Assembly (NCBI GenBank): GCA_903828955.1
Contig: CAIKOA010000008.1
Coordinates: 36,813 to 100,812, forward strand
Source of the DNA: an uncultured Candidatus Micrarchaeota archaeon
GTDB taxonomy: Archaea; Micrarchaeota; Micrarchaeia; Anstonellales; Bilamarchaeaceae
Direction of reading: 5' to 3'
Length of the DNA stretch: 64,000 nt
In this document: in pieces, positions 1 through 64,000 of the stretch
Layout: every line of letters begins with the position of its first letter
Position numbering within the stretch: the stretch's first letter is position 1
The notes under the pieces: model-generated
The model's input: the letters and a program-made list of their open reading frames with translations, nothing else
The model's database searches: none
Told to the model about the DNA's origin: nothing
Position numbers and translations under genes: made by a program

Positions 1-410
1 AGCACCGGGATGAAATCCCCCCCGCAGTCTTTCTTCATCTTCTCCATAAGGAGGTAGTTCTCCAGTTCCAGGTCGAAATAGCTTTCCTTGAGCGCATCAT
101 CATGGAGCCCCCTTACTGTTTCCAGGTATTCCAGCCTGTCCCCGATAAGCTGCCTCTCAGAATTCACGGTTTCCAGTTTCTCAGAGTAAATCGGGCAGAA
201 CGCAGTGGTATTCTCCTCCATAAGCAACATTATCCTGGAAAGGTAGAGATCCTGCTCAACAGTCCTCAATTCAGAATCCACGTTGGCTTTAGCGCTCTCA
301 TCAATGACCATCCCCACATAGATTCCAAGGGAAAAAATCGCAACTGTAACAACGAATGCAATAAGGTAAATATTGAGGCTCAGTTCCCGCTTTAATTTCT
401 CTATCGCCAT
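1..410 (-). CDS. Partial CDS (N-terminal part; continues past window start): membrane protein, one N-terminal TM helix
   Basis: Reverse complement of 410..1 reads ATG GCG ATA GAG... = MAIEKLKRELSLNIYLIAFVVTVAIFSLGIYVGMVIDESAKANVD... with no stop before the window edge. GGTGA precedes the ATG. Not in the ORF track because it is truncated by the window. Confidence 0.4.
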   Translation of the reverse strand, partial: MAIEKLKRELSLNIYLIAFVVTVAIFSLGIYVGMVIDESAKANVDSELRTVEQDLYLSRIMLLMEENTTAFCPIYSEKLETVNSERQLIGDRLEYLETVRGLHDDALKESYFDLELENYLLMEKMKKDCGGDFIPV

Positions 411-584
411 CTCTTCACCGGTTTATTTCTTTGCGCGCTTTCTTGGTTTTCCCCTTTCCCTTTTAATTCCTGCGGTCAGCACCCCGGTTTCCCGCCCAAA
501 GAGGTCCGGCTCGCGCTTCTTAAGTTTCTTCTTGAAAATCTCCAATTCCGCATACACGTCCTTTATCTCAGCCAAATCCCGCAC

Positions 585-812
585 CTATATTTTCTGCGCA
601 ACCGCAAAGCTCCTCTTCAGTTCGGTAATGCGTATGCGCACCACTTCGCCTTTCTGCCCGCCCTGCACAAATATCACAAATCCATCCTTTTTCGCAATCC
701 CGTCCCCCTTTCCGCCCACCGCATTGACCGTGACTTCAAACTCGTCCCCCATCTTCACGGGTTTTGGAAGTTCAGGAATAACCTTCCGCTGCGGCGCCGC
801 TCCTTCAGGCAC
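585..812 (-). CDS. TRAM-domain RNA-binding protein (small, stand-alone)
   Basis: C-terminal 55 aa (KMGDEFEVTVNAVGGKGDGIAKKDGFVIFVQGGQKGEVVRIRITELKRSFAVAQKI) match the archaeal TRAM fold pattern (G-KGDG-A--DGFVIFV---GE-V-V-I). The listed ORF 585..1064 has a low-complexity N-terminal extension. The real start is probably a GTG/ATG between 752 and 812. Confidence 0.6.
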   Translation of the reverse strand: MPEGAAPQRKVIPELPKPVKMGDEFEVTVNAVGGKGDGIAKKDGFVIFVQGGQKGEVVRIRITELKRSFAVAQKI

Positions 813-912
813 TATCTGCTCGTCCACCTCATTCACCCTTCCCAAACTGCCTTCCAGGAGAAAACTTAAATATTTATACCCCCTCCCCCCAATAACGGAA
901 AAGGGTGTTCCT

Positions 913-1503
913 ATGTCTGGAGACGATGAAAAGAAAAGAAAGAGAGTATTTGATCCCTTCGGAAGGGACGACGACATCTTCAGCATGGGCTTTGGAAGCG
1001 AAATGGATGGCATGATGGAAAGAATGCGCGAGGATATGAAGCGCATGATGGAAGGGATGTCCATGCACCTGGATGACGATCAAATAAAGCGCCTTTCCCA
1101 GGACCGCAACGTCCGCGTTTACGGATACTCGATGCGCATGGGCCCTGATGGAAAGCCCCAAATAATGGAATTTGGGAATGTCTCCCCCACAAAAATGGAA
1201 AAGGGCAGGAAGATGCGCCCCCCTCAAGAGGGAGAGGAAGGCGAAGAGGAATCCAAAAAAGAACCCGGAGAGCGCGAGCCCCTCGTAGACATAATCCAGC
1301 AGAAGGACAAGCTCACCGTAATCGCAGAACTTCCCGGAGTCGCGGAAAAAGACATAAAGATAAACGCAAGCGGAAAAAACCTCGAAATCCGAGTGGATTC
1401 CGGCGAGAGAAAATACGCGCGCAAGCTCGAGCTCCCGCGTTCAGTCGACCCAAAGAAAATGCAGAAGAAATACAACAACGGGGTTCTGGAACTCAGTTTC
1501 TAA
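913..1503 (+). CDS. Small heat-shock protein, Hsp20/alpha-crystallin family
   Basis: The C-terminal alpha-crystallin domain (PLVDIIQQKDKLTVIAELPGVAEKDIKINASGKNLEIRVDSGERKYARKLELPRSVDPKKMQKKYNNGVLELSF) carries the I-x-I/V-like C-terminal motif. The first 180 codons of ORF 373..1503 are low-complexity and were rejected. Start taken as ATG 913 (MSGDDEKK). Confidence 0.75.
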   Translation: MSGDDEKKRKRVFDPFGRDDDIFSMGFGSEMDGMMERMREDMKRMMEGMSMHLDDDQIKRLSQDRNVRVYGYSMRMGPDGKPQIMEFGNVSPTKMEKGRKMRPPQEGEEGEEESKKEPGEREPLVDIIQQKDKLTVIAELPGVAEKDIKINASGKNLEIRVDSGERKYARKLELPRSVDPKKMQKKYNNGVLELSF

Positions 1504-1524
1504 CGCAGCGGAAAAGGCGCAAGA

Positions 1525-1830
1525 TTATTCCAGCCCCAATTGCTTCTTCCCTTCTGCAGAAATCTTATCAGGGTTCCAGGGAGGGTCCCAGGCAAGCTGC
1601 ACGACCACTTCCTCAACCCCGTTTATTTTTCCAACCCTCTCCTCCACTTCCGAAACAATATACTGGAGAAGCGGGCACGCAGGAGTAGTGAAAGTCATCT
1701 TCACGGTTACCTTCTTCCCGTTTACCTTTACTCCATAAATCAAGCCAAGATCCACAATATTTATCCCAAGCTCTGGGTCCAACACACTCCGAAGTGAATC
1801 CAGCACATCCTTATCGGAAACCATGCTCAT
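1525..1830 (-). CDS. Fe-S cluster assembly protein, MIP18/DUF59 (SufT/PaaD-like) family
   Basis: DUF59 signature: VLDSLRSVLDPELGINIVDLGLIYGVKVNG-KVTVKMTFTTPACPL. Confidence 0.8.
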   Translation of the reverse strand: MSMVSDKDVLDSLRSVLDPELGINIVDLGLIYGVKVNGKKVTVKMTFTTPACPLLQYIVSEVEERVGKINGVEEVVVQLAWDPPWNPDKISAEGKKQLGLE

Positions 1831-2399
1831 TTATGCTCCTTGGAAGCATAAGGCTTCAGAAGCCTCTTCGCCTTGAAGAGCGCAGCCTCGATGCTTTTCT
1901 CATCCCGGGACCCTGCGCAAATCACTTTCCCGTTCTTGAAAAGAAGAAGCGATGCTTTCGGGTCCCTGAATTTCAGAATCGCTCCCGGGAACTGCTCAGG
2001 CTCGTACTCCACATCCTCGACTTCATATGCAATTGTATAGAGGTCCAGGCTCATCCCTAAACTCGCAGAAGCAACGATGTTTGTAATTTCGAATTTCGGG
2101 TTCTTCTGCTTCTTGAATATCTTTTTTGCCTTTGGAGTAAGAAGCTTAAGCGTTCTAAAAAGCGTCTTCTCAATCGCGGCCTTTGTCTTGCACCCCACGC
2201 AAACAACCTTCCCGTTCTTGAAGAGAAGAAGGGTCGCTTTCGGGTCGTCAAACTTCAAAATCGCCCCAGGGAACTGCTCAGGCTCATATTCTATCCCGGG
2301 TATTTCGCTCGCAAGCAAAAAGAGGTCAAGCTCAAGCCCCAGGTTAGAAGAAGCAACCATGTTAGTAACTTTGTATTCAATTCCGCCTTTTGTAGGCAT
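1827..2399 (-). CDS. tbp: TATA-box binding protein
   Basis: Two direct repeats of the TBP fold: NMVASSNLGLELDL...EYEPEQFPGAILKF and NIVASASLGMSLDL...EYEPEQFPGAILKF. About 190 aa, as in archaeal TBP. Confidence 0.95.
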   Translation of the reverse strand: MPTKGGIEYKVTNMVASSNLGLELDLFLLASEIPGIEYEPEQFPGAILKFDDPKATLLLFKNGKVVCVGCKTKAAIEKTLFRTLKLLTPKAKKIFKKQKNPKFEITNIVASASLGMSLDLYTIAYEVEDVEYEPEQFPGAILKFRDPKASLLLFKNGKVICAGSRDEKSIEAALFKAKRLLKPYASKEHK

Positions 2400-2543
2400 A
2401 ATTCCACCCTTTTTAAACTATAGACGAAAGCCTTTTAAAGGCTTTATAAATAAAGACATGTGCCCTAATTCTGGCATTTCCAGCCGGAGGGTTGGATAAG
2501 CATTTAAAAATGGGGCAGCATAAAATATTGAAAAGGTGGGAAA

Positions 2544-2819
2544 ATGAGACATTCGAAAGGGTTCCTTACGAAGAGGACCAGGAGCCTAAAAAAGAAAAGG
2601 ACCCTCACAGTCTGTGACAGGGTGCGCACGTTCAAGGTGGATGATCGGGTACTGATAAACGTAAAGCCCTACAGGGAAGGCATGCCCTCCCCGCGCTACA
2701 ACGGAAAGAGCGGCAGGATTGTAGAGCGGCGTGGAAATGCCTACGTAGTGCAAATCCAGGACGGAAGGATGGCAAAGACGCTGGTCGCTTCCCCGCTTCA
2801 CCTGAGGGTGCTCAAATGA
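2544..2819 (+). CDS. rpl21e: 50S ribosomal protein L21e
   Basis: MRHSKGFLTKRTRSLKKKRT...; length 91 aa; conserved L21e-RpoF-DUF655 gene order. Confidence 0.9.
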   Translation: MRHSKGFLTKRTRSLKKKRTLTVCDRVRTFKVDDRVLINVKPYREGMPSPRYNGKSGRIVERRGNAYVVQIQDGRMAKTLVASPLHLRVLK

Positions 2820-3142
2820 AGGTAATCTCCACTTCCCCGGTTCCCCTTTCCCTTGTGAAGGAGGTTCTTGAGAAGAGGGCAGAATCCGGCGAGGAGCTCG
2901 GCTACGAGCAGGCAAACGCGTTAGAGCACGCAAAGGAGTTCTCCAAGCTGGAATCCAAGAAAGTGCTCTCGCTTGCAGGAAAGCTCAGGAAGGCGGTTCC
3001 GCAGCTAAACGAGGACACTTCGGTGAAGCTTGCGGAGATTTCGCCCTCCACTCCCGCGCTGGTGCGCGCGATCGCGCTCTACCAGAAGGTTGAGCTCAAA
3101 GATGAAGAAGTGGCAGCAATACTCAAAACAATAACGGGGTAA
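2816..3142 (+). CDS. rpoF: DNA-directed RNA polymerase subunit F (Rpo4)
   Basis: 108 aa, 4-nt start overlap with L21e. Pattern E-A-ALEHAKEF-KL...ILK typical of Rpo4. Position between L21e and DUF655 matches the conserved archaeal cluster. Confidence 0.7.
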   Translation: MKVISTSPVPLSLVKEVLEKRAESGEELGYEQANALEHAKEFSKLESKKVLSLAGKLRKAVPQLNEDTSVKLAEISPSTPALVRAIALYQKVELKDEEVAAILKTITG

Positions 3143-3146
3143 ACGT

Positions 3147-3695
3147 ATGGAAGATTATGCCTGGGTGGTCGAATACATGTCGGCCGGAAAGGCCTCGGAC
3201 TCAAGGAAGGAATCCATTGTCCAGCTTGTGGGCCATAATTTTTTCACCCTCCTTGAGGCGAGCGTTAAGCCGAATGCGTCCATGGTGGTCGGCAACAAGG
3301 TATTCGTAGGCAAGGGGGAACGCAGCGAAATCGACAGAATAAAGGGAAGGATCGTATACACCCAGCTCACTAACGGCGCGCAGGAAATCCTGCCGACAGT
3401 CCTTCGCAGGATAATCGAAGAGCGCAGCGACCTCTTCCTGAACTTCATGAACAAGGCAGCGCCCATCTCAATGAGGGTGCACCAGCTTGACCTTCTTCCT
3501 GGGATAGGAAAAAGGAACATGGAGGAAATCCTCAAAGAGAGGGAAAAAGGCCCATTTGCTGATTTTGCAGACCTCAAGAAGAGGGTTCCGACCCTTGCAG
3601 ACCCTATCGGGATATTCGTGCACAGGATAGTCTCTGAATTGGAAGGCAAGGAGCGCTACTACTTATTCACGAAGCCGCCCCAGCGTGCATTCTGA
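3147..3695 (+). CDS. DUF655-family protein (predicted RNA-binding, HhH-containing)
   Basis: 182 aa. The VKPNASMVVGNKVFVGKG...LLPGIGKRNMEEIL motif resembles DUF655. Position after rpoF as in many archaea. Confidence 0.7.
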   Translation: MEDYAWVVEYMSAGKASDSRKESIVQLVGHNFFTLLEASVKPNASMVVGNKVFVGKGERSEIDRIKGRIVYTQLTNGAQEILPTVLRRIIEERSDLFLNFMNKAAPISMRVHQLDLLPGIGKRNMEEILKEREKGPFADFADLKKRVPTLADPIGIFVHRIVSELEGKERYYLFTKPPQRAF

Positions 3696-3904
3696 TTCCA
3701 AACCGCGGAGGGGGAGCACCCCCTCCCCAGTTTTAGGTTAATCCTGACCCTCCCCCCAATCATGAGTATCATCCTCATGAAAAGCCCCAAGGATATGTTG
3801 TTGCGCTTGCGCGCCCCAGCATATCCCTCTCCAATCGGAGAAGGTTGCCGCGATTGCGGCACTCTTTAAATCAGTTTGCGTCAAATAAATGCTCACGCTT
3901 TCAA

Positions 3905-3977
3905 GAGCCCGTGGTCTAGCGGTCAAGACGCCAGCCTTACACGCTGGATATCCCCGGTTCGAATCCGGGCGGGCTCA
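3905..3977 (+). tRNA. tRNA-Val (anticodon TAC)
   Basis: Cloverleaf by hand: acceptor GAGCCCG/CGGGCTC, anticodon arm CCAGC-CTTACAC-GCTGG, T-arm CCCGG-TTCGAAT-CCGGG, discriminator A. No encoded CCA. Confidence 0.85.
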
Positions 3978-4045
3978 TCTGCCCTTTCTTTTTGCAAAAA
4001 GAAAGGGCCGGTTCCCCCAAAGAAAAAGCATTATCGGATATTACT
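3978..4045. repeat. Interspersed A/T-hairpin repeat, copy A, immediately 3' of tRNA-Val
   Basis: Perfect palindrome ccctttctttttgc/gcaaaaagaaaggg followed by cccaaagaaaaagcattatcggatattac. Related copies at 6771, 9351 (inverted), 10616, 29565 and 47326. Confidence 0.7.
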
Positions 4046-4228
4046 CTTAATTTCCTTTTGCAACTCTTTGTACATCTCCTGACGTCGCCCTCGCAACTCC
4101 TTGTGCATCTCCTTACGCTTCTCATTCCTTGATAGTTATTCATAAAAAGTCATTAATAGCAACATTTATATACTTCAATTGAGTAATCATAATGCGGGAT
4201 CGCATTACGCACAAGCACGGTTGTTATT

Positions 4229-5269
4229 ATGGCAGTATTAATGGCAAAAAAGCATCAGCCAAAAAATAGCAGGCAGCCCAGCATGCATGCGGCCCCCAAA
4301 ATCATGGAGCCGGAAAGGCTAAAACCTTCCAAATCCCTGGATTACCGGAAGTTTGACGGCCAAATAATCTCCGTAATCGATTCAGCAATGATCGAAGGCG
4401 CCGGTGAACCACTGGTAAATGACAACACATATTTTTTCGATCCGGCAAGCGGAAAGTATGCGACTTCCAATTATTGGTTTAGAGCTTGCGTATTGCAGGC
4501 AATTATGAATTTCGAACAGCACATGTTTGGGAGGATCAGGCACCCGGAATATAAGGAAAGGTTAGGATTTGAGCTTGAGCATGCACATGAAACCTTGCAG
4601 AAAGAATTTTTACCAATTATCATGGAGGGCCGTCTCAAAATGAGCCTGCTTATAGATTCCCCCGGCGGGGATATCGAGATGTGTTACCTGTTTCAGGCCA
4701 TGGTTCATGATGTTCAAAAAAGAGGAGGCCATGTAGACGCGTACGTTGATACCAAAGCACATAGCGCGGGAGCGCGTTTGTTTCTACAATCCAACAGGAG
4801 ATTCGCGCATAGCGGGTCAGCCATGCTGATACATGACGCCTATGATGAAATAACTGGGGAAGACGTAAAAGATAGAACGTACGGCTCCCGTGTCCATACC
4901 CTAGAATTATTGGAGAAAGCATGCAATCCGCGTAAGATCTGGCAGCTTAGAACATACGACTTTGAGAGGAGGCTAGAAAACCTAGAGAGAATCCAGTCAG
5001 GAGATCCTTACGCAATCACAGGAAGACCTACGGATGTAGAATTTTCAGCCTCAGAACTGAAAGGCTTTGGCATCGCAAGAGTGCTTCCTGATTTAGATGC
5101 ACTGATGCAAATGTTCTTCCTGGAAACAGGGACCAATCCAGAGGAAATCAGGGACCAGATGCGTTTGATTCATTCATTGGGGAGGCCGGGGTTTAAAGAA
5201 AAACCGGAGCATATAGAACCAGTTGCACAATTCTACATCAATGCTTTGGAGCGCGAAGGCTCAGTCTAG
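4229..5269 (+). CDS. ClpP/crotonase-fold serine peptidase-like protein (S14/S49-like)
   Basis: LLIDSPGGDIEMCYLFQAMVHD...DTKAHSAGARLFL matches the ClpP-fold SPGG and Ser-containing AxSAG motifs. TATA-like catttatatact about 50 nt upstream. Start codon uncertain (alternative Met at MHAAPK). Confidence 0.5.
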   Translation: MAVLMAKKHQPKNSRQPSMHAAPKIMEPERLKPSKSLDYRKFDGQIISVIDSAMIEGAGEPLVNDNTYFFDPASGKYATSNYWFRACVLQAIMNFEQHMFGRIRHPEYKERLGFELEHAHETLQKEFLPIIMEGRLKMSLLIDSPGGDIEMCYLFQAMVHDVQKRGGHVDAYVDTKAHSAGARLFLQSNRRFAHSGSAMLIHDAYDEITGEDVKDRTYGSRVHTLELLEKACNPRKIWQLRTYDFERRLENLERIQSGDPYAITGRPTDVEFSASELKGFGIARVLPDLDALMQMFFLETGTNPEEIRDQMRLIHSLGRPGFKEKPEHIEPVAQFYINALEREGSV

Positions 5270-5337
5270 AGGACATCCTTGCAATTTTTCCGAAAGCCGT
5301 TTAAAATGAAATAATTAATCCAATATCGGGAGTTTTT

Positions 5338-6753
5338 ATGGGAGAAAGCAAATTCGTTAACGACAAGATAGCGGAATTGGAAAAAGAATTGGAACTTCTC
5401 AAATCCACCCCCAGTGAAGAGGAATATTTCAGGAAAAGAAGCAGCGCCCGGGTAAAAATGCGCGCAGAGCAGATGATGGCCGCCAAGAACCAGGCTTTCG
5501 ACACCGTCGCCCTCTGGGGTCTATATGGAAAAGAAGACATAAAGCGCTACAAATGCTTCACCCTCCCCCTCTTCATGACAACCGCAGGCGGCTCTTACGA
5601 TAGCTTACTTGATGGCGCCCTCCTCCTCTCCTACCAAACCACAAACGACCCGAATAAGGTTTACAGCAGAATCGACAATGTAAACTCCGACCACCTCGCG
5701 TGGAAGTTCGCAGCCTTAGAAGGTTTAGGCTCCCCGGAACTCACCCAGGGCCTCTGCACCTCTTCCGGAATGTCTGCAATCCTCATGACCACAATGGCCT
5801 TCCTTGAGCCCGGTGACAACTTCGTTTCCTCCAACCGCGTTTACGGAGGCACGGAGCAGCTCTTCAACATCACTTACCCGAAATCCGGCTGGAAGGTTAA
5901 ATGGATTACCGAGCCCTGGGACCTTAGAAAATGGGAATCGAAAATAGATGAAAAAACCAAATTCCTATACGTTGAATCCCCGAGCAACCCAACCCTTTTC
6001 GTTGCAGATATTCCCGCGCTCGCAAAGCTTGCGCACTCGCACGGAATTCCGCTAATAGTCGATTCCACTTTAGCCAGCCCAGCGCTCATGCGCCCCCTTG
6101 AACACGGCGCAGACATCGTACTGCATTCCATCTCAAAGGTTTCCAATGGAAGCTGCAGGGCAATCGGCGGCGTAATAGTCGCCAAGGATAAGATCGTAAC
6201 CAAAAATCCCGCCATCGCGCAGGATTTCGTAAACAAATTAAAAGGAGGCCATTTCCGCAACATGGGCCCCTGCCTCTCCCCGTTCAATTCAATGCTGATT
6301 TGGGACGAAATGAGCACAATTAGGATTAGAATGAAGGAGCACTGCGAAAAGGCAATGAAGATTGCAAATTTCCTTAAAACCCACCCAATGATTGAGGCGG
6401 TCAATTACCCCGGGCTCCCCACCCACCCGCAACACGAAGTCGCAAAGAGGCTCATGAAGCTTCCCGACGGCACAAACGGCTACGGCTACCTTCTCTCATT
6501 CAACATAAAGGGAGGCCTGGAAAAAGCGAAGAAATTCGCAGAAGCATTCGATTTCGGAGTCCAGGTTACCCATCTGGGCGGAAGCTACACAGTCTGGGTA
6601 CACAACGCCACAACCACACATGCCCAGATGAGCTCCGAAGAAAGGAAATCCGCAGGAGTTCTCGACAACATGATCCGCTATTCCGTGGGGCTGGAAGGCG
6701 CGGATGACGCAATCAAGGCGCTGGAAAAGGCGCTGGACAAAATCAAGGATTAA
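5338..6753 (+). CDS. PLP-dependent Cys/Met-metabolism enzyme (O-acetylhomoserine sulfhydrylase / cystathionine gamma-synthase family)
   Basis: Fold-type I PLP enzyme pattern: GLCTSSGMSAI...LHSISKVSNGS (Schiff-base Lys) ...; about 470 aa. Confidence 0.75.
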   Translation: MGESKFVNDKIAELEKELELLKSTPSEEEYFRKRSSARVKMRAEQMMAAKNQAFDTVALWGLYGKEDIKRYKCFTLPLFMTTAGGSYDSLLDGALLLSYQTTNDPNKVYSRIDNVNSDHLAWKFAALEGLGSPELTQGLCTSSGMSAILMTTMAFLEPGDNFVSSNRVYGGTEQLFNITYPKSGWKVKWITEPWDLRKWESKIDEKTKFLYVESPSNPTLFVADIPALAKLAHSHGIPLIVDSTLASPALMRPLEHGADIVLHSISKVSNGSCRAIGGVIVAKDKIVTKNPAIAQDFVNKLKGGHFRNMGPCLSPFNSMLIWDEMSTIRIRMKEHCEKAMKIANFLKTHPMIEAVNYPGLPTHPQHEVAKRLMKLPDGTNGYGYLLSFNIKGGLEKAKKFAEAFDFGVQVTHLGGSYTVWVHNATTTHAQMSSEERKSAGVLDNMIRYSVGLEGADDAIKALEKALDKIKD

Positions 6754-6770
6754 GCCTCCGCATCAGTACT

Positions 6771-6836
6771 ATCCGATACTGTTTTTCTTTTGCGTCCTGC
6801 CAGACTTTTCTTTTTACAAAAAGAAAAGGGTGGCAT
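6771..6836. repeat. Interspersed A/T-hairpin repeat, copy B
   Basis: gatactgtttttcttttgcgtcctgccagacttttctttttacaaaaagaaaaggg. Near-identical to the reverse complement of 9351..9412. Confidence 0.7.
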
Positions 6837-6873
6837 CCAATTCCTTTTTTAATTTACACTTCAATAGAGGAGC

Positions 6874-7548
6874 ATGTCAGTCGTAATATCTCTCGGCGGA
6901 AGCATGGTAAACGGAACAGGAATACCGGACGTGGAATTCCTGAAAAAATTCAAGTCCCTCCTTAAAGGAAAGGAAAAAGTCGCAATCGTAGTCGGAGGCG
7001 GAAAGGTCGCCCGCACCTATGTCGCAGCCGCATCAAATTTCTCAAAGAATTCGTACTGGAATGATGCGCTCGCAGTTGCAGGGACGCGCCTTAACGCGCA
7101 CCTGGTCGCCCGCGTTTTCGAAGAGGAAGCATCCCAACAGGTCTTCCACACATTTGAAGCAGCCGCTTCCTCCCTCTCAACCCACAGAATTGCAGTAATG
7201 GGAGGCACAATCCCCGGCATAACCACGGATACCGATTCAGTCCTGCTCGCAGAGGCAATCGGGGCAGACCGCCTCATAAACATAAGCAATGTGGACGGAG
7301 TTTACGATTCCGACCCGGCAAAGAACCCGAATGCAAAGATGTTCAAGTCCATGACGCACGCGCAGCTCATCGACCTTGCAAATTCCTCGGACAACCGCGC
7401 CCCCGGCACCCACTTCGTATTCGACATGGTTGCATGCAAACTCATTGCAAGAAGCGGCATAGAGCTCCATTTCGTAGGCGGAAAGAACATCGACGACCTC
7501 CCAAAGGCAATGGAAGGAAAAACCCACAGGGGAACCGTAATCAAGTAA
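6874..7548 (+). CDS. pyrH: UMP kinase, archaeal type (amino-acid kinase fold)
   Basis: ISLGGS...VVGGG...GGTIPGITTDTDSVLLAE...; about 224 aa, typical for archaeal PyrH. Confidence 0.75.
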   Translation: MSVVISLGGSMVNGTGIPDVEFLKKFKSLLKGKEKVAIVVGGGKVARTYVAAASNFSKNSYWNDALAVAGTRLNAHLVARVFEEEASQQVFHTFEAAASSLSTHRIAVMGGTIPGITTDTDSVLLAEAIGADRLINISNVDGVYDSDPAKNPNAKMFKSMTHAQLIDLANSSDNRAPGTHFVFDMVACKLIARSGIELHFVGGKNIDDLPKAMEGKTHRGTVIK

Positions 7549-7593
7549 TCGGGAGCAAAATAAAAACGGGAAAATTAAAAAGAAAAAATTTCT

Positions 7594-8310
7594 TTATTTT
7601 GTCTTCACGAACTTGAGCACTTCCTTATCAGTCATTGTCGTGAATTTCGCATCTCCCTTATACGCATAAGCAATCTCAAGGTTCTCAGGCCCAATCTTGC
7701 CTTCGCTGTACTTCTTGAGCGCCTCAATCGCAACCCCTATTGCGGAATCCAGCTTCATCTCCGGGGTATAATTCGCCTCGAGGTATTCATCCACTTCCTT
7801 TTTCGAATTCCCAATCGAATCCCCGAAATAACCGGTCATTGCCCCGCTGGGTTCAGCCTCGAAGAGCTCCGGCCCATTTGGCCCGATTCCCGCAATAAGA
7901 AGGGATACTCCGAATGGGCGGATTCCCCCATACTGGGTGTAAAGCTGCATTATGTCGCAGACCCCCCTTGCAATTGATTCAGGGGAAGCCGGCTCGTTGT
8001 AGGTAAGCCTGTGCCTCTGCGCGTTGCCTCTCGCAACCTCGACAAGCTTCCTTGCATCCGCAATAAGCCCGCTTGCAGTTATGCAGATATTATCATCTAT
8101 CTCGAAAACCTTCTTCAATGAGTCCGGCACAATCAATTTTGAGTGGGTGCTCCGGTAGGCAATTAATGCAACCCCTTCCCTTGTGGCAACCCCCATCGCG
8201 GTTGCCCCCCTTTTCACTGCCTCTTTTGCATACTCGACCTGGAAAAGCCTTCCATCCGGGCTGAATACGGTAATTGCCCTGTCATAAGCTTGCGGTGTAA
8301 CTCCATACAT
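7594..8310 (-). CDS. psmA: Proteasome subunit alpha
   Basis: N-terminal YDRAITVFSPDGRLFQVEYA is the hallmark of 20S proteasome alpha subunits. Confidence 0.95.
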   Translation of the reverse strand: MYGVTPQAYDRAITVFSPDGRLFQVEYAKEAVKRGATAMGVATREGVALIAYRSTHSKLIVPDSLKKVFEIDDNICITASGLIADARKLVEVARGNAQRHRLTYNEPASPESIARGVCDIMQLYTQYGGIRPFGVSLLIAGIGPNGPELFEAEPSGAMTGYFGDSIGNSKKEVDEYLEANYTPEMKLDSAIGVAIEALKKYSEGKIGPENLEIAYAYKGDAKFTTMTDKEVLKFVKTK

Positions 8311-8350
8311 AATAAAGCACCTCTTTGGTTAGGATTGGAATATAGGGTTT

Positions 8351-9199
8351 TTAAAGCTGCCCAGTATCCGCCTTCTTCTCCAGCATTCCCCCTATCCTCT
8401 TTGCAAGAAAAGCCAATGCCCTCGCCTTAGAAATCTCGACCGCAATAAAAGCAACCGTTGCAGCCGCCAGAAATGCCGCGGCATACCTGGGTTCAAGGCG
8501 CCCTTCAGCCATCCCCTTCAGGAAGGGAAGCCCGGACGCAACCCCTGCCCCCATGCATAATGATATCGTTGATACCGCCCAAAGCTCCGTTTTCCCTCCC
8601 TTCCGCTGCCGCTCAAGCACATCATCCGCCGTATCCCTGCCGAGCTCCCTCCTTAGCACTTTTGCGGATTTATCCGCAGCGAGCATGCTGCTCCGTATGA
8701 ATATGTTTCCCCCCTCCTTAAGTTTCTCCCCGGCCACGATTGCAAGGCCTGCAAGCGCCCTTTCCCGGATCCCCGGAGCCCCGTTTTTCGCAGCCCAGCG
8801 GAGGTATTCCTCTGCCCCTTCCTTCTCATCGACATTCTTATTGTGAAGTGCGGCATGCACGCAAAGTCCCACCCTTCTTTTTCCAAGATATTCCGAAACT
8901 CCGAGCGCGGATTCCCCGTTCCGCATTATAATTTTCTCAGTCGGGAAGAGCTCCTCCATCCCCCCATCCACTATCTGCCCCTTAAGCTTGCGCAGGCTGC
9001 TGCGGCTGGAAAAATCAGAAAGAAATGCAAGTTTCTTCAATGTATCAGAGTTTGCTCCGGCCCTTGTTGCAAACCTGAGGAGCTCCTTTCCCTCCCTTTT
9101 TTCGTCCGAATCCCAGTTCATAAATCTCCAGGAATTCAATCTCTTCCTTCTTTTCTCTGTTTTGTCCAGATAGTAAGAAAGTGTTCTGGCACTATGCAT
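8351..9199 (-). CDS. Hypothetical protein with C-terminal hydrophobic segment
   Basis: 282-aa ORF, no recognisable motif. Possible Sel1-like helical repeat (YLRWAAKNGAPGIRERALAGLAIV). Confidence 0.45.
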   Translation of the reverse strand: MHSARTLSYYLDKTEKRRKRLNSWRFMNWDSDEKREGKELLRFATRAGANSDTLKKLAFLSDFSSRSSLRKLKGQIVDGGMEELFPTEKIIMRNGESALGVSEYLGKRRVGLCVHAALHNKNVDEKEGAEEYLRWAAKNGAPGIRERALAGLAIVAGEKLKEGGNIFIRSSMLAADKSAKVLRRELGRDTADDVLERQRKGGKTELWAVSTISLCMGAGVASGLPFLKGMAEGRLEPRYAAAFLAAATVAFIAVEISKARALAFLAKRIGGMLEKKADTGQL

Positions 9200-9350
9200 G
9201 CCACCTACGTATATGTGGTAAGTATTTTATTCTTATGTATATCCATCTATTTAGATAATCCCTGAAACGGCGAGCCAATTTTCAAATCACGCTATTGTAT
9301 TAAATTCCCCCTCCCCCATACTCCTTTCAGGCGACCAACATGAACTGGCC

Positions 9351-9430
9351 CACCACCCTTTTCTTTTTGTAAAAAGAAAAGTCTGGTGGGACGCAAAAGA
9401 AAAACAGTATGCAGGAATAAAGGTGGAGAT
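9351..9430. repeat. Interspersed A/T-hairpin repeat, copy C (inverted relative to B), flanked by 11-bp direct repeats
   Basis: Direct repeat atgaactggcc at 9340..9350 and 9431..9441 brackets the element. The second copy supplies the start codon of the DUF457 gene. Confidence 0.7.
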
Positions 9431-9895
9431 ATGAACTGGCCGGAACATATGCTCATAGGCGCACTTGCAGGAGTGCTTGTTGCATATTTCCTAGGGGCGG
9501 ATTTGCTCACTTCCGCCCTAATTATTGGAATGGTTTCAGTTTCCGCACTTGCCCCGGACATAGACCACGATTCCTCCAAAATAAGGCAGGCCGCGAACCT
9601 TGCAGTTCCTCTGGCCGCATTCTCCTTTGCAATCACTTCCGCCTGCGAAAACAACCTCCAATGCGTCTTCGCGCACAAGGAATCAATCCTCATAAACGGC
9701 CTTGCAGTAGTGGGCTTGTATATGCTCATAATGACCTTCCTGAAGCCCAGGCACCGCGGGATAATCCATACGCTCAGCGCAGCAGCTGTGTTCGGCCTCC
9801 TCGTCTACATTCTCTCAGATTCCACTTTCGCAATCGCAGGCTTCGCAGGCTATTTCTCACACCTTCTTGCAGACCGGCAGATAAAATTAATCTGA
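9431..9895 (+). CDS. Membrane-bound metal-dependent hydrolase, DUF457 (YdjM-like) family
   Basis: MNWPEHMLIGALAG...APDIDHDSSK...HRGIIHTLS...SHLLADR, the His/Asp pattern of DUF457 multi-pass proteins. ORF 9386.. has an in-frame extension that runs through repeat C. Confidence 0.65.
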   Translation: MNWPEHMLIGALAGVLVAYFLGADLLTSALIIGMVSVSALAPDIDHDSSKIRQAANLAVPLAAFSFAITSACENNLQCVFAHKESILINGLAVVGLYMLIMTFLKPRHRGIIHTLSAAAVFGLLVYILSDSTFAIAGFAGYFSHLLADRQIKLI

Positions 9896-9946
9896 AAATT
9901 TTAGTGAAACCGTTTTATACTTTCTCCTTTAAGGGAAACCCAGGCG

Positions 9947-10453
9947 GTGGGCATGAAAAACAAAATACTCTCAATCCTGTTTGGGCTGGTTGGCGCGATA
10001 GTTGTAATCGCTTGCCTGTACGAAGGGGTAACTTACCTCGGCTTCATAGGAAAAGCCCTGATTGAATTCTTCTCCCCCGGCAACATCCAGGCGATGAACG
10101 GATGCGGAATCGCAACCCCCCAGGAATTCATAGACATAAGGAACGAGCTCCCGACAACCCTGCTTCCGGCGATTTACATAGGAATACCGCTTTCACTTAT
10201 ACTCATTTCCGTGCTGATGTTCTTCAGCGGATACTTCTTCGGAAAGCACAAGGTCGTGCAGGAAATGCAGGACAAGGAAATCAGGAATAATGAAGTGGAG
10301 CAGGAAGTGAACCGGCGCCTTGGGAAGAAAAGCGCAAAAGCAATGAAGGAAGAGCCCGAAGAGGAGGAAGAACCTGAAGAGGGGCCGGAAGAGGCGGAAG
10401 AAGAGGAAGAGCCGGAAGAAAAGCCCGCCCCCAAGAGAACCTCCAGGAAATAG
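9947..10453 (+). CDS. Hypothetical membrane protein with acidic (E/P-rich) C-terminal tail
   Basis: Two predicted TM helices followed by EEPEEEEEPEEGPEEAEEEEEPEE. Confidence 0.5.
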   Translation: MGMKNKILSILFGLVGAIVVIACLYEGVTYLGFIGKALIEFFSPGNIQAMNGCGIATPQEFIDIRNELPTTLLPAIYIGIPLSLILISVLMFFSGYFFGKHKVVQEMQDKEIRNNEVEQEVNRRLGKKSAKAMKEEPEEEEEPEEGPEEAEEEEEPEEKPAPKRTSRK

Positions 10454-10615
10454 CTTCCTTTAATTTTATTTTCCGTTTTTTTTAATCCCAACCCATAAGA
10501 ATGGTCTTATCCATATTTTCCCTGGGAGCTTAGGCGCCTGATGATGAGCAAAGTTTTCCTGAGCGTTTTCTTTAAACGGAATCCTGCGGTGATGAGAAAC
10601 TGGAGCTCTGAGTCA

Positions 10616-10700
10616 CCCCTTTCTTTTTGCGAAAAAGAAAGGTGCGAATCACCCAAAGAAAAAGCATTTTCCAATATTACTTGGGCGCTAGTTGCCTTGC
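10616..10700. repeat. Interspersed A/T-hairpin repeat, copy D, flanked by about 28-bp imperfect direct repeats
   Basis: cccctttctttttgcgaaaaagaaagg...cccaaagaaaaagcattttccaatattac. Flanks: tgatgagaaactggagctctgagtcaccc (10591..10619) and taatgagaaaccggagctctgaatgccc (10701..10728). Confidence 0.65.
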
Positions 10701-10768
10701 TAATGAGAAACCGGAGCTCTGAATGCCCTCATTTAAATTCATTTTCAGCGAGTAATGCCTGTGATAAA

Positions 10769-11368
10769 ATGGGGCTCATGGAAAGAATAAAGCTTTGGTT
10801 CAGGGGGTTCAACTACAAGGAAATTTCTCAAATCGTGAAAGAACTCCAGAAGAATCCTGCAATAGGGGACGCGGCCTTCAATGTGTTCCTGGGTTCCCTG
10901 ATGATGGGCGCGGTGGTTTTCATTTCCATGGCACTAGTCGGCTCAATGCCCGGGGCGGGCTCAGCTGGCGCGGTGGTTTTCATCCCCGCGATCATTTACG
11001 CGGTTGCGATGATTCTAATCGCCATCATCTACTTCTTCGTCAGCGAGGGTGTCCAGTGGGTGCTTGCAAAAGCCCTGGGCGGGAAAGGGGCATACGCGCA
11101 CCAGGTGCAGGTTTCCTCGCTCCCCACCGCTGCGAACATGGTGCTTACTCCAGTCTTTGTAATCCCATTCGTCGGCCCGATTATCTCGATAGTGGTCAGC
11201 TTGTACCGCATCTTCCTGGGCTACCTGATAATCAGGGGGGTCCACGGGCTTTCAAACGTGCGCGCAGCAGCAGTGGTCCTGATACCAGTCGTGCTAGGGA
11301 TAATTGCGTATGTGCTTCTCCTCCTTTACCTGACACCAATGGCGGTCACTACAACGACCCCGGCCTAA
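10769..11368 (+). CDS. Yip1-domain membrane protein
   Basis: Five predicted TM segments after a short cytosolic N-terminus, with the Yip1-like pattern. ORF 10541.. starts inside repeat D. ATG 10769 (MGLMERIK) chosen. Confidence 0.55.
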   Translation: MGLMERIKLWFRGFNYKEISQIVKELQKNPAIGDAAFNVFLGSLMMGAVVFISMALVGSMPGAGSAGAVVFIPAIIYAVAMILIAIIYFFVSEGVQWVLAKALGGKGAYAHQVQVSSLPTAANMVLTPVFVIPFVGPIISIVVSLYRIFLGYLIIRGVHGLSNVRAAAVVLIPVVLGIIAYVLLLLYLTPMAVTTTTPA

Positions 11369-11652
11369 TCCCTTCCCTTTATTTTTTCCAAAAATCTTTT
11401 TTTCCTTTTTTCTAGGATTGCAGAAATCTCCTTCTCACCCAGGCCCGCCCTCCTTAGCATGCAGAGGCAATGGATAATCATGTCCGCGCATTCCTCTTTC
11501 CAGTGCGGGTCCCCATATGAAAATAATTCTAAAATCTCGTCCGCATGCTCCTTCATTGAGCCAAGCGTATAACGAATAGCCCCTTCCCTTCCCCCGTTCT
11601 TCAAGTCCGAGGCAGAAACAATTTTCTCAACATCAATCATGAAAACCCCCAA
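11365..11652 (-). CDS. MazG-like nucleoside triphosphate pyrophosphohydrolase (small, single domain)
   Basis: EHADEILELFSYGDPHWKEECADMIIHCLCMLRRAGL resembles the MazG EExxE/D helix pair. Confidence 0.5.
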   Translation of the reverse strand: MGVFMIDVEKIVSASDLKNGGREGAIRYTLGSMKEHADEILELFSYGDPHWKEECADMIIHCLCMLRRAGLGEKEISAILEKRKKRFLEKIKGRD

Positions 11653-11702
11653 ACCTACTCGGAAGCGATTATTTTTAATCCAATTCTTCCAAAAGGAGAA
11701 AG

Positions 11703-12110
11703 ATGGGCAAAAAGAAAGGTTCCGTTTTCGAATACCTGAAGAAATCCCCGGCAGTAGTAGCCATAATCCTCATAGGGATAGTCGGAATCTCGCTCGCAGC
11801 ATTCGTCTTTTCCGAGTCCGCGCCAAAGCCCGCTTATCCACAGGAAACCCTGGACAATTTCTCGAAATGCCTCACCGAAAAAGGCGTGATTATGTATGGG
11901 GCAAGCTGGTGCCCCCATTGCCAGGAGCAGAAAGCCCTTTTCGGGGACTCCTTCCAATACGTTGATTTTGTCGATTGCGAGAAAACCCCAAACCTTTGCA
12001 GCGCTGCGGAAATCAAGGCCTTCCCCACCTGGATAATAAATGGTGAAAAGCACCTTGGCACAAAGCCCCTGGACATTCTCGCAGTTTATTCAGGGTGCAA
12101 ACTGGGATGA
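11703..12110 (+). CDS. Membrane-anchored thioredoxin-fold thiol-disulfide oxidoreductase
   Basis: N-terminal TM helix, then a WCPHC active-site motif. Confidence 0.7.
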   Translation: MGKKKGSVFEYLKKSPAVVAIILIGIVGISLAAFVFSESAPKPAYPQETLDNFSKCLTEKGVIMYGASWCPHCQEQKALFGDSFQYVDFVDCEKTPNLCSAAEIKAFPTWIINGEKHLGTKPLDILAVYSGCKLG

Positions 12111-12114
12111 TAAA

Positions 12115-12858
12115 ATGATAGGAATAATCGGATTCGGAAAGCTCGGGAGCGCATTTGCGCAGGGGTTTTCCAATAAAAAAATCCCAGTAATCGCTTACGA
12201 CAAATTCCCTGAAAAAATAACCCTCCCCAGAATCTCAAAAGCAAAAACACCCAAAGAAGTTTTCGAAAAATCCGAAATGCTCCTCCTCGCACTCAAGCCC
12301 GCAGTAATCCTGGATTTCCTTAAAGAAAATTCAAAATACGCAAAAGGAAAACTGCTCATTTCCCCGGCTGCAAAAACTCTTCTTAATGATTTGGAAGCAG
12401 CCTCACCGGATTCAAAATTCATCCGCGCAATGCCCAACATAGCCGCAAGCGAAAACCTTTCCTCGCTTCCCTATTGCCCTGGAAAAAACGTTTCCAAAGA
12501 GGACGAAGAAAAATTCATCAGGATTTTTTCAGAAGTCGGAAACCCCATCAAAGCAGAAGAGAAGCACATGGATGCATTCACCGCAATCTCCAGCTCCTCA
12601 ATCGCTTACTTCGCCTATTTCGCAAGGGCGATGCGCGAAGCGGCAAAAGACGAGGGGATTCCTGAAAAGGACGCGGAGCAGGTGATTGCAGAATCGCTAG
12701 AAGGCACGGGCGCCCTCCTGAAAAAGAACTCCCCGGAAAAACTGATCGAAACCGTTTCCACTAAAGGCGGAGTAACCGAAAAAGGATTAAGGGAACTGGA
12801 ATCCGCAGGGGTTCTGCTTGCAATTAAGCACACTATAAAATTCCAGTCCAAAAAATGA
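12115..12858 (+). CDS. proC: Pyrroline-5-carboxylate reductase
   Basis: MIGIIGFGKLGSAFAQG Rossmann N-terminus and ProC-like C-terminus (TKGGVTEKGLRELE). ORF 12040.. is an upstream extension that overlaps the thioredoxin gene. Confidence 0.7.
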   Translation: MIGIIGFGKLGSAFAQGFSNKKIPVIAYDKFPEKITLPRISKAKTPKEVFEKSEMLLLALKPAVILDFLKENSKYAKGKLLISPAAKTLLNDLEAASPDSKFIRAMPNIAASENLSSLPYCPGKNVSKEDEEKFIRIFSEVGNPIKAEEKHMDAFTAISSSSIAYFAYFARAMREAAKDEGIPEKDAEQVIAESLEGTGALLKKNSPEKLIETVSTKGGVTEKGLRELESAGVLLAIKHTIKFQSKK

Positions 12859-12872
12859 AAATAAAGAAAAAC

Positions 12873-15800
12873 TCATTCCTTTTCCGAGGAATTTATGAAG
12901 GCTTTCCTTATCTGCCTTCCGCGGTGGTCCATCTGCTCCTTTATCTCCGCGGCGAGCTTATCCCTCTTGGCCACCCGCTCCGGAGTCCAGACCTTCTTGT
13001 TCTGGCCGGGCTTCCCGACCATCTTGATATAGTCTTCGGAAAGTAGCAGCACTTCGAATTCTCCCCCCACCGATACGAACCCGGAATTGTGGCCCTCCCT
13101 CTTGAAGAGCTTTGGCATGTCCGCCACAATCTTGCCCGCGTCCGCAGCAGAAAGAAGAATATCTATCCTGAGCTCAGGCTGGTCTTCCGGAATCAGCCCC
13201 GGGTTCTTCCTAATCTTTTCGCAGAGGTCGCTCAGCACCGCAAACCTCTCCTCGCTCTTCATCTTCCATGAGGCATCCAGGATCTTGCGTGGTGTATCAT
13301 TCTTATTCAATCCATTGACCTGGTAGGATTGCTCAACGAACCAATCCGAAACCCCGTTTGTGCCGTATGCAGGCTCTTCATTGTTTCCATCCGAAGAGAA
13401 CCCGCTCACCGTTGGCGGAAGAACCGGTGCATTGCCCTCAGCGGCGGTCGGGGAACCCCTCAGCGAAGCAGCCTTCGCCTCCAATGCGCCCACTTCTTCT
13501 GCAAGCCTGAGTTTCCCTTCCCTTGCCTCCCTCACTTTCTTGTCATAGCCTGATGGGGGGGTCTTCGTGTTGAACTCCCCCTTCGGGCCCACATAATCGC
13601 TCATTCGCGTAAGCGCATCAAGGGCGGCCTTCTTCCTTCCCAAATCCTGCCCTTCCATAGATGCGAATTCAACCGAAGAACCCATCGCATCAATTATTAT
13701 CTGCCCAAGAACCGCTTCCGACATCTTGTGCTGGATTTCCTTGCTTCCATACACGCGGTCCGCGGTTTCCACAAGTATCGCAAACCTTTCCTCAACATTC
13801 TCAAGCGCCTTTGCCTTCCTATAAATGTCCCTCGGGTTTCCGTCCCTTGGAATTGAATTCTTCGCAAAGGCATTCTCAGCCGCCTTGCTCATATCAAACG
13901 GCGCAACTGAAACCGGCGCATTAGCTGCCGCAGCCTGCGGAGCCTGAGCGCCTGCAACCGCTGCCACGGCCGCACCGCTTTCCTGCTGCGGAGCAGGGGC
14001 CTCCTGGACCTCCTGCGCTTCCATTGCTGATGCAGGAACCGTTCCCATCCATTCAATGACGCTCTTGTAAAGAACTTCCTGCCCCTTCGTGGGCTTTGCT
14101 TTTGAAAATCCCCCGTCCTTATTCAATACTCCAGACGCCCGCGTTGCAATCTTCACCGCAGCCGCAGTTGCCTGTGGGTTTCCCATTGCAACGTTCCTTC
14201 CCGTGCCCATGGCGGTTATCAAAATATTCCTCACCATCGAGTCATCCATCTTAAGCTGGATATTGTTGTCAAGCATGTAATTGGCGGTGTATGCAAGGAC
14301 CGCAAACTGGTCCTGCGCATTCTCAATCTTGAGCGCAGCATTGTAGAGCGCCCTCAGTTGCGGCCCGGCCGGAACATCCGGATTCACTTCCGAAAGCCCG
14401 CTGTTTGCAAGCGCAGTGTTTACCGCCGCATTCAAATCATATGCGGGCACTTTGGGAGCCGTTTTAACCACTTTGGCCTGCTCGGCCGGGTGAGCCCTGC
14501 CGGATCCTTCATCCACAGCACTCCTCACAGTCGTCCTCTCATGGGAAACGAGCGCCGCAACCGGCTTATTCATCTGCCCATGCATTCCTGCCTCCTCATT
14601 CCTCTGATGCATATTGGAGTGTGGCCCAACCGTCGCAAGAGTGACGATTCCTGCAATGCCCACCACTCCCGCAGCCACAAGCCAGACCTCGTGCCTCTTT
14701 CTTGAATAGAACTCTGAAACCCGTTTTGCACCGGATATCGTGCCCTCCCGCTTTGCGCGGATCCATCTTCCTGCCTCATTGTACCATGCATTATGCTCCG
14801 CCATCCCCATTCCAAACCTGATGCCCTCATTCTTGCGCTCTTCAAGCGCGCGGGCATATGCCTGGCCTTCGCTCATCGAAGGTATTTCAATTACGCGTGC
14901 CCGCGGCTTTGAAGGAAGCTCCCCCTTTCCTGCAAATCCATAAACGAATATGCCATTTACCGCCTTTCCAATAGGAGTTTTCCAGAATTTGTCTTCCCTG
15001 GCCTCAGGAATCGCTTCCCTTTCAATATCGATTGGCGTTGTGGTTTCCGGTTTCTCTTCTTTGCGTTCGGGCTCCACCAAAATAGGCGCAGGCGGAGCCA
15101 CGGAAGGCGCTGCGAGCGCATCGCTAATCAGCGTTCCCACTGAAAATTCCGGCCTTGCCGGAAGCGGAGTAACCGTCCTCTTCTCAAAGGCAGGCCCCAC
15201 CATTATGGGCGGCTCCGCCTCTTCTCCAAGTGCCGCATCCATCGCGGCAGCAATCTCGGCTTCTTCAACATCCGCAAGCGGCCCTGTCTCCGCTTCTGCA
15301 ATTGCCGCAGGATGTTCCGAAGCCTTTGCGCGTTCCGCAACATCACTTCGGCTGAATACCGCGGTTATCCCATCCTCGCCTTCCGGTTCAGCTCCCGCAA
15401 TCGCTTCAGGATGTTCCGAGGCCCTTGCGATCACTCTCATCTCCCTCTGGCTGACCACCGCGGTCGCCTCCCTCATGCTTCCTGGCTCGGAAGCGATAAT
15501 TGGCGAAGCTGCAGGAGTAGAACCAACCGGTCCCGGAGCCTCTGAAAGCACCGTGGGCCTGTGCTCCGCCTCGGGCTCTCTCAGCACAAGCAGTTCCCTG
15601 GAAAGGCGCGCCTTTTCTTCTTCAAGCGCATTTGCCCTGTTTTCCATGCGGGCCATCCTGGTATCCTTCTCCTTCATTGCCCGCTCGTAAGCATCAACTT
15701 TCGCAACAAGCTCGCTTATCCTTCCAGCTAAACCCGCGTTATCCCTCTCGAACTTGTTGCGGGCTTCCCTGAGCCCTATAATTTCCGCATTTCTATCCCC

Positions 15801-17012
15801 GATCGCTTCATTCAGCCTGCCGTTCTCTGCCCTGAATGCATCAACGGTCTCCCGCTCTTTTCTGAGTGCAGCCTGGAGATCCCCGATTTCCGCAGTAGAA
15901 GTAATTTCCCTTGCACGAAGCCCGTGCACTTCCTCAATTACTGCCGGGGGAATTCCTCTTTTTCCCGCTTCCTCAATTAGCTTTCTGTTGGCTGCCTTGA
16001 GTTCATCCATCTCATTGGAGAGTTCCCCAACCCTAAAAAGCACCGTATCTCTTTCAGAGGCAATCACCGAGGAATCATAAACGCCCCTCATCGCTTCCGC
16101 GGTGGTGTGCAGATACCAGGAATCAAACATCCTCTTGTACATTTCCCCTTTCGAATAAACGCTGCCCGCGTATTCCTCTGCGTTCGCAATTAATTGGGTG
16201 AATAGGATTATCCCTTCGTTTGGCTCCACCCAAACCCCCCTGGAAGTAAGCCTTTCGCAGGCATCCATCACTTCCCCATAAGGAGTGAGCGGAGTCATCT
16301 TCATGTCCCCATAGGCCTGCGCCATCATGGAGAACCCCTTCTCCTTTGCATGGGTCCAGCTAAGGTAATTGTTTAGCCTCCCATCATCTGCAATCTCTTT
16401 GGAAAATGCCCTGATCATTTGATACTCGGAAGCATAATTTTCATTCTCAAGGCGTTTTCCCCTGAGCGCCTCGACCGCCTGCGCCACTTTGCTGCGCATA
16501 AGCGCCGGCTCGGCAGTCCACCCCTTCCAGTCTTCCCCGGTTATTTCAGAAACCCGGTAAAGCGTGCTCCCATACCGGAGGAAGCGCTCTTCATTTTCAG
16601 CCGCCTTTTTCATTGCAGCCGCATGCGCGTCTTCCCCGGTCGTTCCCAAGCCAAGAGCAGGCTTTGGAGAAAGCGTATTTCCCTTCGGCGCATCATTCCT
16701 TATTCCAGTAAGCGTATCCTCTTTTCGTTTAGTCTCTTCTGTAGCAACTCCTTTTGGCATCGGCCTTGCTATTGATTGGGTAATCCTTGCCCCCGCAGGA
16801 GCTGTAGGCGTGCCGGAAACAATCGGCTCACTGCCTTCAGGGCGCCCCTGCCTTGGAAGAGGCAGCCTCTCAGGAGGAGGAGGCGGCCTCGAAGTGCGCG
16901 CTATTCCTCCCCTGAAAGTCGCCGTAATCGGCCTCTTTGGCTTTGAAGGCATTACTGGAACTGGAGGAGGGCCCTTTCTGCCCCCATCATTAGGGTTACC
17001 GTAATCTGGCAT
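12873..17012 (-). CDS. Giant (1379 aa) lineage-specific single-pass membrane protein with coiled coils and four internal helical repeats
   Basis: Uninterrupted 4.1-kb ORF. One TM helix (VWLVAAGVVGIAGIVTLATVG) about residue 745. Coiled-coil stretch (residues 330-480). Repeated module beginning EERFA-L / DQFAVL occurs four times. Start set to ATG 17012 (MPDYGNP) because a tttataaa TATA box lies 25-34 nt upstream. Confidence 0.75.
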   Translation of the reverse strand: MPDYGNPNDGGRKGPPPVPVMPSKPKRPITATFRGGIARTSRPPPPPERLPLPRQGRPEGSEPIVSGTPTAPAGARITQSIARPMPKGVATEETKRKEDTLTGIRNDAPKGNTLSPKPALGLGTTGEDAHAAAMKKAAENEERFLRYGSTLYRVSEITGEDWKGWTAEPALMRSKVAQAVEALRGKRLENENYASEYQMIRAFSKEIADDGRLNNYLSWTHAKEKGFSMMAQAYGDMKMTPLTPYGEVMDACERLTSRGVWVEPNEGIILFTQLIANAEEYAGSVYSKGEMYKRMFDSWYLHTTAEAMRGVYDSSVIASERDTVLFRVGELSNEMDELKAANRKLIEEAGKRGIPPAVIEEVHGLRAREITSTAEIGDLQAALRKERETVDAFRAENGRLNEAIGDRNAEIIGLREARNKFERDNAGLAGRISELVAKVDAYERAMKEKDTRMARMENRANALEEEKARLSRELLVLREPEAEHRPTVLSEAPGPVGSTPAASPIIASEPGSMREATAVVSQREMRVIARASEHPEAIAGAEPEGEDGITAVFSRSDVAERAKASEHPAAIAEAETGPLADVEEAEIAAAMDAALGEEAEPPIMVGPAFEKRTVTPLPARPEFSVGTLISDALAAPSVAPPAPILVEPERKEEKPETTTPIDIEREAIPEAREDKFWKTPIGKAVNGIFVYGFAGKGELPSKPRARVIEIPSMSEGQAYARALEERKNEGIRFGMGMAEHNAWYNEAGRWIRAKREGTISGAKRVSEFYSRKRHEVWLVAAGVVGIAGIVTLATVGPHSNMHQRNEEAGMHGQMNKPVAALVSHERTTVRSAVDEGSGRAHPAEQAKVVKTAPKVPAYDLNAAVNTALANSGLSEVNPDVPAGPQLRALYNAALKIENAQDQFAVLAYTANYMLDNNIQLKMDDSMVRNILITAMGTGRNVAMGNPQATAAAVKIATRASGVLNKDGGFSKAKPTKGQEVLYKSVIEWMGTVPASAMEAQEVQEAPAPQQESGAAVAAVAGAQAPQAAAANAPVSVAPFDMSKAAENAFAKNSIPRDGNPRDIYRKAKALENVEERFAILVETADRVYGSKEIQHKMSEAVLGQIIIDAMGSSVEFASMEGQDLGRKKAALDALTRMSDYVGPKGEFNTKTPPSGYDKKVREAREGKLRLAEEVGALEAKAASLRGSPTAAEGNAPVLPPTVSGFSSDGNNEEPAYGTNGVSDWFVEQSYQVNGLNKNDTPRKILDASWKMKSEERFAVLSDLCEKIRKNPGLIPEDQPELRIDILLSAADAGKIVADMPKLFKREGHNSGFVSVGGEFEVLLLSEDYIKMVGKPGQNKKVWTPERVAKRDKLAAEIKEQMDHRGRQIRKAFINSSEKE

Positions 17013-17036
17013 AACATATATTCTTCTATAGAAATG

Positions 17037-17046
17037 TTTATAAACA
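17037..17046 (-). promoter_or_regulatory. TATA box for the giant-protein gene
   Basis: Reverse complement reads TTGTTTATAAACATTTC. The in-frame upstream ATG at 17069 would make this box part of the coding sequence. Confidence 0.45.
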
Positions 17047-17116
17047 ATTACTTTTTTCCATCTTTTCACACACTTTCCCTATTCCTATATATTATTTCCC
17101 CGCTTTAAGGGATAAT

Positions 17117-17779
17117 ATGGCAATCCAATGCCGTGTCTGCGGAAGGGAAGGCTTCGACATCTGCCCGGAATGCTCGTTCAAGGAGATGAACCAGCAGTGC
17201 TGGAGGTGCAGGATGTACATCCCCAAATCCGAGATGCAGCAGTTCCAGGGCCAGTGGATATGCCCAAACTGCAGGATGGACCTCCAGGAAGGGGAAAGGC
17301 ACGGAAAGGGGCGCGGCGCCTCCGGAGAAGGAGGGCCCGGGGATGAGCCGGGCAGCCAGGAAATGCGCGACAAATTGGGGGAATGCGAACGCTGCAAGAG
17401 GCCCACGGACGTCTTCTACATAGTCAATGGAAGGAAGCTCTGCAAGTTCTGCTTTGAACAGGGAAAGGAATACATGGCGCGCGGCCCCGGCACATCGCCC
17501 GCACGCATCCAGATAATGCGCAGGAAATACGAAAAAAAGGGCCTTTTCCGCAAAATACTCGAATTCTTCTTCGGAAAACCCGAGGAGCCCGAATACGAAA
17601 TAGTCGAAGCCGAAGTTATAATTCCAAAGAAGAATGAAGAGCCGAAAACCCAGAAAGAGTCTGCCCAAAAGCCCCCGGAGGGGGCAAGGGCCGAGATAGT
17701 TCCCAAGAAAAGCGAGGGGCAGAAGCCCCAGAAAGAGGAAAAGCCAAAGCACGACTGGCAGGAGCACAAAAGAGAATAA
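17117..17779 (+). CDS. Triple zinc-ribbon protein with basic/acidic C-terminal tail
   Basis: Three CxxC...CxxC modules (CRVCG..CPEC; CWRC..CPNC; CERC..CKFC). ctatatatta TATA 25 nt upstream. The antisense ORF 17105..17767 is low-complexity and was rejected. Confidence 0.6.
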   Translation: MAIQCRVCGREGFDICPECSFKEMNQQCWRCRMYIPKSEMQQFQGQWICPNCRMDLQEGERHGKGRGASGEGGPGDEPGSQEMRDKLGECERCKRPTDVFYIVNGRKLCKFCFEQGKEYMARGPGTSPARIQIMRRKYEKKGLFRKILEFFFGKPEEPEYEIVEAEVIIPKKNEEPKTQKESAQKPPEGARAEIVPKKSEGQKPQKEEKPKHDWQEHKRE

Positions 17780-17899
17780 ATTCTAAGTTATTGAAGTATA
17801 AGGATATCCATTTTACGTAAGCGGGCTGGGAACTGAAGGCTGGCATTGCGTGAGAATAGGCTGCAAATCAATAAAAAGAAAAGCGAGGGAAAATAATTC

Positions 17900-19465
17900 A
17901 TGGCAGAGAAAATGCTTACGCCTGAAGAGAAGGCGGCAGCAATGCCGGTTATACAGAGCGCGATGCAGGCATACCAGCAGCACTACGGGATAAAGCTTAC
18001 CGAGCAGGAAACTTCCCGCGTCATGGATAGGGCCCTTAACAATCTGAATTCCCAAGCAACGCCAAGCGAAGTGCGCGGGGCGGTAAGGAACCTGATGCTC
18101 GAGGTCCTCACCAAAAATGACCCTGCGCGCGCAACTGAGCTACAGATGCAGGCGCAGGGCGTTCCTGGATCAGAGAGAAGCAGGATACCCGCTATTGCTG
18201 AGAATGAAGGAGCCAATGCTGCAAATGCCGGCTTACCAAAAGAGGCCGGAGCCCAGACTCCGGCACAAAGCCCGATGTTTTTAGGCCCAAAGCATGGCCA
18301 GGAAACCCAGCAGGAGCAATTCGCTTCTGAGCAGAAGAAAATAATCGGACAGATTTTTGCAATAAGCCCAAAGCACTTTCAGGAAGCCATCCTTAGCAAA
18401 ATCGAGCCTCTCAAACCAAACGCAACCTCAGAAGAAAGGATGGAAAAGATAAAGGAACTGTTCAACCTTATAAAAAAAGGAGGAGTGCTAGGCATCGAAT
18501 ACCAGTTCTCCGAAGGCAGACCTCCGAAAACCCCTAACGAGGTCTTAACTCCTGAGAAAGACGGAAAAATGCGGGCGGATTGCGATGAGCTTTCCCTTTT
18601 CTTTATTGCTGCGGCACGAAAACTGAATATCGACCTTTCGGATGTAAGCATCGCAGTGGTTAAGTTCGAAGCGCAAAATCCCGTTTTGCTAAACAAAAAA
18701 GAGCCATTGCATGCTGCCATTCTGACAATCGGAAACGAGAAAGCTCTTCTGGACCCGGTTTTTGGAATAATGGAGAAAATGAACTCTTTTGGTTCAGAAG
18801 ACCTTCTCAAGGCATATAACGGAAAGTTTCTTCCGGGCAACTTTATGATAGTTGGGGTTTTGGATGTAAAGATTGCCAGCGATTTAGCAGATATGGCAAG
18901 CATTCATTTTCATGAGAAAGCCAAATACTATGCAAGCCAATTTCAAACCGAGAAAGCAATATCTACTTTAGAAATAGCAACCGCAATAAGCCCGAATAGC
19001 ATTAATCTCAAGGAGGAACTGCTCGGGCTTTATTTGAATATCGCGGACGAAGCGGTCAGCAGCGGGAAAATTTCCATGGCAGAAGCCAATTCCAAAAAGG
19101 CACTTTTGTTGGGCTCAAAGATCAGCTCTCCTGGCAGCGCGGTTATTGATAATCTTTACCATGCGCACGATGTTTTAGGGTCAGCATACATGAAACAGAA
19201 GAAATATTCTGCAGCCATTTCAGAGTTCGATGAAATGATTAGAATAAAACCTGCGGAGCCGTTGGCATACTATAATAAGTCATATATACTCTATGGTTTG
19301 GCAGGAGATGCATACCGCGCAGGCGCCGTAGAGGACGCTAAAAAATATCTTAGTGACGCAGAAAGCACGATGTTTGCCGCGTCACAAAGAGTTGCTGAAG
19401 AAAAATATGACCAAAATATGATGGAATTGTTCCGTCTTATCCAAGAAAAAAGGTCAAAACTTTAG
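17900..19465 (+). CDS. Multi-domain protein: conserved N-domain (shared with 59503..59805) + transglutaminase-like Cys-protease core + TPR-like helical C-terminus
   Basis: N-terminal 80 aa are about 60% identical to ORF 59503..59805 (MAEKMLTPEE[KR]AA..PV[IV]QSAMQ.Y.QHYG.KLTE.ETSRV). Middle: CDELSLFFIAAARKLNI...HAAILTIG...LDPVFG, a Cys-His-Asp transglutaminase-like core. C-terminus: TPR-like helices. Confidence 0.7.
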   Translation: MAEKMLTPEEKAAAMPVIQSAMQAYQQHYGIKLTEQETSRVMDRALNNLNSQATPSEVRGAVRNLMLEVLTKNDPARATELQMQAQGVPGSERSRIPAIAENEGANAANAGLPKEAGAQTPAQSPMFLGPKHGQETQQEQFASEQKKIIGQIFAISPKHFQEAILSKIEPLKPNATSEERMEKIKELFNLIKKGGVLGIEYQFSEGRPPKTPNEVLTPEKDGKMRADCDELSLFFIAAARKLNIDLSDVSIAVVKFEAQNPVLLNKKEPLHAAILTIGNEKALLDPVFGIMEKMNSFGSEDLLKAYNGKFLPGNFMIVGVLDVKIASDLADMASIHFHEKAKYYASQFQTEKAISTLEIATAISPNSINLKEELLGLYLNIADEAVSSGKISMAEANSKKALLLGSKISSPGSAVIDNLYHAHDVLGSAYMKQKKYSAAISEFDEMIRIKPAEPLAYYNKSYILYGLAGDAYRAGAVEDAKKYLSDAESTMFAASQRVAEEKYDQNMMELFRLIQEKRSKL

Positions 19466-19782
19466 TGGATGCGCGGCTCCAGTCTGTGTTTTTCCCGTTT
19501 TTCTACTGGTTTAGGTCTTAGTTCTTCAAAACCCCAATTCGGGGGCAACTTTGCTTTTTGACCCACAGATGGTTTTTCCAGCGTGGCTCCCGCATCTTCC
19601 ACCGGCTGGGCTTTCTTAGGCACAATCGCTAATTTCTCCCTGTCATCCGCCATCCGTACAGCCTTTTCCGTATCTGTTATCGGCGCCCTATTATTAAAAG
19701 TTGCTTTAGGCCGTTCCCTTCCGCAGGCTGGGGAAAGAGCAATAACAGTTGCAAGCGCTGCGGCGCCAAGCAGCCTTTTCAT
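19462..19782 (-). CDS. Small secreted/lipoprotein-like hypothetical protein
   Basis: N-terminal signal-like MKRLLGAAALATVIALSPAC (possible lipobox), then a Lys/Pro-rich region. Confidence 0.4.
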   Translation of the reverse strand: MKRLLGAAALATVIALSPACGRERPKATFNNRAPITDTEKAVRMADDREKLAIVPKKAQPVEDAGATLEKPSVGQKAKLPPNWGFEELRPKPVEKREKHRLEPRIH

Positions 19783-19876
19783 ATGTTGTATTTAGTGTAA
19801 GAGAGTATATAAAGATTCAGGTTGTGCATGTCTGCAAACCAAAAAACGAGAAAGCGCCCGATGGCGCAAATTAAGG

Positions 19877-20254
19877 CTAAACTCTCCTCGTCCTGCTTAT
19901 TTTACCCTTCCCGTCGTATTTTATTATGTCTTCCTTCCCGTTCTTGTCGATTAAGCTGATGCTGACCGTCTTGCTGTCCACACTCAGAGAAAGGTACATC
20001 CCGTCCGAAAGCCTTGTGCTTATCGTATTCCCGTCGTCGTCCCTTCCTATATGGAAATCGGTCTCCCCGACCTTTGCAAGCGCCCTCATAAACGAAGGGC
20101 CCATTTCGCTCCCGAAAGCCCTCTCCGCGTTCTTGAACGCCTGTATGCAGATATCCCTTGCCCCGTTCACTTCTGAGGGAATTATCGAAAGCGGGTTGAT
20201 TGCAGTCCGCATCTCTTCAGTCTGAGCCTTGTTTTCATCCGGGCCAAATGCCAT
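19877..20254 (-). CDS. Hypothetical protein (possible Roadblock/LC7-like fold)
   Basis: 125 aa. C-terminal beta-rich pattern HIGRDDDGNTISTRLSDGMYLSLSVDSKTVSISLID is loosely Roadblock-like. Weak. Confidence 0.35.
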   Translation of the reverse strand: MAFGPDENKAQTEEMRTAINPLSIIPSEVNGARDICIQAFKNAERAFGSEMGPSFMRALAKVGETDFHIGRDDDGNTISTRLSDGMYLSLSVDSKTVSISLIDKNGKEDIIKYDGKGKISRTRRV

Positions 20255-20264
20255 TCATAACACC

Positions 20265-20606
20265 TTAAATTTTCTCTATTCTGTTCCCTACAATCCTTAT
20301 TATTTTCGAGCCGCCGGCGGAGCAGTAGGTCGCATTCTCCTTAAAGAGCGCGGAAAACTTATTCTTCCCGTCGCTAATCGAGCATACGTTCGGATACTTG
20401 AACACAACAACTGCGTTCTCCGTGAATTTCGGCGCCTCCATCCCCTTCTGCGCAATCAATGCGGGAAGGTAGAGGAGCGCCTGCCTCTGCTTTTTCGGAA
20501 GGTCTTTGAGCTTCATTTTTTTCTGCCCGGCCTTCACTGGAACTTTGGAGGATTTTTTTCCCTTTGCTTTTCGCGCGGTTTTCCGTTGCATACTATAATT
20601 ACACAC
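20265..20606 (-). CDS. Hypothetical basic (Lys-rich N-terminus) protein, possibly nucleic-acid binding
   Basis: MQRKTARKAKGKKSSKVPVKAGQKKMK... basic tail. No family recognised. Confidence 0.35.
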   Translation of the reverse strand: MCNYSMQRKTARKAKGKKSSKVPVKAGQKKMKLKDLPKKQRQALLYLPALIAQKGMEAPKFTENAVVVFKYPNVCSISDGKNKFSALFKENATYCSAGGSKIIRIVGNRIEKI

Positions 20607-20657
20607 TTTCCCAAATAAAAACCTATCTGCAAAACCGGATTTTCCGTTAATAAAAAT

Positions 20658-21251
20658 CTAAGGGGCGCTTCCTTCAAGGGCTCCCTTCCTTTTCACCTTT
20701 CTTTCCACCAAATCAATTATCGTGGAAGGCTTCCTGTGAATTGTAGGCCCCCCATCCAAAACCAGATCCACTTCCTCCAGGATTCCCTTCTCAACCTCTT
20801 CGATGCAGGTAGGCGGCTCCTTCCCCTTCCTGTTCGCGCTCGTCGTAATTATCGGCATCCCCAAATCAGTGCTCAATTTCCGCATGAATGAATGCTCCGG
20901 AACCCGGATTCCAATTTTCCCGTCTTTTGCTACGGGCAATTTAATTTTCTCCCTGGTAACAAGCGTAACCGGCCCCGGAAGCAAATTCAGGACCGCAAGC
21001 CTTTCCGCCTCCCCTTCAACATCCGCGTACTCGCGAACCATATCCAGATTTCCCAAAATTACAGAGAAGGGCTCCCCCTTTCCCTTCTTTTTTATTTTCC
21101 TGATTCTCTCCACAACCTTCGGGTTCCGCGCATCCCCTCCAATCCCATAAAGCGTATCCGTCGGGTAAACCAAAACCCCTCCACTAAGCAGCACTTCCTT
21201 TGCCTGCTTGAATGCGCGCGCATGCTCGTAAAGTGAAATTCTCTCGCTCAT
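20658..21251 (-). CDS. tsaC: L-threonylcarbamoyladenylate synthase (TsaC/YrdC/Sua5 family)
   Basis: YrdC-domain pattern VLVYPTDTLYGIGGDARNP...SVILGNLDMV...ITTSANRKG...VLDGG. Confidence 0.85.
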   Translation of the reverse strand: MSERISLYEHARAFKQAKEVLLSGGVLVYPTDTLYGIGGDARNPKVVERIRKIKKKGKGEPFSVILGNLDMVREYADVEGEAERLAVLNLLPGPVTLVTREKIKLPVAKDGKIGIRVPEHSFMRKLSTDLGMPIITTSANRKGKEPPTCIEEVEKGILEEVDLVLDGGPTIHRKPSTIIDLVERKVKRKGALEGSAP

Positions 21252-22849
21252 ATCTCCTCTACCTTGATGGGCCCGTATTTCCTCTCAATCTTTCGGAATT
21301 TCTTTGACCCCTTCCCGAAAATATAAGAAATATCATTCGGCTTTGCAAGGACCACAAACTGGTTTTCCCTCTTCTCCACTTTGAATTCATGGTTCAAAAC
21401 GTGCGAAAGCATTTCCTCGAGCCTTCCGCCCCCTCCTCCTTCACCTCGATCTCTTGCGCCCCCGCCGCCTCTTCTTCCCCGTCCTGACCCCCGCGTGGCA
21501 GTTTCCATCGAGAGCACAACGGTTTCTTCTCCGAATTTATACAGCTCATATTCCAGTTCGCCCGATTCAAATTCCCGCACCTCAATTACCGGCCTGGCAA
21601 GGTCCTTTTCCCTCATCCCGGTGGGCACCTTCACGGTTTGCTCAAGATCATAAACTTTCCCCACGCGCCCCTTATCGATCAAAATAACAGTATCCACTAT
21701 CTGCGGAATCATTCCGAGTTCCACCTTCCCAATCAGCCTCTGGATCGCATCAATTGCCTTGTGCCCGTGCACCACTCCCACAAGCCCGATTCCGGATAGG
21801 CGCATATCCGCAAAAATCTGGAAATCCTTAATCTTGCGCACCTCATCATAGAAGGTATAGTCCGGCCGCACAAGCAGGAGAATTTCCTTCGTATTGTCAA
21901 AATCCCCTTCAAGGGCGGTATACTGCGTAATCTCCTCGCGCACCCGCATATCACGCGGGCTTTCCATCGTCTTCACTACTTTTTTCTTGTCGTAATAGTA
22001 CTCGGCAAGCGCGGCCGCAAAAGTAGTCTTTCCGCTTCCCGGAGGCCCGCAAATGAGGATTCCCTCCGCCTTATTGTCTATCCTGTCCTTCAATTTCTCC
22101 CGCACATTATAATCCGCAAATTTCAGTTTCTTTATCGGCCGAACTATGGTAATCTCAAATCCATCTGAAAATGGGGGCTTTGCAATTACAATCCGGTAAA
22201 CCCCCAGCTGTATTACAGAAGCTCCCTCCTTGTCTATTTCAAAGTAATAGCTCCTGTTCCGGTTCACCGCCTCAACGATCTCTTCCCCAATTGCGCGGAG
22301 GGCGTCAAGCGAAATCGGCGCCCCAACCTCCTCCACGATAACTTCCCCGGGCCGCCCCCTTTTCCGCACCACCTTGCAATCCTCCTTGAAGTGCACGCTC
22401 ATTACGTCCGGCTCGAAATACTTCGCAAACTTAAGCTCCTTCGCCTCCTCGTGCGAATGCAAATAAACAGTAAGAATCCCTTCTGCAAGGGCAGCCTCGT
22501 GCTGCACCTTGTCCCCGGTAATGAGCGTAGCCCCAAGCCCGCGCGCAAGCTCCCGGACTAAATGGTCAATCGCCCCTTCCTTTTTCGCAGCCCGCACCTG
22601 GTCCGGCCGCGGCCTCTCCCCTTCAATAATCACCTCTATTTCCGATTCCTTCTCGAGTGCGCGCAGTTTTCCAATCACAGAAAACCCTGCAAAACCCGTT
22701 TCCTTATTCATATTCGACTGGTATTCCAGCTCCGCAATCGTCGCCCTGTGTATAAAGAATTTCCCGCTAAGCCCCTTCTCCTTAATGAGCTCAAGTATCC
22801 TCCCATCCACAATTACGCTGGTGTCGCAAACATAATCCATCCCAATCAC
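21248..22849 (-). CDS. PIN-domain/PhoH-like ATPase with C-terminal KH domain (COG1855-type) carrying an RGG/Gly-Arg insert
   Basis: N-terminal PIN (CDTSVIVDGRI), Walker A GPPGSGKTT, C-terminal KH-like region. Insert RGSGRGRRGGGGARDRGEGGGGGR at 21437..21508. Confidence 0.8.
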   Translation of the reverse strand: MIGMDYVCDTSVIVDGRILELIKEKGLSGKFFIHRATIAELEYQSNMNKETGFAGFSVIGKLRALEKESEIEVIIEGERPRPDQVRAAKKEGAIDHLVRELARGLGATLITGDKVQHEAALAEGILTVYLHSHEEAKELKFAKYFEPDVMSVHFKEDCKVVRKRGRPGEVIVEEVGAPISLDALRAIGEEIVEAVNRNRSYYFEIDKEGASVIQLGVYRIVIAKPPFSDGFEITIVRPIKKLKFADYNVREKLKDRIDNKAEGILICGPPGSGKTTFAAALAEYYYDKKKVVKTMESPRDMRVREEITQYTALEGDFDNTKEILLLVRPDYTFYDEVRKIKDFQIFADMRLSGIGLVGVVHGHKAIDAIQRLIGKVELGMIPQIVDTVILIDKGRVGKVYDLEQTVKVPTGMREKDLARPVIEVREFESGELEYELYKFGEETVVLSMETATRGSGRGRRGGGGARDRGEGGGGGRLEEMLSHVLNHEFKVEKRENQFVVLAKPNDISYIFGKGSKKFRKIERKYGPIKVEEI

Positions 22850-22963
22850 TTGCGCTTATATGAAGAGCCCCATAATAAATAGTTTTCCAGATTATAGTGT
22901 ATGTAAGCGGTTCTTCATGAGCAAAACAGAATCTTTATAAACCGTTCTATGCACACTATTCTC

Positions 22964-23081
22964 TCGCCAACGGCCATAGGGAGCTGGAAACACCCGATCC
23001 CATCTCGAACTCGGAAGTTAAGCGGCTCTACGGCTTTATCTGTACTGCCCTAAGGGTGGGAAAATGGGCTGCTGTTGGCAC
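22964..23081 (+). rRNA. rrf: 5S rRNA, copy 1
   Basis: GCCAACGGCCATAGGGAGC...CCCGAACTCGGAAGTTAAGC...GTACTGCCCTAAGGGTGGGAA...GCTGTTGGC. Helix I closes the 5' and 3' ends. TTTATAA TATA box 25 nt upstream (22934..22940). Confidence 0.85.
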
Positions 23082-23087
23082 TTATAT

Positions 23088-24605
23088 TCATCTAGGCCTT
23101 TTTATCAGACGCTCTTTAAGCCCGTCTTGTTTTCCCGCCATCTCCTCTGCCAACTCCCCCTCGGGGCCCTTGTAATAGCCGATTACCTTGTTGTCCTTGC
23201 CGTACAATCTCACTCCGTCTATTATTGTTCCCCTTTCCTTTGCGTACATTTGAAGCAGGGGCCATATTTTTTCTCCATTGTATTCATACATATGATCATA
23301 GTCGATAAGGTACATCTTGTTTGTTTTCGTGTCCCTTGCAATTGAAATAGAATGCCCCTGATCCTTACGAAAAAGCTCCACAGTGTACGCCTCTGCTCCA
23401 TTCATCTGCAGGAACTTGGTTGCCAAGGAACTTATATTGCCGCAAATGCCCGCATCAGCCGTTTTCCTGCTCAAAATCCATTCCCGGATGCCCCTGTACG
23501 CGTTATCAACCCCTATCTCCTCCAACGTCCTTGCGTCTTCAGAATATGGTTTGTTTACGGCATCCGCCAGGGGGCCACTGTAATTCTTTTCCCCTGCCCA
23601 TGCCAGTGCTTGCGCAGCCGCGACTAAATCAAAAAAAGAGCTTCCCTTGTATTTTTTTGCAAACTCTCCGAATGTTTCGGAGCTTTTCATCCTCTCCGTA
23701 AAAAGGAAAAGCGCCGGAGTCCAGTGGGCCGTTAGCTCAGCAGTATCGTTCCTCGTGCCGCCCTTCTCCCGCCCCACCGCAAACCCCCTCTCTATTTTTA
23801 CTTTGCCCGTTTCCTTTTCTCCAAGGCGGAACTTTACCCCCACGCCGATTTCATCCGCAAACATTTCGTTTTGCGCCTTCGCCCCCCATACGTATATCTC
23901 AGGCCCCACGTACTTGCCTTCTAAGGAAACCGCAGCCTCGCCCCCGGTTTTAAACGGCGTATGGAGCATCTCCACACGGATGCTGGCGCGGTCAAGGTGT
24001 ATCACCACCCCAGCCCTCGCCTCGTCATGGTGGGGGATTGAGGCCTTCGCCCCTGCATACTCATACGGGCGGTCCGGTCCAAAGAATACCTGCTCCTTCG
24101 CATAAAAAATCAGGGGTTCGAAAATGAAAGCAGCCCCTCCCGAAGCGGTAAAGTGGGGGGATTCATAGGAAAATACGCCCCCTCCCTGCGCCCACACTCC
24201 GGCTTCCACCCCCAGCCTTAGCCCGTACCCCCCGTCGCTCATTGTTTCCCAAACACCCCCTGCGCTTATGTTCTTGAACATGGAGGTGCGCACCTCGCTG
24301 GTTCCCGGGATTATTGGCATGCTTACGCTTCCGTACAGGTCAAAGGCGCCCACTTTCCCCCCTGCTTCCAGCGACGGAGTTACAAAGAAAAGCGGCCTGT
24401 AATAGTTCAGCTCCAGCGCGCCCGCCCCGGCCCCTATTTGCACCGGTCCGAAAACACCCTTCACCTCTCCCTTGGTAACCTCTCCGGCCTGGCTGCGCCC
24501 GACATTCGACAATTCGAATTTTAGATAATCCAAAAACGATTTTTCCCCTGTTTTTACCGGAACAGTTTCCTTTAGTTCAGCGGATTCTTCCGATTTTTGG
24601 TCCAT
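23088..24605 (-). CDS. Hypothetical protein: Gly-rich beta-strand N-terminal half + C-terminal Cys/His/Asp transglutaminase-like segment
   Basis: 505-aa ORF lying exactly between the two 5S copies. C-terminus GICGNISSLATKFLQMNGAEAYTVELFRKDQGHSISIARDTKTNKMYLIDYD (C..H..D spacing of the papain/TGase fold). No signal peptide. Confidence 0.55.
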   Translation of the reverse strand: MDQKSEESAELKETVPVKTGEKSFLDYLKFELSNVGRSQAGEVTKGEVKGVFGPVQIGAGAGALELNYYRPLFFVTPSLEAGGKVGAFDLYGSVSMPIIPGTSEVRTSMFKNISAGGVWETMSDGGYGLRLGVEAGVWAQGGGVFSYESPHFTASGGAAFIFEPLIFYAKEQVFFGPDRPYEYAGAKASIPHHDEARAGVVIHLDRASIRVEMLHTPFKTGGEAAVSLEGKYVGPEIYVWGAKAQNEMFADEIGVGVKFRLGEKETGKVKIERGFAVGREKGGTRNDTAELTAHWTPALFLFTERMKSSETFGEFAKKYKGSSFFDLVAAAQALAWAGEKNYSGPLADAVNKPYSEDARTLEEIGVDNAYRGIREWILSRKTADAGICGNISSLATKFLQMNGAEAYTVELFRKDQGHSISIARDTKTNKMYLIDYDHMYEYNGEKIWPLLQMYAKERGTIIDGVRLYGKDNKVIGYYKGPEGELAEEMAGKQDGLKERLIKRPR

Positions 24606-24762
24606 GCAACTTCAATTCTAGATTACGCACCCAAATTTAAAATGGGTATTGGCGCGTGCATGGAAATGGATTCGAGCCCTTATCCGGAGGAGCGGGGGAA
24701 TTCCTGCGGTTCAGCATGAGCGAAACAGAATCTTTATTACTCGTTCTATGCGCACTATTCTC

Positions 24763-24880
24763 TCGCCAACGGCCATAGGGAGCTGGAAACACCCGATCCC
24801 ATCTCGAACTCGGAAGTTAAGCGGCTCTACGGCTTTATCTGTACTGCCCTAAGGGTGGGAAAATGGGCTGCTGTTGGCAC
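24763..24880 (+). rRNA. rrf: 5S rRNA, copy 2
   Basis: Identical to copy 1 over the mature region. The duplicated block extends from about 24711 to 24890 (about 190 bp, about 95% identity with 22911..23090), including the upstream promoter-like segment. Confidence 0.85.
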
Positions 24881-24961
24881 TTATATTTACTTACTTATTC
24901 TGATTCTTGCGTTTAGATAGAATTTTATACCTCACCGCATTATTCGCCATCAGGTGAAAAA

Positions 24962-25279
24962 ATGCTAAAAGTAACTCTTTCGCACATCGGTGCGGTCTCT
25001 TTGGGAAGGTTGCTCGCAATCTGGTCCTTCGTAATCGGTCTGATCCTGCTGGTTGTTTATGGATTAATATCCATAGTGCTGGCGCTTATCGGGATGATTT
25101 CAGGGACGGATGTGGTGAGCACAATAGTCGCATTGCTCATAAGCCTCGTAATGGGTGTCGTAGGGCTCATCGTATTCGCAATTGCGATGTTCATCTGGGG
25201 CTTCCTCTGCGCGATAGTCTACAACATAATTCTGGGAGTGGGCGGCGGAATAGACGTCGACCTCAAGGAGCGCTCCTGA
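24962..25279 (+). CDS. Small hydrophobic membrane protein (3 TM helices)
   Basis: 105 aa, almost entirely hydrophobic helices (LLAIWSFVIGLILLVVYGLISIVLALIGMI...). Confidence 0.5.
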   Translation: MLKVTLSHIGAVSLGRLLAIWSFVIGLILLVVYGLISIVLALIGMISGTDVVSTIVALLISLVMGVVGLIVFAIAMFIWGFLCAIVYNIILGVGGGIDVDLKERS

Positions 25280-25418
25280 ATTTTTTCCTTCTTTTTCTTA
25301 TTTATTTAAAAATAAAATGCAGGTTAAGTGGCCTTGCGGCCACAGCCCTGCATCTGCAGGCAAATGCAGGTTGGTTTGGGCTTGCGCCCAAAGCCCTTCA
25401 ATTTTTAAAAATAAAAAT

Positions 25419-25503
25419 TGCAGGGGACGAGATTTGAACTCGCGAACGGACTTACCGACCAGGCCCTGAACCTGGCGCCTTTGGCCACTCGGCAACCCCT
25501 GCT
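25419..25503 (-). tRNA. tRNA-Leu (anticodon CAG), long variable arm
   Basis: Reverse complement: GCAGGGG-TT-GCCGAGTGGCCAAAGGC...CCAGG-TTCAGGG-CCTGG (anticodon CAG), variable arm, T-arm GCGAG-TTCAAAT-CTCGT, acceptor CCCCTGC + A. T-rich tract follows. Confidence 0.8.
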
Positions 25504-25675
25504 TAAACTTTTTTGTCCTTTTGCATACCTTGTGGCAAAAAAGTTTATTAAAAACCACTAGGTTTTCTTTGCTTTGAAACGCTTTGTCCATCGCTGTTTG
25601 GGCCGCGTCTTTTTTATCACTCTTTGCCAAAACAGAAAGCAGAAGATAAATAGGTAATATTCTTTTAAAAAACAA

Positions 25676-25999
25676 TCAGCCGGTGTCCTTGATTTCGGTT
25701 AGGCGCTCAAGCAGGCCGATTGTCCAGGAATATACCTCCATGTCGTCCCAGTCCGTGATGTTCTGCTCGCCGCCAATGAAGCGGATGTAGTTCCTTTTCA
25801 CAATCCCCTGGAGCTGTTCTATTTCGCGCTCAATGTGTTTTGTGCGCTTCTCAAAATCATCTTCGCCCTCGCTTTCCCGGGCGCGGGAAAGGTCGTCAAG
25901 CTCCTGGTTGAGCTGCTTCACTCGGCCTTCTGCAAAGGAAATTAATTCATCTTCATTTTTGAACTGCGTATCGTCATTCTTTGATGCCATTTTTCTCAC
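25676..25999 (-). CDS. Hypothetical small acidic protein
   Basis: 107-aa ORF with coiled-coil-like heptads. No family recognised. ORF 25298..25675 overlaps tRNA-Leu and was rejected. Confidence 0.4.
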   Translation of the reverse strand: MRKMASKNDDTQFKNEDELISFAEGRVKQLNQELDDLSRARESEGEDDFEKRTKHIEREIEQLQGIVKRNYIRFIGGEQNITDWDDMEVYSWTIGLLERLTEIKDTG

Positions 26000-26199
26000 C
26001 CGCTTCCCCCTCGCATATTACTTATATAAACCAAACGGTCTCCTTTCACAAATATATGGTAAAACACCGCGTAAGGAGATGTTCAAAGCGCATCAAAGGC
26101 GGCGTCAGGAGATGCAAAAAGAGTGACAAAGAAAAGTGCGCCGCGGGTTTTGCGCCACTGCTTTTGCCCGGCTAAGACAGAAGGACAAAAGCGGTGAAT

Positions 26200-26269
26200 G
26201 CGGTCGCCGGGATTCGAACCCGGGTCGCGAGATTGGCAACCTCGTATCCTACCGCTAGACTACGACCGC
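26200..26269 (-). tRNA. tRNA-Gly (anticodon GCC)
   Basis: Reverse complement: GCGGTCG-TA-GTCTAGCGGTAGGATAC-GAGGT-TGCCAAT... anticodon loop TTGCCAA; T-arm CCGGG-TTCGAAT-CCCGG. tttataaaca TATA about 50 nt upstream (26316..26325). Confidence 0.8.
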
Positions 26270-26385
26270 TAAGACTTGCGTTAGCCCATTATGCGGAAAA
26301 ACGTTTTTAAAATCAAACCTAAATCTTTATAAACATCTCTTTGCATAATTTATAACAAGACAATCTATCCGGGTCGGAGCCACCC

Positions 26386-27501
26386 ATGCCAAAAAACAAC
26401 GATGTTGAAAAACCTGGTTCTATCCAAAGCCGCAACCGTAGCAGCGCCCCTCCGGGCCCGCTCAGTAGGGAACCGAAGATTGAGCAAATCCAGGGCGCAT
26501 CTTCAGCTCAAGAAAAAAATCCGGGAAAAGGGGCTGATGCAGAGCGGAGGAATCTTGCTGCGAGCGAAGAAGAGAAACCAAAAGCGTCTGGGGAAGCGCT
26601 TTCCAAACCCCAGAATGCTCCCCCGCGTTCCACTCATGAAGACGCGAAAGCGCTTGCTTCAAAAACCATAAAGGAAGCAAAGGAAAAAGCGAAGGCTCGC
26701 CGGCTATCTGCATCATTGCCCCCTGCATCCCAGACCCTGCCGATAACCCCAGTTTCTATTGCATTGGACAGCAGCATGGATGCATCCGAGGTCCAGGCAA
26801 AGATATCTCAGAGTGTGCTTGAGGCTCTCAATGAATCGCGCCGAATGCAGGGAAGGCCGGAGATGAGCAAGGAAGAACTCCAGAGAAAGATGGAAGAATG
26901 GGCTGCCAACGGGGAAAAGGAAAGAAGGCGGAATGAAGATGGAGCCAGGATATATCCTATTTTAAAAGATCCAGCTCAGAGGGCAAAACTTGAGTTAGCG
27001 CTCAGGCATTGCATTTCAAAAAAACAATTCCGGTTCGTTATTGAGTTCCATAAGCACTACTCACCTGCAGGAGGCGTGGAGTATAGCTCCTGGTTTTATC
27101 CGTTCATTAAAAGAGAGCTAAGTTTGCTGCTGGATGGGAATCCTGCCGGGCAAATAGAGTTAGCGGAGGCCTTAGGGGTCAGGCCGGAAAACGCAATAGT
27201 AGAGCTGCTTGGGAGGGCGTTTTACCGCGGGGACATTGCAGAAATCCGCAGGCTGGAGAAAAGGTTCCAGCCAAGCTATTATGAGGAGAAACTTGCGAGA
27301 ATACGCGCCACCGGCCTCTCTGATGATAACGAAGGAGAACATGCGGGCAGAAAGTTGGCCAAGGACCTGGGCGTGCTTTCTGACTATGACGATGCAAAAT
27401 TGTTCGAGCCCCCAGAACCAGAGAGCTTGTATGACGCCTGGGTAGATGGGAAAAACGTTTTGGAGGTCTTTTTAGACAACTTTGTTGTAAAGAAGAAATA
27501 A
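26386..27501 (+). CDS. Hypothetical protein with disordered N-terminal third
   Basis: 371-aa ORF. N-terminal 150 aa are Pro/Ala/Ser/Lys-rich. C-terminal globular part has no recognised motif. Confidence 0.5.
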   Translation: MPKNNDVEKPGSIQSRNRSSAPPGPLSREPKIEQIQGASSAQEKNPGKGADAERRNLAASEEEKPKASGEALSKPQNAPPRSTHEDAKALASKTIKEAKEKAKARRLSASLPPASQTLPITPVSIALDSSMDASEVQAKISQSVLEALNESRRMQGRPEMSKEELQRKMEEWAANGEKERRRNEDGARIYPILKDPAQRAKLELALRHCISKKQFRFVIEFHKHYSPAGGVEYSSWFYPFIKRELSLLLDGNPAGQIELAEALGVRPENAIVELLGRAFYRGDIAEIRRLEKRFQPSYYEEKLARIRATGLSDDNEGEHAGRKLAKDLGVLSDYDDAKLFEPPEPESLYDAWVDGKNVLEVFLDNFVVKKK

Positions 27502-27614
27502 CTCTCCTCCGAATTAGCTATCAGTTTGCAAATATTGAGCAAACAACAAACCATTATTCCGTCCTGCAGTCGCCCTAATCTTCTATTTTATTCCTTTCCC
27601 CCTAATTTCTCCCC

Positions 27615-28688
27615 ATGGGAAAAGTCCACGTAGTGGGAGCCGGGCCTGCAGGCTCTGTTGCGGCGATTTCCGCAATCCGTTCCGGCTACGACGTTTCACT
27701 TTACGAAGAGCACCCATGCGCAGGCGTCCCCACAAACTGCTCCGGCCTAATCTCAAAAGAGGGTTTGGAATCCCTGAAAGGATTCATAGATTACAGGAAG
27801 CACGCAATCCACAAAATGCGCGGGGCAATCCTGGATTTTGCAGGCTTCCAATTGAAGGTGGATTCAAAAAAAGACATCGCTTACATACTAAACCGAGCTT
27901 CCTTTGATGCTGAACTTGCAGCAAATGCAGAGAGGGAAGGCGCAAAGGTAATCTACTCCAAAAAGATGGAAAAGCCATTTCCCGAAGGAACAATAATCGG
28001 GGCAGACGGCCCGAATTCAACGGTCGCTTCTTCCTTTCTTTTCCCCAGGATTCCGAGATTCGTAGGCACCGCGCAGGCAGAGGTAAGATACGATGGGGCA
28101 ATGCCGGAATTTGCAAGGGTATTCCTCTCAAACGAAAGATTCCCGGGCTTTTTTGCATGGCTGATTCCAAAAAATGAGGAAATTGCGGATATGGGCGCAG
28201 GCTGCGTCCTCCCGGGAAACCCGCGCAGGGCATTGGACTCCCTCTCAAAATACGCCGGAATTCCCATTCCAAAAGAGCAGAGGCATTTCATCATCCCGCT
28301 TATGCAGAGGCCGCTTACCGCGGCGCGCATAAGGAAAAGGAACATACTTCTTGCAGGGGATGCGGCAGGCCAGGTGAAATCCACAACCGGCGGAGGCGTC
28401 GTATTTGGCACAAAATGTGCAGCGCTTGCAGGAAAGTACGCGGATTTCCCGGAGCGTTATGAGCAGGAATGGAAGGAAAAATACGGCCCCGACCTTGATG
28501 CGCACTACCGCCTCCACAAATCCCTATGTCAGCTTAACGATGATTCACTGCGCACAATAGGCTCGCTTGCCTCCACTCTCCAGATAGAAAGGTTTCTGGA
28601 AGAAAAAGGGAACATGGACAGGCCGACGAGCATGCTCTGCCCGGAACTCCTTCTCCACCCCCTCTCACTGCTGAAAAATAGGGATTAA
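27615..28688 (+). CDS. Geranylgeranyl reductase family FAD-dependent oxidoreductase (digeranylgeranylglycerophospholipid reductase-like)
   Basis: N-terminal dinucleotide fold VHVVGAGPAGSVAA, GADGPNS, and LAGDAAGQV near the C-terminus, the GGR-family pattern. Archaeal lipid saturation. Confidence 0.75.
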   Translation: MGKVHVVGAGPAGSVAAISAIRSGYDVSLYEEHPCAGVPTNCSGLISKEGLESLKGFIDYRKHAIHKMRGAILDFAGFQLKVDSKKDIAYILNRASFDAELAANAEREGAKVIYSKKMEKPFPEGTIIGADGPNSTVASSFLFPRIPRFVGTAQAEVRYDGAMPEFARVFLSNERFPGFFAWLIPKNEEIADMGAGCVLPGNPRRALDSLSKYAGIPIPKEQRHFIIPLMQRPLTAARIRKRNILLAGDAAGQVKSTTGGGVVFGTKCAALAGKYADFPERYEQEWKEKYGPDLDAHYRLHKSLCQLNDDSLRTIGSLASTLQIERFLEEKGNMDRPTSMLCPELLLHPLSLLKNRD

Positions 28689-28729
28689 ATACTTTTAGTT
28701 CCTATTCTAGATACTCGACGAGGTCTCAT

Positions 28730-29227
28730 ATGCTCCAGCAACTGCAGGCTGAAACGCCTGTGCAGAGAAAAACCTATTTCCCCAGCGAGACCGAGGCAGC
28801 GCCTCCATTCATACGCGAGCATTACAACGAGCTCCACGACAAGCACAAATTCCAGACCGTGATCACTTACATTCCCCGCATAAGGGGCTCATTCAACGGG
28901 GAACTCGAAAAATTCGACAAGCTCCCCAAGGAGGAGCGCTTCAGGCTTTACGAAAATTTCATGTTCGGGGAGGTGCGCAACGCCACAGAGGAGATCGCGC
29001 GCGCAGAAGACAAGCTGAAATACATGAAGAAGGTCGAGCGCACGCAGGAAAAGCAGGCGAAGAAAATCTCCGACATGATAGACAGCAAGGAAGACCTGAA
29101 GGCAGAGGATATGCGGGTTTTCCTTCCTCCGAAAATGTTCGCCCGCCTGATGCTTTATGTGAAATACGCGGGCAACAACAAGAAAACAATACGCGCATTT
29201 TTCAAGAACCTGGAGAAGGAGAAATAG
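28730..29227 (+). CDS. Hypothetical protein
   Basis: 165-aa ORF, charged/helical. No family recognised. Confidence 0.4.
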   Translation: MLQQLQAETPVQRKTYFPSETEAAPPFIREHYNELHDKHKFQTVITYIPRIRGSFNGELEKFDKLPKEERFRLYENFMFGEVRNATEEIARAEDKLKYMKKVERTQEKQAKKISDMIDSKEDLKAEDMRVFLPPKMFARLMLYVKYAGNNKKTIRAFFKNLEKEK

Positions 29228-29239
29228 CTATTTTTGGAA

Positions 29240-29313
29240 AGCCCCCGGAGGGATTTGAACCCTCGACCTATTGTTTACGAAACAATCGCTCTGCCAGGCT
29301 GAGCTACAGAGGC
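29240..29313 (-). tRNA. tRNA-Thr (anticodon CGT)
   Basis: Reverse complement: GCCTCTG-TA-GCTCAGCCTGGCAGAGC-G-ATTGT-TTCGTAA-ACAAT...GAGGG-TTCAAAT-CCCTC-CGGGGGC-T. Confidence 0.8.
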
Positions 29314-29372
29314 ATATGCCGTTCAAGCCATTTTTATCAATCGTTGGTTTTTTATGGCTTGGGGCGAATCCA

Positions 29373-29453
29373 CGCCGACGGCAGGATTCGAACCTACAAT
29401 CCCTTGCGGGACCAGTTTTCGAGACTGGCGAAATACCGTTATTCGACGTCGGC
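29373..29453 (-). tRNA. tRNA-Ser (anticodon CGA), long variable arm
   Basis: Reverse complement: GCCGACG...CCAGT-CTCGAAA-ACTGG (anticodon CGA), variable arm CCCGCAAGGG, T-arm GTAGG-TTCGAAT-CCTGC, acceptor CGTCGGC-G. Confidence 0.7.
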
Positions 29454-29564
29454 ATGCCACTTGCTAATAAACGGCATAATCATTTGCACCCGTTTATTTT
29501 AAAAAACAAATCCGTGCGCGTTGCGTAAGGAGATGTTTAAAGAGTTGCAAAGCATAAGGAGAGT

Positions 29565-29600
29565 AATATTCGACACTGTTTTTCTTTTAGGTGTGCTAGC
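29565..29600. repeat. Interspersed repeat, partial copy E (no hairpin half)
   Basis: gacactgtttttcttttaggtgtgctagcc matches copy F (gatactgtttttcttttaggtgcgctagcc) at 32/36 positions. Confidence 0.55.
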
Positions 29601-29703
29601 CAAAAATAATATATTGAAAAATAGCAAGAAACAGGAGGAACCCCTAAGGATTTTTGGATACCCGTTTTTGTCGTAAGTAAGCAGATGGCCAAAAACGGGA
29701 TAT

Positions 29704-29773
29704 GCGGCCGCCGGGATTCGAACCCGGGTCGTTGGCTTGGAAGGCCAAAATCCTACCGCTAGACTACGACCGC
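29704..29773 (-). tRNA. tRNA-Gly (anticodon TCC)
   Basis: Reverse complement: GCGGTCG-TA-GTCTAGCGGTAGGAT-TTTGGC-CTTCCAA-GCCAA...CCGGG-TTCGAAT-CCCGG-CGGCCGC. Confidence 0.8.
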
Positions 29774-29851
29774 TAAAAAGCAAGTTATTGTTGCATAAAT
29801 TCACTTTTTAAACATTCCATTACAATATCAACCAATTTCTGAGGTATTATC

Positions 29852-30979
29852 ATGTTTCCAAATATATACAAGGGGGATTACCGCCTTTTGCTGATTCCGC
29901 CCCTCTTGCTCATAGCAATATCACTATTGCTCGTCCCCACAATGAAATTCGGGGTTGATTTCCGAGGAGGCACCCTCATCACGCTCCAGCTTTCCGGAGA
30001 TATCGACAAGGCGGCACTCGAGCAGGAACTGACTTCGATGGGCCTTGACGCACAAGTAAATGTTTTTGAGGGAACTGTCAGCAGGACAGCGGAAATAGAG
30101 GTTTCCCAGACCGACGCGCTGATTGAAGCGGACAAATTGAAGGAGCAGTTCAATCCCCTCTTGGAAAAGGTCGCGGTTTTGGAAGCCCAGTCAAACGCAG
30201 ACCCCACAAAGTTGAAGGATTACAATACGCAGAGGGACCAGCTCAATTCGCTTGCAGACCGGATGTTCGAGCTCGGCGGAGTAACCTCGAAGGCGGAGTC
30301 CTTCACCAACCTCAACCAGCTGCGCACAAGCTTTTCGGACGCATACCTGAAGGTCTACGAAATCCACACCTCAAAAATAATGGATGCGATTAACCGGAGG
30401 GCCCACTACTCCAGCTATTCCATAGTCACCGTAAGCCCGGCCCTCAGCATGAGGTTCCTTGAGCAGGCAGGAAACGTAGTTTTATACTCGGCAATCCTGA
30501 GCGTAATCCTGGTATTCATCTTTTTCCGCCTTCCAGTTCCAAGCGCCGCGGTCCTAATCGGTGCGGCAAGCGACATAATAATCGCAATGGGCGGAATGTG
30601 CCTATTCGGAATCCCGCTCACGCTGCCCTCGTTTGCAGCCCTTCTAATGTTGATCGGCTTCTCCCTGGACACCGATATTCTGCTTACCACAAGGATCCTG
30701 AAAAGAAGGGGCGAGCCGAGAGAAAATGCATTCGATGCAATGAAGACCGGAATGACCATGAGCTTCTCGGCAATCGTTGCATTCAGCGTCCTGTTCATAA
30801 TCGCAATGCTTACCCATATCACGACTTATTATGAGATTTCCGCGGTTGCCCTTGCCGGCCTTGTCGGGGACATCTTTGCAACATGGGGGATAAACGCAGT
30901 AATTATTCTCTATTATAAGGAAAGGCTGGACCATAAGGAAAAAATTGAACATGGCAGGCCGGAGCACACGGGGGGATGA
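29852..30979 (+). CDS. secF: Protein-export membrane protein SecF
   Basis: N-terminal TM then KFGVDFRGGTLITL motif. Six C-terminal TM helices. Followed immediately by secD, the archaeal secFD order. Confidence 0.75.
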   Translation: MFPNIYKGDYRLLLIPPLLLIAISLLLVPTMKFGVDFRGGTLITLQLSGDIDKAALEQELTSMGLDAQVNVFEGTVSRTAEIEVSQTDALIEADKLKEQFNPLLEKVAVLEAQSNADPTKLKDYNTQRDQLNSLADRMFELGGVTSKAESFTNLNQLRTSFSDAYLKVYEIHTSKIMDAINRRAHYSSYSIVTVSPALSMRFLEQAGNVVLYSAILSVILVFIFFRLPVPSAAVLIGAASDIIIAMGGMCLFGIPLTLPSFAALLMLIGFSLDTDILLTTRILKRRGEPRENAFDAMKTGMTMSFSAIVAFSVLFIIAMLTHITTYYEISAVALAGLVGDIFATWGINAVIILYYKERLDHKEKIEHGRPEHTGG

Positions 30980-30982
30980 AAA

Positions 30983-32638
30983 ATGGTTGACCACAAACAC
31001 ACCATCGGAGCGCTTTTCATTCTCTTTGCAATAGGGATTTTTGCATTCCCTCTTTTCTCGGGGCTGGTCCTCATACTCTCCTTAGTAGTTTTCGGGGGGC
31101 TTTCCTCCATCTGGAAGGAGCGCGAGCTCAAGCTCCTTTCGCTGGCAGCGATAGTCCTTCTCGCCCTATGCAACATGGGCATAAACGGGATGAAATTCGG
31201 CATTGATTTCAGCGGAGGAACCAGGATTCCAATCATCCTTGAATCCCCGGCATCCCAGACAACAATGACCGAAATGGTCGACATCATAAAGAAGAGGGCA
31301 TCCGCATTCGGCCTTACCGAAGTAAAGGTAAAATCAATCGGGGACAGCCAGATAAACGTCGAAGTCCCAAGCGGAGACCCCGCACTCATAAGCACAGTAG
31401 AATCCCTCCTCTCCCACCAGGGAGTGTTCGAGGGTGTTGTTGATGGGAAGGTGGCGCTCTCTGGAGACGCTATTCTTCCGGGAACAATCCAGAACGTGCC
31501 AGCCACCTATCTGCATGGGGCGGACTGGGGGGTGCAGTTTTCCGTAACTAGAGACGGCGCAGAGCATTTTGCCTCAACAGTCAACGGCAAGGCAAACTAC
31601 CCGCTCTACATGTACCTGGACCGCCCGAAGGATGCGATAGTCATCGCTTCCTGGGATGAAGTGAGCAAGAACGTTAAAGTCAAGGACAGGCAGATGGTGC
31701 GTTCGGCAGCCAAGAAGGCGCTCACGGTGGAAAACAGCACAATCAACTTCTATATATTGGATGAGCTGAACGTGTCCTCGCTCCACGCCTCCACGAACAA
31801 GACCAAGGCAATAGTTTCCAAGGCAACGGAAGCCCAGATTGGAAGCCAGCTTCGTGCAGAGGGCTTCACCGTCCAGGTCGTGGAAGACACTGAGATATCC
31901 CCGGATGTTCAGCAGATTGAAACAGGAGAATACATAATAGAGGAATGGAAGGCGGTTGGGCTTCTTTCCTCTCCAGTCCTCAACCCGACCGTAACAGTGG
32001 GCACTCCAAACTACGGCTACATCATCAGCGGAGGGGCCCAAGGGGACACCCCTGCGGAAAAGCAGACGGACGCATACAACAAGGAAAAGGGAATCCAGTC
32101 CATCCTTAAGGGAGGGGCTCTTCCAATCCAGATTTCGATTGGAAGCAAAACCACGATCCCTGCGCCTCTCGGTTCGGAATTCCTCAAATTGAGCGTAATC
32201 GGGCTCTTCATCTCATTGATTGCAATCTCGCTCCTTGTTTCAGTCAGGTACAGGAAGATGAACATCCTCCTCCCGATCATCGCAATCAGCGTCTCTGAAA
32301 TGATAATCCTGCTTTCCATCCTGGGCTCGTTTACAATCGACCTTGCGGCGATGGCAGGAATAATTGCGGCAATCGGCGTAGGGGTTGATGCGCAAATCGT
32401 GATTACCGATGAACTCCTCAAGAAATCCGCAGGAACGCCGCAGGAGAGGCTTGAGAACGCATTCACCATCATAACCACGAACGTTGTGGTGGCGATCTTT
32501 GCGATGGTCCCGCTGCTCTTCTCAGGAATGGTCGAGATTATCGGGTTTGCAATATCCACAATCCTGGGCTCGCTCCTCGGGCTGCTGATCTCAAGGCCGT
32601 CCTACGCAGCGCTGGTGCAGAACATCGCAGAAGAATAG
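30983..32638 (+). CDS. secD: Protein-export membrane protein SecD
   Basis: KFGIDFSGGTRIPI motif, large extracytoplasmic domain, C-terminal RND-like TM bundle. 551 aa. Confidence 0.75.
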   Translation: MVDHKHTIGALFILFAIGIFAFPLFSGLVLILSLVVFGGLSSIWKERELKLLSLAAIVLLALCNMGINGMKFGIDFSGGTRIPIILESPASQTTMTEMVDIIKKRASAFGLTEVKVKSIGDSQINVEVPSGDPALISTVESLLSHQGVFEGVVDGKVALSGDAILPGTIQNVPATYLHGADWGVQFSVTRDGAEHFASTVNGKANYPLYMYLDRPKDAIVIASWDEVSKNVKVKDRQMVRSAAKKALTVENSTINFYILDELNVSSLHASTNKTKAIVSKATEAQIGSQLRAEGFTVQVVEDTEISPDVQQIETGEYIIEEWKAVGLLSSPVLNPTVTVGTPNYGYIISGGAQGDTPAEKQTDAYNKEKGIQSILKGGALPIQISIGSKTTIPAPLGSEFLKLSVIGLFISLIAISLLVSVRYRKMNILLPIIAISVSEMIILLSILGSFTIDLAAMAGIIAAIGVGVDAQIVITDELLKKSAGTPQERLENAFTIITTNVVVAIFAMVPLLFSGMVEIIGFAISTILGSLLGLLISRPSYAALVQNIAEE

Positions 32639-32659
32639 AAAACAACCCATATCTTTTCT

Positions 32660-33751
32660 TTACTTCTTTTTCTTCTCAGAAATTGCCGAGAGGTAAACCT
32701 CCCTCGTCTTCTCGGCCACCCTCTTCCAGGAATAATCCTTCTTAACCTTCTCCTTTGCCTTCTCCACTATTCGTAAGTATTCCTTTTCCTTCGCCCCGAA
32801 TTCCCGAAGGCGCTCCGCAAGCCCAGCCTCATCCGGGAAAAGGAACTTCTCCGCATCAGCGCCATAAACCTCGCGGAAAAGTTCAGGGGCTTCCCCCACC
32901 GGAGTAGAGAACATCGGCCTTCCCGCAGCCATTGCCTCAAGCCACACAAGGGAGAACCCCTCATACCTGCTCGGAAGAACAATTGCTTTTGAATAGCAGT
33001 AAATCTTGCCCACATCACCGGGCTGCACTTCGGTGAATTCCGCATCCACCTTTAATTCTTTTGCAAGGGCTTCCAGGCTCTTTTTCGCCCCGTCGTCATT
33101 TCCGGCAATCAGTATTTTCTCTTTTCCTCCTGTCCGCGCGGCAGCGCGTATGAGCATGTCCACCTGCTTATCTTTATCCAGCCTCCCCACATAGGTGAAG
33201 TATTCGCCTTCAGTAAAAGGGGGGCATTCGAATGCGGAGGCGTTAACCCCATTAGGAATATACACTATTTTTCCAGGCGCAACCCGCCCCTCAATAAATG
33301 GAATCGAGTGCCTGGACACAACGATTACCCGTGAAGAAGCCGCAAATATGATGCGCGCAAACGTATTCCGATAAATCCACTGCGCAACCCGCCCCATCCC
33401 AGAGAGCTGGGGATATCCATGCACCGTGAATACGAATGGCTTCCCCCTCACCTTTGCCGCAACCGCGGTGCACACCGGCATCAGCGACCCATACCCATGC
33501 GACGCATACACATCTGCATCTTCAGCCATTAGCCTTAAGGCAAGGAAAGGAATCCATGAAACCGAAGAAAAGAAAGGAAACTTTAGCGCCCAGTGCCGTT
33601 TAACCAGGAAAGGCTCCCCCCCTCCTTTTCCGGAAGTGTGCACAACAATGCTTTCCCCCATCCCGTGCAGGCATTCGCAAAGCTCATACGCATGCCTCTC
33701 AATCCCCCCGATTGCCGGGGGAAAGGAATGGACCGCTTGCACTATCTTCAT
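32660..33751 (-). CDS. Glycosyltransferase family 4 (GT-B, retaining)
   Basis: C-terminal EGFSLVWLEAMAAGRP (the E-x7-E GT4 signature) and N-terminal donor-binding domain. Confidence 0.85.
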   Translation of the reverse strand: MKIVQAVHSFPPAIGGIERHAYELCECLHGMGESIVVHTSGKGGGEPFLVKRHWALKFPFFSSVSWIPFLALRLMAEDADVYASHGYGSLMPVCTAVAAKVRGKPFVFTVHGYPQLSGMGRVAQWIYRNTFARIIFAASSRVIVVSRHSIPFIEGRVAPGKIVYIPNGVNASAFECPPFTEGEYFTYVGRLDKDKQVDMLIRAAARTGGKEKILIAGNDDGAKKSLEALAKELKVDAEFTEVQPGDVGKIYCYSKAIVLPSRYEGFSLVWLEAMAAGRPMFSTPVGEAPELFREVYGADAEKFLFPDEAGLAERLREFGAKEKEYLRIVEKAKEKVKKDYSWKRVAEKTREVYLSAISEKKKK

Positions 33752-33761
33752 TCAATTCCTC

Positions 33762-34754
33762 TCAGTTCTCAACAGTTATTTCTAAGTTGTTGCCATCGAA
33801 TGCAACCTTCGCATCCTTGCCGTCAAAGTCGTTGTATACCGTAATGTTCCTCACTTGCGCTTTCAGGTAGAGCGTCTGCCTGGTGTTCGTCCAGTCATTT
33901 GCGCTTCCGCTTACCACTACTGCCTTAGGCTTGAGCTTGTCAAATAAGAAGTCCAGCTCGCTCAGCCCCTCGCTCATCCCGTGCCAGGGCATCTGCACAA
34001 CGTCGCAGGGCTTGGAATCCATTAAGATTTTTGTCTGCGCGCTCCCTTCAATATCCCCGGTAAGGAGGGTGCAGAACCCCCTCTCATCTTCCAGCCTTAG
34101 CGACACGCCGTCATTATTCGGGTCGAAGAACCTTCCCTCTCCCTTGATGGGGTTTTCAACTATCACATGAATCCCGCTGTAAAGGTTCTCATCCCCCCTG
34201 CCCACAAATTTGACCTGCCCCTCCTTCTTTATGCCGTTTATGTAGGAGGTATATCCAGCAGAGCCTTCTTCGCTCCTCCAGATATCCCCTATGCGGAAGT
34301 TCTCCCCCACATATTGCAGCCCCCCATAGTGGTCAGGGTCATCATGGGTGGAAACGACCACCTCAAGGTCATCAACCTGCTTCTCAAGGAGGAAATTCAC
34401 AACGGCCTGTTTTTTGGATTCGGGCCCCCCGTCAATCAGCATGTCGAAATCCCCTTTCTTCACGAGGATTGCATCGCCCTGGGTGTTCCCATCCCCCACA
34501 TTTATGAAGTAAACGTACATGGTCGCATTCGGGTCTTCCGCATATTCAACTGCGGGCCGGACTTCCACCGGAGGCTTCTCCCCTCCAGTAATGGTCGTAT
34601 TGGTGCCCCCCGTGATTACAAGGTGCCCTCCCGTAGTCCCGTTTCCATGGCTGACGGGCACGGTTTCATTCTCAACCACCACAGGAGGTTTCTGCTCGCC
34701 GCACCCGGCAAGGAAAATAAAAACCACAAACAATGCAAACAATTTTCTCATCAT
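33762..34754 (-). CDS. Secreted lipoprotein with metallo-beta-lactamase fold (ComEC C-terminal-domain-like)
   Basis: Signal peptide + LAGC lipobox. STHDDPDHYGG (HxHxDH-type metal motif variant). MBL beta-sandwich pattern. Confidence 0.65.
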   Translation of the reverse strand: MMRKLFALFVVFIFLAGCGEQKPPVVVENETVPVSHGNGTTGGHLVITGGTNTTITGGEKPPVEVRPAVEYAEDPNATMYVYFINVGDGNTQGDAILVKKGDFDMLIDGGPESKKQAVVNFLLEKQVDDLEVVVSTHDDPDHYGGLQYVGENFRIGDIWRSEEGSAGYTSYINGIKKEGQVKFVGRGDENLYSGIHVIVENPIKGEGRFFDPNNDGVSLRLEDERGFCTLLTGDIEGSAQTKILMDSKPCDVVQMPWHGMSEGLSELDFLFDKLKPKAVVVSGSANDWTNTRQTLYLKAQVRNITVYNDFDGKDAKVAFDGNNLEITVEN

Positions 34755-34796
34755 TTTCTACACCTTCTGCTCATTCTGATTAATACTCAATAATAC

Positions 34797-35348
34797 CTAT
34801 TTTATGAGTTTGCCCCTCGCATCCTCAAGAAGCGCCCTGCAAACGTCCTGCTTGTGCCGCAAATCCGGAATCAGCGCCCCTGAGAAATGCAGGTGCCCGA
34901 TCGCATCATATATCGCATCCATTTTCTGGAAGTAATATTCCGCCTTATCCCGCTTCCCTTCCCTTAATTGCTCCACTACGAGCCTCTTGATTTCCCCAAT
35001 GCAATCCAATAGGCCCAGAAGGTAGGGCTCTCCCTCCACCCCGATCTCATTATTCGAGGGAATCTCCCCTTCTTCCGCAACCGCAATTAATGCAACCGCT
35101 TCCGTATACTCCTGCTCAACCATTCTCCTCCTGTTGCCTATGCGCGGAAGCGCCTCCATGCCGCTTTTAGCCCGTGCCGCAAGCTCCTTTGCCTCCTGGA
35201 GGTTCCCATTGTGCACCTCCTTAATCGCCTTTGCGCACATCCTCACTACTCCTCTCTCATCGCGGATGTAGGAATCCAGCTCCTTTTCCTTCTCCAGAAG
35301 TATCTTTTCTATTTCAGGGACGTTCATGCACCTATTTCCCAATCGCAT
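34797..35348 (-). CDS. Translin-family protein
   Basis: Helical pattern EKELDSYIRDERGVVRMCAKAIKEVHNGNLQEAKEL... and EPYLLGLLDCIGEIKR match the translin/TRAX fold. Alternative start at Met-8 (35327). Confidence 0.55.
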   Translation of the reverse strand: MRLGNRCMNVPEIEKILLEKEKELDSYIRDERGVVRMCAKAIKEVHNGNLQEAKELAARAKSGMEALPRIGNRRRMVEQEYTEAVALIAVAEEGEIPSNNEIGVEGEPYLLGLLDCIGEIKRLVVEQLREGKRDKAEYYFQKMDAIYDAIGHLHFSGALIPDLRHKQDVCRALLEDARGKLIK

Positions 35349-35350
35349 TC

Positions 35351-35358
35351 TTTTATAA
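35351..35358 (+). promoter_or_regulatory. TATA box for tpiA (leaderless transcript likely)
   Basis: ttttataa 23-30 nt upstream of ATG 35381. Confidence 0.45.
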
Positions 35359-35380
35359 CTTTGCTGCGGATAGCCCCTTC

Positions 35381-36040
35381 ATGATAGTCCTGAACCTGAA
35401 GAACTATTCGGAGACTTACAAGAGGATTGACCTTCTTGTGGATGCGGCGCGGGAAGCCTCCCAATTGAGCGAAGTGCGCATAGTGGTCTGCCCTCCCCCA
35501 ACGCACTTGCAGAGGGCAAGGATGGCGCACAAAGACGTATTTGCGCAGCACGTTGACCCGCTTGAACCAGGCGCATACACCGGCTACACCCTTCCCGAAG
35601 GGGTAAAATCCCTGGGCGCAAAAGGCTCCCTCATAAACCACTCAGAACGCAGGTGCCCGGACAAGGTTTCGCTTGCGGTTCCAATGCTCAAGAAATACGA
35701 GCTTGAATCCATCGTTTGCGCGGAAAGCCCGGCCGAATGCAAGCAGTTTGCAAAATTCAAGCCGAACTTCATCGCAATCGAGCCGCCTGAACTCATAGGC
35801 TCAGGAAAGAGCGTCTCCAAAACCAAGCCGAAAGTGATTAGCGATTCTTTGGATGCGGTAAGGAAGGTAAGCAAAGACATTCCCCTTCTCTGCGGAGCAG
35901 GGGTCAGCGACAAAAAGGACGTGGACAAGGCACTCTCCCTTGGCGCTTCCGGGGTTCTGCTCGCCTCAGCGTTCGTAAAGGATCCGGACCCGCTCAAGTT
36001 CCTAATGAACCTTTCCAAGCCCTTCAAGCATTATATGTAG
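35381..36040 (+). CDS. tpiA: Triosephosphate isomerase, archaeal short form
   Basis: MIVLNLKNY...INHSERR...AIEPPELIGSG...CGAGVS...GVLLASAFVK; about 219 aa. ORF 35231.. is an upstream extension that overlaps the translin gene. Confidence 0.85.
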   Translation: MIVLNLKNYSETYKRIDLLVDAAREASQLSEVRIVVCPPPTHLQRARMAHKDVFAQHVDPLEPGAYTGYTLPEGVKSLGAKGSLINHSERRCPDKVSLAVPMLKKYELESIVCAESPAECKQFAKFKPNFIAIEPPELIGSGKSVSKTKPKVISDSLDAVRKVSKDIPLLCGAGVSDKKDVDKALSLGASGVLLASAFVKDPDPLKFLMNLSKPFKHYM

Positions 36041-36246
36041 TCACCAGGCAGGGGAGATCCCCCGCCTAGTGGAACCTACCCCCCCTCGCTAGGCTTATGT
36101 CCTTAGGTCGCTTCGCATTATTCTTTACCCATCCCCAACCTGCCCCATAACACGTCCTTGGTTTTATTTGCGTTCTTTTCCTCTATTTTGTGTTCATTTT
36201 AGTGGTTTAATGTGGGTTTAAAAAGGTTTTCCCCCATAATAACATT

Positions 36247-38016
36247 ATGACTGATAATCCTAAAGAGGTCAAAGCAAAAACTGATGCGGCAGTCGCACAG
36301 GGAAGGCGTTTTTTCCTAGGCGACGTTGCAGGCAGCCTGCACAGGCAGCAGGCAGCAGCGCAGAGAACCACTCCTCCTCCACAGGCAGCCGCGCAAAAGC
36401 CGGCTCCGGAACCCGCGAGGAAAACCAGGGGCTTCGAAGAGCCCGCGCCAAAAAGCCCAGAACCGCCTCAAATACTTCAAAAACCTCCTGTTTATCCGCG
36501 CCCACAGGGAGCCCGCACAACCCCCCCGATGTCATTCGGTTTTGATCCGGAAGGGGGCGCCAGCAAGGCCAGCGGGGAAAGGGCGCCAACAATCATTCCG
36601 GCGGAGCCACAGCCTTCTCCGGAAGGTTTTGTCGAAAAGGGAGGCACCCCGGACAGCATAATGGACGCGCTTTTTGGCGCAACAAACAGGGAAGCGAGGC
36701 TCGAAGAGATGCTCTCAATAAAGCAGGGTGTTTCAAAACTGGCGCTCCAGCGCGGCACCGCCCCGATGCAGATGGACGCATTTACAGAAGAAAGCGAGGT
36801 GAGCGAAAATATCGAGCGCCTAAAGGGAAAGATCCCCACCCGCTTCGTCCCATTCATCGAATCCGCAATGGAAGTGCTCGCAAAGAACATGAAGGGCTAT
36901 GAGCCCCTCGTGAAAGTCATGATGACGGAGCGCAGGTGGACGCACGAGCAGGAGGAGACCCTCGGTGGCGCGCTTTCAGCCGCTTCCGACGAGCTCCAGA
37001 GGATTTTCAGCAGGATGTACAAGCAGGAGGCGGTCCAGAGGGTGAAAAGCAGGCAGGAAATCAAGGGGCTTGCGGACCCGGGGGAGGTCGAGAAGCTTTT
37101 CGCACACACAATCCTAAGCTCAAAGCACGCAAACGCAAACCGCGAAACAAACGTTTTCGACGCATTCGCAAAAGGCGCAACGTTCGTTTTCCTGAGCCAG
37201 CAAAGGCCGCGCACATTCATGCACGCACTCGGCCACCCGGAAATCGCAAAACCCTATGGCGCTTTCGGTGGCGTTGAAGGACTCGGCGTGATGCTCGGGC
37301 TCGACCTTCCGGACCCGCAAACCGTTAACAACATGCCAAACCCGCTGATAGGGCTCGGCTTCCGCCTTTACTCGGAAGTGCACCTCACCACCCTTGCAGG
37401 CTGGCTTGTTTCGGTCTCGTCCAAGTGGCCGCGGCCGCAGATTGTCGGTCGTTTTGAGAACATGGTGAAGCACGATGTGGACGAATTCCAGAGCGCGGTC
37501 TCCGAAACACGCTTCAACGCAGAAATGTTCTTCCAGGTGCTTGGGAGGGAAGACCACTCAAAAATCAGGTCCGATAAGAGCCTGAATTCGATATTCGAAG
37601 AAGCCGCCAAGGGCTCGGGAAGCATGATTTACGGGAACGCAGACGACATTTTCGATGCGCTCGAAGCGGTGGTTGGATACATGAACATGCTGAAGCACGA
37701 CAAGGTCGCAAGGACGCTGTTCCTCGAGTCCTATCTTGCAAACTACCCGCTCGGAACGAACGGGGGGACCTTCTACAAGATGTTCGGGATGTGCCTTTTC
37801 AACGAAAAAGACGACATAGAGCGCCACCCGGAAGTTGTGGAAGCATTCCAGAACGACCCGGACGCGCGCGTACAGTTCCACATCCAGGAGAAGCTCGAGC
37901 AGCTCGAAGTAAGGAAGACGCTCATGGGCCTGAGGGCGGGCCAAGAAGCCGCCAAGGGAGAAAAACCCGAAGACGATTTCGGGGACCTGACCTTCGAGGG
38001 AGAACCAAAGCCCTAG
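36247..38016 (+). CDS. Hypothetical protein: Pro/Ala-rich disordered N-terminus + about 430-aa globular domain of unknown family
   Basis: 589-aa uninterrupted ORF in a locally GC-rich stretch. No recognisable catalytic or nucleotide-binding motifs. Confidence 0.55.
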   Translation: MTDNPKEVKAKTDAAVAQGRRFFLGDVAGSLHRQQAAAQRTTPPPQAAAQKPAPEPARKTRGFEEPAPKSPEPPQILQKPPVYPRPQGARTTPPMSFGFDPEGGASKASGERAPTIIPAEPQPSPEGFVEKGGTPDSIMDALFGATNREARLEEMLSIKQGVSKLALQRGTAPMQMDAFTEESEVSENIERLKGKIPTRFVPFIESAMEVLAKNMKGYEPLVKVMMTERRWTHEQEETLGGALSAASDELQRIFSRMYKQEAVQRVKSRQEIKGLADPGEVEKLFAHTILSSKHANANRETNVFDAFAKGATFVFLSQQRPRTFMHALGHPEIAKPYGAFGGVEGLGVMLGLDLPDPQTVNNMPNPLIGLGFRLYSEVHLTTLAGWLVSVSSKWPRPQIVGRFENMVKHDVDEFQSAVSETRFNAEMFFQVLGREDHSKIRSDKSLNSIFEEAAKGSGSMIYGNADDIFDALEAVVGYMNMLKHDKVARTLFLESYLANYPLGTNGGTFYKMFGMCLFNEKDDIERHPEVVEAFQNDPDARVQFHIQEKLEQLEVRKTLMGLRAGQEAAKGEKPEDDFGDLTFEGEPKP

Positions 38017-39920
38017 CCGTGGAATATCGGCCTCTTGGATAGTTCAGGGGTAAGCGAAAGCGCATCAAAGGGCATTCCTTTCGTTCCTTCCCTTATGGTT
38101 TTTCCAAGTTCAGCAGCATCCATATCCTTCTTCTCATCCGTTGCGCGAATCGTTACGGAAAGCTTCCCGCTCTCCGCCTCCTTATCCCCGATTACAGCAA
38201 TGTAGGGAATCCATTCTTTCTGCGCATTCCGGATTTTCTTTCCAAGCGTTTCCGTAGTGTCATCCAAATCGCAGCGGACCCCTTCCCCAATTAGCTCCAT
38301 CGCCTTCCTGGCAGCATCCACGTGCTTTTCCGAAATCGGAATGATGCGCACCTGCGCAGGCGAAAGCCAGAGAGGGAGAATTGCCTTCTTCCCCTTCTCC
38401 ATCCTCATCGCTTCCTTTTCCAGAAGAGCATAAATTACCCGCTCCAGGCTCCCGGAAATTGATGCATGGGTAATTATGGGCCTCTGCTTGCTCCCATCCT
38501 CAGCCACGAAATTTATGTCGTAAGTATCCGCATTCTCCACATCAATCTGCACGGTAGTAAGCGCGCTAGCCTTATCCATCGCATCAATGAAGTTGAATTC
38601 GAATTTTGTAATGAAGTACGCATACCTCTGGTCAAACAATTCCACAACAATTGGCTTCCCAATTTTCTTCACAAGGGAATTGTACCATTCCTTGTTCTCT
38701 TCGTAGAAGCTCCGCAGTATGCGGAAACCAACTTCGCATTCATCAAGCAGGCTCACTCCGCTCAGCCAATCCATCCCGAGTTCCAGCTGCATCTCAAACT
38801 CTTCCCTTGCCTGCCCCATATCCTTCAAAATTCCGTGCATATCCGGCATTGTGAATGCGCGCAGCCTCTTCAATCCGGCAAGCTCGCCTCCCTGCTCCCT
38901 CCGAAAAGAATACCGAGTTAATTCAAACATCCTCATCGGAAGCTGCTTATGGCTGAAAACCATGTCGTGCGCAATTAAGAATTGCCCGAAGCATGCGGCA
39001 AAGCGGAGGAAGAATTTCTTATCCTCGCTCATCACCACATACTGCCGGGCCGGAAACCTGTTCAAATATTTCTTGAGCGAAGGGTGCTCGTAATCATACA
39101 TGATCGGAGTTTCAACTTCCATCGCCCCATAATCCACGCACGCATCCGTAATCGAGCGCTCAAGCAGTTTCTTTACAAGCCGGCCCTTAGGGTAAAACCG
39201 GAAATTCCCGCTGTCCGCCCCCGGCTCATAGTCCACCAATTCCTGCTCCCGCATCAATTTTATGTGGGGCGGCTCCTTATCATAAGCCCTCACCTTTTTC
39301 GTCTCATAAGTCGCGAGCTTCTTCAGCTTTTCATTCCCAGTGAAGTTGAACTTCTCAATCTCAGTAAGCTTTCCATCCGTACCGAGCACGTAGAATCTGC
39401 TCGTCATCTTCTCTTCTGCTTTAATTGAATCCGAAACCGCCAGAGTATCGCTTACCTGCACAACGTGCTGGCCCTTATCCACATTGACCCCGTGCGCAGA
39501 GAATACGCGCGAAAGCTCGCTTAAGGGATGCCCCTTGCAAGCAACATTAAATTTCTTATACCATCCAAAAGGCGCCCTAATCACGGTAAATCCGACTTCC
39601 TTCAGCTCCCCTTCAATCTGCTTCATTAATTCGATTGCAGCCTCCGGAGTAGAAGGCGCAGAGCCCATGAGCAAGTGCGCATAGGGATAAATCATTACAT
39701 TCCTGCACTTTACCTGCGCAGCAATTTCCTGAATGTCTTTCACAGCCTGCTCAATCACCGAATCCAGGTTCCCCTCATCCGTTTTCTCAACCGCGATGCG
39801 CACCCAGAGCGCATCCTTCATTTCCGCTTTTTTCATTTCCTCCGGGATTTCTTCCGAAAGCTTTGTCTTCTTGGTCACTTCGTAGGAAACGCTGTCAGCG
39901 TGTATTATCAGCTCTTTCAT
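38013..39920 (-). CDS. thrS: Threonyl-tRNA synthetase, archaeal type (N-terminal D-aminoacyl-tRNA-deacylase-like editing domain)
   Basis: Class II aaRS motifs (FRREQ..., GG at motif 3). Archaeal N-terminal editing domain (MKELIIHADSVSYEV...) in place of the bacterial N2. 635 aa. Confidence 0.9.
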   Translation of the reverse strand: MKELIIHADSVSYEVTKKTKLSEEIPEEMKKAEMKDALWVRIAVEKTDEGNLDSVIEQAVKDIQEIAAQVKCRNVMIYPYAHLLMGSAPSTPEAAIELMKQIEGELKEVGFTVIRAPFGWYKKFNVACKGHPLSELSRVFSAHGVNVDKGQHVVQVSDTLAVSDSIKAEEKMTSRFYVLGTDGKLTEIEKFNFTGNEKLKKLATYETKKVRAYDKEPPHIKLMREQELVDYEPGADSGNFRFYPKGRLVKKLLERSITDACVDYGAMEVETPIMYDYEHPSLKKYLNRFPARQYVVMSEDKKFFLRFAACFGQFLIAHDMVFSHKQLPMRMFELTRYSFRREQGGELAGLKRLRAFTMPDMHGILKDMGQAREEFEMQLELGMDWLSGVSLLDECEVGFRILRSFYEENKEWYNSLVKKIGKPIVVELFDQRYAYFITKFEFNFIDAMDKASALTTVQIDVENADTYDINFVAEDGSKQRPIITHASISGSLERVIYALLEKEAMRMEKGKKAILPLWLSPAQVRIIPISEKHVDAARKAMELIGEGVRCDLDDTTETLGKKIRNAQKEWIPYIAVIGDKEAESGKLSVTIRATDEKKDMDAAELGKTIREGTKGMPFDALSLTPELSKRPIFHG

Positions 39921-40030
39921 AATGATTACCTTTAATGCGTTTTATTCAGATATTCTTTAAAATGCTGTATTAGGCGGCGCGCACGGCCGCCACCTCGTTA
40001 TTTTTATTCCTTTCCCCACCAAATTAATGC

Positions 40031-43000
40031 ATGTCATTGAGGAATTTGTTTGCGTTCTTAGTGGTGTTGGGCCTCGTTTTTTCCGCCCCCAGTGTTCCGA
40101 TAGGTGCGTGCCAGAACATAACCGCCCCAGGGGCGTATTATATGCTCACCAGGGACATCAGCGGGGATTATGGTACGGAGAATTATTGCATAGGCATCTA
40201 TGCTGAAAACGTCACCCTTGATTGTGCGGGGCACAGCATTTCCGGAGCCACTTCTAACGATGTGGAGATAAGCCACACAAACAACGTGACGCTGAAGAAC
40301 TGCAACATCTACGGAGGCGTTTGGGGCTTATATGCAGATGGCTATAACCACACAATAGTGAACAACACATTCCACGACCAGAGCGAGAACATTGATGTGG
40401 CGATTTCCGGAAGTTATTTTGCAAACAACACCTTTTTTGCATCCGAAAACGAATGCGCATTAAACTCGGGTGACGACAATGTTTTCGAGGGAAATGAATT
40501 CTATGACTGCGGGTATTCCGGATTATCCTTAATCGGAGACCGCAACACCGTTAGAAACAACACCGCCCACGACTGCGACGAATCCGGATTCTACGTACAC
40601 GGAATGCTGAACAACATAACCGGAAACACAGCCTATGGGGATGACCTAGTAGACTACACCGGAGGCGGGTTTGAAATTGCCGGGGCGTCCATGGACATAA
40701 TTTCCGGGAACACCGCTTATGGAAGCGCCAATGGATTCTACATAGAAGGAAACATCCCCAGGGACATTCTTGGGGCGGGCGTGCCCACAGTATTCGGAAA
40801 CACGTTCACGAACAATCACGCATACAACAACATCGTGGGGCTCAACACACTCGATTACAATGGAACGTACAAAAATAACGTTCTGGAGCAAAACCAGGAG
40901 GCAGACCTCCTGCTTGGAGGGGATGCCTGGTTCAGCATTGGAAGCGGCCTGCATGGGGGAGACATGAGGGCCACTACTCCACTTCAGACGCTGCCCAAGA
41001 TGTGCTACAACCTCTTTGAGAACAACACCGGCTCCGAAGGCAGGCCGATCTATTTCGCGAACAAGACCGTAACCCTCAGCGGAGGCACCTATTCGGAAGT
41101 GGTGCTCTGCAACGCGGACAACTCGGTTGTCGAGGGCGTAACTGTCTCCGGCTCAGACGACCTGGACAACAACGGGATGCTCCTCTTCTACACCGATGAT
41201 GCAACCTTGAAAAATTCAGCCTCCAATGACAACCTGTTCGGCTTCGCTTTATTCGGCAGCAACGGAACCGCCCTTGAGGGATGCAACTCGGATGGCAGCG
41301 GGGTCGGAATAGCCACCGGCCGCTGCAAGGACATCCTGGTCACAAATCACGAAAGCAAAAACAACAGGATGAACGGAACCCTCTTCATAAACCTTTTGAT
41401 GAATTACCTTGGCGGGCCCCTCACCGGGGAGCCTCTGGCCGCCCCCCTCAGAATCAAGGATTCCGGGGCGGGTGCGATATTCATCCAGTCCCCGCGCACA
41501 ACTGTCTCAAGCTCTTCCTTCTCGGAGAGCACGGCAGGGGTGATGTTCGCCTTCAGCGATGAATCGCTCATGCAGGGGGTAAGCATCTTCAATAACGACA
41601 TTTTTGGCGCCGGATACCTGAATTCCTACGATGGGGCGTTGTCCGGAAGCAACATTTACGGAAACGACGGGGACATGTACTCTATTTTTTATGAGGGGAC
41701 AGGCCTTCCGCCCAGATACCAGATGCTCGAAAAGCTTCCTCTTGGAGCAGGGGTGCTTGACCTTAGCTCGGGCGTCTTGACGAGTCTGGAAGGGACCTTA
41801 AGGTACACCGGCCCGTGCTGGTCTTCCTCACAGAATTGCGACCCGGCCCGCGGCTCGATATGCAGCTATGATACAGGAGGGTGCGTGGACGGGGCCGTTG
41901 AAAACCATTACAACTCCTCAAGAATTTATGAGAACAACTATGGGCTCGTGCTCCTGAACATCGGGAACGAGTTTGTGGACGGATGCAGCGTTTATGGCAA
42001 CAGCGTGCTAGGGGTAATTGACGCATCCAATGTGAGGAACGCCCTCGCAGGCGATCTCCAATCCTCGCAGATTCCGGTGGAGCAGCCCAAATCAGCAACC
42101 ATAATCCACACCACGATGTCAAAGAACGGCGAAGGCTTGTTCTCGACCTTCGCGGCCGTCATTGAAAAGAGCAACGGAGGGCGCCAGACTCAGTTCGAAA
42201 AGCTTCTCCTCCTTCTGGACAAATCGATTCCAAAGGGGACCTTTGAATTCGAACTTGTAGAGGCGAACCCGTTCTGGAATATGGACCTGCCGCTTGCATT
42301 CCGCGCAGACCCAAGCGCACAAGGAATCCCGTGGGAGGTCAACAACTCCGCGGTAGGTGCGGGAACATCCTCGGTGTCCTTCTCGGTTGAAGACAACGCC
42401 ACCGCGGTCTATGTGATCTCTGATACCAACCTTCCAAGCGTAAGAAAGATAGTCGTGCAAGAAGAGGATTTGGACTTGAATGCGACCTTGCACTTGCTGC
42501 CGAGCGTGGGCGTGGCGGGCAAGGAGCCGTTCCTGGACAAGTACTTCCTTGTGGCGGCATTGGCCGAGAACCCGAACTATCTCTCAGCAACCCCAGAGGG
42601 CCCGGAAATAACGAATTTCCAGGTCCACTACGGAGGAACCGCAAACTACGATGGAAACACCATGGGGCTCTACCTCCTTTCGTACTACCGGCAGGGCTGG
42701 TATTGCGAAGAGGATACCGATTGCCCGAACTACCCGCACCAGCGCTGCTACGAAAAGATGTGCACCAATGTCCAGTGCGAGTCCGACAGTGATTGCAATT
42801 CCCTCCAGGCTGCCCCGACGGGGCAATACTGCGTGGGCTACATTTGCTCAGGCTGCAGAAACGACACGGATTGCGAGACCGGCTATTCGTGCTATGAGCT
42901 GGCCCAGAGCAACGGGGAATGCCGGCCTACTTTATGTGTCTATGACTCGGAATGCCCGGAGGGCTATGTATGCAATATGGAAAGGGCCGCGTGCGAGCGG

Positions 43001-43816
43001 TCCATAATAGGAGGGGAACGCTCCTCAGGGCCGCTTCCGCTTCCGCAAGAGCAGCCTAAGGATGTCCTCAAGGCTTCGGAAACCCCGCAGGGAGACGTGT
43101 TCCTTAAAGGAAGATGGATTCCGGTCCCTCTTCAATCAAACAACGTTTCGGGGCGGACAATCACAGTGACTCCGCTCTCTCAGCATGACCGCACCGAGTT
43201 CCTGAGCCAAATCTTCGGAGACGTAATCCCGTCCGGTTATCTGGTATATGCGGACGTCTACGGATTGTTTGCAACGCCCCTTCCCGGAAAAGAGGGCGCG
43301 GAGCCATTGGTCTACGCATGCCAACAGGATGCGGACTGCGGAGATTGCGAATACTGCAGCATAGCCAACCACCAGTGCATGCCAAAGGAAGCGGCGCAGT
43401 GCGGGGTTGTGGGCAAGCAATGCGGGGCAGGATATGCCTGCGACCAGTGCTCCTGCGTTCCTCCGGAATGCACATCTGATTCGCAGTGCAAGGAAGGCTA
43501 CCAGTGCATGGATTACTCATGCGTAGAGAAGCCCACGGAGAAGCCTCCGGAGCAAAAGCCTCCAGAGCAGCCTTCACCCGCGCCTGTAGCTCCTACTCCG
43601 GTAGTAACCCCAGAGCAGCCTCCGGAAAAGCCGACCTACCCGCTTGTGACGGTTGAAGTTCCCTCTGTGAATGCGCCCAAGCAGCCGGTAACCCAGCCGC
43701 AGGCTGAATTCCAGGTCCAGCAGATAGGAGTGGTGCTCCTTCTCTTGATAGGGCTTGTGGCAGCATACCTGTGGTTCAGCAGGAGGCACCAACCCTCTGC
43801 AACACACAGGGAATAG
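40031..43816 (+). CDS. Giant secreted right-handed beta-helix surface protein with Cys-rich modules, Pro/Glu/Thr linker and C-terminal TM anchor
   Basis: Signal peptide. Parallel beta-helix repeats (NVTLKNCNIYGG...NNTFHD...NNTAHD...GNTAYG). More than 30 N-x-S/T sequons. Cys-rich CxxDxDC modules (residues about 880-1170). PEQKPPEQPSPAP linker. C-terminal hydrophobic helix + RRH. Confidence 0.8.
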   Translation: MSLRNLFAFLVVLGLVFSAPSVPIGACQNITAPGAYYMLTRDISGDYGTENYCIGIYAENVTLDCAGHSISGATSNDVEISHTNNVTLKNCNIYGGVWGLYADGYNHTIVNNTFHDQSENIDVAISGSYFANNTFFASENECALNSGDDNVFEGNEFYDCGYSGLSLIGDRNTVRNNTAHDCDESGFYVHGMLNNITGNTAYGDDLVDYTGGGFEIAGASMDIISGNTAYGSANGFYIEGNIPRDILGAGVPTVFGNTFTNNHAYNNIVGLNTLDYNGTYKNNVLEQNQEADLLLGGDAWFSIGSGLHGGDMRATTPLQTLPKMCYNLFENNTGSEGRPIYFANKTVTLSGGTYSEVVLCNADNSVVEGVTVSGSDDLDNNGMLLFYTDDATLKNSASNDNLFGFALFGSNGTALEGCNSDGSGVGIATGRCKDILVTNHESKNNRMNGTLFINLLMNYLGGPLTGEPLAAPLRIKDSGAGAIFIQSPRTTVSSSSFSESTAGVMFAFSDESLMQGVSIFNNDIFGAGYLNSYDGALSGSNIYGNDGDMYSIFYEGTGLPPRYQMLEKLPLGAGVLDLSSGVLTSLEGTLRYTGPCWSSSQNCDPARGSICSYDTGGCVDGAVENHYNSSRIYENNYGLVLLNIGNEFVDGCSVYGNSVLGVIDASNVRNALAGDLQSSQIPVEQPKSATIIHTTMSKNGEGLFSTFAAVIEKSNGGRQTQFEKLLLLLDKSIPKGTFEFELVEANPFWNMDLPLAFRADPSAQGIPWEVNNSAVGAGTSSVSFSVEDNATAVYVISDTNLPSVRKIVVQEEDLDLNATLHLLPSVGVAGKEPFLDKYFLVAALAENPNYLSATPEGPEITNFQVHYGGTANYDGNTMGLYLLSYYRQGWYCEEDTDCPNYPHQRCYEKMCTNVQCESDSDCNSLQAAPTGQYCVGYICSGCRNDTDCETGYSCYELAQSNGECRPTLCVYDSECPEGYVCNMERAACERSIIGGERSSGPLPLPQEQPKDVLKASETPQGDVFLKGRWIPVPLQSNNVSGRTITVTPLSQHDRTEFLSQIFGDVIPSGYLVYADVYGLFATPLPGKEGAEPLVYACQQDADCGDCEYCSIANHQCMPKEAAQCGVVGKQCGAGYACDQCSCVPPECTSDSQCKEGYQCMDYSCVEKPTEKPPEQKPPEQPSPAPVAPTPVVTPEQPPEKPTYPLVTVEVPSVNAPKQPVTQPQAEFQVQQIGVVLLLLIGLVAAYLWFSRRHQPSATHRE

Positions 43817-43860
43817 CCTCTCTTTTTATTTTCTTTCTTATTTCTTCTTTCTTGTTATTT

Positions 43861-45162
43861 ATGTTTGGCACTTCCGGAATACGCGGCGTATACGGCTCAG
43901 AAATAACCCCAGAACTAGCCTTGCGCATAGGGAACGCATTTGCCTATTCTAGCCTGGTCGTTGCAAAAGATACGCGAGAGACCGGAGAGCTCCTTTCCAA
44001 TGCGGCAATGAGCGGTGCGCTGAGCGCAGGAAAGGATGCGATCTATTGCGGAATAATCCCCACTCCCCTTCTTGCCTTTGCAACACTTAAGCACAAGGCA
44101 AACGGGATAATGGTCACCGCCTCCCACAACCCGCCCGAATACAATGGGCTGAAACTCATTTCCAAGGGAAAGGAAATTGGGAAAGAGGAAGAGAAGAAGG
44201 TCATTTCCAATTATGAAAAGGGAATCTCCCTCTCTTCCTGGGACAAGACCGGCTCTGAGAAAAGAGACGAGGAAATAATTGAAGATTACATAAAATTCAT
44301 CCTTCCATTGATTGATGCCGAAAAAATACGCGCACGCGCGCCCAAAATAGTTGTTGATTGCAACGGTGCCGCGCACGTGGTCACGCCACGCCTTCTGGAA
44401 ATGCTCGGGTGCATCGTGACCGCAATCAATATGCAATCACGCGGATTTGCAAGGCCTTCCGAGCCATCTGCCAAGAATCTTGATGCGCTTTGCGCAAAAG
44501 TAAAAGAGGAAAAGGCGGACTTTGGAATTGCCCATGACGGCGACGGGGACCGCATCTCAATTGTGGATGAGCGCGGCTACGTGATCAACATGGACGTCCA
44601 GCTCTCCCTCATGATTCTGGAAGAGTTGGGAAAGAAAAAAGGAAAAGTTGTGAGCACGGTTGAATCTTCCCTCATTGTAAAAGACGCAGTTGCCCAAGGC
44701 GGCGGCGAACTCATAATTACTCCGGTAGGCAGCACCTATGTCGCTGATAAAATGGAAGAAGTCGGCGCGGTTTTCGGAGGGGAACCCGCAGGGGAATATA
44801 TCTACTCAAAGGGAGTTCATGTTCCGGATGCAATTTTAGCCGCAGCCAAATTTGCGCAGATGTTTTCAGAGAAGGGAAAGTTTTCAACCCTCTCTGCCCC
44901 TTTCAAGCCCTTCCCAATGGTCAGGGAGAAATTCAAGACCTCGGACAAGAAGAAGGCAATGGAGAAAATACGCTCCGGAATGGATTTCGAAGGAAAACTG
45001 AACACGGTTGATGGCTTGCGCGTGGATGCGGAGGATTACTGGCTTCTTATCCGCCCTTCGGGAACCGAGCACATAATCCGCCTTACTCTGGAAGCGAAAG
45101 AGCAGAAAAAACTGGAAGAAAGCCACGCAAAAGCAAAGGCGCTGATTGAAAAATCGGTTTAG
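43861..45162 (+). CDS. glmM: Phosphoglucosamine mutase / phosphomannomutase (alpha-D-phosphohexomutase family)
   Basis: MFGTSGIRGV N-terminus, active-site TASHNPPEYNGLK, DGDGDR metal loop. ORF 43771.. is an upstream extension that overlaps the previous gene. Confidence 0.85.
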   Translation: MFGTSGIRGVYGSEITPELALRIGNAFAYSSLVVAKDTRETGELLSNAAMSGALSAGKDAIYCGIIPTPLLAFATLKHKANGIMVTASHNPPEYNGLKLISKGKEIGKEEEKKVISNYEKGISLSSWDKTGSEKRDEEIIEDYIKFILPLIDAEKIRARAPKIVVDCNGAAHVVTPRLLEMLGCIVTAINMQSRGFARPSEPSAKNLDALCAKVKEEKADFGIAHDGDGDRISIVDERGYVINMDVQLSLMILEELGKKKGKVVSTVESSLIVKDAVAQGGGELIITPVGSTYVADKMEEVGAVFGGEPAGEYIYSKGVHVPDAILAAAKFAQMFSEKGKFSTLSAPFKPFPMVREKFKTSDKKKAMEKIRSGMDFEGKLNTVDGLRVDAEDYWLLIRPSGTEHIIRLTLEAKEQKKLEESHAKAKALIEKSV

Positions 45163-45308
45163 CCCTGCTTACCCTCTTTATTTAAAATATTCATAATCAC
45201 TAAATACCTTGGTGGTAGGTTGGAACATGAGTTTGCCATAGTGGCGGATTACCTGCAGACTCAGCCAGCCCGCCCAGTGGATCACATTCATTTGGAGGTG
45301 GCAAACTC

Positions 45309-46565
45309 ATGTTGAAAGCAGTCGTTTTAGCAGGAGGGGAAGGAGTGCGCATGCACCCCCTCACTTATACGCGCCCGAAGGCGATGCTGCAGGTAGGGGG
45401 CAAGCCGATGCTCTGGCACGTCCTTTCCCGCCTCAAGAAGGCAGGAATTACAAAAGCAGGAATCGTCGTAAAATACAAGGCAGAAAAGATCATCGAATAT
45501 TTCTCAAAGGAAGAGAATTCACTAGGAATGCAAATCTCGTTCATCCAGCAGGGCCTGAAGCACGGGACCGGCGCAGCATTGATGGATGCGGAAAAATACG
45601 CGGATGAGGATTTCCTCGCGGTGGCCGCGGACATAATCTGCGACCCGGCGCTCTACCGGAAGGTAATGGAAGCGCACGGGAAGGAGGAGAAAACCGTTGC
45701 ATTGAAGAAGATGCAGGACGTTTCCAACTTCGGAGTCGCTGAAGTGCGGGATGGAAAAATCACGAATTTTGTGGAGAAATCCGAAAAGCCCCCCACAAAC
45801 CTGGCGAACCTTTCCGTCTATTCGTTTTCTCCCTCGGTTTTCTCGGAACTTGGGAAGCTCGCCCCGTCATCCCGCGGCGAATACGAAATAGTTGATGTTT
45901 TCCGCGGCGCGAGGGCAGTCGAGGTATCGGAATTCTGGGGGGAAGTAAGCTACCCCTGGCATCTTTTCGACCTGAACGCCAAGCTCCTCTCGGAAATGGA
46001 GGCCTCCATTGAGCAGGTGGAAAATTCCACCATAAAAGGAAAACTAATAATGGAAAAAGGCGCAGAGATTTTCGATTCGTATATCGAAGGAACCGCCTAC
46101 ATCGGCAAGGATTCCAAAATCGGCCCGCACTCATTCCTCCGCGGAAACAATTCGATCGGCGCAAACTGCCGCATCGGCGAATCCACCACAATAAAGGACA
46201 GCATACTTTTTGATAATGTGAATGCGAAGCACCTCTCTTACATAGGAGACAGCGTAGTAGGAGAAGGCGTGAATTTCGGCGCAGGCACCCAGATCGCAAA
46301 CTACCGCTTCGATGCGAGCCACATAAACATCCAGACCGAAAAGGGCTGGATAAATTCCGGAAGGAAAAAGCTCGGCAGCATCATCGGAGACCACGTTAAA
46401 TTCGGAGTCCTTGCCTGCACAATGCCCGGGAAAATGATAGGAAACGACTGCTGGATTGGCTCGAATGTAAATGTGATGAGGCACGTGAAGCCGCACACGA
46501 AGATTTTCGCAAAGCAGGACTACATCTACCAGTCCCAGGAAGACCAGGACCAGCATTCCGGGTGA
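45309..46565 (+). CDS. glmU: Bifunctional sugar-1-phosphate nucleotidyltransferase / acetyltransferase (archaeal GlmU-like)
   Basis: N-terminal nucleotidyltransferase LAGGEGVRMHPLTYTRPKAML. C-terminal left-handed beta-helix hexapeptide repeats (IGANCRIGE...IGDSVVGEGVNFGAGT). Confidence 0.75.
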   Translation: MLKAVVLAGGEGVRMHPLTYTRPKAMLQVGGKPMLWHVLSRLKKAGITKAGIVVKYKAEKIIEYFSKEENSLGMQISFIQQGLKHGTGAALMDAEKYADEDFLAVAADIICDPALYRKVMEAHGKEEKTVALKKMQDVSNFGVAEVRDGKITNFVEKSEKPPTNLANLSVYSFSPSVFSELGKLAPSSRGEYEIVDVFRGARAVEVSEFWGEVSYPWHLFDLNAKLLSEMEASIEQVENSTIKGKLIMEKGAEIFDSYIEGTAYIGKDSKIGPHSFLRGNNSIGANCRIGESTTIKDSILFDNVNAKHLSYIGDSVVGEGVNFGAGTQIANYRFDASHINIQTEKGWINSGRKKLGSIIGDHVKFGVLACTMPGKMIGNDCWIGSNVNVMRHVKPHTKIFAKQDYIYQSQEDQDQHSG

Positions 46566-46569
46566 GTGG

Positions 46570-47325
46570 ATACACCTGATTATCGGAGTCGACCCCGGAG
46601 TTTACACCGCATATGCAGCCATTGATTTGAATGGAAACCTGATTGCTTCAGGCTGCGAAAAAGAGGCAAGCCACGAAAGGATTGTAGAAATAATCTCCCA
46701 TCTTGGAAAGCCTTCGCTAATCGCAACCGATGTTTGCCCTGCACCTGATTTTGTGCAAAAGGTCGCAGCCCGTTTCCATGCGCGATTGCACATCCCTGAA
46801 CGCAGCATGCTTGTTGAAAAGAAAAAAGAGATTGGAAAGGAAATCCAGAACCCGCATGTGCGCGATGCGCTTGCCGCTGCGGTAAAAGCATACCGGCATT
46901 ATGAGAACACCTTGCGCAGGATTGAGCATTCTGATACTGCCTTCGACAAGGAACTCCTGAAGCACCTCTTTATCCAGGGTTATTCTGTAAAGAACGCAGA
47001 ATTCATGCTTGCAAAGCGAGAAGAGAAAAAGTTAGAACAGAGCGGGGAAATTGAAGACCGGAGGACACGGACTCCGGAGCAGGTAAAAAAAGACGAGCGC
47101 CTTCTTTCAATCCTTTCTGAGAACGAAAACCTCCGCAAAGCCCTTGAACTCGAGCGCGCCCGCCGCGCTGATGCGGAAGAGAAATTAAAGAGGGCGGGAA
47201 CTTCCCGCGTTGTAGAAGTGAGCCGCGACCGCGAAGTCCAGAGGCTGCAGGGGCAAATCGCAAGGATGCAGTCCTTTATTTTCCACCTGAAAAACAGAAG
47301 TGAAAAGAAGAAAATGAAGAAATGA
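46570..47325 (+). CDS. COG2433/DUF460-like protein: RNase-H-fold (RuvC/YqgF-like) N-domain + coiled coil; no canonical start codon before the conserved motif
   Basis: Frame reads IHLIIGVDPGVYTAYAAIDLNGNLIASG (YqgF/RuvC N-terminal motif) from 46570. No ATG/GTG/TTG in frame between the upstream stop (46486) and TTG 46627, which the ORF track uses as the start. Confidence 0.5.
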   Translation: MHLIIGVDPGVYTAYAAIDLNGNLIASGCEKEASHERIVEIISHLGKPSLIATDVCPAPDFVQKVAARFHARLHIPERSMLVEKKKEIGKEIQNPHVRDALAAAVKAYRHYENTLRRIEHSDTAFDKELLKHLFIQGYSVKNAEFMLAKREEKKLEQSGEIEDRRTRTPEQVKKDERLLSILSENENLRKALELERARRADAEEKLKRAGTSRVVEVSRDREVQRLQGQIARMQSFIFHLKNRSEKKKMKK

Positions 47326-47440
47326 TATTTGATACTGTTTTTCTTTTAGGTGCGCTAGCCTTTTCTCCTTGAGCCGTTGCTCAAGGGAAGAAAGCGAAGC
47401 TTTCTCAGATTTTACAAAAAGAAAAGGATGGCAAATGGGG
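47326..47440. repeat. Interspersed A/T-hairpin repeat, copy F (long variant with internal insertion)
   Basis: gatactgtttttcttttaggtgcgctagcc ... tttacaaaaagaaaagg. Same ends as copy B, with about 45 extra bp inside. Confidence 0.6.
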
Positions 47441-47518
47441 GATCTGTGATTTGAACACAGATAACAAGCTCCCAAAGCTTGCAGCATACCAGGTTGGCTC
47501 AATCCCCCGTGAGAGAAT

Positions 47519-47911
47519 CTAAGTGAATTGTTTTCTCTCAAGGATATAAGTATCCCTAACTTTTTTAATACTAAAGCCTTTCTTCTCGTACAGATTCAAT
47601 GCAGGGCAGTTTGTCGGCCTCACCTTAAGCATAATGTCCATCTTTTCCTGGTTTGCATAGTCAATTGCCTTGTCCACGAGCATACTGCCTATCCCCCTCT
47701 CACGGTAATTCTCGACTACGCCAACCCCCTGCAGGAGAATCCGCCCTTTCTTTTTTATCAGGTGGATGAAGCCAACGTCCCTTCCCCCTGCCTTTGCAAC
47801 GAAGTAGAAATCGTTTGCAGAAAACCTGGGGAAAGCCTTTGGAAAAATCCGTCTAATCACTTTGAAAATGCGTTTTTCATCCGTGCTTTTCCTTACTTCT
47901 ATTTTCTTCAT
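47519..47911 (-). CDS. GNAT-family N-acetyltransferase
   Basis: Acetyl-CoA binding motif A: LQGVGVVENYRERGIGSMLV. Confidence 0.8.
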   Translation of the reverse strand: MKKIEVRKSTDEKRIFKVIRRIFPKAFPRFSANDFYFVAKAGGRDVGFIHLIKKKGRILLQGVGVVENYRERGIGSMLVDKAIDYANQEKMDIMLKVRPTNCPALNLYEKKGFSIKKVRDTYILERKQFT

Positions 47912-48531
47912 AACTGCCCCATTGTTATGTTCAATTGCCCTTCCCCAATTTCAAGCACAACGCTCCGCAGGTTTTTTCCCGCAGGGAGCTGCACAACCGT
48001 TGTTTCCCCGATTTTCTGCTTCCCTTCAACATCGTGGATGTGCCCGCAGATAAGCAAGAGGGGGCGCGCCTCCTCCATTATTTTGCGCACGGAATGGCTT
48101 CCCGCATGCAAACCGGCCTCCACCTCATCCAGAAGCCCATACGGAGGCACGTGTGTAAGCAATATGGTTTTCCCGTCTATAGGCAAATCCCTCATCTGCG
48201 CATAGATTTCTTCTTCGCGCATCTCCCCAGGGGTTCCAAAGGGGGTGGGGGGCGTAAAACCAAAACCAACTATGTTGAACCCTCCGGCAATTTCCATTCT
48301 CTGCTTGTGCAGGCAGCGCGGGTATTTATCCGGGGAATCCAATTCCTCGCTGTTTCCCGGAACCCAGTAAATATTGTCAGAAATTGAGAGCAAATCCTCC
48401 ATGAAGGAAACGCTTCTTCCTATGTCTCCTGCAATCAGCACATAGTCATATTTGGAAGCAACTGCCCGCAACCTGTCAAGAACCGCTTCTTCCCCATGGA
48501 TGTCAGCCAGAAGGAGTATCTTCATCTTCAT
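47908..48531 (-). CDS. Calcineurin-like metallophosphoesterase
   Basis: Motifs LLLADIHG, AGDIG, GNSE, GHIHD. Start set at MKMKILLL (48531) so that it does not overlap the Nop5-like gene. Confidence 0.8.
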   Translation of the reverse strand: MKMKILLLADIHGEEAVLDRLRAVASKYDYVLIAGDIGRSVSFMEDLLSISDNIYWVPGNSEELDSPDKYPRCLHKQRMEIAGGFNIVGFGFTPPTPFGTPGEMREEEIYAQMRDLPIDGKTILLTHVPPYGLLDEVEAGLHAGSHSVRKIMEEARPLLLICGHIHDVEGKQKIGETTVVQLPAGKNLRSVVLEIGEGQLNITMGQL

Positions 48532-50080
48532 GCCTGCCCCTCGCCCTCGCGGCATTTTCATTAATCTCTTTCAGGCGTTTTTCGAACTTGTCCTTAATAA
48601 GCGGCCCAATGAACCTTTTCGTGTAAACATCCGCTTTTGCAGCAAGCGAAATCTTTGTTGCAAGTGCGCGCGCAATCTTTCCCCGGACACCTTTAGGCGC
48701 AGTTGAAATTGATGCGTGCTGGAAAATTACCCCGTGTTTAGGGGGCGCGATGTTCCGGTTGCGCAGATGCTTGAAGAGCGCCTTCTCTGCGCCCATTACC
48801 TGGACTGTGCTCGCAGGCAGTACCGCAAGCTTCTTCATACCGCCGGCAACTGAAATCAGTTTTCCCGCGAGTTTAGCCCCGACAAGATAATGGAGGTTCG
48901 GGCATTCTTCGCGCGCAACGTCGTCCATGTGCTTCTCGTGCCTGTTCATGAGCGCAAAAATGGCTTCAATCTCTTGCGCCATTTTCTTCATATTCTCAAC
49001 ATCTTTTTCGTTGAAATTTCCGCCCACGCTGTTTTTCCCTGCCTCAGCGATCTGGCGCGCCTTCCCTTCGCCAACATATTTTGCAACCGCCTCGATTGGC
49101 ACGTCTTCTTTCGTAATCATATTTATGATGAGCGCGTAATTCCTCTTGTTCTCCACGTTCAATTCAGGGAAATAGAGCCCGTAAATCTCCTCGAGCCTTT
49201 CCCCTAGCTGGTTTGCAACGCGCTCTTCCTCTTCGATGCAATTAGAGAGCTGCGCTAGGTACATGTCTCTCCCGCGCAAAACCTCGGTGGTCTCTTCGCG
49301 CGCCCTCTTCATGAATTTTGAGCGGTCAAACCTTCCTTCGCTTCCTTCCCCCTCAGAAGGGCTTCTTTCGCGGAAGCTTCCGCCTTCCCTCCGTTCCTGG
49401 TTCCTGAAGCCGATGCTCCCCCCTCTGCGTTCCCCTCCGCTAAATGGGCGCCTCTCCCCTCCAAATGAGCGCCCGCCGCCCCGGTCCCCGCGGTATCCGC
49501 CGCCAGAAGGCCTCGGCCGATCACCATAATCTCTGCGTTCTCCACCTTCTCCCTGTCTTTCTCCGCTAAATGGGCGCCGTTCATTTCCTTCGCGCCTTCC
49601 TTCTCCACGGAAGCTGCCGCCAGAAGGCCGGTCACTATACCCTCTGCGTTCTCCGCTAAATGGGCGCTTCTCTCCGCCTTCCCTAGGGCGGCCTCCTTCT
49701 CTATCTCCTCCTGAAGGCCTGTCTCTATACCCACCACGATCTCCAGAGCGGTATCCTTCCCCCCTCCTTCCTTCGCCGCGGTATCCGCCGCCAGAAGGCC
49801 TATCGCTATACCCCCTATGTTCTCCGCCTTCGCGGGGGCGATGCCCGCCTTCCCCCAGTCTTTCTCCGCCTTCGCGCCTTCCTTCGCCGCGGTACCCGCC
49901 TTCACGTTTTCCGCCGCCCAAAGAACTCCGCTCGTTGCCTTCCCTTCTTTCTTCTCCGCGGTAGCTTTTCAAATCCCTTTTGCCCCCGCTGGAGCCTCCT
50001 CCAGTGAAGTTTCCCCTATTCCTGTCCCGTCCCCATTTTTTTTCTCCCATTTTAATCATGCCTCGTATGTGGTTTCCCAC
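48503..50080 (-). CDS. Nop5/Nop56/58-like protein (NOSIC + Nop domains) with about 275-aa N-terminal RGG/GAR repeat region
   Basis: C-terminal half has NOSIC (LGERLEEIYGLYFPEL) and Nop domain (GAKLAGKLISVAGGMKKLAVLPASTVQVMGAEKALF...). N-terminal half is tandem RGG/RPFSGER/YSDRPSGG repeats, visible as about 100-bp DNA repeats (ctccgctaaatgggcgc x3). Confidence 0.8.
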   Translation of the reverse strand: MGNHIRGMIKMGEKKWGRDRNRGNFTGGGSSGGKRDLKSYRGEERREGNERSSLGGGKREGGYRGEGRREGGERLGEGGHRPREGGEHRGYSDRPSGGGYRGEGRRGEGYRSGDRGGYRDRPSGGDREGGRPREGGEKRPFSGERRGYSDRPSGGSFRGEGRREGNERRPFSGERQGEGGERRDYGDRPRPSGGGYRGDRGGGRSFGGERRPFSGGERRGGSIGFRNQERREGGSFRERSPSEGEGSEGRFDRSKFMKRAREETTEVLRGRDMYLAQLSNCIEEEERVANQLGERLEEIYGLYFPELNVENKRNYALIINMITKEDVPIEAVAKYVGEGKARQIAEAGKNSVGGNFNEKDVENMKKMAQEIEAIFALMNRHEKHMDDVAREECPNLHYLVGAKLAGKLISVAGGMKKLAVLPASTVQVMGAEKALFKHLRNRNIAPPKHGVIFQHASISTAPKGVRGKIARALATKISLAAKADVYTKRFIGPLIKDKFEKRLKEINENAARARGRHEDEDTPSG

Positions 50081-51186
50081 ATCTTTTGCGCGAGCTTCCC
50101 TTCGTACATGAACTTCTCCACATCTGCCTTTTCCCGCCTTTCACGATGTGTTGCCAGGAAGGCATTCAGCTTGTCCACAAGAATTTGCTTGAGCTCGCCA
50201 GTGAGCATTTGCCCGCTCCTATATTCTCCTTCAATCTTTTTTAGCCTTTGCTCATCAGGCTCAAAGAGCATTTTCAGCCATTGGAAGGAGACATCCACGT
50301 CGGGATTTCCGCCCAATTTCCTGTGCTCCTCAACAGTTTCCCTCCCTCCGGAAAACGCATACTTCATTATTTTCTTGCGCACCGCCAACTCACCATCATT
50401 CAGCCAGATTGCAGTATCCGCCACGCTTGCGCTCATTTTCCCATGCACCCCCTGCAGCGGCGGAATAAACTTGGAATGTATCGCCGCAGTCTTGTGGAAT
50501 CCGAGCCCTTCGGCAATATCGCGCTGTATTCTCCAGTACGGGTCCTGGTCAATTGCCGCAGGAATCAGGCACCTCTTCTTCTCAAAGAAAGTCGGCACCA
50601 TCTGGTATGCGGGGTACTGGATCATCCCGATATTCGTCTCGTTCGTAAAACCGAAAACCGCCTTCGCAGTGGAAAAAGTGACCTTTTTCGCAGTCTGCAT
50701 CAAAAGCGGGTAAACATTGGAGGCGTACTCGCTGTTCTTGAAAACAAAAGTGCGGTCCGGGTCAAACCCGACCGCGGCAATGTCCCGGATATTCTCTTCA
50801 GCATACCCCTGCACTCCCTTCCAGGTGTATTCCCGCTTGTGCAGGAACTTCTCCTCATCCGGAAGCTGCACATAAAGATTTACCTTGAACCGGTCTTGCA
50901 GCCATTTAGTAAATACTAAGGGAATCAGGTGCCCGATGTGCATCGGCCCGCTCGGCGCCCGCCCGGTATACAGGAAAAATCCCTTTCCCTTCGCATAATC
51001 ATCCAGCACCAAATCCAAATCCCTGTGCGAAAAGAAGTAATCCCTCTCCAGCATCACGTTCTTCTCATGCGTTTCCTTCATGAGCCTCTCGCGGAGCGCA
51101 GGGCTTATCCTCTTCGTGCCGAACTCCTGAATTAATTTATCATAATCTATGGAACCCTCGACTTCCCAGGGCGTAACGATTGACAT
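50056..51186 (-). CDS. trpS: Tryptophanyl-tRNA synthetase (archaeal/eukaryotic type)
   Basis: Class I HIGH (PSGPMHIGHLIP) and KMSAS (GKMSAS) motifs. 376 aa. Confidence 0.9.
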   Translation of the reverse strand: MSIVTPWEVEGSIDYDKLIQEFGTKRISPALRERLMKETHEKNVMLERDYFFSHRDLDLVLDDYAKGKGFFLYTGRAPSGPMHIGHLIPLVFTKWLQDRFKVNLYVQLPDEEKFLHKREYTWKGVQGYAEENIRDIAAVGFDPDRTFVFKNSEYASNVYPLLMQTAKKVTFSTAKAVFGFTNETNIGMIQYPAYQMVPTFFEKKRCLIPAAIDQDPYWRIQRDIAEGLGFHKTAAIHSKFIPPLQGVHGKMSASVADTAIWLNDGELAVRKKIMKYAFSGGRETVEEHRKLGGNPDVDVSFQWLKMLFEPDEQRLKKIEGEYRSGQMLTGELKQILVDKLNAFLATHRERREKADVEKFMYEGKLAQKMWETTYEA

Positions 51187-51230
51187 GGCTCTCCTTTTGC
51201 CTCGTTATTATTTATAATCTATTGCAAAGT

Positions 51231-52982
51231 TCATCTCTCCCAGCAACTGCTGTCTTCCGGGTGATACTCCTCATATCCCCTCGGGCAGCAGACCGCATAC
51301 TCATCAATCCAAACATCACCGGACTCCGGGCATACCCTGCAGGTGCCTTTGTTTTCCCCGACCTTTGCGCAATGCGGGTATTTGGAGTCACAACCGCATC
51401 TTTCGCAGTCATTGACCAGGCCCAGCTTCTCATCGCAGAACATTGGCTTTTCTACCGAGCACTTGCCATACTCGGTCCCGTCATTGCATTTTTTTGCAAG
51501 GGCATAGCTCACGGTTTCTTCAGGAGAGTAGCAATATAGGATTTTAGCAGGGTAACTCCACTCATCCACGGGCGCAGGTTCCGTTGGAACCGGGTCGCCC
51601 TTCTTGTAATAAAGGTAATCCGAAGGCGGCCACGTGCTTTCGTATATAGAATACAGCCCGTTGCTTTGCTTTACCCCGACCGTAAGATGGTCGTACTTTC
51701 CATCGCTGTCAGTATCAACTTCGCAGAGCTCGGTTCCGGAAATCCCTGCCCGAAGAAAGAGTGAGGCGAGCAGAACCGCGCTGTCGTCGCAGTCCCCCTG
51801 ATCCATCATTAAAGTGTAAGCAGGCGGCTGAACCCAGTCCACCTTCCAGTTCGGGTCGCTAACGTAATTTACTGAACCATACACAAATTTCAGGAGCCTT
51901 AAATCCATAGACTCCCCGGTTGGCTTGCCGTTCATTTCATCGACAATGTCAATCACCAGCGGGTCGTTCGGGTCCACCTGGAATGCATACTTGTAGTGGT
52001 AGCTCCCGATGTCATCATACAACGCATTGATCTCCTGGTTTACCCCCCGGTACTGGTTTGCATAATCATCAAACAGCGCACCCTGGGTGTCGTTCCTCCA
52101 TTCCCCAGGGGAATCATGTTTCAGCTGGTAAAGCAGGTATATCGATTGCTCCATGTGGGCAAGCGCGCCCTTCAGGTCCTGGAGGTAGGCAAGGTCGTCA
52201 TAAAGATACTTGTCGGTGTTTTTCTTTTTCTTGTATGCTTCCGCAAGGGCCTTTATCGCGTACATCTCTTCCTGCTTGCTTCCGAGCGTGAGGGACGCGG
52301 CCTTGACTTTACCGGCCTGGGATTGGTTTGCGGCCACAGTGTTCTGCAAAACGCCCAGCTCCCCGATCGGCTCTGCCATCAGGCCCGCGCAGCCTTCAGC
52401 ATCCGCGATCACCGCGTCGTAATTCTTCAATTTCCACTCATTAAGGGCTTTCTGCCTGCAGGCTTCGATTGTCACATTCCCCCCTATAACGCTCAGCTCG
52501 TTCTCGACTTCGTTTACGCAGGCGCCTTCAGCGCAAACTTCCCCGGACGCACAGCCGCAGTCCTTTGCGCAGGATGCGCAGCTTTCCCCGCCCTCGCAGA
52601 TTCCGTTTCCGCAGCAGGAAGGGATTATGGAATGGGCGCACTGCCCAATCGTGGTATTGCAGGAATCCCTTGTGCAGGAGTTCGCATCATCGCAGCTTTC
52701 AAGGCACTTCATCAGTGTGCACCTGTTTGCCTGGCATGCCATTCCGCTGCAGCAATCAGAAACAGTATCGCAGGTCTGGTTATCGGTTCTGCATGAAGGG
52801 GCGGAGGGCTTTTCGCAGAATCCCTGCGAACAGATCTCATCAGGCGCGCATTCAGTGGTTTTGTTGCAGGCAACTTTCGCCATGGCAGCGCACCCTGAAA
52901 ACGCCAAAAAAGCAAAAACCAAAATAGCGCAAAACGCGATCGAAGATTCTTTCCGCATGTCCTCCCCCGCATTATTCCGCAT
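51231..52982 (-). CDS. Secreted Cys-rich protein with central transglutaminase-like cysteine-protease core
   Basis: Signal peptide (IAFCAILVFAFLAFSGCAA). N- and C-terminal Cys-rich modules (CxxDxxC). Core GDCDDSAVLLASLFLRAGI...DHLTVGV (Cys/His of the TGase-like fold). Alternative start Met-9 (52958). Confidence 0.65.
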   Translation of the reverse strand: MRNNAGEDMRKESSIAFCAILVFAFLAFSGCAAMAKVACNKTTECAPDEICSQGFCEKPSAPSCRTDNQTCDTVSDCCSGMACQANRCTLMKCLESCDDANSCTRDSCNTTIGQCAHSIIPSCCGNGICEGGESCASCAKDCGCASGEVCAEGACVNEVENELSVIGGNVTIEACRQKALNEWKLKNYDAVIADAEGCAGLMAEPIGELGVLQNTVAANQSQAGKVKAASLTLGSKQEEMYAIKALAEAYKKKKNTDKYLYDDLAYLQDLKGALAHMEQSIYLLYQLKHDSPGEWRNDTQGALFDDYANQYRGVNQEINALYDDIGSYHYKYAFQVDPNDPLVIDIVDEMNGKPTGESMDLRLLKFVYGSVNYVSDPNWKVDWVQPPAYTLMMDQGDCDDSAVLLASLFLRAGISGTELCEVDTDSDGKYDHLTVGVKQSNGLYSIYESTWPPSDYLYYKKGDPVPTEPAPVDEWSYPAKILYCYSPEETVSYALAKKCNDGTEYGKCSVEKPMFCDEKLGLVNDCERCGCDSKYPHCAKVGENKGTCRVCPESGDVWIDEYAVCCPRGYEEYHPEDSSCWER

Positions 52983-53036
52983 TAAATGTTTATAAAGTGC
53001 AAATAAAATAAAAAAAGAAAAATTTTGGGGAAGTGC

Positions 53037-54848
53037 CTAAACTATCACGAGTTTAACGCAGGCCCCGTTATTGCATCCATTAATGCCGCAGTTATAGGTC
53101 GTTGAAACAATGTTGCCTTCGGAGCAATAGTATTCCCGCACCTGGGTCTTGCTGTTGCAGGTATCCGTATTGGAGAGCTGGCCCTTTGTTGCGGTCCCCT
53201 TCGTATAGTAGTCTATCCCCCCGTCGCTGTCGGCGCATTTTGCCTCGATGCATTTGCCGCTTGAGCATATCTCGTCTTGAGCGCATCCGATATCCGTCTC
53301 CTTTGCAAGCAGCCCGCTGCAGTAACCCTCTGCAACAGTATAACTGTCCTTGCAGGAATCGGTGACTGCAACCACATACCCGTTGTCGGTTGATTCGGTT
53401 GCGGTCCCCTTCGCATATGCATCTTTCCCCCCGTCGCTGTCCACGCACTCCGCGGGCGAGCACACGTTCTTGTAGCAGAGCTCATTGTAGCTCATGCAGC
53501 TTATCGAAGTGCTATCTGCGCTCCCTCCGTTGCAATAATATTCGGTAAGGTGCGCGAAGTCTGTGCATAGGTCATCATAGCCGTGCGAACCCACGGTCAC
53601 CGTGCCTTCCTCATGCCTGTTGTTGCCGCCATCAGTGTCCGAGCAGGTGCTCGAAGCAGGCCTGCATTCCCCGGAAACGCAAACATCCCCGGAATCGCAG
53701 TTGAGCCTTGTGCTCTCAACATTGCCATCAGAGCAGTAGTATTCCGTAACCGTATCGCTGTCGTAGCAGTTGTCGTTCCAACTATCTCCGTCCTTTTCAA
53801 CTGTCCCGTATTCGTTCTTGTCCTTCCCTCCATCCGAATCCGTGCAGTAGTTGGAAGTGCATTCCCCGTTCACGCACATCTCATCGGATGCGCAGTCAAT
53901 CCTCTTGCTCGCTGCGCTCGCGCCGTCGCAGTAATATTCGTTAACCGTATCCCCATCATAGCAATAATCGTCATATTGCTGCCCCCCGGCATACACAGAC
54001 CCATACTGCTCTTCGTCTTGCCCAAGATCGGTATCCCTGCACGCGGTGGGTATGCAGCTGCCGTCTCCGCAGCTATAGGTGCCTCCGCAATCCACAGTCG
54101 TGTGGAAAACGTTCCCTTCCGAGCAATAATATTCCGTAACCGAGTTTACTCCTGAGCAAACATCTACATAGGTAATCCCGCTTGAGCCCCTTGTGGCCCC
54201 CTTCTCATAGATGTTGAAGCCGCCGTCGTTATCTGTGCACGCGGAAACAACGCATGCCCCGTCTTCGCATGCTTTCCCGCTTGCGCAGGCAATCACCTTG
54301 CTTAATATCTGGTTATTTGAGCAATAGTATTCCAATACATTCGAATAGCTGCTGCAGTTATCCGTGAAGCTGTCGCTCCCTTTTTTAGCGGTCCCCTTCA
54401 CTTCAGTATTCTGCCCGCCATCCGTATCAGAGCAGAGCACTTCCCCGCATTTTCCTCCTGAGCATTCCGTTCCCGCAGGGCAGGGCACGGTTTCGCTCGT
54501 TATCGCGTTGTTTAGGCAATAATACTCAAATACTGCGTTTGTTGTCGGGCTGCAGGTATCATTGAAGGATTCGCCGCCCTTAGTGGTGGTCCCGTATTCA
54601 AGAGCGTTCTTCCCGTTGTCCGAATCAACGCAATTTGGGGAAACAACGCTTCCGTTCTGGCCCGTTCCGCACGCGCCGGTGTGCGATATTACTGCGCCCG
54701 CCTCCTTCGCATAACATTCATTTGTATAAGTAACTCCGTCAGAGCCGCACACTTCGGCTTTCTCGCTGCTGCACTGGCCAGAAGTTTCCGTTGCGCACCC
54801 GAATAAAAGAAGCCCCAAAATAATCAGGAATATGGCGATTTTTTTCAT
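53037..54848 (-). CDS. Secreted protein made of about 11 tandem Cys-rich repeats (C-x-D-x-DGG...EYYC module, about 45 aa)
   Basis: Signal peptide MKKIAIFLIILGLLLFGCA. Repeated CSDTDGGQN..KG....G.D...D.C......V.EYYC units. Listed ORF starts 84 codons upstream with no signal peptide. ATG 54848 chosen. Confidence 0.75.
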   Translation of the reverse strand: MKKIAIFLIILGLLLFGCATETSGQCSSEKAEVCGSDGVTYTNECYAKEAGAVISHTGACGTGQNGSVVSPNCVDSDNGKNALEYGTTTKGGESFNDTCSPTTNAVFEYYCLNNAITSETVPCPAGTECSGGKCGEVLCSDTDGGQNTEVKGTAKKGSDSFTDNCSSYSNVLEYYCSNNQILSKVIACASGKACEDGACVVSACTDNDGGFNIYEKGATRGSSGITYVDVCSGVNSVTEYYCSEGNVFHTTVDCGGTYSCGDGSCIPTACRDTDLGQDEEQYGSVYAGGQQYDDYCYDGDTVNEYYCDGASAASKRIDCASDEMCVNGECTSNYCTDSDGGKDKNEYGTVEKDGDSWNDNCYDSDTVTEYYCSDGNVESTRLNCDSGDVCVSGECRPASSTCSDTDGGNNRHEEGTVTVGSHGYDDLCTDFAHLTEYYCNGGSADSTSISCMSYNELCYKNVCSPAECVDSDGGKDAYAKGTATESTDNGYVVAVTDSCKDSYTVAEGYCSGLLAKETDIGCAQDEICSSGKCIEAKCADSDGGIDYYTKGTATKGQLSNTDTCNSKTQVREYYCSEGNIVSTTYNCGINGCNNGACVKLVIV

Positions 54849-54901
54849 GTGCATGCATTTGCGCAGAAAGCTTAAAATCTGTTCTGCCCCCAACGTCAAG
54901 T

Positions 54902-56041
54902 ATGGAAAAGTGCCCCCTGCCCGCGTTATTATGCATCCTTCTTGCACTTTTTCTTGCTTTTGGAATGGGCTGCCCTTCCCCGCAGGAATCCCGGGCACCC
55001 GCTGGATCCACGGGGCACACCAAATCAACGCAACCCAACGAATCCACGGAACCCATCCAATCAACTGAATTCCAATGCTTCCTGGTAAATCCGCAGGCAA
55101 ATTCCCTGGGAATAGGAGGCACGGACATCGGGCTCCCCGTCGAGCGAAGCGATGGAACCACCTGGATTCTTTTTGGAGACGTTAAAGGCACAACCTCAGG
55201 CAAGGGAGGCGCAAGCGCGCTCGCAATCTCGCCAACCCCATTCAATTGCAGTTCGTTTAGCTGGAAAAGCGACGGGGAGAGATTTTACCAGCCGCTTCAT
55301 TCGGCAAGAAATTCCACCGATGCATCCACCGTTCCCGCTGGCGCAATCGAGCTGGACGGAAAATTCTACATCTACGCGATGCGCGTGACCCAGTGGGCTT
55401 TCAATTCCGGGCCAGGGGCTGCCACAGAGGGGCACGGGATGCTTTTCCGGCAGGAGAACTCCACATTCGTCCCGGTCGCCTCCTGGGCGCAGAACACGCA
55501 CACGAGCGCCGCGCCCGTCATCGGTAGGCTTGAGGACGGCACCGAAGCGGTTTTCATAGCTTTCACCAACAAATACAGGGACTCCCAAATCTATGGGGCG
55601 TACGTCCTTCCTTCGGAAATTGAGGGCCCCTCCAAATACCATTATTTTGCGGGAATGGAAAACGGGGAGCCGAGATGGGGCGACGAATCCTCTGCGGTCC
55701 CCATTAAAGGGCTATACGCCAACGGCACTGGGGAGATCTCCCTCGCCTACAACCCCGTCCTCAAAAAATACCTCCTGATGTTCAAGGATTACAAGGGCTC
55801 GAGGGATTCCTTCTACCTTTACTCCGCGGACAACCCGTGGGGCCCGTATTCCCTTGAGAAGGAATTCACTCCATGCGGAACTGCGGGGGATAAGCCCTCC
55901 TGGATGGAAGAGGGCTGGAGCGGCTGCTACGGAGGCTACATCTTCCCCAATTCCTTCGGAGCGGACGGAAAGGACATTTATTTCACGGTTTCCGTCTGGG
56001 TCCCCTATACCACAATCGTCTCAAAAGGAAGAATGGATTAG
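54902..56041 (+). CDS. Secreted lipoprotein, DUF4185-like (putative glycoside-hydrolase-like beta-propeller)
   Basis: Signal peptide with lipobox-like AFGMGC. C-terminal YGGYIFPNSF...YFTVSVWVPYTT resembles the DUF4185 C-terminus. Medium-low confidence in the family call. Confidence 0.55.
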   Translation: MEKCPLPALLCILLALFLAFGMGCPSPQESRAPAGSTGHTKSTQPNESTEPIQSTEFQCFLVNPQANSLGIGGTDIGLPVERSDGTTWILFGDVKGTTSGKGGASALAISPTPFNCSSFSWKSDGERFYQPLHSARNSTDASTVPAGAIELDGKFYIYAMRVTQWAFNSGPGAATEGHGMLFRQENSTFVPVASWAQNTHTSAAPVIGRLEDGTEAVFIAFTNKYRDSQIYGAYVLPSEIEGPSKYHYFAGMENGEPRWGDESSAVPIKGLYANGTGEISLAYNPVLKKYLLMFKDYKGSRDSFYLYSADNPWGPYSLEKEFTPCGTAGDKPSWMEEGWSGCYGGYIFPNSFGADGKDIYFTVSVWVPYTTIVSKGRMD

Positions 56042-56496
56042 TGATGGGGGGTTGCTTGGGATGAAACACTTTAGGGGGCGCTCCCCCTGAAGGGTTCTTC
56101 ACGGTTTCCGTCTGGGTTCCCTACACCACAATCGTCTCAAAAGGAACCATCTGAAGGAGCCCGCAAATCCATTCCGGATCGGCCTTTTTATGCTTTTCAC
56201 CAACTGTTTTTCAGAATACGAGAGAGGGAAAAACGCCCCCGGTGGAAAAGCCCAAAAATGCGGGTTTTTTCAGGAGCGGTGCAACAAATTTTCAGAAGTA
56301 TTCTCCGTCTGAGGGGCAAAACCTTTTTAAACACGTATATTCATATCTATCCTTTACCTTTTACGCTTCGAGCGCCCTCTTCGACGAATGGCGCGATGAA
56401 AAACGAATTTATTCATATAGGGTAGGCTATCTCTTCACGTTGGGGAGACAGCCGGCGTTTATAACGCCAAAAGAGTGTGAAGTAACTAGCTATGAA

Positions 56497-59396
56497 GTTT
56501 GGATATGTTGCATCCATGTAGTGGATGACTAGGCTAGTGCCAGCAAACTCACGTGGTAAGCTGCGATAAGCTTGGGTTAGGTGCACGCAACCATTGACCC
56601 CAAGATCTGAGTGAGTGCCCCTCGGGAAACTGAGGCGCACAGCTACCCCGGGAATTGAAACATCTAATTACCGGGTGGAAAAGAAACCAATTGGGATTCG
56701 GTTAGTAAGTGGACTGAAAGCCGAACAGGCCGTGCTGAATTCCCTGCAGCAATGCAGGGCAAATGTGGCGGGGAATATCCATTCTCTGAGCAGAAGTCCC
56801 CTGGAATGGGGTGCCATAGCGAGTGAAAGCCTCGTATGCGAAGGAGTGTGGAGTGAACCAAAACGAGTACCGTCCACCGGATAGCGGGCGGGAATATGGG
56901 GGTATCAACCTCCAAGCCTAAATATTGGGCATTAGACCGATAGCGAATGAGTAACGCGAGTGAACGTTGAAAAGGACCCCGGAAGGGGTGTTAAAAGAAC
57001 CTGAAACTACATGGAGACAGGAAGGTAAGGCATGAAAGGGTTATATGTTTGCCGAAGTGAATCCCAGAAATGGTTGGATCGAGGCAAAAGCACCAGTGTC
57101 TTATCATTCTTCTCGAAGCAAGAGCCAGGGAGTTTATCTGTGTGGCGAGACGAAAGTCGAAGCGAAAGCGAGCGTCCGCAGGTAACCAGGGACATCCTCT
57201 GAAAAGGGGACCAGTCACACAGATCAGACCCGAAGCCGGCGCGATCTACTCCTGACCAGGGTGAAGCCAGCCTGTCCGTTGGTGGAGGCCCGCAACCAGT
57301 GATGGTATATTCCTCTTGGGTGAGTCAGGTGTAGGGGTGATAGTCCAGTCGAGCTTGGCAATAGCGGGTTCCCCTCGAAATGTATCTCAGTACAGCGTCT
57401 TCCGAGGATGATAACGGGGTAGAGCACTGAATGGGAAGAGCGGCTCCGAAAGGTGTCACTTCCCTATCAAACTCCGAATTCGTTATCTCCGTAGACGAAG
57501 GCAGTCGGGTTCACGGGGTAAGCTTGTGAACCCTTACGGGAACGACCGTACGTGAGGTTAAGGGCCCTAAATTCTGGTTAAGTGTGAATACAAAGGAGCT
57601 TCTATCCTTAGACAGCTGGAAGGTAGGCTTAGAAGCAGCCATCCTTTAAACAACGCGTAATAGCGGACCAGTCGAGGATGCAGGTTCCGAAAATTGACGG
57701 GGCTAAACCAGATCCCGATACCCCACCCGAGCCAAAAGCTCGTGGAGTAGGGGGGCGAACGGGGCGGGTAGAAGCAAGGCGGTAACGTCTTGTGGACCGT
57801 TCTGTTATGAATATCCTGGTGTCAGTAGTAGCATATCCAAGTGAGAATCTTGGACGTCTGATAGGGCACGGTTTCCTCAGCCATGTTTGTCAGCTGAGGG
57901 TTAGGCGATCCTAAGTGGTGAGGTAACACCGGAGCCACGAAAGGGAAGCAGGTTAATATTCCTGCCCAACAGAGGTAGATGCGGCAACGCAAGTGCGGTT
58001 TTTGACCGCTTGGGATAAGCTGAGCCCGGGAGACCGGGTTTAACAGCGATACATCCATCGAGTCTTATCATGAGGAGAAGTGGATGAAACGCTGGAATAG
58101 GAGCAATCTTTGGCCGATTCCTGAGTGCCATGAAAAGAAAACCGTTCCGATCCTCTATTTCCGTACCTAGAACCAATACAGGTGCCCCTGGCTGAAAAGG
58201 CCCAGACGTGTTAAGACAACCCAGGCAAGGGAACTCGGCAAAATAGTCCCGTAACTTAGGAAGAAGGGATGCCTACCATCTTGTAGATGGTAGGTGGCAC
58301 TGACAAGGGGAGTGCGACTGTTTATCAAAAACACAGATCACCGCAAGGTCGTAAGGCTTAGTATGGTGGTCGACGCCTGCCCACTGCCAGTACCTGAACG
58401 CCCCATTCAAGGGGAAGAAGGGCTGGTAAAGAGCGGGGGTAACTCTGACCCTCTTAAGGTAGCGTAATACCTCGCCGCTTAATTGGCGGCTTGCATGAAC
58501 GGCGTAACGCCACTCCTACTGTCCCTGCCTGGGACTTAGTGAACTCATTGCCCGGTGAAGATACCGGGGACTTCCAGAGGGAAACGAAGACCCCGTGGAG
58601 CTTTACTATAGCCTGATGTTGCTGTATCGGTGTGGCTACCGAGCGTAGATGGGAGCCGTCGAGACCGTATCTCCGGATACGGTGGAGGCAAAATTGAAAC
58701 ACCATCTAGTTATGCTGATACTGCTTACCCGCAAGGGGACAGCATCAGGTGGATAGTTTGGCTGGGGCGGTACGCCCTCGATAGAAAAACAAGGGCGCCC
58801 AATGTTCTGCTCAGGCGGGTCAGAAATCCGCTGTAGAGGGTTAAAGACAAATGCAGGGCTGACTGTGTTCCTAAAAGCGTGGAACGCAGAGACGAAAGTC
58901 GGGCTTAACGAACCTTAGTATTCTATTGATGGGAATCTAAGCTGTCAGACAAGCTACCCCGGGGGTAACAGGCTCGTCGCGGGCGAGAGTACACATCGAC
59001 CTCGCGGCTTGGTACATCGCTGTCGGCTTGGGACATCCTGGTGGTGCAGGAGCCACCAAGGGTTGGGTTGTACATCCATTAAAGTCCCACATGAGCTGGG
59101 TTCAGTACGTCGCGAGACAGTACGGTAGTATCTTCTGGAAGTGTAGGTTCTTGAGGGGAAGGAACTTTGAGTACGAGAGGAACGGAGTCCCGGGGCCTCT
59201 GGTGTATCGGTTGTGTCAATGCATTGCCGAGCAGCTACGCCCTCCGTCGATAAGACCTGAAAGCATCTAAGGTCGAAGCGACACCCAAAACGAGGAACCA
59301 AAGACCGCCTATAGTAGATAGGTTTGATAGGAGCGGGGTGTAAGTCCTTAGCTAACGCGAGGGATTCAGCCTGCGCTTACTAAAGGTATAATCCCA
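56497..59396 (+). rRNA. rrl: 23S (large subunit) rRNA, about 2.9 kb, not linked to 16S or 5S
   Basis: 5' region GTGGATG...AAGCTGCGATAAGC...GGGAATTGAAACATCTAATTACC (domain I). Sarcin-ricin and peptidyl-transferase-like segments further in. Ends bracketed by a complementary processing stem (56483..56496 / 59397..59412). All ORFs called inside were rejected. Confidence 0.85.
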
Positions 59397-59502
59397 AATT
59401 TCATAGCTAGTTATCTTTTTCATTCTATTTTATTTTACTTCGTCTTAGCGTGAGCGCTGCCCAGTTCCTATCCCAAAATTAAGTTTAAGTTAAATCCGCG
59501 TT

Positions 59503-59805
59503 TTATTTCTTCTCCTTCTTTTCCGCGGGCTTCTCCGCCTTCTCTTTCCCAGCCCCCTTCTTGAACTCGGCTGCCCTGGCCGGGTCCTTCTTGGATAGAA
59601 GCGCAAACATCTGCTTTACGACTTCCCACTTTACTTCGCTAGCAGTTGCAGAGGATTTCAGCCGATCTAGGGCCCGCTCCACCACCCGGGAGGTTTCCCG
59701 CTCCGTAAGCTTTAGCCCGTAGTGCTGCTCGTAGTTTTGCATCGCGCTCTGCACAACCGGAGTTTCCGCCGCCCGCTCTTCCGGAGTAAGCATTTTCTCT
59801 GCCAT
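59503..59805 (-). CDS. Small N-domain protein (paralog of the N-terminus of ORF 17900..19465), Lys/Glu-rich tail
   Basis: MAEKMLTPEERAAETPVVQSAMQNYEQHYGLKLTERETSRVVERALDRL... is about 60% identical to residues 1-80 of 17900..19465. Confidence 0.65.
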   Translation of the reverse strand: MAEKMLTPEERAAETPVVQSAMQNYEQHYGLKLTERETSRVVERALDRLKSSATASEVKWEVVKQMFALLSKKDPARAAEFKKGAGKEKAEKPAEKKEKK

Positions 59806-59856
59806 GCATTAATTTCCCCACATTTCTTTTTATTGTTTTGCACCCATTTCTAAGCG

Positions 59857-60324
59857 ATGGCAACATTCAATTCCCAGACCCCCTACATAAAACAGATATC
59901 CCTCTACTTCGACAACTCAGACTACAAAAGCGCGCTTTTCCTCTCCGAGGAATTCGCATCCGCGTTCCCAAACGAAATGATTTCCCATTTCCTTTACGCA
60001 AAAGCCGCATTCTGGCTGGATTCCTTCGATACCGCAAGGGAGGAAGCGCTGAAGGCATTCAACCTCTGCAAGGGGCAGGACGACCTCGCGGTCGCGGGAA
60101 TCCTCCTCTCCTGCGTCTATTACAGCCAGAACGAATACGAAAAAGGGCTCGTCCTCCTCAACCTCCTGCGAACAAAGCTTCCCCAGAACGAAGAGATACA
60201 GAAATTGAAATTCATCTTCGCCCTCGCGCTCCACGACGAGGCCGCGGCAATGCGCCACCTGGAGGACCTCTACGACATAAACAAGAAATCTGCAAGCGAC
60301 TTCATAGTCAAATTCCTGGAGTGA
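59857..60324 (+). CDS. TPR-like helical protein, paralog 1 (divergent partner of 59503..59805)
   Basis: 155 aa, about 40% identical to ORF 61810..62286 (PY.RQIS.Y....Y..A..LSE.F...FP..M..H.L.AK..FW...F..AR.EA.KA...). The overlapping alternative-frame ORF 59838..60332 was rejected. Confidence 0.65.
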   Translation: MATFNSQTPYIKQISLYFDNSDYKSALFLSEEFASAFPNEMISHFLYAKAAFWLDSFDTAREEALKAFNLCKGQDDLAVAGILLSCVYYSQNEYEKGLVLLNLLRTKLPQNEEIQKLKFIFALALHDEAAAMRHLEDLYDINKKSASDFIVKFLE

Positions 60325-60378
60325 GGCAGTAAAACCGCGCACGAGCTGTTTTTTAAAGAATATAAAAAAAGGAAAAAT

Positions 60379-61713
60379 TCAGGCGCTTATTTTTGAAAGC
60401 GCATCAAGCAGCTTTCTGTTCCTCGCGATATCATCTTCAAGGGCGGCCTTGTTCTGCGGCTCCCTGCGTATCTGAGTCTGCGTTGCAGTTATGTCATTCC
60501 GGATCTGGTCGCGAACCATGTTCAGGGCCTCCATTTTTTGTCTTTTATAAAGGCTCTCATACGAATCCGCGCCCAATGACTGCGCAACCGAATCCAGCCT
60601 CTTCTCTACCTCTTGCGTTGGGGACAGTACCGCAACCCCTGCCTCCTTCCTTTCAGCCTTTCTCGCTTTTTGTGCGCGCTCCTCTCCAGGCCCCTCGGTT
60701 TTAACGTTAATATCCCCGCCCGACATTCTCATCTGCCCTATTTCCGCAACCTCGCCTTCCTTAGCCGGCTTTATTTTAGGCTGTGCGGGTTCAGATTTTT
60801 TGGTTTCTGCAATCGCAACAGGAGGAGGCGCAGAAGGTTTCGTTCCCCCTGCGAGTACTTCCCGCGTTGTTTTGCCGCCCATCGCCCCGCCCATCTTCGC
60901 CATGGCAGCTTTTGCAAGCTGGCTGGCGAGTTCTTCATTAGAGATCGTTCTCCCTTTCTGCTCCCTTGCCGCGCTTCTTGCAGCAGCATCCGCCTTTCTT
61001 TGCTCTTCCCGCTGCTCCCTTTCCGCACGGGCTTCAGCTCTGGCTTGTGCCTCAGCTGCTTCCCCCTCGCGCTTCTTTTCTTCGCGTCTTGCAGCCCTCT
61101 CTTCCCGTGGCGTCATCTCTTTTTTGTGTTCCGGAATAATCAGGCTCTCGGAAGGGTGCTTCATCCTTTCGGGCTTTTCCGCCTCCGCAATTTTCGTTTC
61201 CTTCTTCTCCGGATAAACATCCTCAACAGCATAAAGCCCGGGCATCTTCTTCCTGCGTTCCTCATCCACTTTCTCATATGCAATCCGGAAAAGCGCCTCA
61301 TCCCTCGTCATTCCCCGCGAAGTAAGTTTTGCGATTTCCGCATCCGTTTTCCTTGCGCTTGCAATCGCAGCAGCCTGGTATTCCTTGAATTCCTTAGGCT
61401 GCACTTGCCTTAGGTATTCGCGCACCTCGGCAAAAGCATTAGGGGGCGGCTTTCCGGTCTTGTCCCATTTATCCAGAAGCTGCGTAACGGTATTCCTCAC
61501 TTCTTTAGGGGAAATATCAAATTGCCGCGCATAATACGCAAATGCCTTGGAAACATCCCCCGCAACTTCTTTTACGATCGCGCTAACTTCCTGCGAACGC
61601 AGATTCAGCCCATAAGTGGCCTGGTATTTGCTGATTGTGTCCATCACGACCTTCTCAATCATCGCTTCGGTGGGGGCCTTTCTCTCCACAGGGGGCATCT
61701 TGAGGTTGTCCAT
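60379..61713 (-). CDS. N-domain protein (distant paralog) with long charged/disordered middle and C-terminal coiled coil
   Basis: N-terminus MPPVERKAPTEAMIEKVVMDTISKYQATYGLNLRSQEVSAIV follows the same pattern as the N-domain of 59503 and 17900. EKKREGEAAEAQARAEARAEREQREEQRK charged region. Confidence 0.6.
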   Translation of the reverse strand: MDNLKMPPVERKAPTEAMIEKVVMDTISKYQATYGLNLRSQEVSAIVKEVAGDVSKAFAYYARQFDISPKEVRNTVTQLLDKWDKTGKPPPNAFAEVREYLRQVQPKEFKEYQAAAIASARKTDAEIAKLTSRGMTRDEALFRIAYEKVDEERRKKMPGLYAVEDVYPEKKETKIAEAEKPERMKHPSESLIIPEHKKEMTPREERAARREEKKREGEAAEAQARAEARAEREQREEQRKADAAARSAAREQKGRTISNEELASQLAKAAMAKMGGAMGGKTTREVLAGGTKPSAPPPVAIAETKKSEPAQPKIKPAKEGEVAEIGQMRMSGGDINVKTEGPGEERAQKARKAERKEAGVAVLSPTQEVEKRLDSVAQSLGADSYESLYKRQKMEALNMVRDQIRNDITATQTQIRREPQNKAALEDDIARNRKLLDALSKISA

Positions 61714-61809
61714 GTTATTCTCTCTCAGCGGAAGTTTTTATTGTTTATGGTGGATGGGGATTTGGGGAAAAGCGCATCTTTTTTACCTTTCCCCTCCTAA
61801 TTCCGGTTC

Positions 61810-62286
61810 ATGCAGCAATTCACGTCCCCTTCGCCATACATGCGGCAGATTTCAATCTACCTGAAGCAGGAGAAATACCCGGAGGCGCACTCCCTCTCGG
61901 AAAAATTCGTGAATTCCTTCCCGGACAACATGATGGCGCACCTCCTTCTCGCAAAATCCTCCTTCTGGATAAATGATTTCCAAAATGCAAGGGACGAGGC
62001 AAAAAAGGCATACGGGATAGCAGAAGGTACCGCAGAGGTAATAATGGCGGGAATCCTTCTCGCGTGCTCCCACTACCGCCTGAAAGAATACGAAAAGGGG
62101 CTAAAACTCGTAAGGGCTCTCTTTGAGCAGGCTCCAAACATGGAGGAGCTCGTCAGCCTCAAGTTCGCATTCGCAATGGCATTGAGCGATGAGTCGGAGG
62201 CGGCAAGAAGCATCGAAATCCTCTACTCCATAGACAAAAAGGCGGGAAGGCGGCTCCTGGAAAGCGCGCTCCTTGGCGGCCCTTAG
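61810..62286 (+). CDS. TPR-like helical protein, paralog 2 (divergent partner of 60379..61713)
   Basis: 158 aa. Homologous to 59857..60324 along the full length. Confidence 0.65.
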   Translation: MQQFTSPSPYMRQISIYLKQEKYPEAHSLSEKFVNSFPDNMMAHLLLAKSSFWINDFQNARDEAKKAYGIAEGTAEVIMAGILLACSHYRLKEYEKGLKLVRALFEQAPNMEELVSLKFAFAMALSDESEAARSIEILYSIDKKAGRRLLESALLGGP

Positions 62287-62333
62287 GAAGCCTTTTTAAC
62301 CTGCTTTTCCTAAATCCCTCCACAGGTGAAAAA

Positions 62334-63122
62334 ATGAGAATTCTGATAATTGCATTATTGGTTGCAATGCTCTTCCTTGCCGGATGCCCCGGAGCGGGAA
62401 CTGGCCAGAAGGGCACAACAGGGACAACCTCCCAGGGCACAGGGGCCCAGGGCGCGGGAACGCAGCAGGGCGGCCTTCTTGGAGGAAGCTCAGGCGCTAG
62501 CGGAGGCGCAGGAACCGGGACTTCCGGCGGAACCCAGGGAGGCTCAAGCGGAGGAAATAATCCGTTTGCGAACTGGGACATGCAGGCAATGGTTGCCGCA
62601 GGCCAGCCGGTCTACTGCGAAGTGACCTACAACTCCAACGGCGTCTCTGACACCCAGAAGATGTACATAAAAGGGGAGAACATGCGGGTTGAAATGACAT
62701 CCCTCGTTGAAGGCCAGGCAACGCAGACCGTCATGATAATCAAGGGAAAAATGCAATACATGCAGCCGCAGCAGCCAATGCAACTAACTCAAGGAGCTAC
62801 CTGCGACTGGGTTTCCATAGACAGCGAAAAGCTCAAGGCGTGCATGCCGCAAGGCACAACGCCGCAGGAAGGCGTGGATACGGCCCAATACAATGAAACC
62901 CCGGCGAACTACAACTGCAATTACGGGACTTTCGGGGACGAGAAGTTCACGGTTCCCTCCATTCCGGCTTCTTGCGACCTTTCCACGCAGCTTTGCAACG
63001 CATATGCCGCGATGAACCAGGCAGGGGCAGGAGGCTATGGGAACGCAATGTCAGCGTGCCAGGGGCTTACCGGCCAGGCTTTGCAGGACTGCGTCCAGGC
63101 CCAGTACGGAACCGGAAGCTAA
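62334..63122 (+). CDS. Secreted lipoprotein with Gly/Thr/Ser-rich linker and Cys-containing C-terminal domain
   Basis: Signal peptide + lipobox FLAGC. GTGQKGTTGTTSQGTGAQGAG linker. Eight Cys in the globular part. Confidence 0.6.
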   Translation: MRILIIALLVAMLFLAGCPGAGTGQKGTTGTTSQGTGAQGAGTQQGGLLGGSSGASGGAGTGTSGGTQGGSSGGNNPFANWDMQAMVAAGQPVYCEVTYNSNGVSDTQKMYIKGENMRVEMTSLVEGQATQTVMIIKGKMQYMQPQQPMQLTQGATCDWVSIDSEKLKACMPQGTTPQEGVDTAQYNETPANYNCNYGTFGDEKFTVPSIPASCDLSTQLCNAYAAMNQAGAGGYGNAMSACQGLTGQALQDCVQAQYGTGS

Positions 63123-63212
63123 TCCCAACCGCATATCCATTTTTTTCTTCTTTTTTGCAGTTTCCCAGCCTCCGGGCGAGCCATTTTATTCCCTTCCATT
63201 TCTAGTTAGATA

Positions 63213-63710
63213 ATGGCAGAGATAAAAGATTTGAATATGCTCATTAAGAAAACCGTCCGGGACGGAGGGGTGCTTGCGCTCCTCTATTTCGACCTCCACG
63301 GAAACAACAAGGAGACCCTTGTGCAATTGGGTGCAGGCCTTGTGCAGAAAGTCCTCAATGAAGAAGGCGTGGTTTTCGCAAGGGGGGAAATAGACGAACC
63401 CATGGAGAACAACAAGCTCTTTTCCACCTCAATAGAGATGAAGGTGCTCACAGAGGACCTCTCCTCGCTTGCAGGGCTCTGCTCGAGCTTCTGCCCGTTT
63501 TCGCTTGAAGTCATAGAGCCACAGGGAATTTTCCTGGACACCGCGCATATGCAGGACCTGCTCATTTTCATTTCCACGAACTCTTATGATTACAAGAAAT
63601 ACATAATCGAGAAGGTCTCGACCCCGGAAACCAGGGCGGAATACGCAAAAAACCTACAAAACCGGGCGGAGATAGGCAAAAGGCTCCTTGAGAAGAAGGG
63701 CGCAGGCTAA
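63213..63710 (+). CDS. Hypothetical protein, likely co-transcribed with downstream KaiC-like ATPase
   Basis: 165-aa ORF ending 10 nt before the next start. No family recognised. Confidence 0.45.
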   Translation: MAEIKDLNMLIKKTVRDGGVLALLYFDLHGNNKETLVQLGAGLVQKVLNEEGVVFARGEIDEPMENNKLFSTSIEMKVLTEDLSSLAGLCSSFCPFSLEVIEPQGIFLDTAHMQDLLIFISTNSYDYKKYIIEKVSTPETRAEYAKNLQNRAEIGKRLLEKKGAG

Positions 63711-63720
63711 GGTGGAAAGA

Positions 63721-64000
63721 TGGCCGAAGTCATAAAGACCGGGATGCCGGGATTGGACAAGATGCTTGATGGAGGGCTCCCCAAGGGCTCAATCTCAACC
63801 ATAAGCGGCCCAACCGGCTCGGGAAAAAGCACCCTTGCCCTCCAGTTCTTGGTGAACGGCGCGCGGAAATACGAGGAAACCGGCCTTTACGTATTCATAG
63901 AGGAATCCCACGAAGCGGTATACAGGAACCTTTCCTACAAGGGCTGGAACCTTGAAGAATTGGAGCTCTCAAAGAAGCTGAATTTCATGGACTATCCGCC
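63721..64000 (+). CDS. KaiC/RadA-like RecA-superfamily ATPase (partial, continues past window end)
   Basis: MAEVIKTGMPGLDKMLDGGLPKGSISTISGPTGSGKSTLALQFL, the KaiC-like N-terminus with Walker A. Confidence 0.7.

Follow-up and report, generated by a model that had tools for sequence, protein, structure and literature searches.

A dispersed A/T-rich repeat family with triplex-capable symmetry in a DPANN archaeon

What are the short palindromic repeats scattered through this 64,000-nucleotide stretch (the window), whose host is an uncultivated DPANN archaeon of the class Micrarchaeia, near Ca. Bilamarchaeaceae? A sequence-only reading had listed six copies and offered two explanations, MITE-like elements or a terminator hairpin that has spread. 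An nhmmer profile built from 12 family members recovered the same six and no others in the 64-kb window: copy D (10612-10685, E=1e-20), copy A (3977-4048, E=5e-20), copy B (6760-6835, E=1e-16), copy C (9350-9416, E=2e-14), copy E (29560-29594, E=1e-4, partial) and copy F, matched in two pieces (47320-47366 and 47395-47430). Dispersed, non-coding and 35-110 nt long, they comprise four complete copies (A-D), one interrupted (F) and one truncated (E). The 25-nt core pattern occurs at three palindromic sites (six strand matches) in the window versus none in 100 shuffles, and a structure-aware scan for a perfect pyrimidine/purine stem of at least 8 bp with a mirrored third segment returned copies A-D, with no match in 20 Markov shuffles. 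The sub-families proposed earlier (B/C, A/D and E/F) proved right in a repeat search of the window, where B and C are 97% complementary over 58 nt (inverted) and A and D are 78% identical over 64 nt; the outer stem of B and C carries two compensatory changes (TGCCA/TGGCA versus CCACCA/TGGTGG). More copies are present in the relatives L090, L122, L124, L125 and L155 (L numbers denote related loci). Rfam, at gathering and permissive thresholds, yielded no family matching the element, and a literature search returned no description of the family.

The core of the repeat has a constant order on one strand: a pyrimidine segment Y1 (e.g., TTTTTCTTTT), a linker of 4-17 nt, a second pyrimidine segment Y2 (CTTTTCTTTTT), a loop of 2-3 nt and a purine segment R (AAAAAGAAAAG). 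Y2 pairs with R in a Watson-Crick hairpin, while Y1 is the mirror image of Y2 and the parallel pyrimidine image of R, with T for A and C for the internal G. What had been described as a second, separate conserved arm is actually the third strand of this mirror/inverted tripartite motif. Judged by its symmetry, the order is that of an intramolecular pyrimidine-motif triple helix (a class IV intrastrand triplex), such that a single-stranded Y1-Y2-R strand, DNA or RNA, could fold into T.A-T triples with one C+.G-C. Across 82 pyrimidine/purine hairpins from DPANN archaeal loci, an upstream segment that mirrors Y2 beats a direct copy by 62:3 (p=2.5e-15). A faces a parallel T at 607 of 617 positions, and an internal G a parallel C at 81 of 82. 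There are 23 distinct purine cores, such as AAGAAAGAAAAAA with TTCTTTCTTTTTT and AAAAGAGAAAAAG with TTTTCTCTTTTTG, and in orthologous D copies the run lengths of Y2, R and the third segment change together, from 4/4/4 (L125) through 5/5/5 (window) to 6/6/6 (L122). We take these patterns to show that the three segments are held in register by selection, and the three-way covariation shows selection on triplex potential itself. Triplex formation we infer from sequence symmetry alone; ViennaRNA predicts the hairpin only, with z-scores of -2.0 to -3.9. Intrastrand triplexes of the pyrimidine motif form in both DNA and RNA, while A/T-rich ones of the purine motif are weak and in RNA are excluded (PMC4666352). 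A test for an RNA strand by the asymmetry of G.U versus C.A stem mismatches returned register artefacts and too few real mismatches. The tripartite pattern has only 2 matches in 2.9 million viral contigs, indicating that the element is not common in viruses, and a hairpin-pattern scan of a genome collection gave an archaeal enrichment among the matches listed that may be biased.

Copy A (3978-4048, minus strand; complete, A/D sub-family), detected by profile, repeat search and structure scan, begins its hairpin 4 nt 3' of tRNA-Val(tac) (3905-3977, plus strand). On the plus strand the hairpin reads CCCTTTCTTTTT GC AAAAAGAAAGGG (3982-4007) and is followed by the linker (4008-4015), the third segment CCCAAAGAAAAA (4016-4027), which is the reverse complement of the Y1 sequence TTTTTCTTTGGG, and the 5' module (4028-4048). 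In L125 the orthologous copy after tRNA-Val lies in 143 nt of 93% identity, as conserved as tRNA-Val itself, where coding DNA is only 65-74% identical. A companion 30-nt repeat (GCGTMAGGAGATGYACAARGAGTTGC..., two tandem units at 4057-4118, minus strand) adjoins the module side of A-type copies; it recurs in the window at 29523-29552 (beside copy E) and 26069-26131, beside an A-type copy in L155, and in L153. A micro-ORF starting in this companion repeat was rejected, as by eye the copies do not conserve it. Copy B (6760-6836, plus strand; complete, B/C sub-family) consists of a module (6760-6781), Y1 (6782-6792, TTTTTCTTTTG), linker (6793-6804), Y2 (6805-6815), loop (6816-6817) and R (6818-6828), with an outer stem at 6798-6802/6831-6835. 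Its Y1 begins 28 nt past the stop codon of an O-acetylhomoserine sulfhydrylase gene (5338-6753), and a T6 run lies 17 nt 3' of R. Copy E (29560-29600, plus strand; truncated, E/F sub-family), found by the profile between tRNA-Gly(tcc) and tRNA-Ser, is partial as the sequence-only reading had it: the module, Y1 (29579-29588) and the linker GGTGTGCTAGCC remain, and the hairpin is absent. The "long variant" reported at 47326-47440 is a genuine copy that is better described as a B-like copy F (47320-47430, plus strand; interrupted, E/F sub-family) with a 43-nt insertion (47367-47409), carrying two small hairpins, in its 5' hairpin arm. Here Y1 (47338-47347) and the linker (47348-47358) precede a Y2 divided into 47359-47366 and 47410-47413, a loop (47414-47415) and R (47416-47427); Y1 begins 13 nt past the end of a DUF460 ORF (47325), and 8 nt separate the end of R from the tRNA-Pro 3' end (47436-47508, minus strand); at this tRNA, L156 retains a decayed copy.

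Copy D (10613-10702, minus strand; complete, A/D sub-family), with its hairpin at 10618-10642, linker at 10643-10652, third segment at 10653-10663 and module at 10664-10685, directly follows the D box of an unannotated C/D box sRNA gene (10537-10612, plus strand). We read this gene from the sequence by its boxes (C, CUGAUGAUGA; D', CUGA; C', GUGAUGAG; D, CUGA); it has a weak Rfam sR3 match (22.9 bits, E=0.013) and is kept in L122-L125. A 20-nt direct repeat, ATGAGAAAC[T/C]GGAGCTCTGA, flanks copy D at 10592-10611 and 10703-10722 and is the 3' end of the sRNA. The alternative placement of copy D within a Yip1 ORF with a duplicated start codon was rejected, since the "ATG" is part of the sRNA C' box; the Yip1 gene begins downstream of its own TATA box. 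Among the hairpin ends of the elements, a neighboring C/D box gene was seen at the D locus alone.

Does the family move? Copy C (9351-9428, minus strand), identified by alignment with L122, structure scan and profile, is a 78-nt insertion with a hairpin (9358-9381) and third segment (9394-9404) but without a module, and the L122 alignment shows a clean empty site. It sits between the promoter region and the start codon (ATG 9431) of a YdjM-family gene, bounded by an 11-13-nt target duplication whose left member is ACATGAACTGGCC (9338-9350) and whose right member, ATATGAACTGGCC (9429-9441), includes the YdjM start codon. The presence/absence comparison suggested by the sequence-only reading bears out insertion polymorphism: all four relatives L122-L125 carry one ATGAACTGGCC at the C site without the element, copy D is missing after the orthologous sRNA in L123, and copy B is missing together with two genes (4229-6753) in L125. 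Flanking direct repeats of at least 14 nt border 5 of 78 elements versus 4 of 390 control positions. Duplications measure 11-13 nt at C, 20 nt at D, 17-20 nt at L046, 19 nt at L025 and 17 nt at L022, an overall range of 11-20 nt, and most copies are without a visible target duplication. An A-type unit that is ~94% identical over ~107 nt stands beside tRNA-Val in the window and beside tRNA-Gln in L155, with the same CAGA junction. Distribution is patchy: L122, L124 and L125 carry elements, and the other relatives have 0-1 in ~190 kb, the relatives for this count having been selected by a protein and not by the element. The evidence thus supports a dispersed, recently active element with presence/absence polymorphism and target duplications.

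The absence of a transposase from the window, claimed earlier, was upheld: in a Pfam scan of 50 window ORFs, none matched a transposase, an integrase or a reverse transcriptase. A 346-aa protein between copies A and B, considered as a transposase, gave weak ClpP-like matches only. No terminal inverted repeats were found, the palindrome being internal and at one end; by eye, the termini of copy C match each other weakly (9/11) and those of copy D do not. Of the MITE-like proposal, dispersal, polymorphism and duplications therefore stand, whereas strict MITE membership does not follow, because the duplications vary in length and neither terminal inverted repeats nor, among the 50 window ORFs scanned, a cognate transposase was found.

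A DNA-level alternative is that a non-B structure (H-DNA, or an intrastrand triplex plus cruciform) acts as a recombination or replication-pausing hot spot and was spread by recombination or repair and not by transposition. The three-block organization is as in the PIT/TMECO repeats, which are linked to rearranged loci (PMC4666352). In a comparison confined to element loci, rearrangements are likewise seen between close relatives: the D segment is inverted and the Yip1 gene absent in L122, L125 lacks the 2.76-kb block that separates copies A and B, which stand in inverted orientation, and a tRNA-Gln takes the place of the window's tRNA-Pro in L155. Variable duplication lengths would also fit repair-mediated patch insertion. 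However, H-DNA needs a mirror repeat only, while the constant same-strand R and the 2-3-nt loop point to a single-stranded fold, and the clean 78-nt insertion of copy C with its duplication looks like transposition; we regard this alternative as quite unlikely. Separately, one related contig ends near an element locus.

A highly improbable variant of mobility is a retro-mobile, SINE-like element, in which an RNA with a 3' triple helix would be reverse-transcribed at a nicked target; we know of no archaeal precedent for an element of this kind. Such a mechanism would leave duplications that vary between 11 and 20 nt, a 3' (R) junction that is precise and 5' ends truncated to different extents. 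Duplications do vary (11-13, 14, 17, 19 and 20 nt), and the elements have a precise R/hairpin end close to the target and a module end that differs among copies, copy C having no module. Triple helices stabilize transposon RNAs in plants and fungi, and in favor of the SINE-like mechanism the R tract can be likened to retroviral polypurine tracts. Yet Pfam found no reverse transcriptase among the 50 window ORFs scanned, copy E is truncated on its 3' and not its 5' side, and the evidence is circumstantial throughout.

The location of the elements with respect to stable-RNA genes follows a consistent polarity. In related genomes the hairpin end nearly always abuts the RNA gene (hairpin-proximal ~17:1), with other elements in relatives lying 1-7 nt from tRNA ends. 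Two elements fall within tRNA introns by ARAGORN and full-length Rfam tRNA matches (L008, 4483-4619; L029, 144-336) and four more by ARAGORN only (L038, L070, L092 and L100); these intronic copies belong to related loci only, and none of the six window copies is intronic. In L034 an element appears to lie in a ~0.6-kb insertion in 23S rRNA. In ~20 of ~25 stable-RNA-associated cases the strand able to form the triplex runs antisense to the RNA gene, and it does so at copies A, D and F in the window. A sense orientation of this strand, with R ending 3-5 nt upstream of the tRNA 5' end, is seen in L077 (twice), L096 and L108. With respect to protein-coding genes, for which ORF calls were crude, 5' gene ends face the third-segment side 31:17, a bias that is not significant, and at related loci many elements are flanked on both sides by divergent gene starts and are not at 3' ends.

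The sense layout is what RNase P would cut, and it is one of several observations that favor an archaeal ENE/MALAT1-like RNA element. In such an element, the Y1-Y2-R strand would be transcribed, and U-rich Y1 (Hoogsteen) and Y2 (Watson-Crick) would clamp the A-rich R and so shield the 3' end of the RNA from exonucleases. Processing of the neighboring tRNA, or of an antisense structure resembling a tRNA, would define that end, or else a U-tract further downstream would; and the A-type unit, whose 60-nt 5' part is conserved, would represent a small RNA gene that converges on tRNAs. The strands have the order and roles seen in MALAT1, with the parallel-base rule borne out in the 82 hairpins; copies B and F run Y1-first just past stop codons, B being followed by its T6 run 17 nt after R; the A-type unit is ~94% conserved over ~107 nt at two different loci; and copy A is as conserved as its own tRNA. 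Against this, the competent strand is antisense in ~20 of the ~25 cases, a co-directional gene end lies upstream of Y1 in only 17 of 48 elements (by the same crude ORF calls), the polymerase must pass up to four U4 tracts before reaching R, and empty sites with duplications are insertion behavior. We consider this element unlikely. A broader proposal, which we rate as rather unlikely, is a functional RNA triple helix that would be the first ENE/MALAT1-like 3'-end cap in Archaea, in which two U-rich strands would clamp an A-rich tract encoded in the genome; either it would be coupled to tRNA processing, or a mobile element that colonizes tRNA introns would carry it and put the triplex to use in an RNA or ssDNA intermediate of its own. 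The tripartite motif is also present in several rumen and gut Firmicutes MAGs, so that, if the functional RNA triple helix were real, the principle would not be confined to DPANN.

Copies A, B, D, F and possibly E, but not C, lie at transcription-unit 3' ends. The pyrimidine segments of the family (T4CT5 and T5CT4 in B, C and F; T3CT5 and T5CT3 in A and D) resemble, as written, an archaeal U-tract terminator, for which two U4 tracts constitute the minimal aCPSF1-dependent signal, with a median efficiency near 50% (PMC8716108). Of the six other window tRNAs, five are followed within 12 nt by a T4-T5 run, which is often part of a T-run/A-run palindrome; the exception is tRNA-Ser, which continues into tRNA-Thr. 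For tRNA-Val, tRNA-Pro and the sRNA, the element hairpin is the only T-tract of this kind. Copies A and D are retained in relatives, and the old copies A, D and F, which follow tRNA-Val, the C/D sRNA and tRNA-Pro respectively, have probably been retained as terminators. Because each pyrimidine segment is a double U-tract, gene-end copies may act as leaky, bidirectional archaeal terminators, and, since U-tracts also lie inside tRNA introns, 5' leaders and the rRNA insertion, termination there must be leaky or masked. The hairpin-proximal rule (~17:1) is not accounted for by a terminator role. The proposal of a spread terminator hairpin is in line with the positions of A, B, D, F and possibly E and with the double-U4 match (PMC8716108); a pure terminator is at odds with the intron, 5'-leader and apparent 23S copies and with copy C. 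A promoter role for the module or third segment was rejected, as neither the distances nor the window's own TTTAWA promoters fit.

Could the family then be purely host-encoded, a non-mobile bidirectional intrinsic terminator whose copies are alike through selection for T-run/A-run palindromes? The position of five of the six window copies (E possibly) at 3' ends, the equivalence of the segments to a double-U4 signal, the similar T-run/A-run palindromes of native window tRNA terminators and the retention of A and D are all compatible with this. Convergence is nevertheless contradicted by 97% complementarity over 58 nt, including a non-T linker, and ~94% identity over ~107 nt, and the empty-site alignments with target duplications largely refute the non-mobile reading. 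Copies in tRNA introns, 5' leaders and an apparent 23S insertion, as well as copy C between promoter and start codon, do not suit a terminator, and termination requires T-runs, not a C at the exact mirror position. We judge a solely host-encoded terminator very unlikely.

On balance, we favor, with a probability of roughly 0.55, a ~70-130-nt non-autonomous mobile element with a triplex-capable three-segment core that settles at stable-RNA gene ends. The element inserts with 11-20-nt target duplications and has its hairpin end beside stable-RNA gene ends or, in related genomes, in their introns. The triplex may be what the element needs to propagate or persist, and gene-end copies could serve as leaky bidirectional terminators, a role for which the old copies A, D and F may have been kept. 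To our knowledge, all intrastrand-triplex repeats described so far are G/C-rich, bacterial and of unknown function, and long U.A-U triple helices come only from eukaryotic and viral RNAs; new here is an A/T-rich, archaeal, mobile and triplex-capable family. It occupies the few safe places of very compact DPANN genomes, namely tRNA/rRNA introns and tRNA/sRNA gene ends. The family offers a system for asking whether prokaryotic cells make and use triple helices, how the introns of archaeal tRNA genes expand and disperse, and how a mobile element comes to supply terminators to stable-RNA genes. In practical terms, the repeats mark rearrangement points, and through them tRNA finders can miss intron-bearing genes.

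Compared with known systems, the family is like MITEs in being small, non-coding, dispersed in both orientations and divided into sub-families with near-identical young copies, and in its empty and filled orthologous sites and flanking target duplications. It is unlike them in having no terminal inverted repeats, an internal palindrome at one end, long and variable (11-20 nt) duplications, no related transposase known, and a strong preference of fixed polarity for stable-RNA gene ends and introns. In Thermoproteales, related sequences reportedly occur in the introns of different tRNAs, at non-canonical positions too, suggesting intron-associated mobility; unlike those transposed introns, the present element is found between genes too, where it has inserted and duplicated its target.

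MALAT1 is built of a first U-rich segment, a small stem-loop, a second U-rich segment and an A-rich tract, with a single C+.G-C among U.A-U triples. Strand order and predicted pairing roles are shared with such helices of an ENE and an A-rich tract (MALAT1, MENbeta, KSHV PAN and transposon ENEs), as are, at the level of sequence, ~10 stacked U.A-U triples with one C+.G-C, and in a few related loci a tRNA starts 3-5 nt after the A-rich tract, as in MALAT1/mascRNA. In contrast to ENE helices, most tRNA-associated archaeal copies are antisense, a loop of 2-3 nt links the A-rich tract to its Watson-Crick strand, the behavior is that of mobile DNA, and there is no sequence homology. With archaeal aCPSF1/FttA U-tract terminators the family shares two U4 tracts per segment in B, C and F (Li et al. 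2021, PMC8716108), and its palindrome gives U-tracts on both strands. These terminators need no hairpin, mirror symmetry, conserved linker or module, all of which the element has, and, unlike them, its copies also occur where termination would be harmful (introns, leaders and 5' regions).

The remaining comparison is with PIT, BoxC and TMECO, the intrastrand-triplex repeats of Enterobacteria and Cyanobacteria (Hoyne and Maher 2000, 2002; Holder et al. 2015, PMC4666352). Both groups are short, multi-copy and intergenic, with loops less conserved than stems; both have three homopurine/homopyrimidine blocks per strand, one inverted and one mirrored, so arranged that one strand, folded twice, can form a triplex; and both show rearranged loci and have no established function. 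The bacterial repeats are G/C-rich and of the purine-motif class II (Y-R-R, C.G-G triads), with the consensus CCCTCNCCC...GGGNGAGGG... (PMC4666352). The archaeal family, by contrast, is A/T-rich, and only its pyrimidine-motif class IV strand should be stable (Hoogsteen-Y-R, T.A-T and C+.G-C), a motif that would be possible in RNA as well. Also unlike the bacterial repeats, this DPANN family lies in tRNA introns and at tRNA and sRNA ends and shows insertion polymorphism with target duplications.

A profile of 12 family members matched exactly the six window copies proposed by the sequence-only reading, with no other match above noise: A (3978-4048, minus strand), B (6760-6836, plus), C (9351-9428, minus), D (10613-10702, minus), E (29560-29600, plus) and F (47320-47430, plus). 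The proposed 25-nt hairpin core occurs at three palindromic sites versus none in 100 shuffles, and a repeat search recovered the suggested sub-family pairs A/D (64 nt, 78%) and B/C (58 nt, 97%); B and C, otherwise 97% identical, carry two compensatory pair differences in the outer stem. The "long variant" F is a real, B-like copy, but a 43-nt insertion interrupts its 5' hairpin arm, and E is indeed partial, keeping only the 5' module and first pyrimidine segment. The insertion in F (47367-47409) folds as two small hairpins (CCTTGAGC cgtt GCTCAAGG and GAGAAAGC ttc GCTTTCTC) and may be another small insertion element. A location of copy D within the Yip1 ORF was ruled out; this copy directly follows a C/D box sRNA at 10537-10612.

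On the strand of the previously described "second arm", each complete copy consists of a 5' module (AGTAATATYCGAWAMTG, present only in this lineage), a first pyrimidine segment (Y1, e.g., TTTTTCTTTT), a variable linker, a second pyrimidine segment (Y2, e.g., CTTTTCTTTTT), a 2–3-nt loop, and a purine segment (R, e.g., AAAAAGAAAAG), with Y2 and R forming the hairpin. The "second arm" is not a separate arm: Y1 does not repeat either hairpin arm, in direct or inverted form, but mirrors Y2. Y1 thus parallels R, with T in place of A and C in place of G. Such a relation is what a pyrimidine-motif triple helix requires of its sequence if Y1 is to occupy the major groove in parallel with R. The polarity is also suitable, since one and the same end of the helix would bring together the 3' end of Y1 and the 5' end of Y2. 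The element is a predicted class IV intrastrand triplex in the Hoyne/Holder scheme. Read on the other strand, it gives a class II motif of A.A-T type, for which only weak formation in DNA and none in RNA is expected (PMC4666352).

Scanning with the hairpin pattern, one genome per species, returned at least 120 loci. Among the matches listed, approximately 48 of 120 loci are archaeal (mostly Micrarchaeota, Iainarchaeota, Aenigmatarchaeota, and Woesearchaeota), an enrichment that is only indicative, and at nearly all archaeal loci a segment 4–17 nt upstream of the hairpin fits the ideal third strand. Using a tripartite scanner in which sequence is not fixed, we found 78 elements in 390 kb of archaeal DNA (47 scan loci and the 64-kb window) versus 26 in 504 kb of bacterial loci; the window gave 4 matches versus 0 in 20 shuffles, and element-free relatives gave 0–1 in ∼190 kb. 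For the mirror test, 82 pyrimidine/purine hairpins were chosen without regard to Y1. The mirror target outperformed the direct-repeat target 62 to 3 (p = 2.5e-15), and the third-strand base was T at 607 of 617 positions opposite A and C in 81 of 82 cases opposite internal G. Facing the terminal G-run it was G in 46 cases and C in 17, which would fit either parallel G.G-C triples or a short closing stem. The purine cores comprise 23 distinct sequences, including asymmetric examples such as AAGAAAGAAAAAA with TTCTTTCTTTTTT and AAAAAGAAAAGAA with TTTTTCTTTTCTT. The strongest individual example is given by the orthologues of copy D, whose T/A runs in Y2, R, and the third segment are 4/4/4 in the related contig L125, 5/5/5 in the window, and 6/6/6 in the related contig L122. 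These results indicate that mirror symmetry is a general rule kept by selection.

The same tripartite motif (T5CT4G, 3–5-nt linker, CT4CT5, loop, A5GA4G) was observed in rumen/gut Firmicutes MAGs, at loci L010, L023, and L078 (Clostridia MAG RGIG3285), L053 and L086 (Selenomonadaceae MAG), and L041, L018, and L074. The origin of several loci from a single MAG and the homologous flanks common to L023 and L078 suggest analogous repeat families in bacteria. Separately, an element-bearing Woesearchaeota locus (L039, 2179-2383) contains an Rfam RT-16 RNA (68 bits), an RNA motif linked to reverse transcriptase genes.

The window (∼50% G+C) has archaeal gene content, with seven tRNAs, a 23S rRNA gene (56494-59402) that has no 16S or 5S beside it, and two 5S genes (22966-23080 and 24765-24879) within a 182-nt duplication (96% identical). 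The two 5S genes are separated by 1.8 kb and are 32 kb away from the 23S gene, so that the rRNA genes are not linked. An inverted repeat of 280 nt (72% complementary) has its arms 41 kb apart at 17874-18153 and 59552-59831, one of them directly after the 23S gene. The closest named homologue of the DUF460 protein (46627-47325) is from Candidatus Bilamarchaeaceae (class Micrarchaeia, 82% identity), further homologues at 57–62% are labelled Micrarchaeota, and the best DNA match to the element is a Micrarchaeia MAG locus (L090, 91% over 69 nt), so that the source is probably an uncultivated DPANN archaeon of class Micrarchaeia. The unannotated C/D box sRNA gene (10537-10612, plus strand) has readable C, D', C', and D boxes and a weak Rfam sR3 match, and is kept in four related metagenome contigs.

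The earlier suggestion of MITE-like mobility holds in part: empty sites and target duplications were found, whereas the element has no terminal inverted repeats and its duplications vary in length (11–20 nt). At copy C, alignment with L122 leaves a clean 78-nt gap, and the target A[C/T]ATGAACTGGCC is present once in L122 and twice in the window, around the copy; the YdjM proteins of the two are 85% identical. The empty site recurs in the relatives L123, L124, and L125. In L122, L124, and L125, as in the window, copy D immediately follows the D box, while the sRNA of L123 lacks it. The 3' end of this sRNA is an insertion hot spot. In the window, a 20-nt stretch from the sRNA 3' end is duplicated around copy D; at this spot L125 has a further, unrelated insert of 100 nt, with a duplication of 14 nt. 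Of the 78 elements, 5 have flanking repeats of 14 nt or more, versus 4 of 390 control positions; a duplicated tRNA-Arg 3' end in L046 is among them. That the element is instead a recombination-prone non-B DNA site resembling PIT/TMECO is quite unlikely. The sequence-only reading stated that the window has no transposase; the 50 ORFs scanned with Pfam likewise yielded none, nor an integrase or reverse transcriptase. A retro-mobile element is very improbable.

In L125, tRNA-Val and copy A run directly into the amino-acid-kinase gene, and 2.76 kb of the window, comprising two genes and copy B, is missing. This block (window 4049-6836 versus L125 201-235) encodes a 346-aa protein with weak similarity to ClpP, together with an O-acetylhomoserine sulfhydrylase, and is bounded by inverted copies A and B with their hairpins outward, a layout similar to a composite transposon, although copy A itself is present in L125. 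In L122, a close relative, the sRNA and copy D lie in an inverted segment (1240-1480), no Yip1 gene is present, and the full copy has a second, partial one without a hairpin beside it.

In related genomes the element occupies anticodon-loop introns of well-formed tRNAs, confirmed in L008 and L029 by full-length tRNA matches in Rfam (spans of 137 and 193 nt, respectively) and predicted by ARAGORN in L038, L070, L092, and L100, and, by eye, a T-loop intron (L006). In an Aenigmatarchaeota MAG (L034, 583-2044), the 3' 830 model positions of 23S rRNA span 1462 nt; from this Rfam length mismatch and blastn coordinates, the element (1631-1671) appears to lie inside a ∼0.6-kb 23S rRNA insertion, presumably an rRNA intron. 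Other elements lie 1–7 nt from tRNA ends. It is the hairpin end, rather than the third segment, that points towards the RNA gene, in ∼13 of 14 elements on the 3' side and all 4–5 on the 5' side; in 7 of 8 introns, it points towards the 5' exon. Within the window, A (after tRNA-Val), D (after the sRNA), and F (abutting tRNA-Pro) are all hairpin-first; B and F are also Y1-first, right after stop codons; and C, the sole copy in a 5' region, is the youngest.

Copy A in L125 shows 93% identity over 143 nt (tRNA and element) versus 65–74% for coding DNA, copy D is present in four genomes, and the tRNA-Pro copy has decayed in the relative L156, where Y2 is missing. Copies at stable-RNA 3' ends thus persist, and others come and go. 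In the relative L155, a tRNA-Gln takes the place of the window's tRNA-Pro and has beside it an A-type copy ∼94% identical over ∼107 nt to window copy A, an identity that takes in a companion 30-nt repeat and the CAGA junction. The companion repeat (GCGTMAGGAGATGYWYAAAGAGTTGCAAAG; window 4057-4118, 26069-26131, and 29523-29552; L155 2520-2552; L153 4770-4800) is often tandem, occurs downstream of tRNA genes, adjoins the module side of A/E-type copies and, in the tRNA sense, contains CATCTCCTTA, like a 16S rRNA 3' end. Two Logan contigs with an 86%-identical DUF460 protein (L153/L154, 4757-4854) both end ∼100 nt past the gene at this repeat, with no recognisable element there, which could be an assembly break.

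Each pyrimidine segment provides two U4-5 tracts, and two U4 tracts are the minimal aCPSF1-assisted termination signal in archaea, with a median efficiency of ∼50% (PMC8716108). A T4-T5 run lies at most 12 nt downstream of 5 of the 6 other window tRNAs, often in a T-run/A-run palindrome; tRNA-Ser, which has none, continues straight into tRNA-Thr. For tRNA-Val, tRNA-Pro, and the sRNA, the only tract of this kind comes from the element, from which we infer that the retained copies probably act as leaky bidirectional terminators. This role leaves the mirror symmetry, the hairpin-proximal polarity, and the intron and leader copies without explanation. A purely host terminator is improbable. The symmetry is best explained if the element itself, when single-stranded, needed to form a triplex, whether as DNA while it moves or replicates or in RNA form. 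The strongest of the alternatives, though unlikely, is a true RNA 3'-end triple helix; the sense orientation at L077, L096, and L108 and the conserved 107-nt unit speak for it. We favor, with a probability of roughly 0.55, a mobile intrastrand-triplex element of which some copies have been taken over as terminators.

Rfam contains no family matching the element, and the literature searched describes no A/T-rich, tRNA-intron-associated triplex repeat in archaea. The nearest described systems, the bacterial PIT/BoxC/TMECO repeats, share its three-block logic but are G/C-rich, purine-motif, and of unknown function; MITEs are other near relatives. The predicted fold of the element would be similar to the MALAT1/ENE triple helix.

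Follow-up and report, generated by a model that had tools for sequence, protein, structure and literature searches.

The window analysed here, a 64-kb stretch of DNA, is archaeal: it contains an archaeal 23S rRNA gene, two 5S rRNA genes and 7 tRNA genes, and Pfam scans revealed that it also encodes TBP, a proteasome alpha subunit, Nop56/58 and aminoacyl-tRNA synthetases. Homologues of YdjM, the product of one of its genes, are source-labelled Micrarchaeota, Bilamarchaeaceae or Anstonellales. The ydjM gene is separated from a 282-aa gene on the minus strand (8351-9199) by a divergent intergenic region (9200-9430), and it is at this start of ydjM that a short repeat is found between two copies of an 11-mer (Table 1).

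Table 1. Positions in the window of the ydjM locus features and of the repeat copies A-F
Feature	Position	Strand	Remarks
TATA-like box TATTAAAT	9297..9304	+	putative promoter of ancestral ydjM; the conserved leader ...CAGGCGACCAAC comes next
Left 11-mer	9340..9350	+	ancestral ydjM start position; contiguous with the upstream context conserved in empty-site relatives
Inserted element, copy C	9351..9430	+	80 bp; clean gap in the alignment with five relatives; absent from all relatives
Copy C hairpin	9349..9390	+	outer stem CCCACCA/TGGTGGG; inner stem TTTTCTTTTT (9359-9368)/AAAAAGAAAA (9371-9380)
Copy C second purine tract AAAAGAAAAA	9395..9404	+	mirrors the purine arm of the hairpin; third block of the triplex-type motif
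Copy C right-hand 20 nt GCAGGAATAAAGGTGGAGAT	9411..9430	+	not common to the other copies; replaces the family tail
Right 11-mer	9431..9441	+	functional ydjM start; MNW... start common to all homologues
ydjM (PF04307, DUF457 membrane hydrolase)	9431..9895	+	154 aa, intact; Pfam E=4.5e-16
Copy A	3978-4045	+	directly 3' of tRNA-Val (3905-3977); tail directly adjoins the stop codon of a small convergent gene; no flanking repeat
Copy B	6757..6835	-	closest to copy C; absent from L001
Copy D	10612..10681	+	directly 3' of a C/D-box sRNA (10537-10613)
Copy E	29562..29600	-	purine tract and tail only; ~100 nt downstream of tRNA-Gly(tcc)
Copy F	47323..47428	-	long form; follows tRNA-Pro (47436-47508)

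The 11-mer ATGAACTGGCC occurs exactly twice in the window, at an offset of 91 bp and with no third copy, and thus brackets 80 bp as described in the earlier note. That note also took the second 11-mer to be the ATG of the DUF457 gene (MNWPEH...), which agrees with the ORF at 9431-9895 and with public gene calls for the identical protein, and it read the first as MNWPTTLFFL*, which translation bore out: the left 11-mer opens a 10-codon ORF (9340-9372; codons ATG AAC TGG CCC ACC ACC CTT TTC TTT TTG TAA), the stop codon of which (9370-9372) lies within the hairpin loop. The in-frame upstream ATG that had been placed at 9386 proved to be a GTG. This GTG is located in the 3' arm of the hairpin and is not preceded by a Shine-Dalgarno (SD) sequence; its use as a start codon is unlikely, and the public gene calls agree.

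The inserted DNA belongs to a family of intergenic repeats, with an nhmmer match of copy C to the family model over 9353-9419 (E=3e-18). Its hairpin is an inverted repeat that dominates both the MFE and the centroid folds. The right-hand 20 nt of the insert include an SD-like GGTGGAG (9422-9428), 2 nt before the ATG of ydjM, and no donor for these 20 nt was found in the 64-kb window or in ~160 other loci. Terminal inverted repeats are absent; the only match between the left and right ends of copy C is CCACC(C)TTT (8/9 nt).

Comparison with relatives was decisive for the history of the locus. The earlier note expected a related strain without the element to have one 11-mer, and this is what we observed at the ydjM start in all seven close relatives, which have one 11-mer, no element and 84-92% YdjM amino acid identity (L159 92%, L007 90%, L160 89%, L001 87%, L008 86%, L009 85% and L006 84%). 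This single 11-mer is identical in four of them and carries 1-2 substitutions in the other three. The upstream TATA/leader context of the window is common to five of the seven (L159, L160, L007, L009 and L006), in the order TATTAAAT ... ATG/GTG and running straight into ...AACTGGCC followed by GGAACATATG; the leader CAGGCGACCAAY was kept in four of these five and is deleted in L006. Alignment of the window with the five sequences revealed a single clean gap of 91 bp (80+11), and the ends of the indel coincide exactly with the 11-bp repeat. In L001 and L008 a P-type ATPase gene lies upstream instead, and these two also have one 11-mer without the element. A further ~19 orthologues, more distant at 39-58% identity, came from a metagenome scan; each has a single ATG/GTG-AAYTGG start, and the element is absent from all of them. 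The outcomes that the earlier note had named as speaking against its reading, among them an empty site with both 11-mers, were looked for, and neither appeared.

These comparisons demonstrate that the ydjM coding sequence received, 11 bp from its start, an ~80-bp copy of a multi-copy intergenic repeat, and that these 11 bp (ATGAACTGGCC) were duplicated so as to flank it. Since all homologues begin with MNW, the right-hand 11-mer represents the ancestral start, and insertion in the lineage of the window is the parsimonious reading because loss would require many independent precise deletions. In four ENA assemblies, contigs that encode an identical YdjM have ydjM 231 bp from the upstream gene, as in the window; this spacing suggests that four assemblies of the same species contain the insertion, which is thus no assembly artefact and appears to be fixed in that population. 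Both 11-mers are identical, whereas ydjM itself is only 77-85% nucleotide-identical to its relatives (dS 0.7-0.9). Judged by this divergence, the insertion event is much younger than the split from these relatives.

A pair of 11-mers within 150 bp is not rare by itself, and it is the position and context of this pair that give it significance. There are 24 such exact pairs in the window versus ~3 expected per 64 kb in Markov-2 simulations, most of the observed ones inside genuine tandem repeats. For a pair that brackets a member of the repeat family, with flanks within 20 nt, a rough estimate is ~1e-4 per copy. We also considered whether flanking duplication is a general indel signature of these genomes and rejected this, since flanking repeats never exceed 3 bp at the ~40 other indels of 12 bp or more that separate the window from the syntenic L001. 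The 11-bp duplication at copy C is therefore not background.

Six copies of the family (A-F) are present in the window. From 5' to 3', a pyrimidine tract (TTTTCTTTTT or TTTCTTTTT) and its complementary purine tract enclose a loop of 2-4 nt, within an optional outer stem; a spacer of 11-14 nt separates them from a second purine tract with C or G after it, and this is followed by a tail that reads CAGTAT or GCATTAT and then CGGATATTACT. Typically the repeat has an RNA gene (tRNA or C/D sRNA) on one side and, on the other, the 3' end of a convergent protein-coding gene; copy C alone is located at a gene 5' end. In copies A, B, E and F, and in the L001 counterpart of copy D, the tail lies 0-15 nt from the stop codon of the convergent protein gene and the hairpin side faces the RNA gene or the next promoter. 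The T-tracts therefore face both incoming directions of transcription, and with T-tracts on both strands the family could provide archaeal oligo-T terminators.

Copies B and C are the most alike, with the same left end YRCCACCCTTTTC, a length of 76-80 nt and 56 of 58 core positions identical; the two differences together form one compensatory change in the outer stem, from G-C to A-T. Copy B is flanked by a repeat of TCC (3 bp) or, with 1 mismatch, of GCCTCC/GCATCC (6 bp), and its ends have no match comparable to that of copy C. No flanking repeats were detectable at copies A, E and F. Both B and C are absent from syntenic relatives, so that the family displays presence/absence polymorphism; in the equivalent 12 kb, L001 has one copy versus three in the window. 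The only non-identical homologue of the copy A locus on a long contig (L161) is not syntenic.

Copy D lies in a more complex setting. It is bracketed by ATGAGAAACTGGAGCTCTGA (10592-10611) and ATGAGAAACCGGAGCTCTGA (10703-10722), the latter being a partial duplicate of the 3' half of the sRNA, upstream of a lineage-specific Yip1 gene. These 20-bp flanks were rejected as a second clean target-site duplication, since relatives that have the element at this locus lack both the second repeat and Yip1, and the repeat is explained as the partial sRNA duplicate. The locus is rearranged in every lineage examined: it is inverted in L009, it gained Yip1 and the partial sRNA duplicate in the window, and it carries nested inserts in L001, L131 and L133. 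A nested module of 41-43 nt with two hairpins is common to L001, L131 and copy F, where it occupies the hairpin loop (~43 nt; 47367-47409). Comparison of L133 with L132, relatives at 58% identity, revealed two further, unrelated inserts in the neighbouring C/D sRNA, with flanking repeats of 14 and 18 bp.

The arrangement of the tracts is that of an intrastrand triplex motif. A generic finder for a pyrimidine arm, a purine arm and a mirrored purine block returned exactly copies A-D from the window, i.e. 4 loci versus 0.017 expected (60 Markov-2 simulations). The arms read 3T-C-5T / 5A-G-3A / 3A-G-5A in copies A and D and 4-5 / 5-4 / 4-5 in copies B and C; in L009 they read 3-6 / 6-3 / 3-6, and in L132 the purine arm is 4-3 and the third block 3-4. 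The third block mirrors the purine arm in every copy and does not repeat it directly, as seen in the asymmetric A and D. Such a mirror relation is beyond the reach of duplication or inversion, and it is what an intramolecular triplex requires, R·R-Y on this strand and Y·R-Y on the other.

The nearest known counterparts in layout are the intrastrand triplex motifs (TM) of bacteria known as BoxC/PIT, which in the published account are intergenic, multi-copy, not linked to transposons and tied to rearranged loci (Holder et al. 2015, NAR, PMC4666352). The E. coli version has the layout CCCTCNCCC-N3-6-GGGNGAGGG-N3-GGGNGAGGG; according to the same account it forms a triplex in vitro but no stable triplex in vivo, and has no promoter or terminator activity (PMC4666352). 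Like these motifs, the present repeats combine, on a single strand, a pyrimidine arm and its complementary purine arm around a short loop with a second loop and a mirrored purine tract, and they are intergenic and multi-copy, with highly similar copies, no associated transposon and locally rearranged surroundings (PMC4666352). The stems fall within the 6-15 nt with at most 1 mismatch used for such motifs, as copies A-D have perfect tracts of 9-10 nt, the three blocks with a mirrored third block are present, and the repeats are over-represented and intergenic, with only copy C at a gene start. The loops deviate from the ITxF definition, in which both measure 1-6 nt: loop 1 is 2-4 nt, and loop 2 is 11-14 nt and in copies B and C includes the 3' arm of the outer stem. 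Compared with what is described for the published motifs, the stems here are A/T-rich (TTTTCTTTTT), the host is archaeal, the copies adjoin the 3' ends of tRNA and sRNA genes, loop 2 is partly paired and longer than the 1-6 nt searched, and a ~17-nt tail is conserved (PMC4666352). The ydjM locus documents a de novo insertion together with its 11-bp target duplication, and we found none comparable in the part of that report drawn on for this comparison (PMC4666352).

Lineage-specific multi-copy families with the same layout occur among the matches listed for a genome collection, including ANME-1, Nanoarchaeia, Altiarchaeota, Selenomonadaceae, Lentisphaerae, Verrucomicrobia and others, and their outer stems are lineage-specific as well. 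The search pattern required all three blocks, which makes this result an ascertainment-biased lead and not a survey, and it is too permissive to fix the host range, with look-alikes from many phyla among the matches listed. Beyond the positions that the pattern forces, the mirror relation in families elsewhere scored 0.72, 0.45, 0.38 and 0.40 versus 0.43, 0.28, 0.27 and 0.28 for shuffled partners. Rfam yielded no family hit for any of the window copies, at the gathering threshold or at E<=5, and no overlap with the same-layout motifs in 18 other loci from seven lineages, Nanoarchaeia included; a known RNA family was rejected on these grounds. A viral origin of the repeat was likewise rejected, as the search of viral contigs gave 0 matches.

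MITEs and other small non-autonomous repeats, such as Correia/NEMIS, RUP, ERIC and the Sulfolobus and haloarchaeal MITEs, are shorter than 200 bp, non-coding, hairpin-forming and multi-copy. Insertions of the MITE type are flanked by a target duplication and can donate promoters, terminators or ribosome-binding sites. The present family is likewise short, non-coding, multi-copy, hairpin-forming and polymorphic in presence, with a target duplication at the insertion and the potential to donate such signals to neighbouring genes. Unlike MITEs, it has no terminal inverted repeats, the 64-kb window contains no IS and no cognate transposase, and its duplication has no family-typical length, at 11 bp without mismatch for copy C versus 3 bp (exact) or 6 bp (1 mismatch) for copy B. 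Eleven base pairs is also a long duplication for most IS families. PATE and REP/REPIN elements have no target duplication, adjoin a fixed tetra- or pentanucleotide and are accompanied by a Y1 transposase or RAYT in the genome; the 11-bp duplication at copy C, and a window with neither a Y1 transposase nor a RAYT, set the family apart from such IS200/IS605-derived elements. Rickettsia palindromic elements (RPEs) are tolerated in genes because they are translated in frame as extra peptide segments. Like RPEs, copy C is a small palindromic repeat that landed in a protein-coding gene without destroying it; unlike with RPEs, the gene was rescued by duplication of its start codon and an SD sequence borne by the insert. 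The family is best filed as an archaeal, A/T-rich variant of the intrastrand-triplex-type repeats, with MITE-like behaviour but outside the formal definition of a MITE.

How the repeat reached ydjM can be judged from only two datable family insertions, B and C, with their duplications of 3-6 and 11 bp. The common left end and near-equal length of B and C, their 56/58 core identity and the lack of B in L001 favour a discrete mobile unit, and the most likely mechanism is that a non-autonomous unit was integrated at a staggered break, where fill-in of the 11-nt overhangs would have produced the duplication; templated insertion ranks second. The earlier note attributed the pattern to a mobile element with target-site duplication: insertion with duplication stands, the mobile-element process goes beyond what the comparison established, and because copy B has a flanking repeat of only 3-6 bp, a duplication of fixed length is not a property of the family. 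The single copy in the L001 counterpart of a 12-kb stretch with three copies in the window also speaks for a mobile unit. Classical transposition is disfavoured by the lack of terminal inverted repeats and the short flanking repeat of copy B, and no transposase, integrase, reverse transcriptase or Cas protein was identified by Pfam among the 46 ATG-started ORFs of at least 110 aa in the window. Both targets have GAAYTGG just 5' of the junction, which with n=2 events is only a hint. Taken as a whole, the account of insertion with duplication, a triplex-type repeat, arrival at a staggered break and the consequences for ydjM set out below is one we hold to be reasonably probable.

The alternative that deserves most attention is template switching, in which replication or break repair stalled at or near ydjM and the nascent strand copied ~80 nt from another copy of the hairpin/triplex-prone repeat and returned 11 nt upstream, without any transposase. 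The varying lengths of flanking repeats (11 bp at C, 3-6 bp at B, 14 and 18 bp in L133 versus L132) and a window without a mobilising enzyme fit this, the shared GAAYTGG could have served as microhomology, triplex motifs have been reported at rearranged loci (PMC4666352), and copy D lies in a locus rearranged in every lineage examined. Against it stands the discrete nature of B and C, which begin identically at the left and are nearly equal in length, as would be expected more of a mobile unit than of ad hoc copying. Moreover, the junction of C cannot be derived from that of B by simple microhomology (GGCC/CACCACCC versus GATGCC/ACCC), and the right-hand 20 nt have no template in the window or ~160 loci. 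We regard an origin through template switching or repair as the less probable course, yet a serious rival because of the rearrangements at locus D, the 14- and 18-bp repeats and the published link between triplex motifs and instability. Considerably more doubtful is a broader proposal that the A/T-rich three-block repeats of Micrarchaeota constitute a self-spreading intrastrand-triplex class without a dedicated transposase, which would spread through structure-induced breaks or template switching, leave long duplications of variable length, and form a triple helix at mRNA 3' ends as an archaeal counterpart of ENE/MALAT1-type protection. If this were true, the transcript from the strand of the convergent gene (U-tract, U-tract, loop, A-tract) could fold as a U·A-U/C+·G-C triple helix.

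The other explanations fare worse. Ectopic recombination with a locus that already had the order [element]-GGTGGAGAT-ATGAACTGGCC, for example a ydjM paralogue, would make the right join homologous and the left one illegitimate. It would explain why a well-placed SD stands at the right end of the insert, unlike in the tails of the other copies, and the search for such a locus covered only 64 kb of the genome; but none of ~26 orthologue and homologue loci has the element or such an SD upstream, and there is no second ydjM-like start in the window, which makes this course quite unlikely. Very unlikely is an insert that resembles a bulge-helix-bulge (BHB) intron and is removed from the ydjM transcript by the splicing endonuclease, restoring the original mRNA. 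The idea gains from the broad specificity of the Micrarchaeum endonuclease (PMC3239211), from documented 'transposition' of tRNA introns, in which near-identical short sequences appear at new sites by a DNA-level mechanism that is unknown (Fujishima et al. 2010, as summarised in PMC4090602), and from the occurrence of the hairpin plus purine-tract motif inside tRNA genes of the DPANN contigs L028 (tRNA-Ser) and L127 (tRNA-Gln), which ARAGORN recovers only after a motif-containing segment of at least 100 nt is removed; suspected T-loop introns in L019, L111 and L116 had no ARAGORN confirmation. Copy C thus shares with transposed BHB introns its shortness, its new site in an archaeal genome and a motif also present in tRNA genes of other DPANN contigs, but the copies in the window lie outside tRNA genes and there is no BHB at the ydjM junctions. 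An exhaustive scan of all splice-site pairs around 9320-9460, with the BHB defined as a 4-bp helix flanked by 3-nt bulges and with outer helices, found none that excises the 91 nt or any other frame-restoring segment, and the fold is dominated by a simple hairpin; excision at the RNA level was rejected on this basis. Hardly credible, finally, is an ancestral element that relatives lost by precise deletion between the 11-bp repeats, or an 11-mer pair that arose by chance. Precise deletion through short direct repeats is possible and ~3 such pairs spaced within 150 bp would arise by chance in 64 kb, but 7 close and ~19 distant orthologues are without the element and the window protein nests among them (92%, 90%, 89%...), the indel ends equal the repeat exactly, and the repeat copies are identical despite a synonymous divergence of 0.7-0.9 from relatives.

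The consequences for ydjM can be read from the parts that surround the insert. The ATTAAAT of the TATA-like box (9298-9304) is invariant in the window and the five aligned relatives, and the first T of the box is an A in L006. With its location at -43 to -36 relative to the ATG at 9340 and similar A/T boxes before other genes of the window, TATTAAAT is the probable ydjM promoter. Most orthologues have an A/T box ~25-35 nt before the ATG and no SD, and the orthologous ydjM genes look leaderless or short-leadered. GGTG-type SDs are found before many of the window's genes. After the insertion, the conserved box and leader of the window lie ahead of the 10-codon ORF, and the hairpin (9349-9390), with its T5 run, stands between the old promoter and the ydjM start.

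The ancestral promoter, leader and start would accordingly be left to drive the 10-codon ORF that ends in the hairpin loop. The right-hand 11-mer leaves ydjM with its ATG and N-terminus intact, and the GGTGGAG 2 nt upstream of it comes from the right end of the insert. Expression of ydjM might then proceed by read-through from the old promoter across the T5-containing hairpin, followed by SD-dependent initiation at 9431, and its level was probably changed by the insertion; an internal promoter is also conceivable. The gene keeps an intact start, as the earlier note had it; with its whole ORF and a dN/dS of 0.05-0.13 versus relatives, ydjM is intact and under purifying selection.

The ydjM locus thus offers a clean, datable insertion of a BoxC/PIT-like triplex-type repeat for which both the filled and the empty sites are known. 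Such repeats have been linked to genome instability, and we found no description of their mode of spread in the portion of the literature examined. The locus also illustrates that a long target duplication can rescue a gene that is hit in its first codons, in that the start codon is regenerated and the element gives a ribosome-binding site. A gene with probably a short leader or none has in this way become SD-led, with a small upstream ORF and a hairpin in front of it. DPANN archaea have small genomes and are usually deemed poor in mobile DNA; the insertion described here points to active small-repeat dynamics near the tRNA and sRNA genes of these archaea.

Adjoining copy D of the element, one of six small repeats in the window (copies A to F) that consist of a hairpin, a mirror purine tract and a tail, we found what is, judging by its sequence, probably a C/D-box sRNA (10537-10613, +). 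This candidate gave a weak match to archaeal sR3 (Rfam, E = 0.013, below the gathering threshold), and it is also kept in the close relatives L001 and L009, where in L009 it is inverted, and in L131, L132 and L133. The window encodes Nop56/58 as well. Within the Nop56/58 ORF, dense direct repeats with a spacing of 90-126 bp were observed (49435-49900, -), and these account for many of the short-range exact repeats of the window.

The surroundings of the putative sRNA differ between relatives. The Yip1-domain gene of the window has no counterpart at the equivalent position in any of the four relatives examined (L001, L009, L132 and L133). It is preceded by a partial copy of the sRNA 3' half (10699-10722) and has a TATA-like box of its own, ATTTAAAT (10730-10737). 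On L009 the module of sRNA and element (1247-1440) was seen to be flipped relative to the flanking genes when compared with the window and L001, and there it carries two tail modules in tandem. Inside the C/D sRNA, L133 (4490-4945) has two inserts more than L132 (4470-4560), both of these being relatives with 58% identity. Direct repeats lie on both sides of each insert, namely TGATGATGAGCTTTGTTT (18 bp) for one and AACTGGAGCTCTGA (14 bp) for the other, and the second insert directly adjoins the triplex-type element. A gene for a P-type cation ATPase immediately precedes ydjM in L007, L008 and L009, and in L001 (3320-5905) it stands between the homologue of the 282-aa gene and ydjM; the window and L006 lack it.

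Positions and loci of the features compared
Feature	Motif	Location	Strand
sRNA box C	ATGATGA	window 10541-10547	+
sRNA box D'	CTGA	window 10559-10562	+
sRNA box C'	TGATGA	window 10590-10595	+
sRNA box D	CTGA	window 10608-10611	+
Nop56/58 gene		window 48503-50059	-
Yip1-domain gene		window 10769-11368	
Yip1 region compared		window 10682-11368; L001 7286; L009 1489	
RKEMFK-like ORFs/repeats		window 4046-4200	-
RKEMFK-like ORFs/repeats		window 26069-26131; 29480-29560	
Conserved purine-tract unit	GGCTAG(G)CGCACCYAAAAGAAAA(A)C	L132 4640-4690; window 29575-29600, 47335-47360	
Two-hairpin module		window 47367-47409	-
Two-hairpin module		L001 7200-7240; L131 3975-4018	
tRNA-internal motif		L028 ~6000-6200; L127 ~7650-7850	-
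tRNA-internal motif		L019 2760-2870; L111 3045-3150	
Layout in ANME-1		L013, L017, L049, L069, L085	
Layout in Selenomonadaceae		L021-L092	
Layout in Lentisphaerae		L018, L087	
Layout in Verrucomicrobia		L088, L095	

Small paralogous ORFs or repeats with RKEMFK-like motifs were observed convergent to tRNA genes, and each is followed by an element tail. Together with two tRNA-Gly paralogues that are 81% identical (26178-26272 and 29682-29776), they suggest a duplicated cassette of tRNA and small gene. Separately, two 5S rRNA genes were noted 1.8 kb apart, each within a 182-bp repeat (22907-23088 and 24706-24887, 96% identical), and the 23S rRNA gene (56494-59402) is isolated, with neither 16S nor 5S adjoining. 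In other DPANN contigs the hairpin and purine-tract motif lies within tRNA genes. The tRNA-Ser of L028 and the tRNA-Gln of L127 were matched by ARAGORN only once a motif-bearing segment of at least 100 nt had been taken out; the sites in L019 and L111 look by eye like T-loop introns, for which ARAGORN gave no confirmation.

Among the matches listed, the Y-arm/R-arm/mirror-R layout with TTTCTTTTT tracts recurs in distant phyla as lineage-specific multi-copy families. In Selenomonadaceae it forms the 5' end of an intergenic repeat of ~190 nt, of which each MAG has over 20 copies. In the 18 loci with such look-alike motifs that were scanned against Rfam, no family matched.

A module of ~41-43 nt, composed of a pair of small hairpins (TCTGAGAAAGC-TTCG-CTTTCTTC and CCTTGAGC-AACG-GCTCAAGG), sits within the loop of copy F and the loop of L001's copy D, and is found in L131 in a different setting. 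Copy F (AAAGC/GCTTT) and L001 (AAATC/GATTT) differ by a compensatory change in the first stem of the module. The module looks like a second, still smaller mobile or structured unit. The unit GGCTAG(G)CGCACCYAAAAGAAAA(A)C is kept across relatives of 58-100% identity. Since in L132 a TATA box (GATTTAAAT) comes after this unit, 24 nt before the ATG of the next gene, its purine tract may in some settings also serve as a promoter element resembling a BRE.

Follow-up and report, generated by a model that had tools for sequence, protein, structure and literature searches.

A predicted single-pass membrane protein of a small Micrarchaeota clade: architecture, conserved promoter and candidate roles

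To our knowledge, little is understood in molecular terms of how the cell envelopes of DPANN archaea are built and how these archaea attach to partners, and the majority of candidate proteins carry no annotation. The locus analysed here, within a 64,000-nt stretch of Micrarchaeota DNA (the window), raises the question of what a 1379-aa protein lacking recognisable domains does for the cell that encodes it, and whether it contacts other cells, as a sequence-only reading of the same DNA had proposed.

The gene, its relatives and its promoter

Analysis of the ORF list and translation confirmed the uninterrupted 4.1-kb ORF described earlier: the frame at 12873..17069(-) is open throughout and, from the ATG at 17012, encodes 1379 aa (Table 1). 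This start had been preferred because a TATA box lies inside the longer frame, and the preference holds, with the box TTTATAAA (17037-17044) located ~28 nt 5' of the ATG, the start conserved, and an MP... N-terminus common to several homologues (alignment A1). The long ORFs of the opposite strand are Ser/Ala-rich shadows, as had been suspected (e.g. 14950-15690, with 23% Ser and 17% Ala). The neighbourhood consists of housekeeping genes (Sua5, proC, thioredoxin and proteasome alpha); neither a DNA-level tandem repeat within the gene nor a paralogue of the protein within the window was found. The 1379-aa ORF is a real protein-coding gene. Although the lack of an annotation or Pfam match and the low-complexity stretches could hint at a spurious ORF or a decaying pseudogene, this explanation retains next to no probability, being refuted by the identical 1379-aa product called on four public contigs, by 967-1379-aa orthologues of which every complete copy is intact and without internal stops (so that the frameshift-split gene envisaged earlier is not seen), by dN/dS well below 1, by confident AF2 domains, and by the conserved start and promoter.

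Table 1. Coordinates of the features of the large gene, its product and its divergent neighbour
Feature	Position	Strand	Basis
CDS of the 1379-aa protein (P0001), stop codon included	12873..17012	-	ORF list and translation; identical protein on public contigs; homologues intact
aa 1-130, basic Pro-rich disordered N-terminus with conserved T-x-S-I motif (T78, I81 invariant)	16623..17012	-	composition; alignment A1
aa 131-300, conserved all-alpha globular N-domain (NEERFLRYG ... KRMFDSW)	16113..16622	-	AF2 pLDDT ~83-94
aa 311-480, coiled-coil stalk	15573..16082	-	AF2 single helices; heptad scan; coiled-coil-only weak matches
aa 481-673, acidic Ala-rich disordered linker with conserved short motifs RPTVLS, TPIDIE	14994..15572	-	pLDDT mostly <50; A1, A7
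aa 674-772, juxtamembrane region, FWKTxxGKAxxxIFxYGFAGKG motif and helix (AWYNxAGRWI)	14697..14993	-	A1; AF2
aa 773-797 (hydrophobic span aa 776-797), predicted single TM helix VWLVAAGVVGIAGIVTLATVG	14622..14696	-	Kyte-Doolittle
aa 798-859, disordered post-TM linker, conserved K/R-P-A/V-V-A-Q-V motif aa 816-822 (P817 invariant)	14436..14621	-	pLDDT <50; A1
aa 860-999, helical module 1 (M1), seven helices	14016..14435	-	AF2 pLDDT ~86-94; repeat statistics
aa 1041-1183, helical module 2 (M2), after Ala/Pro/Gln-rich linker aa 1000-1040	13464..13892	-	AF2; hhalign
aa 1216-1379, helical module 3 (M3) and charged C-terminal helix, after conserved-GSPT linker	12876..13367	-	AF2; alignment A6
Conserved promoter and operator-like region	17013..17075	-	TGTGT 17068-17072, TGGAA 17056-17060, TTTATAAA 17037-17044, TTTC 17031-17034
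Divergent 220-aa protein, three CxxC...CxxC zinc ribbons, Lys/Glu-rich tail	17117..17779	+	translation

An exhaustive phmmer search of 1.84 billion representative proteins returned eight relatives (E 4.6e-208 to 8e-6), and inclusion of syntenic Micrarchaeota loci, recovered by anchoring on the neighbouring proC, brought the family to about ten members of 967-1379 aa. They occupy one syntenic position, convergent with proC (L001-L011 and L013), and the carriers of homologues at this locus, where the genome is named, are all Candidatus Micrarchaeota/Micrarchaeia MAGs, as expected of a protein that had been called lineage-specific. These carriers are small-genome DPANN archaea, which also agrees with the earlier description. 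A metagenome scan contributed only two loci, and a scan of GTDB representative genomes with alignment A2 gave no confirmed locus. Word-indexed protein searches with the full protein or A1, in which low-complexity words probably filled the list of 8000 candidates, had the query alone among the matches listed; a search with the N-domain (A4) had none. Taken over these searches, the family appears to be new, specific to one small clade of Micrarchaeota and unlike any known protein. Values of dN/dS between 0.13 and 0.55 across all regions indicate purifying selection; within subfamilies, conservation is highest in the C-terminal half (58-79% aa identity, dN/dS 0.15-0.23).

The promoter of the large gene is much better conserved than adjacent promoters: 33 of 104 columns of the upstream region are invariant across nine diverged loci, compared to only 7-11 of ~100 for other intergenic promoters at the same loci. 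Operator-like half-sites bracket the TATA box, and the window contains the composite motif just once. No structured 5' RNA was predicted in the conserved upstream region (consensus energy -0.84 kcal/mol), and this idea was rejected. Transcription would start from a near-leaderless promoter with a conserved operator-like element on both sides of its TATA box.

Architecture and predicted topology

Family members have a common architecture, consisting of the N-domain (KRMFDSW), a coiled coil, the IFxYGFAGKG/AWYNxAGRWI block, one TM helix, a KPAVAQV motif and two or three modules (A1, A6, A7). The ~775 residues N-terminal to the TM helix are shown or strongly indicated to comprise a basic Pro-rich tail (28% Pro in aa 1-50, as the sequence-only reading had noticed), a novel all-alpha domain, a coiled coil, a motif-bearing disordered linker and a conserved juxtamembrane block. 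Invariant residues of the N-domain include F203, W219, C252 and F296-D297-W299 (A1), and the PDB yielded neither a sequence nor a fold match to it. The coiled coil, estimated earlier at ~150 residues, extends over roughly 160 according to unbroken AF2 helices (aa 314-351 and 356-477) and heptad signal (aa 311-354, 375-402 and 426-479), and the weak database matches, all on aa 319-488, are to coiled-coil families only. No other block of the family is as invariant as the juxtamembrane region (Y691, G692, G695, P703, W743, G748 and R749; A1), which has a 56-residue AF2 helix (aa 716-771; pLDDT up to ~90) running into the TM segment.

The ~580 residues C-terminal to the TM helix are likewise shown or strongly indicated to form three homologous alpha-helical bundles of ~140 aa on disordered linkers. 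The AF2 models, built from only 8-9 sequences, are confidently all-alpha for the N-domain and all three modules. Homology is clear between M1 and M2 (z=17 against shuffles; hhalign 98.3%, E 2e-14) and between M2 and M3 (z=6.2; 95.3%, E 2e-8), and weak between M1 and M3 (z=4.0, E 1.5e-3). Thus, of the four helical modules of ~200 aa claimed earlier, the homologous helical repeats stand, but they number three, fold as units of ~140-160 aa (aa 860-998, 1041-1183 and 1216-1378) and all lie C-terminal to the TM helix; the supposed N-terminal copy, the domain with 'EERFLRY', resembled none of the modules (z<=2.3, hhalign probability <=1.1%). The motif-to-motif period of 174-180 aa exceeds the module size because disordered linkers lie between. 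Module number varies between subclades (two or three), and an apparent one-module form, P0004, is merely cut off by a contig end.

Only one Kyte-Doolittle peak above 1.6 is present in the protein, in agreement with the single TM helix described before, which is however at aa 776-797 rather than near residue 745. In all 11 members the N-terminal flank carries 4-7 K/R compared to 1-4 on the C-terminal side, and inspection of hydropathy and composition revealed neither an N-terminal hydrophobic signal nor a signal peptide. Topology prediction, suggested earlier as a check, thus gives one span with a K/R-richer N flank, from which, by hydropathy and the positive-inside rule, an N-in/C-out orientation is predicted.

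Candidate roles and the zinc-ribbon neighbour

We propose, with a probability of roughly 0.4, that this bitopic protein is a constitutive, coiled-coil-dimerised tether or scaffold of the cell envelope with an N-in/C-out topology. A parallel dimer would be formed through the coiled coil and through small-xxx-small motifs of the TM helix; the cytoplasmic part could serve as a docking platform, and the bundle modules would extend outward, into or below the surface layer of the cell itself, in a conserved structural role rather than in variable host recognition. In favour of this reading are the intact gene and common architecture throughout the family, the purifying selection on all regions, the charge asymmetry around the single TM helix, the all-alpha AF2 models, the housekeeping neighbourhood and the strongly conserved promoter. 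Speaking against a tether, the C-terminal half is rich in charge but poor in sequons, which is unusual for archaeal extracellular domains.

The earlier suggestion of cell-cell or cell-host contact corresponds to an arrangement in which the three external modules dock onto the surface of a partner archaeon, at an attachment site that is anchored or organised by the coiled coil in the cytoplasm. Membership of the organism in the Micrarchaeota, a DPANN lineage, the clade-specific nature of the protein, long flexible linkers that would carry the modules well past the membrane, and the change from two to three modules between subclades are all compatible with this arrangement. Nevertheless, we consider it unlikely, if still a serious candidate, since a surface that diversifies to recognise hosts should change quickly, whereas strong purifying selection acts on the C-terminal half, whose rate of evolution does not exceed that of the cytoplasmic part. 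In addition, no adhesin-type domain was detected by Pfam or Foldseek, and the protein lacks a signal peptide. In the cultivated DPANN archaeon Nanobdella, the surface proteins described are beta-rich (Ig-like or beta-helix), heavily glycosylated, several having many glycosylation sites, and in some cases equipped with a C-terminal TM helix (bioRxiv 10.1101/2023.10.27.564410), whereas the predicted outside part of the 1379-aa protein is all-alpha, with 0-4 N-glycosylation sequons per ~420-590 aa across members. Doubtful, in our estimation, is a more elaborate proposal, that the protein is the founding, hitherto overlooked part of a Micrarchaeota-specific envelope-spanning apparatus, in which a dimeric coiled-coil platform with docking motifs would be coupled mechanically, via the one TM helix, to a chain of novel helical bundles engaging a partner cell or its surface layer, with expression under a dedicated, clade-conserved operator. 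If true, symbiont-host junctions would gain a protein of a new type, and one containing two new folds.

Another possibility involves the zinc-ribbon gene, which is divergent from and adjoins the large gene as reported earlier, and whose six CxxC motifs make up three ribbons. Its product is a possible partner of the large protein; it matched no family, including no transcription-factor family. The gene is syntenic in L001-L004 and L008-L011 (with two or three ribbons) and absent from L005, L013 and L014, so that the synteny with the large gene anticipated earlier applies to most relatives but not to one subclade that keeps the large gene without it, making the zinc-ribbon gene dispensable. Since these genomes are collinear over the entire neighbourhood, synteny is uninformative about linkage; for this reason, and because of the subclade without the zinc-ribbon gene, we rejected synteny as an argument for a functional connection. 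A transmembrane signalling or sequestration device, resembling a bacterial anti-sigma factor or membrane-tethered regulator, would use its external modules to sense a cue and its cytoplasmic part to hold or release a soluble partner such as the zinc-ribbon protein. Such a device could account for the divergent arrangement, in which both genes share a highly conserved control region of 104 bp, for the operator-like half-sites flanking the TATA box, and for conserved short linear motifs, typical docking sites, in the cytoplasmic disordered linker. It is nonetheless improbable, given that the P0006/L013 subclade, which lacks the zinc-ribbon gene, retains both the large gene and the element upstream of it, that the zinc-ribbon protein resembles no transcription factor family, and that neither the window protein nor the eight family members scanned had a Pfam or NCBIfam match to MCPsignal, HAMP or HisKA/HATPase.

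Finally, the C-terminal half could be cytoplasmic, the protein having no true span or another orientation and acting as a membrane-associated scaffold. Its Lys/Glu-rich composition, charged tail, scarcity of sequons and content of at most one Cys are typical of cytoplasmic proteins. However, all 11 members retain a Gly/Ala/Val-rich hydrophobic stretch of 21-28 residues despite its varying sequence, this segment is too short for a helical hairpin, no second span occurs in the family except a marginal one in P0006, and the charge asymmetry is consistent family-wide, leaving a cytoplasmic scaffold very improbable.

Whichever role applies, the family is among the largest conserved proteins of its clade, with sizeable domains predicted on either side of the membrane. 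Its domains are predicted with confidence and lack PDB neighbours, and its control region is conserved to an unusual degree; this makes it a tractable target for studies of localisation, interaction and structure, although it is still one of many orphans in such genomes.

Comparison with known systems

Searches of the 1379-aa protein against Pfam, NCBIfam, PADLOC and PHROGs returned coiled-coil noise only (Pfam had no family at E<=1 elsewhere in the protein), neither sequence nor profile searches of the PDB produced a match, and Foldseek comparison of both AF2 models with the PDB, and also BFVD, found nothing significant. The absence of recognisable domains noted earlier is therefore upheld, including for the repeat modules, which matched no Pfam, NCBIfam or PDB entry and no significant Foldseek fold. 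The best Foldseek matches (8ga7, 8cwy, 5k7v, VPS35 and Ton1535) are likewise all-alpha with repetitive helical packing, designed or natural, but fall short of significance (best E 1.1e-3, TM-score <=0.21, rmsd up to 45 Å) and extend over flexible linkers, indicating generic helix content rather than a common fold. Syntaxin-1 was the top match of the cytoplasmic model (E 1.3, TM-score 0.08); a SNARE/syntaxin-like tail anchor was rejected, with ~580 aa following the TM helix and no SNARE Pfam match.

Proteins of the SMC, Rad50 and JetC type share a long, antiparallel-capable coiled coil and gave weak profile matches at aa 319-488, but scores to SMC, Rad50 and archaea-specific SMC-related profiles were 12.6-19.5 bits compared to cut-offs of 300-1087 bits, PADLOC JetC and LmuB matches were equally weak, and the 1379-aa protein has neither ATPase head nor hinge regions. 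S-layer stalks or anchors of the SlaB or tetrabrachion type are also membrane-anchored with a long coiled coil and could span the gap between membrane and surface layer. SlaB-type proteins begin with a signal peptide, end in a TM helix and place their coiled coil outside the cell, together with beta-sandwich domains and numerous glycosylation sites (bioRxiv 10.1101/2023.10.27.564410). The 1379-aa protein differs, with no signal peptide, a mid-protein TM helix, the coiled coil on the positive-inside side in all 11 members, and a sequon-poor outside part that AF2 predicts to be all-alpha, and we rejected an S-layer stalk identity.

A parallel to the predicted overall topology is offered by MapZ/LocZ, the bitopic division-site marker of streptococci, a single-pass N-in/C-out protein with a cytoplasmic N-terminal part, an extracellular part of separate subdomains on a flexible linker, and a structural, non-enzymatic role. 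The likeness is limited to this general plan; the sequences are not similar (beyond the coiled coil, no Pfam family at E<=1) and neither half has a significant PDB fold match. Compared to MapZ, the Micrarchaeota protein is larger by a factor of three, contains a long coiled coil in its cytoplasmic part as well as three homologous modules, and belongs to an archaeon whose envelope is free of peptidoglycan.

Reading frame, family and relatives

Several lines of evidence indicate that the large gene truly starts at ATG 17012, giving 1379 aa: the product (P0001) was called identically on four public contigs, several homologues share an N-terminus of the form MP(D/G/E/K)…, and a TTTATAAA box lies upstream of this ATG within the longer GTG-initiated frame. 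The spacing between the box and the ATG further implies that the mRNA is leaderless or nearly so. The long opposite-strand ORFs were Ser/Ala/Gly-rich shadows of the purine-rich coding strand. The sequence-only reading was thus largely correct, having proposed an uninterrupted ORF with this start, Ser/Ala-rich read-throughs opposite it, a Pro-rich N-terminus (Pro makes up 28% of residues 1-50) and a divergent triple zinc-ribbon neighbour; its two errors of detail concerned the TM position and the number of modules.

An exhaustive single-sequence phmmer search of 1.84 billion representative proteins revealed eight relatives of the large protein (E 4.6e-208 to 7.9e-6), and further loci were recovered by anchoring on the adjoining proC gene. 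All GTDB genomes with the locus belong to Candidatus Micrarchaeota/Micrarchaeia, and no paralogue was found within the 64-kb window. Complete members ranged from 967 to 1379 aa with two or three modules; an 862-aa entry ends at a contig end and is hence incomplete. Family alignments revealed that all members share an N-domain ending in KRMFDSW, followed by a coiled coil, the linear motifs RPTV(L/V)S and T-x-P-I-x-I-E, a juxtamembrane block (IFxYGFAGKG and AWYNxAGRWI), one TM helix, a K/R-P-A-V-A-Q-V motif ~20-25 residues past it, and modules. These proteins are shown to form a real, clade-restricted family in which two new types of all-alpha domain are combined with a coiled coil and one TM helix.

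Searches of Pfam, NCBIfam, PADLOC and PHROGs returned nothing but sub-threshold coiled-coil matches at aa 319-488, and a Pfam scan of all eight family members added no match. PDB sequences gave no credible match by phmmer or profile searches, Foldseek searches of the PDB with whole models gave best E values of 1.1e-3 for the C-terminal model (designed helical repeats, TM-scores ≤0.21) and 1.3 for the N-terminal model, and a BFVD search gave no match. On these searches the large protein is outside all known families, in agreement with the earlier claim of no recognisable domains.

Features of the locus and of the large protein (window positions in nt unless marked aa or L002)
Feature	Position	Strand	Remarks
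Large-gene ORF	12873..17069	-	Single, uninterrupted (ORF listing of window)
Example shadow ORF	14950-15690	+	S 23%, A 17%
Candidate operator	17013-17075		
TTTATAAA box	17037-17044		~28 nt 5′ of ATG 17012
Zinc-ribbon gene	17117-17779	+	Six CxxC motifs, three zinc ribbons
TPR-repeat protein gene	17900-19465	+	521 aa; between zinc-ribbon gene and small ORFs; this genome only
106-aa ORF	19462-19782	-	Lipoprotein-like signal at start (…ALSPAC); poorly conserved
125-aa protein gene	19877-20254	-	Soluble; adjoins locus in all relatives, 40-81% identity; no family match
PIN-domain/P-loop ATPase gene	21248-22849	-	76-88% identity across clade
182-nt direct repeat	22907-23088; 24706-24887		Copies 96% identical, each holding a 5S rRNA gene
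505-aa ORF	23088-24605	-	Orphan, enclosed by the two 182-nt repeat copies
LSU rRNA gene	56494-59402		Complete, archaeal
Methyltransferase/integrase genes	L002 14229-18612		Past the 91-aa ORF; two DNA methyltransferase genes, one phage-type integrase gene
N-domain	aa 131-300		All-alpha; block pLDDT mostly 83-94
Coiled-coil stalk helices	aa 314-351; 356-477		
Disordered region	about aa 478-673		
Long helix	aa 716-771		56 residues, runs on into TM
TM helix	aa 776-797		Only strongly hydrophobic span
Disordered linkers	aa 800-855; 1000-1035; 1184-1211		Before and between bundles
Three all-alpha bundles	aa 860-998; 1041-1183; 1216-1378		Block pLDDT mostly 83-95

Domain organization and topology

The predicted structure derives from AF2 models of aa 131-827 and of aa 800-1379, the latter built from a family alignment of 9 sequences (mean pLDDT 74). 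The proposed coiled coil was recovered as two AF2 helices and in a heptad scan, and a short helix covered the FWKT…IFVYG motif in the aa 131-827 model. The proposal of a single TM helix held, but not its placement at about residue 745, the sole hydrophobic span lying further towards the C-terminus.

Local alignments against 300 shuffles and profile-profile hhalign on family sub-alignments indicate that helical modules M1, M2 and M3 are homologous, every copy being C-terminal to the TM helix: scores were z 17 and hhalign 98.3%, E 1.9e-14 for M1 versus M2; z 6.2 and 95.3%, E 2.4e-8 for M2 versus M3; and z 4.0 and E 1.5e-3 for M1 versus M3. Neither method detected a relationship between the N-terminal domain and any module (z ≤2.3, hhalign probability ≤1.1%), which rules out a fourth, N-terminal copy, proposed because this domain opens with NEERFLRYG; the four internal repeats initially described are therefore reduced to three. 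No tandem repeat was present at the DNA level, which makes the triplication an old one.

In all 11 of 11 members, the 20 residues N-terminal to the TM helix contain 4-7 K/R and 0-2 D/E, and the 20 residues C-terminal to it contain 1-4 K/R and 0-4 D/E. Together with the lack of an N-terminal signal sequence in the large protein, this bias suggests an N-in/C-out topology by the positive-inside rule.

Upstream element and neighbouring genes

The 100 nt 5′ of the start showed 76% identity per column across nine loci (the window, L001, L004, L005, L008-L011 and L013), the encoded proteins of which share just 23-44% identity with that of the window. Of 104 upstream columns, 33 were invariant (TGTGT, TGGAA..A..TA, TTTA.AA and TTTC), compared with 7-11 invariant columns and 60-61% identity for the remaining intergenic promoters of these loci; only coding flanks were similarly conserved. 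A single copy of the composite motif is present in the window, and no RNA fold was found in the element (consensus energy -0.84 kcal/mol). Invariant GGAA and TTTC half-sites, spaced as GGAA-N21-TTTC within the element at 17031-17072, flank the TATA box on both sides in an operator-like arrangement, and the stretch may be the operator of some regulator. The element is retained in the subclade without the zinc-ribbon gene.

Gene order was conserved as PIN-ATPase, Sua5, (small ORF), 125-aa ORF, divergent zinc-ribbon gene and large gene, followed by convergent proC, thioredoxin and a 91-aa ORF. In the public annotation the zinc-ribbon protein is 188 aa long, its start at 17213 falling midway through ribbon 2; starting from ATG 17117 gives three complete CxxC pairs. 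Relatives encode three ribbons (L001) or two (L004, L008-L011). The TPR gene is absent from the syntenic loci of all relatives, suggesting a lineage-specific insertion. A 4-nt overlap of the PIN-ATPase gene with the Sua5/TsaC gene start suggests a fixed operon, and in L001 and L013 homologues of the 505-aa ORF lie 5′ of the PIN-ATPase gene. The 64-kb window holds an LSU rRNA gene but lacks an SSU rRNA gene throughout, so the rRNA genes appear unlinked. The methyltransferase and integrase genes were found in one strain of the closest relative (L002), and L001 has a P-type ATPase gene at their position; we interpret this L002 segment as a strain-variable island adjoining the conserved block.

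Selection and possible roles

Nei-Gojobori dN/dS for six orthologue pairs was 0.13-0.55 across every measurable region and 0.15-0.23 in the C-terminal half, these ratios being approximate, with dS saturated in several pairs. The C-terminal half also had the highest amino acid identity within each pair (51-79%), except for L010/L011, in which N-domain identity exceeded it. These values indicate that the large gene is certainly functional and that its putative external half is not diversifying.

We favour, with a probability of about 0.4, a conserved structural role, in which the large protein would bridge the cell envelope as a tether or scaffold and may dimerise, because its putative outer half evolves slowly, its gene lies in a stable neighbourhood of housekeeping genes, its promoter is strongly conserved and it lacks the features known from DPANN adhesins and S-layer proteins. 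Those proteins are reported to have dense glycosylation, a signal peptide, and folds of the Ig-like or beta-helix type (bioRxiv 10.1101/2023.10.27.564410). Host contact by the large protein, which would suit a DPANN lineage and modules carried on long flexible linkers, is less likely; the cell/host-contact interpretation first offered is plausible, with the evidence tipping slightly against it. To our knowledge, all cultivated DPANN members are ectosymbionts. Signalling or sequestration together with the zinc-ribbon protein is distinctly improbable, since one subclade manages without the zinc-ribbon gene. The C-terminal half is charged, with ≤1 Cys and 0-4 N-x-S/T sequons, which casts a small doubt on the N-in/C-out topology and leaves a slim chance that this half is non-extracellular. 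That the gene is a pseudogene can, given its dN/dS values, practically be dismissed.

As a type, that of a bitopic envelope protein with a coiled coil and repeated modules on the outside, the large protein has analogues such as MapZ and the S-layer stalk proteins.
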